Shown here: positions 1 through 8,574 of the stretch, one piece after another
How the letters are laid out: each line of letters opens with the position of its first letter
Position numbering within the stretch: the stretch's first letter is position 1
DNA from: a virus
Lineage: Duplodnaviria > Heunggongvirae > Uroviricota > Caudoviricetes
Virus record (IMG/VR): IMGVR_UViG_2693429733_000011
Span: 1 to 8,574 of that record
Reading direction: 5' to 3' (one strand)
Length of the DNA stretch: 8,574 nucleotides
Made by a program: the position numbers and the translations under genes
The notes under the pieces: generated by a model
Seen by the model: the letters and a program-made list of their open reading frames with translations, nothing else
Told to the model about the DNA's origin: nothing
Database searches by the model: none

Positions 1-21
1 CCTCAAAAACACCATCATACA

Positions 22-276
22 CTAAATCAGTAAGTTGGCAGCATCACCACTGTTCAGGGTGTCATACGGTGTTGCATCCATTGCCAGCACAGCGTCGCGA
101 ACCGGTGCCGGGATAACGCCCGGTGGTGGCTCATAGCGAACAAACTCCCTCCGTGGTTTCTGCCGGACGGAAGCGATCACCTCATCGTTAATTTCCGGTG
201 GCTGTGGTTCAGGTTGTTTGTCCGGTACCGCCGGCGCTGACGGTTCTTTTCGTTTAAACGGCCACATCAGATCCAC
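22..276 (-). CDS. hypothetical small proline-rich phage protein (84 aa) immediately downstream of the terminase large subunit
   Basis: ORF from the supplied track; its ATG at 276 overlaps the terL stop by 10 nt; codon usage looks host-like (CCG, CTG). I recognise no family. A head-tail joining or portal-adjacent gene would normally sit here. Confidence 0.35.
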
Positions 277-1886
277 TCCATAAAGTCATCAGAAATTACG
301 ATGGGCATTTCCATCGGGGCATAAGCAATCATCACAGAATCAGCCAGGTTTGGAGATTTCGTTCCGTCAGGTTGCTTATCCACAAGAATTTTTCCGGTGG
401 CATTTTTTGACCAGGTAGGTTGTGACAGCTCCATCAACAGCCGGTCTTTATTTTCCATTGTGCTGCTGATGGAAATAATCTCATCCGGGTCATACTCCAT
501 ACCCTGTAGTGCACGAAATGTATTGCGGAATAATTTGCGAAGATGCCACCACCCCTGGGCTTTGGCATTGACAAAAAAGTCCTTATTCAGACGAGCCGGT
601 TTACCATTATCACCGGGAACAGCTTCATTTTCAGGATGAAACACGCTCCCGCTGCCCCGGAATGGAGTGGCGGTGATTTGACAGATGCCCTCCGCTTCAC
701 GCAGTTCGTTGATAGCGCGCGCATCACCACGAACGCCAGCACCCAATCCGTCCTCATCAAAGCGAAACTCATCGGCACCAAAGTCATCGCACAGACCAAA
801 AACCTTAACCACAGAGTCATAGATGTCACTCCCCTTACCTGACCACTCCTGTACGTCATTCAGCAGGATGCCATAACGGAGCGAACAGGCGTTTTTATCC
901 CGCCCTTCGTCGGCGACATCCATTGCACCAAGCCGTTGGCCGCCGGGCTGAATGCCCAGTCTGATATGTGCATCAACCGCAGCCTGTACCCATTCTGAGG
1001 GGATCAGGATGCCTTCTGCTGATGCCTGGTAATTAAGATCCAGTTCCTGGGCAACGATGACTGGGTTATCAATTTTCTCGCACTCCTTGTGATACCACTC
1101 ATCGTCTTTACGCGGATCGCTACGCCAGTGAAACGTAAACACCGGGATTTTTCCACTGTGCCGCTTCTGTGCGAAGGGGTTGTTCATGCCGTTAACCGAT
1201 GAGAGATCGATACGACATCGGGTTGTCTGGGAAAGCGCGGCATCAATAAGTAATGGTCGCTGGAGAAAAGCAGCCTCATCCACAAAATAAAGGGTCGTAC
1301 GGTCACCACGACCGATATTATCGCCAGCCTCACCTTTGATAACCGCGCCAGTTTCAGGAAACTCAACACGCATATATGGCGCGTGCTTCTTCTCGCTCCA
1401 CGAACCGCGAAACTCTACAGGTAGAGTTTCCACGAACTTGCGCGCCTTCCAGAACAATGCTTTCGGGTCACCGGTGCTGTCGACGTATTCCTCTTTACGG
1501 GAGCCGAAACCGATAACCATTTCTTTGTTGAAGAGACAAAGCGAGCAGGCCAGTCCGATCGCGGTCCAACTGAGCCCCATTTCACGGGATTTTTCGGTAA
1601 TACCATTCTCCCGATTGCTCCAGCGTTCCATAATCCAGTGGATCCACTCCTCCTGCTTAGGGAAGAGTAAAAACGGAATGGTCACCGGCAGGCCATAATC
1701 AATATTACGCGGGTCCGTTGTCATGCCCCAGTCGATAATGAACTGAGCCGGGTTGGTACGGTAAAACTGTTTTAGTGCAGGCAATATTTCAGGATTCTGG
1801 CGAATGCGCTGTAGGCGTTCCATCCGCCATTCAAAAACCATCTGGTAATCAGGATGTTTAAAATCGAAGGGGAATGGTAACGGCAT
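267..1886 (-). CDS. terL: phage terminase large subunit (539 aa)
   Basis: Size and position directly downstream of a clear terminase small subunit; its start at 1884-1886 lies 2 nt downstream of the terS stop (1889-1891), i.e. the genes are adjacent; acidic C-terminal region consistent with a nuclease domain. Family assignment is by recall of the gene pair's layout, not by search. Confidence 0.7.
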
Positions 1887-1888
1887 AC

Positions 1889-2443
1889 TTAGCCCATCAT
1901 TTTTCTATACACCTCTGCGGCCTGCTCAGGCGTTAATTTGGTAATTTCTGTTCTGACTGGTCCTCCGTCAGCGCCAGTCACTTCATTTTTGACGTTGTCT
2001 TTAAACGCCTGAACAGAAACATGGCGCCCAAGCAACTCAAGGTTTTTAACCTTATCAGGCCATTTGATTTTCTTCAGAAGTGCGGCGCTATCTGCGGATA
2101 CCATCTCCACGACATCCATTCCTGATAGCGTTGTGCGCCATACCTTAGGCCAGTCTTTAATGGGCTTTAGCTCACCGTTTTGCAGGAGAATGTCGAGCAC
2201 ATCCATCTGGTCGATTTCAACCAATCTACGAAGAACATAAGCGGCATCTATACCTACCTCTTCGTTTCGCTCGGCTTTAAGCTCAGCAATGCGCTTTGCG
2301 ATATTAGCTTTTATTAGGTTTTTGCATCCTTGTACGGCGGCAGAATCCTCACTGTAACCCGCCCTGATGGCTGCTTGCGTGGCATTGAGATCTTTCAGGT
2401 ACTCACGGGCAAACAGCTCTTGTTTGTCGGTGAGCTTTGCCAT
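1889..2443 (-). CDS. terS: phage terminase small subunit, Terminase_2/P27-like with N-terminal HTH (184 aa)
   Basis: N-terminus [31 protein letters not shown] matches the hallmark small-terminase HTH motif (KQExFxxEYL...[12 protein letters not shown]); GGAG ribosome-binding site 8 nt upstream of the ATG; immediately precedes terL. Confidence 0.8.
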
Positions 2444-2470
2444 TATTTGTGCTCCGTTTATCCGTTAAAA

Positions 2471-2492
2471 GGGATATCAGTTAAGTTATCCC
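2471..2492 (-). terminator. weak hairpin (GGGATA-N10-TATCCC) followed by a short T-run on the minus strand, upstream of terS
   Basis: Read directly: plus-strand gggatatcagttaagttatccc; minus-strand copy is followed by TTTTAACGG. Stem is only 6 bp and AT-rich, so it may be a weak terminator or attenuator. Confidence 0.2.
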
Positions 2493-2523
2493 GTGTAGGG
2501 TATAAGCCATTATCAAGCCCACC

Positions 2524-2540
2524 AGTAGATGGACTTTGTA
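2524..2540 (-). repeat. copy A of a 17-bp motif (minus strand ACAAAGTCCATCTACTG), upstream of terS
   Basis: Read directly: plus cagtagatggactttgt; 15 of 17 positions identical to the copy at 3543-3559, same orientation. Confidence 0.5.
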
Positions 2541-2566
2541 ATGAAGAGCCGTTGTGAAAGTAGCTC

Positions 2567-2779
2567 TCAGGTTGTCATTTTTTCCCTTTTCTGCCTACCT
2601 GCCCACTGTTTTGCAATGTACAGGCAGTCATCGAAAACTCGGCCTTTTCTGCTGGCTTGTGAACAACGGCGGTAATGCTCCACCGCCATGTCAGCGCCAG
2701 TCATAGCCGCGTTCTGGTCGTACCCAAGCTTTATTAACTCGGTTGTTACATTTTTATGTATGAAATCAATCGGAGTCAT
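2567..2779 (-). CDS. hypothetical small protein (70 aa), translationally coupled to the upstream Rha-like gene
   Basis: ORF from the track; its ATG (2777-2779) overlaps the stop of the upstream gene (2776-2778) in an ATGA arrangement. No family recognised. Confidence 0.4.
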   Translation of the reverse strand: MTPIDFIHKNVTTELIKLGYDQNAAMTGADMAVEHYRRCSQASRKGRVFDDCLYIAKQWAGRQKREKMTT

Positions 2780-3372
2780 GCTGGTTTACCATCAGGGAAA
2801 TCCCCCATGTCACATAGCTTGAACTGAATCAGATCCTTCACAAGCTGCTCAGCCTTTTTAATGGCCTTCTTCTCTTTCTTCCGACGAGTCATGAGAGCGC
2901 TACCTGCTTGACCGTGCATTTCAAATGAGAACTTCTCAGCAGCCGCGACACGGTTTTGCATTTCGCTGATTGCCATATCGGTCAGGCCAGAGAAATCGAG
3001 GAGGTTAATGTCCTTCCCGCCCTCAAGCTCCGTCATGTGGTCATACACCTGCGCCTGAAGCTCATAGCTGTAGCTCATTGCCATGAGGCAAGCTTCACGC
3101 TTGGGAAAATTGCAAATATCCCTCTCCACAACACCACCTGTTCCGTTGATATAGGTATCAGTTGCAAAAAATTTTGCAGCTGCATCCCCGAGGACCCTGG
3201 GTACTTTCTTCATGAAACTGCGGTGTTCGAGTTTGCGATATTTCTTACAGGGGAACGCAAGCCCCTCCGCCTCCGCTTTGGATTTCCGATCAGCATTAAT
3301 GTAATCCACCATCTCAAGACTGCTCATGGTCGGGTATTCGCCAGAAGGAAGAACGGTTAATGATTTGTTCAT
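2776..3372 (-). CDS. putative phage regulatory protein, Rha/antirepressor-like (198 aa)
   Basis: Central segment FATDTYINGTGG...CLMAMSYSYELQ loosely resembles the Rha (ORF6N-type) domain pattern; AGGA ribosome-binding site about 9 nt upstream of the ATG; sits in the moron slot between lysis and packaging genes. Assignment is tentative, by recall only. Confidence 0.35.
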   Translation of the reverse strand: MNKSLTVLPSGEYPTMSSLEMVDYINADRKSKAEAEGLAFPCKKYRKLEHRSFMKKVPRVLGDAAAKFFATDTYINGTGGVVERDICNFPKREACLMAMSYSYELQAQVYDHMTELEGGKDINLLDFSGLTDMAISEMQNRVAAAEKFSFEMHGQAGSALMTRRKKEKKAIKKAEQLVKDLIQFKLCDMGDFPDGKPA

Positions 3373-3513
3373 GTCGGTATTTCCTTTAGAAAGTTGAGCC
3401 TGTTCGCACAGAAAAGCCGTCCCCGAGAGGTCCTCACCTATACGGCAGTTCTCAGGCTCAGCTTTCTGAAAGACTCGGGATTGTTACGCGCTGCGATGCG
3501 CGGTTTACTGCGG

Positions 3514-3541
3514 ACATATAAAAGCCCCGCAAGTGCGAGGC
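3514..3541 (-). terminator. intrinsic terminator downstream of Rz/Rz1 (minus strand)
   Basis: Read directly: minus-strand GCCTCGCACTTGCGGGGC forms a GC-rich stem with one G-U pair, followed by TTTTATAT. Confidence 0.4.
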
Positions 3542-3542
3542 T

Positions 3543-3559
3543 CATTAAATGGACTTTGT
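3543..3559 (-). repeat. copy B of the 17-bp motif (minus strand ACAAAGTCCATTTAATG), between the Rz stop and the terminator
   Basis: Read directly: plus cattaaatggactttgt; 15 of 17 identical to the copy at 2524-2540. Confidence 0.5.
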
Positions 3560-3574
3560 GATTTGCAAAAAAAT

Positions 3575-4042
3575 TTATTTCAGGCACTGAGTCCTGATGT
3601 ACTCCTGAAGCATTCTCAATGCTGTCTGGTCGCTGATGATTCCGTCCCGGATACCGAGAACGTTTCGTCCAGCAACTGGAGAGAGTTCGACGGTGGCATC
3701 ATTGCCCATGCCGGAGGCGCTGGAGGTTTCGGCTGAGGATGGCACAGGGCATTTTCCTTTGACGAGCACCCGACCACCATTATCAAGCTTGCGCCGAAGA
3801 GCATCATTTTCAGCTTTCGCATCAGCTAACTCCTTCGTGTATTTAGCATCGAGTGCATCAGCATCACGCTGGCGCTGCTGCATGTCAGTAATGGTTGCGT
3901 TCGCCAGCTTCAGTTCTCTTGCGTTTTTGTCGCGCTGCTCTTTGTAGGTAATGGCGTTATCACGGTAATGATTAACAGCCCATGACAGGCGGACGATGAT
4001 GCAGATAACCAGAGCGGAGATAATCGCGGTGACTCTGCTCAT
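3575..4042 (-). CDS. Rz: Rz i-spanin (inner-membrane spanin subunit)
   Basis: N-terminus [17 protein letters not shown]...[14 protein letters not shown]...[13 protein letters not shown] closely matches lambda-type Rz as I recall it; the ATG at 4040-4042 overlaps the endolysin stop. The track's start at 4054 is a GTG, 12 nt upstream. Confidence 0.85.
3616..3822 (-). CDS. Rz1: Rz1 o-spanin lipoprotein, embedded in the +1 frame of Rz
   Basis: MRKLKMML...VVGC lipobox followed by a proline-rich stretch ([11 protein letters not shown]), and fully nested inside Rz, as in lambda Rz1. Confidence 0.75.
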
Positions 4043-4529
4043 TGCTGCCCCCACAAACAGACTTCACGCTCAATCTCACGACGGGTCATCAGCCCTTTCC
4101 ATTGCTTACCGCCAGCATATGTCCAGCGACGTAGCTGGTCACATGCGCCTTTGATATCGCCCTGGTTTATTTTGCGAAGAAGCGTCGATGTTCTGAAATT
4201 GCCAGCGCCCACGTTGTAAACGAACGAGTAAAGAGCGCCGCGCGTTGTTTCCGGTATATCGACTTTGATGTACGGGTTAATTTGTCTGGCGACAGTGGCA
4301 AGGTCTTTATTCAGGAGAGCTTTGCATTCTGCTTCGGTATACGTTTTACCNNNNNNNNNNNNNNNNNNNNNNNNNNNNNNNNNNNNNNNNNNNNGATATC
4401 TTTGTATGGTATGTAGCTGACACCTTCCAGACCATCGTTACCACCTGGGCCAGTGATTAACACAGATGCTATAGCAACAGCCCCGCCACCAATAGCAACT
4501 GCAACAGCCTTGCGTAATGATGGCGACAT
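4039..4529 (-). CDS. R: SAR endolysin (phage-21 R-like lysozyme), interrupted by an assembly gap
   Basis: N-terminal Gly/Ala-rich signal-anchor-release domain ([45 protein letters not shown]); after the N-run the in-frame translation resumes [16 protein letters not shown]...[18 protein letters not shown], typical of T4-lysozyme-like phage endolysins. The start overlaps the holin stop and the stop overlaps the Rz start. Confidence 0.85.
4351..4394. other. run of 44 N (assembly gap or masked sequence) inside the endolysin gene
   Basis: Read directly. Both flanks are codon-aligned to the endolysin frame, but 44 is not a multiple of 3, so the true length differs; by recalled homology about 17 codons are missing. 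Confidence 0.95.
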
Positions 4530-4744
4530 TATTCACCTCTCGCAGCCTTACGCTTGTCTTCTCTGATTTTGAAGTACAGATTTGTCAGATAAGTCAGGAA
4601 GCCCAGAACCAGACTCCCCAGTACACCAATCGCAGCCCACTGTGACGGACTGACCTGATCAAGCCACTGTAAAAACCAGTAGCCGGCACTGCCTGCGGAG
4701 GTGCCGTAGGCAATGCCCGTTGAAATTTTGTCCATGGATTTCAT
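4529..4744 (-). CDS. S: class II pinholin, phage-21 S21 / EssD-type (71 aa) with dual-start MKSM motif
   Basis: [71 protein letters not shown] is near-identical to S21/EssD as I recall it; strong ribosome-binding site GGAGGTGA upstream. Confidence 0.9.
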
Positions 4745-4804
4745 AGCCTCACCTCCGCAAATAACGGATGGCGTAGTTTTACACTGAGAAATGAAAGGGA
4801 TTTG

Positions 4805-4828
4805 AAAAGAAAAAACCGCAAAAGCGGG
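4805..4828 (-). terminator. weak terminator-like hairpin (CCGC-TTTT-GCGG) plus long U-run, about 60 nt upstream of the holin start
   Basis: Read directly: minus-strand CGCCCGCTTTTGCGGTTTTTTCTTTTC. The stem is only 4-5 bp, so termination strength is uncertain. Confidence 0.3.
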
Positions 4829-4904
4829 CGAAACGATATATACAGTAAGGAAAGCACTCTATCCAACAAACCACTCACAGTTAATCGGAATAAAAGCAGA
4901 GTGC

Positions 4905-4977
4905 TTATGAATGATCGCCTGCCCGAAGGTTAGTATTTCTGCACAGCAATTTTGCAAAAAAAAGCGATCATTCATAA
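4905..4977. repeat. perfect 14-bp inverted repeat (TTATGAATGATCGC / GCGATCATTCATAA) separated by 45 nt
   Basis: Read directly at 4905-4918 and 4964-4977; lies in the non-coding slot between the tRNA array and the holin. Confidence 0.8.
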
Positions 4978-5036
4978 CTTAAACGTCTTTCAGTCACTCC
5001 GGGATTTCCCATCATCGCAGACTGAAAGACTCTAAC

Positions 5037-5111
<75 letters not shown>

Positions 5112-5114
5112 ATA

Positions 5115-5189
<75 letters not shown>

Positions 5190-5191
5190 AC

Positions 5192-5268
5192 TGGACCGCC
5201 ACCGGGGACTCGAACCTCGCACACTCAACTTAAAGGGTTGACGCTCTTTCCTGATGAGCTAGTGGCGG
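5192..5268 (-). tRNA. tRNA-like gene, anticodon UUU (Lys) by position, with non-canonical features
   Basis: Acceptor CCGCCAC/GTGGCGG, D-arm GCTC/GAGC, anticodon stem TCAAC/GTTGA with loop CCTTTAA (C at position 33 instead of U), T-loop TTCGAGT with one A-C mismatch in the T-stem, CCA encoded. Confidence 0.45.
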
Positions 5269-5269
5269 T

Positions 5270-5345
5270 TGGTGGCCCTTGCTGGATTTGAACCAGCGAC
5301 CTGGCGATTATGAGTCGCTCGCTCTCACCACTGAGCTAAAGGGCC
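5270..5345 (-). tRNA. tRNA with CAU anticodon, most like ileX-type tRNA-Ile2 (lysidine), alternatively elongator tRNA-Met
   Basis: Acceptor GGCCCTT/AAGGGCC, anticodon loop CTCATAA, T-loop TTCAAAT; high similarity to E. coli ileX as I recall it. CCA encoded. Confidence 0.75.
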
Positions 5346-5450
5346 GGGCGCAGGATAATAACGTTACGAAATCAATGTTGCAAGCATTCAAAAATCACCC
5401 TTATCTCCTCCACCAGCGCATTCACCATGTCTATCCGGGATAAGTGGCAC

Positions 5451-5480
5451 AAAAAACCCGCTTGTGGGCGGGTTTTGTTT
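5451..5480 (-). terminator. intrinsic terminator (bidirectional hairpin), candidate tR'-like late terminator downstream of the Q-like gene
   Basis: Read directly: minus-strand AAAACCCGCCCACAAGCGGGTTTTTTGTG; the stem CCCGC/GCGGG is flanked by an A-run and a T-run, so it could terminate on either strand. Confidence 0.6.
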
Positions 5481-5527
5481 GCTTTTGCCATCACGTACAA
5501 AATCGGCAAAATATCAGATTTGCATGA

Positions 5528-5556
5528 AATATATGCCTTTCAATCTACTTTTGCAA
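5528..5556 (-). promoter_or_regulatory. sigma70 promoter, candidate late promoter (pR'-like), overlapping the 3' end of the Q-like gene
   Basis: Read directly on the minus strand: -35 TTGCAA (5556-5551), 17-nt spacer, -10 TATATT (5533-5528). The predicted start near 5521 would give a transcript of about 70 nt ending at the terminator at 5451-5480, analogous to the lambda 6S / pR'-tR' unit. Confidence 0.45.
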
Positions 5557-6234
5557 CACTTTGCTTTGAAAATGCCGTCTTTTTTTTGAACGTGTTCTCA
5601 TTACAAACAATAAAGCCTCACTATCCAGTCGGTGAAAAATGTGTTTCATTGCAACCCAGTGACGAGTAAATGTTTTGGACCAGTTTTTAGTTGTCACTCC
5701 CGCCAGTAATGCCAGCTCCTGGTATTCATAACCTTCCCCACCAAAAAGTTCTGCTTTTACTGCCTGCGCCGCCAGCCAGATTAATTTTTTCAGGCGTTCC
5801 TGCGTTTTCCCTGCAATTTTTCTGGTACCGGATTGAGCATTAAATTCATTCCACGCCCACTGTGTTATCGCGATCTGATATTCCCAACAAATACTCCCGC
5901 TGTAACACCACAACAACCAGGCTTTATGATGTTCTTCAAGAGACAGAACAGCCCGCCGCCACGATGATGTCGAAAACCCAACCGGACTGACCAGAGGAAT
6001 TGACGTCCCCTTCGCCAGCGATTGCTTTCCCGGGATTGGTGGATTATCCCGCGTTATCATTTTTCCAGTCACTTCATCGCGGTACCGGATTTTTTTACGC
6101 CTGTAACGCCCTGTATCGAACATGGCATTCTCTTGCCAGGCTTCAAGCTGACCTTTTGTTGCCCCACTCAAATCAGCGGTGGCGATAATGAGCTGCTCAC
6201 GCACAAACTGTAAATACTGGTTATTCATGCGCAC
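5545..6234 (-). CDS. putative late-gene antiterminator, Q-like (229 aa)
   Basis: Call rests on synteny only: directly downstream of rusA and directly upstream of a promoter plus terminator, a tRNA array and the lysis cassette. I do not recognise the sequence as lambda Q. Confidence 0.4.
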   Translation of the reverse strand: MRMNNQYLQFVREQLIIATADLSGATKGQLEAWQENAMFDTGRYRRKKIRYRDEVTGKMITRDNPPIPGKQSLAKGTSIPLVSPVGFSTSSWRRAVLSLEEHHKAWLLWCYSGSICWEYQIAITQWAWNEFNAQSGTRKIAGKTQERLKKLIWLAAQAVKAELFGGEGYEYQELALLAGVTTKNWSKTFTRHWVAMKHIFHRLDSEALLFVMRTRSKKRRHFQSKVLQK

Positions 6235-6590
6235 CCCAGTTCTGTGATTTTTATCCCCAGCCGCCCACCAGGAACGAGCTGACCGCGCACAATATTGATT
6301 TCATCAAACTGCTCGTCGTCTATAAGTAGTCCAGCATGCGTCAGCGCATCCAGCGGTGCCTTCAGGATATTGTCCAGGTCACGACGGCGCTTATCCGGTG
6401 GCTCTGCAATAATCTTTATCGCCAGCCTTCCGGACAGGTTTAATTTCAGTCGCTGCTGGCGAACAATTAGCGCCACATCACGGCGATAACGCTTTCCGGC
6501 TTCCGAGATGAAATACGTATTGCCATGACGTCGCCAGTAGGTATTCACCGTCGGCGGGTAAGGCAAAACAAATTCTATGCGTTCAGTCAT
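6225..6590 (-). CDS. rusA: RusA-family Holliday junction resolvase (121 aa)
   Basis: Motifs LPYPPTVNTYWRR, DKRRRDLDNILKAPLDAL and GGRLGIKITE match the RusA signature (PPSxNxYYR ... DRRRRDLDN ... DAL ... GGRL). Confidence 0.85.
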   Translation of the reverse strand: MTERIEFVLPYPPTVNTYWRRHGNTYFISEAGKRYRRDVALIVRQQRLKLNLSGRLAIKIIAEPPDKRRRDLDNILKAPLDALTHAGLLIDDEQFDEINIVRGQLVPGGRLGIKITELGCA

Positions 6591-7649
6591 TCATGCTTTC
6601 CACTTCAGGACACCCGAATTTCTCGCGTGCATTAAAAAACGAATCAGCAACAACAGCTGGCTGCCGTGTTTTTCTTCAAAATCTTTTACCCCGGCGTGCA
6701 GTTCGTTATGACATTTACGGCACAGCGGAATAACAAACAAATCATCAGCCTTTGTTCCCATCCCTCCCAGTCCATGACCAATGATGTGATGCGGATCATC
6801 TGCCTGATTGCCACACGTCATGCATTTCTGCGTTTTTACCCAGCGCGTGTATACGGGCATCTCTTCCCGTTGTGGTTTCTGGCGCTGGAGATACTGAGCC
6901 GGAGAATCCGGATCAACGGCAATGCTGACCACCGTCTTTTCCTGTGGTGGATTCTGTTGCTGGTGGGCGTGAGGCAACGGCGCAATATTTTTTGTGCGCT
7001 GCTTCAGTATGCTGGTGGCGGTCTGCGCTCCCGGTACGATATCGCTTTCGCGGTATACTGAGCGGATTTTTTCTACCGGTAATCCCAGCGAACGACGTAA
7101 TACTGCCTCCGGTAGCGCGTCCGCCACCTGATTGCAGAGCGCCCACCAGGATAATTCAGCCAGCGATAATTCCCGCTCCTGTGTGCCATTCATTGCATGG
7201 CGTATGACGTCAATCATCCATGCTGACAGGTTTTGATGAGCAAGTTGCCCGAGTGATTCGGAGGTCTGGTCACGCAGCTGGTTGTCGCAGTGCCAGCACA
7301 ACACCATCGCACCGGTACCATAACGATGTATGACGATTTCGCTGTGATGATAGTCACCATGAGGCCACTGGCAGGATTTAACGTGGCGTAACAGCCAGTC
7401 AGACAGTGCACCAGCACCGCCAGCAGCACGAATCACACGCTCATCGCTGAAAAATGGCAGTAATGATTTGTCCTCCGCCAGCGGCTGGCGAACGGCAGGA
7501 ACGACCCCGGACGGCAGATTACGCATGCTTTTCGGTTCCGGCTCCACCAGTACCCGGGTATTGTGGAATACCGGCATGGATTCACGGCCCGGCTTAACGA
7601 TCACCAGCCCGAGTTCCGGTACCAGAACAGGTCGAAGTAATACCCGCAC
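6591..7649 (-). CDS. prophage nin-region protein with a C-terminal HNH-type zinc-finger motif (DUF968/YdfU-like, 352 aa)
   Basis: C-terminus CMTCGNQADDPHHIIGHGLGG...LCRKCHNELH shows a CxxC...HH...CxxCHxxLH arrangement; a second Cys/His cluster (CQWPHGDYHH...CWHCDN) lies further upstream; sits immediately upstream of rusA as DUF968 genes do in lambdoid prophages. The likely start is GTG at 7649 with a GGAGG site upstream; an ATG at 7577 is the alternative. Confidence 0.5.
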   Translation of the reverse strand: MRVLLRPVLVPELGLVIVKPGRESMPVFHNTRVLVEPEPKSMRNLPSGVVPAVRQPLAEDKSLLPFFSDERVIRAAGGAGALSDWLLRHVKSCQWPHGDYHHSEIVIHRYGTGAMVLCWHCDNQLRDQTSESLGQLAHQNLSAWMIDVIRHAMNGTQERELSLAELSWWALCNQVADALPEAVLRRSLGLPVEKIRSVYRESDIVPGAQTATSILKQRTKNIAPLPHAHQQQNPPQEKTVVSIAVDPDSPAQYLQRQKPQREEMPVYTRWVKTQKCMTCGNQADDPHHIIGHGLGGMGTKADDLFVIPLCRKCHNELHAGVKDFEEKHGSQLLLLIRFLMHARNSGVLKWKA

Positions 7650-7650
7650 G

Positions 7651-7929
7651 TTACCTCCAGATGCGTTGCTGGAATGTGCGGGACGGACGCGGTGGGCGTT
7701 CAGAGTAAGGAAGCCTGACGGAGATTATCCAGTGACGATAATCGAGGCTGAGGGCTTTCTTAATCTCGTATCCGTGTCTGCGGTAGCACTGAATTAGCCA
7801 CTCGGCCTGTTCTTCAGTGCATGGGTCATGCTGGAACCAGTCAGATTTGAAAGTGCGGGAACGCCGCCCGTGCCTGCTGGCAAAGACGGCAGAATCATCA
7901 GAATTGTGTAATTTGGTATCGTGCGCCAT
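7651..7929 (-). CDS. hypothetical nin-region protein (about 92 aa from the ATG at 7929; the track's 110-aa version starts at a TTG)
   Basis: ORF ends 1 nt before the DUF968 start (operon-like packing); no family recognised. Confidence 0.35.
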   Translation of the reverse strand: MAHDTKLHNSDDSAVFASRHGRRSRTFKSDWFQHDPCTEEQAEWLIQCYRRHGYEIKKALSLDYRHWIISVRLPYSERPPRPSRTFQQRIWR

Positions 7930-7998
7930 CGGTTGTCTCTGCTGGCGCAGCAGGTGCCAGTTGTTCAGGCTGGCGTGCGGCAATATTGTCTCTGATTT

Positions 7999-8029
7999 CT
8001 GTTGTCGTCAACAGGCAGCGTGCTATCAT
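7999..8029 (+). promoter_or_regulatory. putative parDE promoter with an overlapping palindromic operator
   Basis: Read directly: inverted repeat CTGTTG-tcgt-CAACAG (7999-8014) overlaps a -35-like TTGTCG; -10-like TATCAT at 8024-8029; parD ATG at 8065 is preceded by a GAGG ribosome-binding site. Confidence 0.3.
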
Positions 8030-8064
8030 CGAATAGTGTTCTATCCTACTCCTTGAGGTTTACC

Positions 8065-8322
8065 ATGCGTACAACCCAACAATTCAGCATTACATTAACT
8101 AACGAGATGGCTGACATGGTGCGCGCCCGTGTGGCTTCCGGTGCCTATGCTTCAGAAAGCGAGGTCATTCGTGAAGGGCTTCGCGCACTGAATGAGCGCG
8201 ATAAAGCAATCGAAGCGTGGTTAACGCATTCAGCCGCCCCCTCTCTTGATTCTATCCGCGAAAATCCAAACAACGGACGCTCCATTTCACAGGTTCGCGC
8301 CGCGATTCGATCCGGAAAGTAA
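8065..8322 (+). CDS. parD: ParD-family type II antitoxin (ribbon-helix-helix, 85 aa)
   Basis: SITLTNEMADMVRARVASGAYASESEVIREGLRAL matches the ParD (COG3609) signature (SxxLTxx...SGxYxSASEVxRxxLRxL); GAGG 6 nt upstream of the ATG. The track ORF 8002-8322 contains it with an upstream extension. Confidence 0.8.
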   Translation: MRTTQQFSITLTNEMADMVRARVASGAYASESEVIREGLRALNERDKAIEAWLTHSAAPSLDSIRENPNNGRSISQVRAAIRSGK

Positions 8323-8327
8323 TCTGC

Positions 8328-8574
8328 ATGACATATGAAGTCATCATTACTCCTGAGGCCGAACAACAAATAATCAACCTGCACAGATATATAACTGAGA
8401 AAGCAGGGAACGTCATTGCTGACAATTATGCCAATGCACTTCTTGATTATCTTGATGGGTTTTCTACATTCCCGCATCGGGGCAATAAACGCGATGATAT
8501 TCGCCAGGGGATGCGGGTAACTCATTTCCGCCACAGAACGATTATTGCTTTTGCCGTTGATGACAATAAAGTTT
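8328..8574 (+). CDS. parE: ParE/RelE-family toxin, 3' end truncated by the window edge (82 aa visible)
   Basis: My translation from the ATG at 8328: MTYEVIITPEAEQQIINLHRYITEKAGNVIADNYANALLDYLDGFSTFPHRGNKRDDIRQGMRVTHFRHRTIIAFAVDDNKV; starts 5 nt after the parD stop, the typical antitoxin-toxin order and spacing. Absent from the track because no stop codon falls inside the window. Confidence 0.75.
   Translation, partial: MTYEVIITPEAEQQIINLHRYITEKAGNVIADNYANALLDYLDGFSTFPHRGNKRDDIRQGMRVTHFRHRTIIAFAVDDNKV

Follow-up and report, generated by a model that had tools for sequence, protein, structure and literature searches.

Terminator T1 and a conserved hairpin block as probable walls of an accessory-gene slot after Rz in lambda-like prophages

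The 17-nt motif found on either side of a two-gene cassette between the spanin and small terminase genes of a lambdoid phage is probably no independent site. In the late transcript, each of its two copies most likely forms the A-rich shoulder at the front of a hairpin, one belonging to an intrinsic terminator after Rz (T1) and the other to a conserved non-coding block (E), with T1 and E serving as the walls of a slot for exchangeable genes. As an occupant of this slot, a known accessory hot spot in E. coli lambda-like prophages, the two-gene cassette is ordinary. From the comparison of relatives two unannotated candidate RNA elements with covariation support emerge, a leader predicted to sequester the Shine-Dalgarno (SD) sequence and a stem-loop, H2, and both are also found in P22.

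Results

The gene pair between Rz and terS

Open reading frames and Pfam matches place the cassette on the late-operon strand of the window (the whole 8,574-nt stretch of DNA analysed), between Rz/Rz1 and the terminase genes:

1889-2443, minus strand: terS (Terminase_2; PF03592, E 3.5e-37), the downstream neighbour in this phage only
2567-2779, minus strand: gene for the 70-aa partner protein, between Rz and terS
2776-3372, minus strand: gene for the 198-aa Rha-like protein, between Rz and terS
3575-4054, minus strand: Rz spanin gene (PF03245, E 2.4e-30), the fixed upstream neighbour of the slot
3616-3822, minus strand: Rz1-like open reading frame embedded in Rz

With a 4-nt overlap (ATGA) between the cassette genes and neighbours identified by Pfam, the original prediction of two coupled genes between Rz and terS holds. 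The last 120 nt of Rz are 93-94% identical to those of Kati, mEp460 and HK620. In base composition the cassette (GC 0.445-0.525) does not stand out from the phage genes on either side of it (0.46-0.485 for terS, 0.49-0.56 for Rz), and a promoter scan of 2300-3700 found no sigma-70-like promoter. The full region with the cassette is present in 17 of 5426 complete E. coli genomes.

The first gene had been called Rha-like, and this is supported: the protein has 1867 homologs and the NCBI name 'Rha family', several close homologs with 70-78% identity carry PF09669, and it aligns over its full length at 24% identity with annotated Rha proteins, including Rha of phage 2B8. The 198-aa protein itself matches no Pfam or NCBIfam family, with none for PF09669 (Phage_pRha) even at E<=10. 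It is predicted to consist of a winged-helix-like N-domain and two long C-terminal helices ending in GDFPDG, and its AF2 model (pLDDT 75.5) found no match in the PDB at E<=0.001 and only faint winged-helix matches. The C-terminal half has 34% identity to Bro-N proteins, and hhalign gives the C-terminus a probability of 43% against ORF11CD3-type tails; the tail is possibly ORF11CD3-like, and the link to ORF11CD3 is suggestive. Like the antirepressor-like Rha, KilA-N and Bro-N proteins with ORF11CD3 (PF09669, PF04383, PF02498, PF10549), the window protein would join a DNA-binding N-domain to a short helical C-domain, and its gene shares with theirs both the slot in the genome and the leader. Unlike them, it falls below every Pfam threshold.

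The 70-aa partner had been described as without a recognisable family, and the Pfam and NCBIfam searches were indeed empty, its sole family match being phrog_4439, a family of unknown function. A Pfam match to RMF (E 0.027) was below the cut-off and was treated as noise. The protein is predicted to form a three-helix bundle (pLDDT 82.6), for which the PDB held no match at E<=0.001, the sigma-domain-like matches being non-significant. It has 27 homologs, and coupling to GDFPDG-tailed proteins of ~190 aa recurs. A role as strict partner of the GDFPDG-tailed domain is weakened by a homolog in a Proteus phage that adjoins a cII-like gene, and by homologs in virulent siphoviruses. A PADLOC scan returned nothing for either protein.

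The motif copies are parts of two hairpins

The two copies of the motif and the structures to which they belong are as follows:

3543-3559, minus strand: motif copy B, ACAAAGTCCATTTAATG, the 5' flank of T1
3515-3543, minus strand: T1, intrinsic terminator that follows Rz, GAGCCTCGC-ACTT-GCGGGGCTT then TTATATG (stem 3522-3543; terminator scan, 9 pairs, 6 of them G-C)
2523-2539, minus strand: motif copy A, ACAAAGTCCATCTACTG, the 5' arm and loop of H2
2508-2543, minus strand: stem-loop H2, CATTACAAAGTCCA-TCTACTGG-TGGGCTTGATAATG, in which a 2x2 internal loop separates a 5-bp outer from a 7-bp inner helix
2446-2543, minus strand: block E, a conserved non-coding junction and the downstream wall of the slot, made up of H2, GGCTTATACCCTACAC, H3 (GGGATA-N10-TATCCC, 2471-2492) and TTTTAACGGATAAA

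Both copies exist on the minus strand and agree at 15/17 positions as originally described, although the second lies at 2523-2539 rather than 2524-2540; no other site in the window matches with 2 mismatches or fewer. A hairpin had been said to follow each copy. This stands for copy B, the last base of which is the first base of the T1 stem, with an abrupt switch to the stem thereafter, but copy A makes up the 5' arm and loop of H2, and the second hairpin downstream of it is H3. In the terminator scan T1 shows the G+C-rich stem-loop and following U-tract of an intrinsic terminator, while H2 and H3 were not called, H2 being without a proper U-tract.

On its own, the 15/17 repeat pair is no better than chance, as the 8.5-kb window holds 3 independent direct-repeat pairs of this quality against a mean of 2.2 in 20 dinucleotide shuffles. 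A shuffle test based on the pattern itself is circular, since the pattern came from these two sites. These counts (~2 per shuffled window, 3 in the real one) would suit a coincidental resemblance between two unrelated A-rich hairpin flanks, as would the identity of only 13/17 in relatives with the same cassette and the T at 2533, a G-U wobble variant derived from the usual C, which raises the match between copies A and B. Such a coincidence is nevertheless improbable in light of the related phages. When the sequence before T1 is set against the first downstream H2 in a fixed register, 11-15 of 17 positions agree in all 24 of 24 distinct related contexts, of which this window is the maximum. 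The variant of copy B given by TGCAAATCACAAAGTC[C/A/T]ATTTAATGAGCCTCGC is likewise found again in 24 distinct contexts, whose cargo differs. In addition, CAYYACAAA precedes T1 and every H2 and is ~10-fold enriched on the late strand (179 forward-strand matches against ~18 expected), nearly always before T1 or H2. Judged by this comparison across relatives, and not by within-window statistics, the resemblance of the 17-mers appears real, copy B resembling the 5' flank, arm and loop of an H2-type hairpin.

The pairing of H2 is well kept: pairing stands at 98.3% over 25 distinct variants and 7 of 12 pairs show compensatory changes, counts that come from many closely related loci and only ~4-6 independent lineages. 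The H2 unit occurs on the late-operon strand only, and at other loci extra stand-alone copies follow the cassette genes. Block E, ~100 nt long and with a fold z of -4.2, is found at 3550 places in 2560 of 5426 complete E. coli genomes and is never annotated. Its edges are sharp, with 46 different upstream and 32 downstream contexts, and BLAST alignments break recurrently at 2457 and 2438. The terS gene follows E here, and a DUF2560 gene or other sequence in other phages. The IMG/VR loci were gathered by exact match to a 28-nt pattern within E, so that the H3 core is conserved among them by construction and the sample is biased to E-bearing phages. E, T1 and H2 are absent from the K-12 cryptic prophages DLP12 and Qin.

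Searched against Rfam as a whole and in subregions, the window returned no family for the leader, H2 or E, and only sub-threshold matches to isrJ and isrK. The isrJ match (3521-3603, 18.7 bits, E 0.16 in a 161-nt search) is weak although it spans the whole model, and together with a T1 stem close to the isrJ terminator consensus, and with the position of IsrJ downstream of an antirepressor-like gene in Gifsy-1 (PMC4825925), it could suggest that copy B and T1 give rise to an IsrJ-like small RNA from the 3' end of the Rz message, the motif lying in its body or seed. We regard this origin of the motif as quite unlikely. The score is far under the gathering score of isrJ (RF01393, 37 bits), the aligned 5' part is mostly Rz coding sequence, no promoter was predicted, and copy A would be left unexplained.

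Cargo varies between T1 and E

The original prediction that the cassette sits in a moron slot is supported, as the position is a hypervariable accessory one. Over 85 loci Rz and E lie 202 to 2071 nt apart, and the cargo types include KilA-N, Rha, Bro-N, T5orf172, Tad2-like, ParDE, DUF4406 and Gp49/66. The proposed comparison of relatives at the Rz junction bears this out, the cassette being present, absent or replaced in otherwise collinear phages. Kati and mEp460 lack it and keep both walls, E directly following T1, while other cargo takes its place in HK620, 2B8, P22 and locus L128. In the last of these, units are stacked in one slot, which contains the leader three times and T1 and H2 twice each.

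Whether the repeats bracket the cassette exactly depends on the side. In comparison with phages that lack the cassette, the variable segment has its right edge where H2/E begins (~2543), but its left edge falls after the U-tract of T1 (~3517-3519) and not at copy B. The repeats could also have been a recombination junction in the form of a simple insertion scar; this reading is not supported, as cassette-less phages carry CATTACAAA on both sides of T1. For target-site duplication in particular, the repeats do not abut the insert on both sides, T1 lying between copy B and the variable segment, and the empty sites of Kati and mEp460 have CATTACAAA on both sides of T1 instead of a single copy.

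A historical junction scar of another kind can be put forward tentatively, in which an ancestral H2 was split, or duplicated in part, when a terminator plus cassette recombined into it, leaving copy B as its left half. Copy B matches the flank, arm and loop of several H2 classes at 11-15/17 positions and includes the loop CATTTAATGAG, identical to the H2 loop of P22; the sequence turns abruptly into the T1 stem after it; and cassette-less phages have exact CATTACAAA on either side of the 40-nt T1 unit, 49 nt apart. Against this origin, there are no single-copy empty sites, the variable segment begins past T1 and not at copy B, no recombinase or transposase is associated, and the A-rich 5' flanks could be convergent in terminator-like hairpins. 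We consider a relic half-hairpin a possible but doubtful origin of copy B, one that is compatible, as an account of origin, with the preferred reading of both copies as hairpin shoulders.

The placement of the copies in two intergenic regions and the nearby inverted repeats are all that would favour the remaining proposals for the motif, namely operators of the Rha-like regulator of the cassette or repeated TerS recognition elements before terS. A shared operator is refuted, because the motif-bearing E is far commoner than the cassette (2560 of 5426 genomes against 17 with the cassette region, or ~150-fold), and because the gene pair also occurs without the motif; the cargo flanked is moreover unrelated from phage to phage. 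The original prediction had itself named the same gene pair without the flanking motif as an argument against a cassette boundary or specific operator, and such pairs are found in Erwinia phage Midgardsormr38 and in Enterobacter prophages. Terminase recognition fares no better, since E stands before a DUF2560 gene, a non-coding stretch or terS, including non-terminase genes, and is combined with different terminases and packaging modules. H2, furthermore, conserves base-pairing and not sequence. Taken together, an operator or TerS site is highly improbable.

A structured leader precedes the cassette genes

Between T1 and the first cassette gene lies a further element:

3370-3517, minus strand: cassette leader RNA (~150 nt), ending at the ATG of the 198-aa gene

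It comprises, at 3487-3502, a small GC hairpin and, at 3383-3473, a long imperfect one, at the base of which UCUUU is predicted to pair with the SD sequence AAGGA. The minimum free energy is -65.6 kcal/mol (z = -3.0). The structure is also backed by RNAalifold on 11 variants. Pairing stands at 95.4%, compared with 29-46% in slid controls, and drops to 85% when the leader is read on the other strand; 14 of 26 pairs are compensatory, a count that, as for H2, comes from only ~4-6 independent lineages. A covariance model of the leader, R1, gave 46 matches, each ending at the ATG of a gene for a DNA-binding domain; P22 rha scores 74 bits and HK620 146 bits. By prediction, the leader sequesters the ribosome-binding site in the manner of the IsrK-type silent leader. 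Trans-pairing like that of IsrK was considered and rejected, as the duplex between the RNA downstream of Q and the leader (-39.5 kcal/mol) is no better than random (shuffle mean -43.5).

Discussion

T1 and E are likely the fixed walls of an accessory slot that lies, in lambdoid phages and prophages of enterobacteria, between Rz and the genes for packaging or for the head. The exchangeable cargo would be everything from the U-tract of T1 to H2 (~2544-3519 in the window). Typically it would consist of a structured leader that buries the ribosome-binding site, a regulator-like gene, sometimes a small coupled gene, and a copy of H2, and several such units may stack in one slot. The regulator-like gene appears to combine a variable DNA-binding N-domain (Rha, KilA-N, Bro-N) with an often similar C-terminal helical tail of the ORF11CD3 or GDFPDG type. 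In such a slot T1 is predicted to stop transcription that is not Q-modified, H2 may be a transcript-end, processing or insulating hairpin, and the leader would hold translation of a potentially harmful regulator low until its structure is opened.

The mosaic edges of the slot may be sharp because the conserved walls and the leader provide homology patches at which phage or host recombination swaps the cargo. That conserved boundary sequences are targets of recombination in mosaic phages is a model already in the literature (PMC3233612). Such edges can also come about by illegitimate recombination with subsequent selection, in which case the walls need not be recombination targets.

P22 and HK620 have the same slot as the window, from the spanin to the small terminase genes. 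The late segment of P22 reads gene 15 (Rz), rha (orf201), orf25, orf80, orf59c and gene 3, and its HK620 equivalent Rz, hkbK (KilA-N), hkbL, hkbM, hkbN and gene 3. As in the window, a terminator follows Rz, then the R1 leader, the Rha or KilA-N gene, and H2 with E-like sequence; in P22 gene 15, a T1-like terminator, the leader, rha and H2 come in that order. The cargo differs, as the window has a divergent Rha-like protein and a coupled 70-aa gene that is absent from both. E adjoins terS in the window and the DUF2560 gene (orf80/hkbM) in P22 and HK620, where the flanks before T1 also differ, leaving no close copy B.

Morons are accessory genes that have entered between conserved genes of a phage, and the classic ones have their own promoter upstream and a terminator downstream. 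Like morons and boundary sequences, the window cassette shows presence/absence polymorphism at a fixed position, flanked by terminator-like hairpins and by short conserved intergenic blocks at the module edges. Since no sigma-70-like promoter was found in 2300-3700, however, it departs from the self-contained moron of the classic kind; the clear terminator, T1, is on its upstream side, whereas the downstream H2 has no proper U-tract, and the composition of the cassette does not set it apart from its neighbours. The predicted SD-sequestering leader suggests that the cassette would be expressed from the late transcript under translational control, and not autonomously in the lysogen.

A precedent is the isrK-orf45-anrP-isrJ locus of Gifsy-1, in which an antirepressor-like gene lies in a lambdoid late region (PMC4825925). 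There the antirepressor mRNA is transcribed but kept translationally silent by a leader structure, a terminator-bearing small RNA follows, and activation involves the short trans-acting IsrK RNA and an upstream 45-codon open reading frame (PMC4825925). The Gifsy-1 locus directly follows Q, whereas the window cassette follows Rz, and the window has weak isrJ-like and isrK-like Rfam matches but none for isrK in the leader.

A bolder and rather doubtful proposal is that the 198-aa and 70-aa proteins form a previously uncharacterised two-component antirepressor or anti-defence module, the small three-helix protein binding the GDFPDG-tailed C-domain. Jointly with it, the unit of T1, leader, gene and H2 would be a dedicated post-transcriptional gating system, whose long SD-burying hairpin, possibly a target of RNase III or of a trans-acting RNA, silences toxic regulator-like proteins in the late transcript.

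The repeat pair examined here is a caution for calls of cassette boundaries based on motifs, as it is probably the shared shoulder of two RNA hairpins, and neither a site-specific insertion signature nor a protein-binding site. The slot can now be defined at nucleotide resolution, with T1 and E/H2 as its likely walls and the cargo between them. With the help of these walls, thousands of E. coli prophages could be mined for accessory and anti-defence genes; Tad2-like and ParDE genes are already among the cargo. The leader and H2 open the control of rha-type genes, long unexplained, to direct tests.

Results

The gene order of the window is that of a lambdoid late operon, and an ORF and Pfam search placed all late-operon genes on the minus strand. 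The features are:

5545-6234, minus: antiterminator gene Q (PF06323)
5037-5345, minus: four tandem tRNA genes, between Q and the holin gene
between the tRNA genes and Rz, minus: holin and lysozyme genes
3575-4054, minus: Rz (PF03245), with an embedded Rz1-like ORF
3515-3543, minus: T1, intrinsic terminator, GAGCCUCGC-ACUU-GCGGGGCUU, then a U-tract
3370-3517, minus: leader of about 150 nt, between T1 and the first cassette gene
2776-3372, minus: 198-aa Rha-like ORF, first cassette gene
2567-2779, minus: 70-aa ORF, sharing an ATGA overlap with the 198-aa ORF
2508-2543, minus: hairpin H2, its 5' arm and loop formed by motif copy A
2471-2492, minus: hairpin H3, downstream of H2
1889-2443, minus: terS (PF03592), then a large terminase-like ORF

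Segment 2300-3700 shares 99.2% identity with a prophage in E. coli CFSAN029787, and at least 80% of it is found in just 17 of 5426 complete E. coli genomes. As a run of 44 N (4351-4394; masked or unsequenced) falls inside the lysozyme gene, that ORF is not readable through. ARAGORN assigns the tRNA genes to Gly-TCC, Thr-TGT, Lys-TTT and Met-CAT, whereas the annotation at the same place in the near-identical CFSAN029787 prophage is Val, Thr, Arg and Ile. A plus-strand 106-aa ORF (8002-8322), at the window's right end, resembles, by reading, a ribbon-helix-helix or ParD-type antitoxin (…SESEVIREGLRALNERDKAIEAWL…).

Edges of the exchangeable segment

The original prediction had the two-gene cassette bracketed by two copies of a 17-nt motif. 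In the cassette-less phages Kati and mEp460, the T1 sequence and the sequence of window 2457-2543 adjoin, with CATTACAAAAGCC..., the beginning of H2, about 10 nt after T1. Between the same elements HK620 carries a KilA-N gene (hkbK) and hkbL, and phage 2B8 a canonical Rha. The exchangeable segment of the window runs from about 3519, just past the T1 U-tract, to about 2544, just ahead of H2; its right edge falls at copy A, as predicted, but its left edge is not at copy B. Cassette-less phages still have CATTACAAA on both sides of T1. Both copies are kept without the cassette and the left edge is not at copy B, which excludes the cassette as the source of a simple target-site duplication.

Both motif copies are present (3543-3559 and 2523-2539, the latter one base from its predicted place) and match at 15 of 17 positions; the window holds no third copy with two or fewer mismatches. 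As a bare repeat the pair is unremarkable, since three independent direct pairs at 15/17 occur in the window, against a mean of 2.2 in dinucleotide shuffles. A hairpin had been described after each copy. This holds for copy B, whose last base is the first base of T1, but copy A is itself the 5' arm and loop of H2.

The flanks ahead of T1 take few forms: TGCAAATCACAAAGTC[C/A/T]ATTTAATG (form a) in 24 distinct contexts, the window included, AGTCAT(T/C)ACAAA(T/C)ACCAGGATTT in 38, and rarer flanks lacking the motif, for example in P22 and L128, a related locus. On the late strand of the collected loci, CAYYACAAA has 179 occurrences where about 18 are expected, nearly always ahead of T1 or H2. Because in all 24 contexts form a agrees with the next H2 (5' flank, arm and loop) at 11-15 of 17 positions, the likeness of the two 17-mers is systematic and belongs to both walls of the slot, T1 and H2, not to this cassette. 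The window is the maximum, its additional match being a C-to-T change that gives a G-U wobble in H2; in relatives that share the cassette the figure is 13/17. As to origin, copy B may alternatively be a relic half-H2 joined to T1.

The downstream wall

H2 opens a block of about 100 nt, E (2446-2543). An IMG/VR scan for a pattern of 28 nt taken from the H3 core gave 120 loci, a sample biased by that pattern and including many close relatives; as the loci were gathered by this core, its conservation among them is by construction. Both edges of E are sharp: 46 different contexts meet upstream at (C/T)AT(T/C)ACAAA, and 32 part downstream after TAACGGATAAA, beyond which lies a DUF2560 gene (hkbM/P22 orf80 type), an unrelated stretch or terS.

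Four sequence classes of H2 share one fold, in which a conserved 2x2 internal loop separates a 5-bp outer from a 7-bp inner helix. In 25 distinct variants, 98.3% of cells are paired, against 28-52% in slid controls, and compensatory change is seen at 7 of 12 pairs. The unit is confined to the late-operon strand, and pairing falls to 94.7% on the opposite strand owing to G-U pairs. Many loci have additional stand-alone H2 copies after cassette genes, and Erwinia phage Midgardsormr38 has a compensated H2-like hairpin after its homologous gene pair. Structure conservation and position point to predicted roles for H2 and T1 in the transcript. Of 5426 complete E. coli genomes, 2560 carry the E block, at 3550 places in all (at most six per genome), at none of which is it annotated, although E or H2 may already stand as boundary sequences in the original P22/phi80 rha and HK620 descriptions.

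A small hairpin (GAGAGCU...GGCUCUU; 2544-2568, minus) overlaps the 70-aa gene's stop codon and is kept after homologous genes in L128 and in part in the Erwinia phage.

A structured leader

The leader consists of two hairpins, a small GC one and a long imperfect one; at the base of the latter the Shine-Dalgarno AAGGA is predicted to pair with UCUUU (MFE -65.6 kcal/mol, z = -3.0). The fold is kept in six divergent versions, the Erwinia phage among them. Searching 77 sources with a covariance model built on 11 sequences gave 46 copies, all 46 ending at the ATG of a gene whose product has a DNA-binding domain; the P22 rha leader scores 74 bits. In the alignment, which was fitted to the model, 95.4% of cells are paired and 14 of 26 pairs are compensatory; slid controls reach 29-46% and the opposite strand 85%. 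Rfam has no match to the leader. From this conservation and position we infer that the structure would keep translation of the first cassette gene low. The nearest parallel described is in Gifsy-1, whose isrK-orf45-anrP mRNA is silent (PMC4825925). When the region downstream of Q was tested in a simple way for an RNA that would pair with the leader in trans, as IsrK does, the outcome was negative.

That region (5451-5524, minus, just downstream of Q) gives weak, sub-threshold Rfam matches to isrK (22.7 bits) and isrJ (24.5 bits), is probably a short terminated transcript from the late promoter, and pairs with the leader no better than shuffles. In P22 (L141 1449-1603; OQ031658.1 39492-39646), the annotated rha (orf201) start, at locus position 1532, falls within the conserved leader; as the model puts the conserved ATG 69 nt downstream, at 1601, it suggests that the true Rha is shorter than annotated. 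A second, weaker copy (50 bits) lies elsewhere in the L050 contig (11112-11257), ahead of a 54-aa ORF (MLKREDALRLFNYNPDTGILTWRI...); hence the leader occurs outside the Rz-terS slot too.

The cassette proteins and other cargo

The 198-aa protein belongs to a large enterobacterial cluster named Rha family by NCBI. Several homologs at 70-78% identity carry PF09669, while the protein itself reaches threshold with no Pfam or NCBIfam model. Its AF2 model (pLDDT 75.5) shows an N-domain of helix-helix-wing form and, at the C-terminus, two long helices. The C-terminal half, ending in GDFPDG, is 34% identical to the same part of Bro-N proteins, and hhalign gives it a weak alignment to ORF11CD3-type tails (probability 43%). 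The 70-aa protein is confidently predicted as a three-helix bundle (pLDDT 82.6). Neither model has a PDB match at E<=0.001, and neither protein matches defence-system models.

In E. coli and Enterobacter prophages, 70-aa homologs always lie 3' of a GDFPDG-tailed protein of about 190 aa with a 4-nt overlap, and such coupled pairs occur both in the Rz-terS slot and in an early operon near kilR, gam and recT. Midgardsormr38 has the same pair (77% and 51% identity). As 70-aa homologs also occur in virulent siphoviruses and, in a Proteus phage, next to a cII-like gene, the partnership is frequent, not obligatory. The 70-aa ORF, despite 27 homolog clusters, is left without annotation by the NCBI pipeline in the near-identical prophage (L127 6144-6477; CFSAN029787, NZ_CP011416.1).

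Rz and E lie 202 to 2071 nt apart (85 loci). Cargo includes KilA-N proteins, Rha proteins with an ORF11CD3 tail, Bro-N proteins, a T5orf172/MUG113 protein, DUF4406, the Gp49/66 family and DUF551, a Tad2-like Thoeris anti-defence domain protein (PF11195, E 6e-22; L016 and L073) and a ParE/ParD toxin-antitoxin pair (L068). L128 holds stacked units: T1, leader and a truncated ORF; terminator, leader, Bro-N, a 67-aa gene and H2; and T1, leader, KilA-N, an 85-aa gene and H2/E. P22 has a like layout of gene 15, T1-like terminator, leader, rha and H2.

Discussion

Cargo that varies at a fixed position supports the proposed moron slot. The cassette does not fit a self-contained moron, as no promoter of its own was detected and its base composition is like that of its neighbours. 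Three readings had been offered for the motif copies. A shared operator is refuted by distribution: E is in 2560 of the E. coli genomes and the cassette region in 17, and the same gene pair without the flanking motif (L125, L134), which the original prediction had itself named as an argument against it, likewise counts. Terminase recognition fails because E also precedes non-terminase genes. The recombination junction does not survive as a simple target-site duplication but does in a weaker form, in which T1 and E/H2 would serve as conserved boundaries for the exchange of cargo, consistent with the existing model of phage mosaicism at boundary sequences (PMC3233612).

Follow-up and report, generated by a model that had tools for sequence, protein, structure and literature searches.

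The 292-nt slot between the last tRNA gene and the holin gene of the window (the whole stretch of viral DNA that was analysed, 8,574 nt) very probably holds a functional RNA structure that is encoded on the late strand. On this minus strand, the slot consists of three consecutive hairpins, named hpA, hpB and hpC, which are followed by a 25-nt linker and an intrinsic terminator. Linkage to the tRNA array, promoter and terminator signals, modularity, structure, strand and covariation were all observed. We favour the reading that the slot yields a discrete non-coding RNA, which would be the 3' trailer of a self-contained tRNA operon in the prophage, and that its terminator protects the lysis genes from transcription starting at the tRNA promoter pT; we give this reading about an even chance. 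The first-pass annotation had offered four options for the slot, namely a nuclease processing site, an attenuator controlling lysis timing, a small RNA, or a scar from cargo excision. The small RNA is the best supported of the four, given a covarying late-strand structure with its own terminator.

Every gene around the slot lies on the minus strand, and so do all signals described in this paragraph. The gene of the Q antiterminator (6234..5545; PF06323, 302 bits) overlaps at its 3' end with a candidate late promoter (5528..5556, TTGCAA-17-TATATT) that was found in a consensus scan. Its position agrees with the annotated pR' of 933W, and the sequence was putatively assigned as pR'. A tR'-type intrinsic terminator (5447..5482; inverted repeat I2 plus U-run) closes the short pR' leader RNA, which gave sub-threshold Rfam matches to isrK/isrJ (5451-5524; 22-25 bits). 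Further downstream, a promoter scan yielded pT, a candidate tRNA-operon promoter (5355..5383) with the arrangement TTGCAA-17-TATTAT and the GC-rich discriminator CCTGCGCCC. The array of four tRNA genes (5037..5345) was detected by ARAGORN and by the Rfam tRNA model (44-72 bits), and is present in the RefSeq annotation of an identical locus. According to ARAGORN, it comprises a tRNA with the anticodon CAU (ileZ-like Ile2/Met; 5345-5270), tRNA-Lys(UUU) (5268-5192), tRNA-Thr(UGU) (5189-5116) and, as last gene, tRNA-Gly(UCC) (5111-5037). The slot (5036..4745) separates the latter from a P21-type class II holin (P21 holin S; 4744..4529; PF04971). The flanks named by the first-pass annotation (Q, the tRNAs and the holin) were recovered by PF06323, ARAGORN and PF04971, respectively. 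Another hairpin (4690..4765; inverted repeat I4; -29 kcal/mol, z = -3.5) is predicted to sequester the Shine-Dalgarno sequence (GGAGGUG) and both start codons (MKSM dual start) of the holin gene; this translation-initiation hairpin is a neighbour of the RNA unit and no part of it. An identical locus is found in E. coli FDAARGOS_943, where the slot is without any annotation.

The perfect 14-bp inverted repeat that had first drawn attention to the slot (4905-4918, TTATGAATGATCGC; 4964-4977, GCGATCATTCATAA) is real. Its arms are 100% complementary and separated by a 45-nt spacer. In dinucleotide-preserving shuffles of positions 4745-5036, which were scored for the longest perfect inverted repeat with a spacer of at most 100 nt, none of 3000 reached 14 bp; the longest repeat comprised 12 bp and P(>=11) was 0.005. 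Two further inverted repeats in the slot, of 11 bp (4985-4995 / 5020-5030) and 9 bp (4852-4860 / 4898-4906), were absent from the earlier list. Folding of all 292 nt as minus-strand RNA yielded -92.5 kcal/mol (z = -4.8), and none of 200 shuffles was equally stable. The fold of the plus strand is weaker (z = -2.9). Each of the three hairpins folded alone gave a z value between -4.2 and -4.8.

The hairpin hpA (4985..5030, minus strand; -22.5 kcal/mol, z = -4.8) is composed of a 13-bp lower stem, an asymmetric internal loop, and a 4-bp upper stem. In hpB (4905..4977, minus strand; -26.3 kcal/mol, z = -4.8), the 14-bp inverted repeat forms the basal stem of a three-way junction, which extends to about 15 bp in the fold. 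The junction carries an inner hairpin (4960-4953 / 4943-4936; UUUUUGCA-AAAUUGCUG-UGCAGAAA) and a mini-hairpin C(UUCG)G at 4929-4922. The third hairpin, hpC (4854..4904, minus strand; -20.7 kcal/mol, z = -4.2), consists of a GCACUCUG/UAGAGUGC stem and an inner CCGA/UUGG stem. Its apical loop is conserved and reads UAAC-N-G(G/A)GUGGUUU (UAAC-N-GGGUGGUUU). The linker that precedes the terminator is single-stranded and not conserved; a classical seed region is therefore not evident.

An alignment of 34 distinct sequences, which covers 60 pairs in seven helices, was used to assess whether these helices are maintained. Pairing is retained at 98.4%, compared to 39-47% if the 3' partners are slid by 1-3 columns. 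Eleven of the 60 pairs change on both sides, and the covariation score of 0.226 was reached by none of 500 shuffles (0.148 ± 0.005). Compensatory changes in the lower stem of hpA are UA<->CG and CG<->UA. In hpB, five pairs of the basal stem and one of the inner stem change on both sides, and in hpC three pairs do so, in addition to G·U/A·U alternations. One pair of the inner hpB hairpin occurs as UA, CG and UG inside a single clade, and locus L037 has retained an hpB-like hairpin despite a largely different sequence. The double changes mostly split the window-type clade from the HK639-type clade, and therefore correspond to few independent events. Additional independent signals come from the inner hpB pair with its three states, from L037, and from stand-alone copies of hpC, whose stems have yet another sequence. 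G·U pairs, which are either invariant or alternate with A·U or G·C, are present in every helix. On the opposite strand they would be A·C mismatches, which argues for selection on the late-strand RNA and not on a DNA palindrome. Two of the checks proposed along with the first-pass annotation had a positive outcome: folding and covariation analysis across homologues gave a stable fold with covarying pairs, and the inverted repeat, whose lack of conservation in related phages would have spoken against it, is conserved and shows compensatory changes.

The internal loop of hpA, GAUGA (5016-5012) opposite GA (4999-4998), fits the kink-turn consensus. The pattern GC-GAU-GA-UGGG with CCCG-GA-GU contains a C-helix, a 3-nt bulge, tandem G·A/A·G pairs and an NC-helix. 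More precisely, a C=G closing pair is followed by the 3-nt bulge, the tandem G·A / A·G, and then U·G. Our first collection of loci was keyed on the loop of hpA, which makes the invariance of the loop in that set circular. The second collection was keyed on the 3' end of tRNA-Gly and the lower stem of hpA, that is, outside the loop. In the 131 instances of this collection (17 distinct), the G·A / A·G core is invariant. Variants change only L1, position -1b (C to U, with the pair being kept) and position 3n (G to U); the latter exchange yields U·U, as in box C/D. Judged by its sequence, the loop fits a kink-turn-like motif. E. coli is not known to possess an L7Ae-type K-turn-binding protein.

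The position of the element is tied to the tRNA array. The distance from the end of tRNA-Gly(UCC) to the hpA motif is 18 nt in 107 of 126 instances, and the order of the array is most often CAU-Lys-Thr-Gly with a highly variable second position. The first downstream ORF mostly codes for a P21-type holin; otherwise, at least four other, unrelated holin-like families were found at a similar distance. Since the unit thus precedes at least five unrelated holin types, the RNA travels with the tRNA and not with the lysis genes. The candidate sigma-70 promoter pT (5383..5355) differs little from the site that is annotated in 933W as 'pT putative tRNA promoter'. Ahead of the first tRNA, divergent loci retain the -35 box TTGCAx, the 17-nt spacing, the -10 box TATyAT and the GC-rich discriminator, while the sequence of the spacer differs. 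Conserved hexamers in combination with a varying spacer suggest a working stable-RNA promoter, for which such a pattern is expected. Some Thr-Gly arrays, including those of the Stx2f type, have no obvious pT.

The weak hairpin with a U-run that had been noticed about 60 nt upstream of the holin gene is present at 4805-4827 of the minus strand. It comprises CCGC (4827-4824), UUUU and GCGG (4819-4816), followed by U6CU4 (4815-4805). This GC-rich stem-loop followed by a U-run on the transcribed strand is predicted to be the intrinsic terminator of the unit. With a stem of 4 bp and -6.6 kcal/mol it is a weak allele, and it was not called by the scanner because it is under the threshold of five pairs. 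Most homologues possess a 6-bp stem GCCCGC/GCGGGC; overall, the stems at this position measure 6-9 bp in the majority of homologues. A recognisable terminator follows hpC within 13-44 nt in 43 of 48 distinct hpA-containing variants, and is present in 39 of the 44 variants in which both hpA and hpB were detected. Across variants, at least five unrelated terminator sequences are used. In contrast, 12 of 16 distinct cases of stand-alone hpC have no terminator. The terminator is kept in the tRNA-linked form and mostly missing after stand-alone hpC, and it has therefore been selected for its position in the former.

According to the trailer reading, the operon would be transcribed from pT in lysogens and, once Q has acted, from pR'. 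The transcript would extend through the four tRNAs and then through hpA, hpB and hpC, and ordinary polymerase would stop at 4827..4805. In this way, the terminator would keep pT-driven transcription out of the holin and endolysin genes. Processing of the tRNA 3' end would set free a trailer RNA of about 210-230 nt, which should be stable due to its long stems and the terminator hairpin. From these signals we infer the 5' and 3' ends of the RNA, its stability and its abundance. The released RNA may act in trans, and its putative protein or RNA partners would most likely make contact with those unpaired segments that are conserved: in hpA the kink-turn-like loop, in hpB the loop AAAUUGCUG, and in hpC the loop UAAC-N-GGGUGGUUU. 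A more far-reaching version, which we consider rather unlikely, assumes that the trailer is no ordinary base-pairing sRNA, but a protein-binding structured RNA that is made together with the phage tRNAs and combines a kink-turn hairpin, a three-way junction and a conserved G/U-rich loop. It would capture a host factor or act as its decoy, and thereby protect the phage tRNAs or the late transcript, or tune lysis; hpC would be an independent module that recurs in late leaders of phages beyond E. coli. Candidates for the host factor would be an RNase, an RNA chaperone, or a tRNA-targeting defence nuclease; in the last case, the variable set of phage tRNAs would be there to counter the nuclease.

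Sequences matching the slot were found in 540 of 5426 complete E. coli genomes, exclusively in chromosomes, mostly with 95-99% identity and in up to five copies per genome. The identity is 98-99% in four named coliphages; in phage HK639, it amounts to 76% over the hairpins. The hpA motif occurs on more than 119 IMG/VR contigs; in a scan of one genome per species, the exact motif was found only in E. coli and Shigella flexneri. There is one copy of the element per phage, which in the oriented loci examined is always in late-strand orientation. The loci of 933W, EPEC and K-12 gave no match with the covariance model of the element. Homologues are further found in phi467, which is an Stx2f phage (PMC5189129, PMC7366253). 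The RNA structure is well supported, has no Rfam entry, and was not found described in the literature searched. About a tenth of the complete E. coli genomes contain it, as do Shigella and an Stx2f-converting phage; in the latter, it is located between the toxin-tRNA region and the lysis genes.

The Rfam search that had been proposed for the slot assigned it to no family. A cmscan of 4745-5040 with E<=10 gave only three chance-level matches, to the HtrA thermometer, ceN44 and STnc540 (13-15 bits), and at E<=1 there was no match inside the slot. One of these chance-level matches, to a C/D-box snoRNA, overlaps the hpA part of the slot, including the loop. The family models of STnc100 (RF02076), AgvB (RF02702), AsxR (RF02703), Esr41 (RF02676) and IsrK/IsrJ do not match the slot. 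STnc100 is not located within the element; this established sRNA directly follows the terminator of the unit in HK639 and in locus L188, which results in an element-STnc100 tandem. The late leader of HK639 contains an isrJ-like pR' RNA with tR', tRNA-Asn, a remnant of tRNA-Gly, the element with its terminator, STnc100 with a terminator of its own, one further terminator, and then the holin gene. Full-text literature searches with the conserved sequences gave no match, and the literature on prophage tRNA-trailer sRNAs and on the leaders of Stx2f phages contained nothing specific to the element. Similarly, a search of the window for a cis target, i.e. for the complement of the hpC loop, found none beyond chance.

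In EHEC and EPEC prophages, the same slot holds the sRNA genes AsxR/AgvB (Tree et al. 2014, PMC4104026), and PasA/C/D sRNA genes are also located there (PMC8550237; bioRxiv 10.64898/2026.05.13.724894). Like the element, AsxR/AgvB, the Pas sRNAs and STnc100 are non-coding, lie between Q/pR' and the lysis cassette, and end at a terminator; PasA and PasC are positioned immediately upstream of a class II holin. However, PasA/C and AsxR comprise only 51-85 nt and run antisense or convergent to late transcription, whereas the present RNA comprises about 200 nt and is sense, multi-hairpin and tRNA-linked. In E2348/69 (EPEC), PasA is encoded on the strand opposite to the late genes, and a blastn comparison (word size 7) with PasA and its intergenic region matches only the holin (75%); similarity to PasA was not observed. 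A remnant of IpeX/nmpC was likewise rejected, as DLP12 of K-12 shares the holin alone. The pR' moron slot, a known hot spot of regulatory RNAs in pathogenic E. coli, hereby gains a sense, tRNA-linked, multi-hairpin type of occupant.

The closest likeness in position is to the trailer RNAs of tRNA operons. Examples are rttR of the tyrT operon and the stable RNAs C and D (species 1 and 2) of the phage T4 tRNA cluster. A further one is 3'ETS-leuZ of glyW-cysT-leuZ, which Lalaouna et al. reportedly described in 2015 as a short, Hfq-dependent sponge. These trailers and the element have in common that a non-tRNA RNA follows the last tRNA, would be co-transcribed with it, and ends at the terminator of the operon. 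At the sequence level, the element has the position of a 3'ETS: it lies after the last tRNA, before a terminator and downstream of pT. Release by tRNA processing would apply to the trailer RNAs, and for the element it is predicted from sequence. There is no homology between them and the element, which is far more structured than 3'ETS-leuZ. The tRNA unit of 933W (pT, ileZ-argN-argO, terminator; annotation of Plunkett et al. 1999) has a nearly identical pT and first tRNA. In 933W and in the window alike, the tRNA array is an autonomous unit, and a terminator separates it from the late genes that come next. The terminator of 933W is 13 nt away from argO, whereas in the window about 190 nt of structured RNA are inserted between the last tRNA and the terminator. 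The put antiterminator RNAs of HK022 and HK639 are also multi-hairpin phage RNAs; they act on the transcription of the phage that encodes them, and HK639 carries both put and the element. In contrast to put, which directly follows the early promoters, the element belongs to the late leader, and a put-type action would defeat the terminator behind it. Moreover, the covariance model applied to the whole HK639 genome finds only the copy in the late leader and not the putL-like RNA (34187-34312), and a put-type RNA was therefore rejected. The element is a clear test case in three respects. It can show whether regulatory or protective RNAs are exported from the tRNA operons of phages, whether there are partners for kink-turn-type motifs in E. 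coli, and by what means a prophage keeps the constitutive transcription of its tRNAs apart from its lethal lysis genes.

The main rival of the trailer reading, which deserves some but limited credence, sees the hairpins as an element that acts in cis on the processing or stability of the late transcript. In its processing variant, which includes the nuclease site proposed by the first-pass annotation, RNase III or RNase E sites would part the tRNAs from the lysis mRNA. In the stability variant, hpA would become 5'-terminal after excision of the tRNA and would shield the lysis mRNA from 5'-end-dependent decay. In favour of this rival, hpA begins 6 nt past the CCA end of tRNA-Gly, and the unit occurs with any type of holin. 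With an asymmetric internal loop between its two stems, hpA resembles the RNase III sites of phage T7. However, RNase III substrates typically have stems of about 20 bp, and the basal stems of the element comprise 11-15 bp. Furthermore, neither a stabiliser nor a double-stranded RNA site needs an invariant loop sequence of 13-19 nt, and in the tRNA-linked form a terminator is selectively retained ahead of the lysis genes, on the far side of the hairpins, which also speaks against a cis element.

The distribution of the individual hairpins bears on the same issue. hpA, hpB and hpC are separable modules: tRNA-Gly occurs with hpB and hpC, but without hpA, in loci L212, L211, L194, L190 and L178, and hpB plus hpC occur without a tRNA in L188, L132 and L199. 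In L173, L139, L231, L238 and L240, hpC stands alone about 12 nt after a pR'-like promoter and a tR' terminator, and 20-40 nt before the first late ORF. In L228, L234, L242, L243 and L246 it stands alone in a late-strand intergenic region with no recognisable pR'/tR' upstream, and in L168 it follows Rz. One variant, L011, has the 5' half of tRNA-Gly fused to hpA. Because the 14-mer GGGTGGTTTGTTGG as a collection key gave mostly chance matches, its hits were screened with the covariance model. The stand-alone copies of hpC have still other stem sequences (GCACAUUAC/GUAGUGUGC), and they have no match among E. coli genomes or named phages. In L173, hpC is located downstream of a Q gene that belongs to the same Pfam family as that of the window, and the other members of this group share the promoter-terminator leader sequence of L173. 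For stand-alone hpC, the nearest named Q protein is that of an Aeromonas phage (58% identity). Where hpC stands alone after tR' and before the first late gene, mostly without a terminator, a leader element that acts in cis is more plausible than a separate sRNA, and these copies favour the main rival.

An attenuator or riboswitch-like element, in which alternative folding of the hairpins would govern the terminator at 4827..4805 and thereby holin expression and the timing of lysis, is very unlikely. It would be compatible with a highly structured RNA upstream of a terminator that is close to the holin gene, and with the differing strength of the terminator alleles (6-bp, 4-bp and mutated stems). 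However, no alternative pairing of hpC or the linker with the terminator is predicted or conserved, and both the minimum-energy and the centroid fold keep all hairpins. The clades share the hairpins but use terminators of unrelated sequence, and there is no match to an Rfam riboswitch. In addition, terminators are known not to stop polymerase that has been modified by Q, which is therefore expected to pass that of the unit as well. As a specific mechanism, the attenuation of lysis timing put forward earlier further suffers from the finding that the unit precedes at least five unrelated types of holin.

Even less probable is a neutral or DNA-level origin, i.e. a cargo-loss scar, decayed tRNA pseudogenes, a MITE-like palindrome or a protein-binding palindrome. 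In size and packing the hairpins resemble the tRNA genes, the sequence GAUGAUG..GGG..CCCG of hpA recurs in tRNA-Gly (variable loop and T arm), and the fusion in L011 points in the same direction. However, an equally good score of hpA against tRNA-Gly was obtained in 404 of 2000 shuffles; the similarity is thus not significant, and a derivation of hpA from this tRNA was rejected. ARAGORN and the Rfam tRNA model find only the four tRNAs and none of the hairpins, which likewise excludes a tRNA or tRNA pseudogene. The maintenance of pairs by compensatory and G·U changes on one strand only, and the single copy per phage in constant orientation, are not expected for a neutral or DNA-level element. 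The first-pass annotation had also stated that the stx cargo occupies this very position in Stx phages. This holds for 933W, where the order is tRNAs, terminator, stx2, ..., S; it does not hold for phi467, where the order is Q, stx2fAB, tRNA-Thr, tRNA-Gly, element and holin. As phi467 carries the element together with stx2f, the element is no scar of stx loss, and the structural selection lends no support to a scar either.

That the slot encodes a small protein, either in the 38-codon late-strand ORF 4975..4859 or in the 43-codon plus-strand ORF 4802..4933, is hardly credible: the 38-codon frame with its GWFVG end recurs in both clades, and the 43-codon ORF is annotated as hypothetical in vB_EcoS-689R5 and 606R7, but the homologues reveal no conserved reading frame and no coding substitution pattern, in line with the initial impression that the slot has no convincing ORF. 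The start of the 38-codon ORF is ATG, TTG or none and is not preceded by a Shine-Dalgarno sequence, and its frame is shifted in many variants by the length of a U-run (7 to 9 U) and by 1-nt indels. HK639 has an in-frame stop, and the ORF is missing in L025 and L052. Two offsetting indels between the clades bring the middle third out of register with the aligned bases. Its variable columns are distributed over codon positions 1, 2 and 3 as 15, 24 and 25; the second position is thus as variable as the third.

The late genes of the window lie on the minus strand, and a candidate for the late promoter pR', followed by a short terminated leader RNA, was located at positions 5447-5556 (minus strand). 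This stretch gave sub-threshold Rfam matches to isrK and isrJ, which are the pR' RNAs of Salmonella Gifsy; an equivalent isrJ-like match of 34.6 bits was obtained for phage HK639. Between the leader terminator tR' and the candidate tRNA-operon promoter pT, the late strand carries a Chi site (GCTGGTGG, 5410-5417, minus strand). The pT candidate is situated upstream of the tRNA array (5355-5383, minus strand; the corresponding positions in locus L248 are 3083-3111); it is of the sigma-70 type and has a GC-rich discriminator. Almost the same sequence is annotated as "pT putative tRNA promoter" in the Stx2 phage 933W. Judged by its sequence, the pT candidate is functionally conserved across divergent loci.

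The first tRNA (CAU) and those for Thr and Gly are constant members of the array. In contrast, slot 2 (window positions 5192-5268 and their counterpart in related loci) is hypervariable among otherwise similar prophages. Its occupants are Lys(UUU), Arg(UCU), Phe(AAA or GAA) and Leu(UAA or CAG), a "suppressor" call with the anticodon UUA, and tRNAs with odd anticodon loops. This variability may reflect an arms race against anticodon nucleases. In a deletion variant (L011, 1909-1990), tRNA-Gly is reduced to its 5' half, which continues directly into the central part of hpA, the first hairpin of the non-coding element. The fusion point is a CAGyCU / GAUGAUG sequence common to both partners, and the deletion destroys tRNA-Gly as well as hpA.

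A comparison of the terminator stem of the element (window positions 4816-4819) with its homologues revealed alleles that differ in strength, namely GCCCGC/GCGGGC, GCCCGC/GCGGGU, CCGC/GCGG (the allele of the window), and GCGUUU mutants. The strength of the allele may set the leak of pT transcription into the lysis genes. The dual start of the holin (MKSM...) is of the P21 type. The Shine-Dalgarno sequence GGAGGUG and both start codons lie inside a predicted hairpin (4690-4765, minus strand; inverted repeat 4694-4703 / 4750-4759), in which holin codons of about 14-17 serve as the pairing partner. Folding yielded -29 kcal/mol and z = -3.5. Structures for start choice and translation control are known from class II holins, and the predicted hairpin is probably of this kind. 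Within the endolysin gene, positions 4351-4394 are a run of 44 N (assembly gap or masking), which is why this ORF is split in the ORF list.

In HK639 (44780-44985) and L188 (854-1060), the Rfam sRNA STnc100 directly follows the terminator of the element on its 3' side; the two form a tandem of terminator-ended non-coding RNA units upstream of the holin. In the Stx2f-converting phage phi467 (locus L249, 6001-8195), the stx2f genes precede tRNA-Thr, tRNA-Gly and the element, whereas 933W carries stx in the interval from the tRNAs to the holin. Arrays of the phi467 type show no evident pT-like promoter ahead of tRNA-Thr.

The third hairpin, hpC, also occurs alone. In five IMG/VR contigs (L173, L139, L231, L238 and L240), it is found about 12 nt past a pR'-like promoter and a tR' terminator; in L173, a Q gene of the Q82 family lies upstream. 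The 221-aa product of the first late ORF of L173 had no Pfam match. The hosts of the stand-alone loci are not E. coli; among Q proteins of named phages, the closest one belongs to an Aeromonas phage (58% identity). In L173, L238 and L242, hpC precedes a recurrent first late ORF (MAWLG/MAWQG...).

Follow-up and report, generated by a model that had tools for sequence, protein, structure and literature searches.

The closest described counterparts of the locus analysed here are ParDE1 of C. crescentus (3KXE) and ParDE3 of M. opportunistum (5CEG/6X0A), in which, as here, a ribbon-helix-helix antitoxin is encoded directly upstream of a ParE-fold toxin of about 100 amino acids, together with V. cholerae ParDE2 (7R5A) and M. 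tuberculosis ParDE1 (8C24), which have the same gene order and the same folds. VcParDE2 is autoregulated via an operator at its promoter (PMC10776004). ParE-type toxins paired with DNA-binding antitoxins are likewise carried by prophages such as CP4So of Shewanella, where ParESO-CopASO serves maintenance of the excised prophage (PMC8706911), and Pf4 of Pseudomonas, where PfiT-PfiA controls phage production and immunity (PMC7264888). Among lambdoid prophages of E. coli, CP-933P of O157:H7 carries a ParE-fold toxin in the PaaR2-PaaA2-ParE2 system (5CZF/5CW7; TM about 0.8). Qin of K-12 carries relBE-hokD between its replication/immunity region and DUF968 (ydfU)-Q; relBE is, like the present module, a type II toxin-antitoxin system of the RelE/ParE superfamily with a ribbon-helix-helix antitoxin, and RelE is an mRNase.

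The window considered here is the whole 8,574-nt stretch of DNA that was analysed, taken from a caudoviricete record in IMG/VR (IMGVR_UViG_2693429733_000011, positions 1 to 8,574), and the locus lies at its end, at 7930-8574. Judged from sequence, it is probably a working type II toxin-antitoxin operon of the ParD-ParE kind, which a lambdoid prophage resembling Rac and Qin carries as a moron. All supported phage genes of the window are on the - strand, namely the terminase genes, Rz, lysozyme, holin and four tRNAs, followed by Q (5545-6234), rusA (6225-6590), the DUF968 gene (6591-7649) and a 92-aa open reading frame next to parD (7651-7929), whereas parD and parE are on the + strand. The original prediction that the toxin-antitoxin genes run antisense to every phage gene therefore agrees with the strands of all of them. 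The sole match of the 92-aa product is PHROG 1212, of unknown function, and it falls in no Pfam or NCBIfam family; its identification as the Rem protein of Qin was considered and rejected, as BLASTP gives no alignment.

The parD-parE pair and its products

The antitoxin gene, parD, occupies 8065-8322 of the + strand including the stop codon (ATG at 8065, stop at 8320-8322), is preceded by GAGG at 8055-8058 and encodes an 85-aa ribbon-helix-helix protein with the sequence of RefSeq WP_001260977.1, an accession under which the same translation is annotated in two relatives (L003 and L005). The stop codon is separated by 5 nt from the ATG of parE at 8328, while nine relatives have stop/start overlaps at this point (-1 or -4, of the ATGA type). 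The toxin gene, also on the + strand, is cut by the end of the window at 8574 after its first 82 codons. The HMM searches proposed with the original prediction exceed every cut-off: ParD scores 32.1 bits against Pfam PF03693 (cut-off 21), in a match that spans residues 6-51 only, and 53.8 bits against TIGR02606 (curated cut-off 46.2), and the score against PF05016 (cut-off 23) is 33.1 bits for the 82-aa ParE fragment and 38.4 bits for a full-length relative. A search of NCBIfam with the ParE fragment gave no match.

When compared with the PDB, the ParD family profile matches solved ParD antitoxins exclusively (7ycv, 6x0a, 3kxe, 7b22, 5ceg and 8c24), about six or seven of them and with the ribbon-helix-helix part aligned, and the whole length of the protein is covered by its match to PHROG 6494 ("antitoxin"; E 1.7e-56). 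Its single-sequence AF2 model, which describes a single chain while the ribbon itself requires a dimer, has residues 1-12 extended, helices at 13-24 and 31-55 with pLDDT above 88, and a C-terminus of low confidence (pLDDT about 55); as modelled, ParD appears to consist of an N-terminal ribbon-helix-helix domain and a disordered or flexible C-terminal tail. The N-terminal residues R2, T4, Q6, S8, T10 and L11 are invariant in the enteric and distant clades.

For the toxin, a single-sequence search of the PDB gave a marginal match to 6x0a (E 0.29) and spurious matches to CheC, so that a profile search was needed. The best matches of the ParE family profile are ParE toxins, 6x0a (2e-6) and then 7ycs, 5ceg and 8c24, and its seven PDB matches comprise six ParE toxins and one RelE/StbE (E 0.18). 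Fold was compared using the AF2 model of a 92%-identical homologue, P0001 (pLDDT 86), in place of the truncated window protein. The best PDB matches of this model are ParE toxins (TM 0.78-0.84) and its top 23 are all toxins of ParD/ParE-type systems (TM 0.72-0.84), with RelE and YoeB starting at rank 24 at a TM of about 0.6 and at most 0.64. By modelled fold the toxin thus appears to belong to the ParE branch rather than to RelE/YoeB, with an identity of 12-22% to any characterised ParE among the structural matches. Curated HMM cut-offs, profile matches and fold comparison together bear out the original assignment of a ParD-type ribbon-helix-helix antitoxin with a ParE-type toxin.

The truncation of parE at the window end had left its integrity in doubt, and extension past 8574 is provided by an IMG/VR contig (L038) that matches the window at 99.97% identity across 3247 nt and letter for letter across 7930-8574. 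The parE reading frame of this contig is intact and encodes 103 aa, which by identity would place the end of the gene at about 8639; in a further sequence, H1, which is 99.9% identical, parE is likewise intact at 103 aa. The two genes are tightly linked and under strong purifying selection (dN/dS 0.05-0.09 for parD and 0.07-0.16 for parE, 0.05-0.16 overall). The pair is an ordinary one, already annotated as a toxin-antitoxin system by RefSeq, by PHROGs and in GenBank under Stx2a phage ArgO145; searching the literature with the protein accessions and with ArgO145 turned up no paper that discusses it. It has little weight as a discovery, since identical proteins are already annotated ParD/ParE and both belong to PHROG families (6494 and 5232) of the category "moron".

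A cassette gained and lost as a unit

The cassette is present in some homologous prophages and absent from others, in which the slot holds hok/sok or relBE. In two prophages without parDE (L007 and L008), hokD is in the slot and the alignment to the window breaks off at 7979; homology to prophages lacking the pair ends at 7979-7980 (a junction without strand), and the cassette comes and goes as a whole, with its left junction at about 7980. It is found in 365 of 5426 complete E. coli genomes (about 7%, STEC prophages included), on the chromosome every time; no plasmid carriage was seen among these genomes, and the single close match labelled as a plasmid is a 1.4-Mb record. None of the complete E. 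coli genomes covers at least 80% of the whole window, and the prophage that carries it is a mosaic. Prophages of Yersinia and Salmonella have the cassette in other slots, and Stx2a phage ArgO145 carries it too. That it is a moron, as had been proposed, is supported by its presence and absence in homologous prophages with a sharp junction, by its occurrence in several phage slots and by its own predicted promoter; the terminator that a moron should carry was not seen, a simple scan 3' of parE in L038, which may miss such a site, having found none that resembles an intrinsic terminator.

In L038 the intact parE is followed by a convergent PstI-like restriction-modification pair (endonuclease and N6-methylase), and in the prophage of the window the cassette most likely runs on in the same way, into a 103-aa parE and then the convergent pair. 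Rac/Qin-like prophages seem to exchange addiction and defence genes in the slot between the replication genes and DUF968/Q, where hok/sok, relBE, parDE and PstI-like restriction-modification genes are all seen.

Promoters and candidate operators

Transcription of parDE, antisense to the phage early-right operon, would start from a TG-extended -10 promoter of its own (TG-c-TATCAT, 8021-8029 on the + strand, with TATCAT at 8024-8029), which is indicated by promoter scan and conservation and has a predicted transcription start near 8036. The pattern TGCTAnnnT is retained in 14 of 14 enteric-clade representatives although synonymous divergence is saturated, and within the extended -10 the mean pairwise identity reaches 0.81, compared with 0.47 for the third codon positions of parD. 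The promoter scan also gives a candidate -35, TTGTCG (8002-8007, + strand), with a 16-nt spacer to the -10. In relatives with a 4-nt insertion (L024, L027, L116, L029, L031 and L036) the -35/-10 spacing is 20 nt, from which it follows that the -35 is probably dispensable given the TG-extended -10. The promoter-like region noticed originally can accordingly be narrowed to a predicted promoter with a conserved core.

The most conserved non-coding stretch, bar the Shine-Dalgarno sequence, is the 17-bp block ATAGTGTTCTATCCTAC at 8033-8049 (+ strand), which has a mean pairwise identity of 0.86, is unique within the window and overlaps the predicted transcription start. Distant relatives from Paraburkholderia, Pantoea, Winslowiella and Polynucleobacter carry a 17-bp perfect palindrome, GTAGGATTnAATCCTAC, which overlaps their -10 (TAGGAT). 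The block is in register with this palindrome and is a degenerate homologue of it, half-preserved in the window, where 5 of the 8 positions are kept in the left half and 7 of the 8 in the right. Conservation and homology make 8033-8049 a likelier ParD operator than the palindrome at 7999-8014 discussed below, and the block could instead be a 5'-UTR element. A concrete candidate operator and a predicted promoter are what the comparative analysis yields for this otherwise ordinary pair.

A second promoter, pointing the other way, is predicted at 7982-8011 on the - strand, with a -35 TTGACG at 8011-8006, an 18-nt spacer and a -10 AATATT at 7987-7982, and faces the 92-aa open reading frame. It is of the isrK/C4 type. 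In eight distinct relatives isrK, C4 and an antirepressor gene adjoin parD divergently (Rfam RF01394 and RF01695 RNAs), so that like promoter, RNAs and antirepressor are found as in P1 immI (C4 RNA-icd-ant) and in the isrK-orf45-anrP locus of Gifsy-1, the operon of which is driven by PisrK (PMC4825925). One relative (L034) has the same element (TTGACG-18-TATATT) ending 7 nt ahead of the 5' end of its Rfam isrK match, and when the 60-nt upstream flanks of 11 isrK copies are aligned, the window sequence falls in register with them. Compared with Gifsy-1 and P1 immI, the window keeps the -35/-10 pair, with the -10 changed from TATATT to AATATT, whereas RNA genes and antirepressor are missing: Rfam finds no match at 7600-8574 with E up to 10, isrK and C4 being absent, and the antirepressor gene served by this promoter in relatives is absent from the window. 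What is left would be a vestigial promoter, now without its genes, that travels with the cassette in relatives. A tRNA remnant had also been considered upstream of parD, as GGTTCGAATCCCG in Salmonella and Yersinia relatives resembled a tRNA 3' end; ARAGORN found no tRNA, and the reading was dropped because Rfam identifies the sequence as isrK and C4 RNA on the opposite strand. It is conceivable, if decidedly speculative, that parDE and the isrK/C4-antirepressor operon divergent from it together make up a single composite mobile element with a shared control region of about 90 bp, tying the toxin-antitoxin pair to an antirepressor-based induction switch; a literature search found no link between the two modules. 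If this were true, the orphaned promoter would give the 92-aa frame, DUF968, RusA and Q a repressor-independent entry point.

The two promoters bear on the inverted repeat CTGTTG-TCGT-CAACAG at 7999-8014 (no strand; found by repeat scan), which overlaps the candidate parD -35 and had been put forward as a palindrome suited to autoregulation. The repeat is there as described; its role as the autoregulatory site is not supported, given the loss of its symmetry in relatives, its compatibility with chance, its absence from two relatives and the better conservation of another block. Dinucleotide shuffling of the 135-nt intergenic region yields a perfect inverted repeat of this kind (arms of 6 or more, spacer no longer than 10) in 17% of cases, and shuffling of its 85-nt cassette-specific part does so in 10% (P about 0.10-0.17); the intergenic stretch itself holds a second such repeat at 7939-7953. 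The repeat is perfect only in E. coli and one Salmonella relative (L009). Other relatives have CAATAG, CAATAC, CAACAC, CAACTG, CAACAA or CAAGCA as their right arm, never with a compensating change in the left; mean pairwise identity falls to 0.34 in the outer bases of the right arm, lower than at synonymous sites (0.47), and is 0.71 in the left arm. The whole block is missing from L033 and L035, both of which keep the parD promoter and 8033-8049. Its arms hold the TTG of two back-to-back -35 hexamers, TTGTCG of parD and TTGACG of the isrK/C4-type promoter, and it is this placement that would account for the palindrome, which is more likely to represent two overlapping -35 elements than an operator; an eye-catching palindrome can be the by-product of such an arrangement. 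That ParD or ParD-ParE nonetheless represses from 7999-8014, alone or as one of several sites, by occluding the -35 is improbable. In its favour, the repeat is real and positioned over the candidate -35, does not vary among some 45 distinct upstream sequences from E. coli and is moderately conserved in its left arm, spacer and inner right arm (0.71-0.75), and the ParE-family PfiAT complex offers a precedent of a palindromic operator overlapping the -35 (PMC7264888), on the strength of which 7999-8014 may be a second, lineage-specific operator. Besides the uncompensated changes, the chance frequency and the two relatives without the repeat, it has against it that TTGACG, its conserved core, serves the divergent isrK promoter as -35 and that distant relatives with the same DNA-reading residues in ParD use a different palindrome.

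Probable role and relation to known systems

Family knowledge suggests how the operon would work: ParD dimers would contact DNA with their N-terminal ribbon-helix-helix and their flexible C-terminal part would wrap around ParE, ParD or the ParD-ParE complex would repress the operon and, once synthesis stops, labile ParD would be degraded and ParE would poison DNA gyrase. On the comparative data, the operator in this scheme would be the 17-bp block over the transcription start and not 7999-8014. Gyrase is suggested as the target by family membership, and some ParE-fold toxins among the structural matches, PrpT and PfiT (9W3A), have other or unclear effects. The most likely role, to which we would give an even chance, is to stabilise the prophage, or just its variable cargo region, in the manner of an addiction module.

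Other explanations differ in how much of this they would change. Least of all to be expected is a decaying remnant with parE broken beyond the window: the window does stop inside parE, pseudogenised copies exist in several relatives (L019, L021, L023, L025, L026, P0011 and P0012) and PA8 of O157:H7 has an orphan parD, yet parE is intact in both L038 and H1 and purifying selection is strong. A main selected function in anti-phage abortive infection, with the adjacent restriction-modification genes as a small defence island, is unlikely but deserves consideration. The convergent PstI-like pair in a prophage identical to the window over the module, the fact that the 103-aa parE allele is the sole allele linked to that pair, and the carriage of other toxin-antitoxin systems (hok/sok, relBE) by the same slot in related prophages all speak for it. 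However, neither ParD nor full-length ParE nor the 92-aa neighbour matches any PADLOC-DB defence model, and 73 of 73 copies with the 99-aa allele have no restriction-modification neighbour. It is doubtful, too, that the toxin has a ParE fold and acts otherwise than on gyrase, as a RelE-like ribosome-dependent mRNase in the manner of Qin relBE or on some other target. PF05016 and the RefSeq name span the whole RelE/ParE superfamily, RelE and YoeB structures are still detectable as matches, identity to characterised ParE proteins is low and the ParE fragment hits no specific NCBIfam model; against this stand the ranking of ParD/ParE-type toxins ahead of RelE/YoeB in the fold comparison, the six ParE toxins among the seven profile matches, and a partner that is a ParD-type ribbon-helix-helix antitoxin and not RelB. 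The preferred reading is still that of a working ParD-ParE toxin-antitoxin module.

Relative to the solved ParD-ParE complexes, such a module is distinguished by a toxin identity of 12-22%, by an antitoxin C-terminus unrelated in sequence and by its carriage on a phage. By analogy with VcParDE2, it is expected to regulate itself through a promoter operator, whose putative motif, TAG..CCTAC, taken from GTAGGATTnAATCCTAC, differs from the three GGTA boxes of VcParD2 (PMC10776004). ParESO-CopASO and PfiT-PfiA differ from it in antitoxin family, phage type and host, and the present module is known from sequence. The PaaR2-PaaA2-ParE2 system reportedly has three components, with a small antitoxin, PaaA2, that is not of the ribbon-helix-helix type and a separate regulator, PaaR2, whereas parDE consists of two genes in the classical manner, its ParD being of the DNA-binding type. 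The likeness to Qin relBE that was originally pointed out holds for the position in the slot and fails for the arrangement: the order in K-12 is ydfU(DUF968)-rem-hokD-relE-relB, with rem and hokD in between and relBE co-directional with ydfU, whereas parDE is divergent from the DUF968 gene.

Layout of the window and identity of the pair

The window covers the right-hand part of a lambdoid prophage of Rac/Qin-like type, in reverse reading direction, and all of its supported phage genes lie on the minus strand: the terminase large (267-1886) and small (1889-2443) subunits, Rz, lysozyme, holin, four tRNAs (5040-5345), antiterminator Q (5545-6234), RusA (6225-6590), DUF968 (6591-7649) and a 92-aa ORF (7651-7929). 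The lysozyme gene is broken by a run of masked or unknown bases (N) at ~4351-4394, with ~15 X in the ORF translations, and BLAST alignments with the related locus L001 break there (4350/4395). The tRNA genes, located between Q and the holin gene, are annotated in relatives as Ile, Lys or Arg, Thr, and Gly. The most that one complete E. coli genome covers of the window at one place is 61%, and its packaging/lysis half matches other prophages than its Q-DUF968-parDE half does; the element is therefore a mosaic.

On the plus strand, parD (8065-8322; 85 aa) is preceded by GAGG at 8055-8058, and parE begins at 8328, 5 nt past the parD stop, with 82 codons before the window ends. Both ORFs, and an inverted repeat ahead of them, were found where the original prediction had placed them, and together they form an operon of two genes, antisense to phage early-right transcription and with a conserved predicted promoter of their own. 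ParD matches Pfam PF03693 (32.1 bits; cut-off 21) and TIGR02606 (53.8 bits; cut-off 46.2), the family match being confined to residues 6-51, the ribbon-helix-helix (RHH) domain, while the ParE fragment scores 33.1 bits and a full-length relative 38.4 bits against PF05016 (cut-off 23). Family alignments took in enteric relatives and ~50%-identical relatives in Paraburkholderia, Pantoea, Polynucleobacter, Desulfovibrio and others. The PDB matches of the ParE profile (6x0a, 2e-6; 7ycs, 5ceg, 8c24, 3kxe, 6xrw) and of the ParD profile (7ycv, 6x0a, 3kxe, 7ycs, 7b22, 5ceg, 8c24) are all components of solved ParD-ParE complexes, apart from a single RelE/StbE entry for ParE (E 0.18). In the AlphaFold model of P0001, a homologous ParE 92% identical to that of the window (pLDDT 86), the topology is beta-alpha-alpha-beta-beta-beta, and the best 23 structural matches are ParE-type toxins (TM 0.72-0.84), with RelE/YoeB-type mRNases appearing only from rank 24 (TM ~0.6). 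A single-sequence model of the window ParD has an extended N-terminus, confident helices at 13-24 and 31-55, and a low-confidence C-terminus, the arrangement expected of an RHH antitoxin whose toxin-binding tail is disordered. Purifying selection acts strongly on both genes (dN/dS, where dS is unsaturated, 0.05-0.09 for parD and 0.07-0.16 for parE). By every feature that could be tested the pair is a member of the ParD/ParE family, with gyrase inhibition, neutralisation and operator binding as putative activities.

An intact 103-aa parE is present in L038, an IMG/VR contig with one mismatch in 3247 nt to window 5328-8574 and exact identity over 7930-8574, and in E. coli FDAARGOS_943 (99.9% identical over 7600-8574), where it has one amino acid difference (D32G). 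In L038 and the relatives L001, L004 and L039, parE is followed by two genes convergent to it that encode a BsuBI/PstI-family endonuclease (360 aa) and an N6-adenine methylase (610 aa; L038 3353-6264, L001 13081-15992, L004 8079-10990, all minus strand). Among the fetched loci, this restriction-modification pair occurs only after the E. coli 103-aa parE allele or its 122-aa read-through (L037), at 5 loci, and follows the 99-aa allele in none of the 73 copies with enough downstream sequence.

The parD promoter and its candidate operator

The 120 nt 5′ of parD were aligned for 14 enteric-clade representatives, in which synonymous sites are largely saturated; third positions of parD codons (mean pairwise identity 0.47) served as background. 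Against this background, mean pairwise identity is 0.93 for the Shine-Dalgarno sequence, 0.81 for a TG-extended -10 (TGCTAnnnT, 8021-8029) and 0.86 for a 17-bp block, ATAGTGTTCTATCCTAC (8033-8049), that overlaps the predicted transcription start near 8036. In the ~50%-identical relatives, the corresponding position, counted from the start codon, is taken by a perfect palindrome, GTAGGATT-n-AATCCTAC, present once per locus; its left half, TAGGAT, serves as the -10 of a promoter whose spacer measures 17 nt. Forms intermediate between this palindrome and the window block are found in three relatives (L020, ATAGTATTGAATCCTAC; L036, ATAGTATTTAATCCTAC; L116, GTAGTATTCAATCCTAC), and residues R2, T4, Q6, S8, T10 and L11 of the N-terminal DNA-reading ribbon of ParD are invariant in both clades. 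Because of the distant palindrome, the intermediate forms and these invariant residues, 8033-8049 is the likeliest candidate for the ParD operator.

The original prediction had instead regarded the inverted repeat CTGTTG-TCGT-CAACAG at 7999-8014 as suited to autoregulation. Several observations argue against this repeat as the operator: a perfect inverted repeat of the same size arises in 10-17% of shuffles, and only E. coli and a single Salmonella locus have this one in perfect form. In the other relatives its right arm is CAATAG, CAATAC, CAACAC, CAACTG, CAACAA or CAAGCA, changes that the left arm does not mirror; the three outer bases of the right arm, with an identity of 0.34, fall under the synonymous background; and the whole block is missing from the relatives L033 and L035, which retain the promoter and the 8033-8049 block.

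The conserved core of the palindrome also has another explanation, which likewise speaks against a role as the operator. In 8 distinct relatives, including Stx2a phage ArgO145, the strand opposite to parD has Rfam matches to the isrK sRNA and the C4 antisense RNA, immediately next to parD and divergent from it (L034 3461-3647, L009 3462-3648, L029 3456-3643 and L055 2466-2648, all minus strand; L024, L036, L108 and L116), and antirepressor genes (ORF6N, P22_AR_N, 'anti-repressor') follow. The toxin-antitoxin pair and this P1-immI/Gifsy-1-isrK-like switch seem to travel together. The minus-strand promoter of L034, TTGACG-18 nt-TATATT, ends 7 nt ahead of the 5′ end of the isrK match. The same pair of elements stands in register in the window (TTGACG 8011-8006 and AATATT 7987-7982, minus strand), from which the isrK/C4 RNA genes are absent; isrK copies not adjoining parDE have TTGAC and the -10 in common, not the spacer. 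Since the window TTGACG is in register with the isrK -35 of relatives, the palindrome can be read as the TTG of the parD -35 (TTGTCG, plus strand) and that of a vestigial isrK -35 (TTGACG, minus strand), placed back-to-back, together with three flanking bases, which drift freely on one side. It is conceivable that ParD also binds the palindrome in the E. coli lineage, given that the ParE-family PfiAT system uses a palindrome overlying its -35 (PMC7264888); two back-to-back -35 elements are the preferred reading.

The orphaned isrK-type promoter (7982-8011, minus strand; TTGACG-18-AATATT), with its -10 changed from TATATT to AATATT, faces the 92-aa ORF, DUF968, RusA and Q. High transcription of IsrK has been reported in Gifsy-1 lysogens (PMC7067206), so any residual activity of this promoter in the window could matter.

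Distribution of the cassette and its insertion slots

Cassette DNA (8020-8574) occurs in 365 of 5426 complete E. coli genomes and is chromosomal in every case. Two close prophages without parDE, L007 and L008, have hokD in the slot upstream of the 92-aa ORF/DUF968 gene, and their homology to the window stops at 7979, within the intergenic region; the cassette is acquired and lost as a unit. The slot is an exchange site for addiction modules: prophages lacking parDE have hokD (with sok) there, L006 has hokD beside parDE, and K-12 Qin has hokD-relE-relB (L007 10941-11096; L008 9313-9468; L006 8548-8703; L002 7120-7873). Just upstream of the 92-aa ORF, prophages without parDE also carry a hairpin rich in GC, CCCGCCGAAGCGGG, that has a minus-strand T-run (L007 ~10160-10200; L008 ~9200-9240) and resembles a terminator of early-right transcription; in the window, the parDE cassette stands in its place.

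Relatives of the pair within the enteric clade occupy other phage slots, almost always antisense to the neighbouring genes. Yersinia prophages (L029, L030) have the pair in their early-left region, and the Salmonella loci L031 and L032 have it just past Q; in other lambdoids (L033, L034) it takes up the same slot, between replication and nin-region genes. L035 carries it in a Rac-like early-left region, L036 within a tail-gene cluster, and L027 (Enterobacter) on an integrase/IS66 island. In L036 (3738-5848; Yersinia mollaretii), parDE is co-oriented with the tail-gene cluster, and next come another ParD-family gene and a toxin of the YafO family. In L118 (3546-4523; the Stx-phage-like early-left region of E. 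coli O157:H7 PA8), a parD homologue without parE after it is followed by a 90-aa ORF without Pfam family and a HigA-family HTH antitoxin, an arrangement suggestive of an orphan parD or of an exchanged toxin.

Putative role and relation to known systems

By analogy with established ParDE systems, e.g., VcParDE2 (PMC10776004) and ParESO-CopASO (PMC8706911), ParD dimers would occupy the operator and repress the operon together with ParE, and the ParD C-terminus would fold onto ParE and neutralise it; upon loss of synthesis, ParE would be freed to poison DNA gyrase. Addiction-type stabilisation of the prophage or its variable cargo has about an even chance of being the role of the pair. Abortive-infection defence, for which no PADLOC defence model matches, is considerably less probable, and the remaining probability falls to a purely selfish passenger.

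Among phages deposited as complete genomes, the pair is found in ArgO145, whose annotation already names the two genes as toxin and antitoxin, and in two other Stx2a-converting phages. The pair is already known, since identical proteins have been annotated in GenBank, in RefSeq (as ParD and RelE/ParE) and in PHROGs (as 'moron' families 6494 and 5232); a literature search found no papers characterising this phage-borne ParDE subfamily. What is new here is modest: a different site is proposed as the probable operator, the palindrome is read as a pair of back-to-back -35 elements, and this parDE lineage is repeatedly linked with the isrK/C4-antirepressor module, of which the window retains the promoter only.

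The corresponding slot of K-12 Qin contains rem-hokD-relE-relB, adjoining ydfU (DUF968). The analogy drawn earlier with Qin relBE holds for position, but not for orientation, relBE being co-directional with ydfU, nor for adjacency, as rem and hokD intervene; the toxins also belong to different branches. Comparison with Qin Rem ruled out the 92-aa ORF as a Rem homologue. The PaaR2-PaaA2-ParE2 system of O157 prophage CP-933P is likewise unlike the window pair, having a different antitoxin and a separate regulator.
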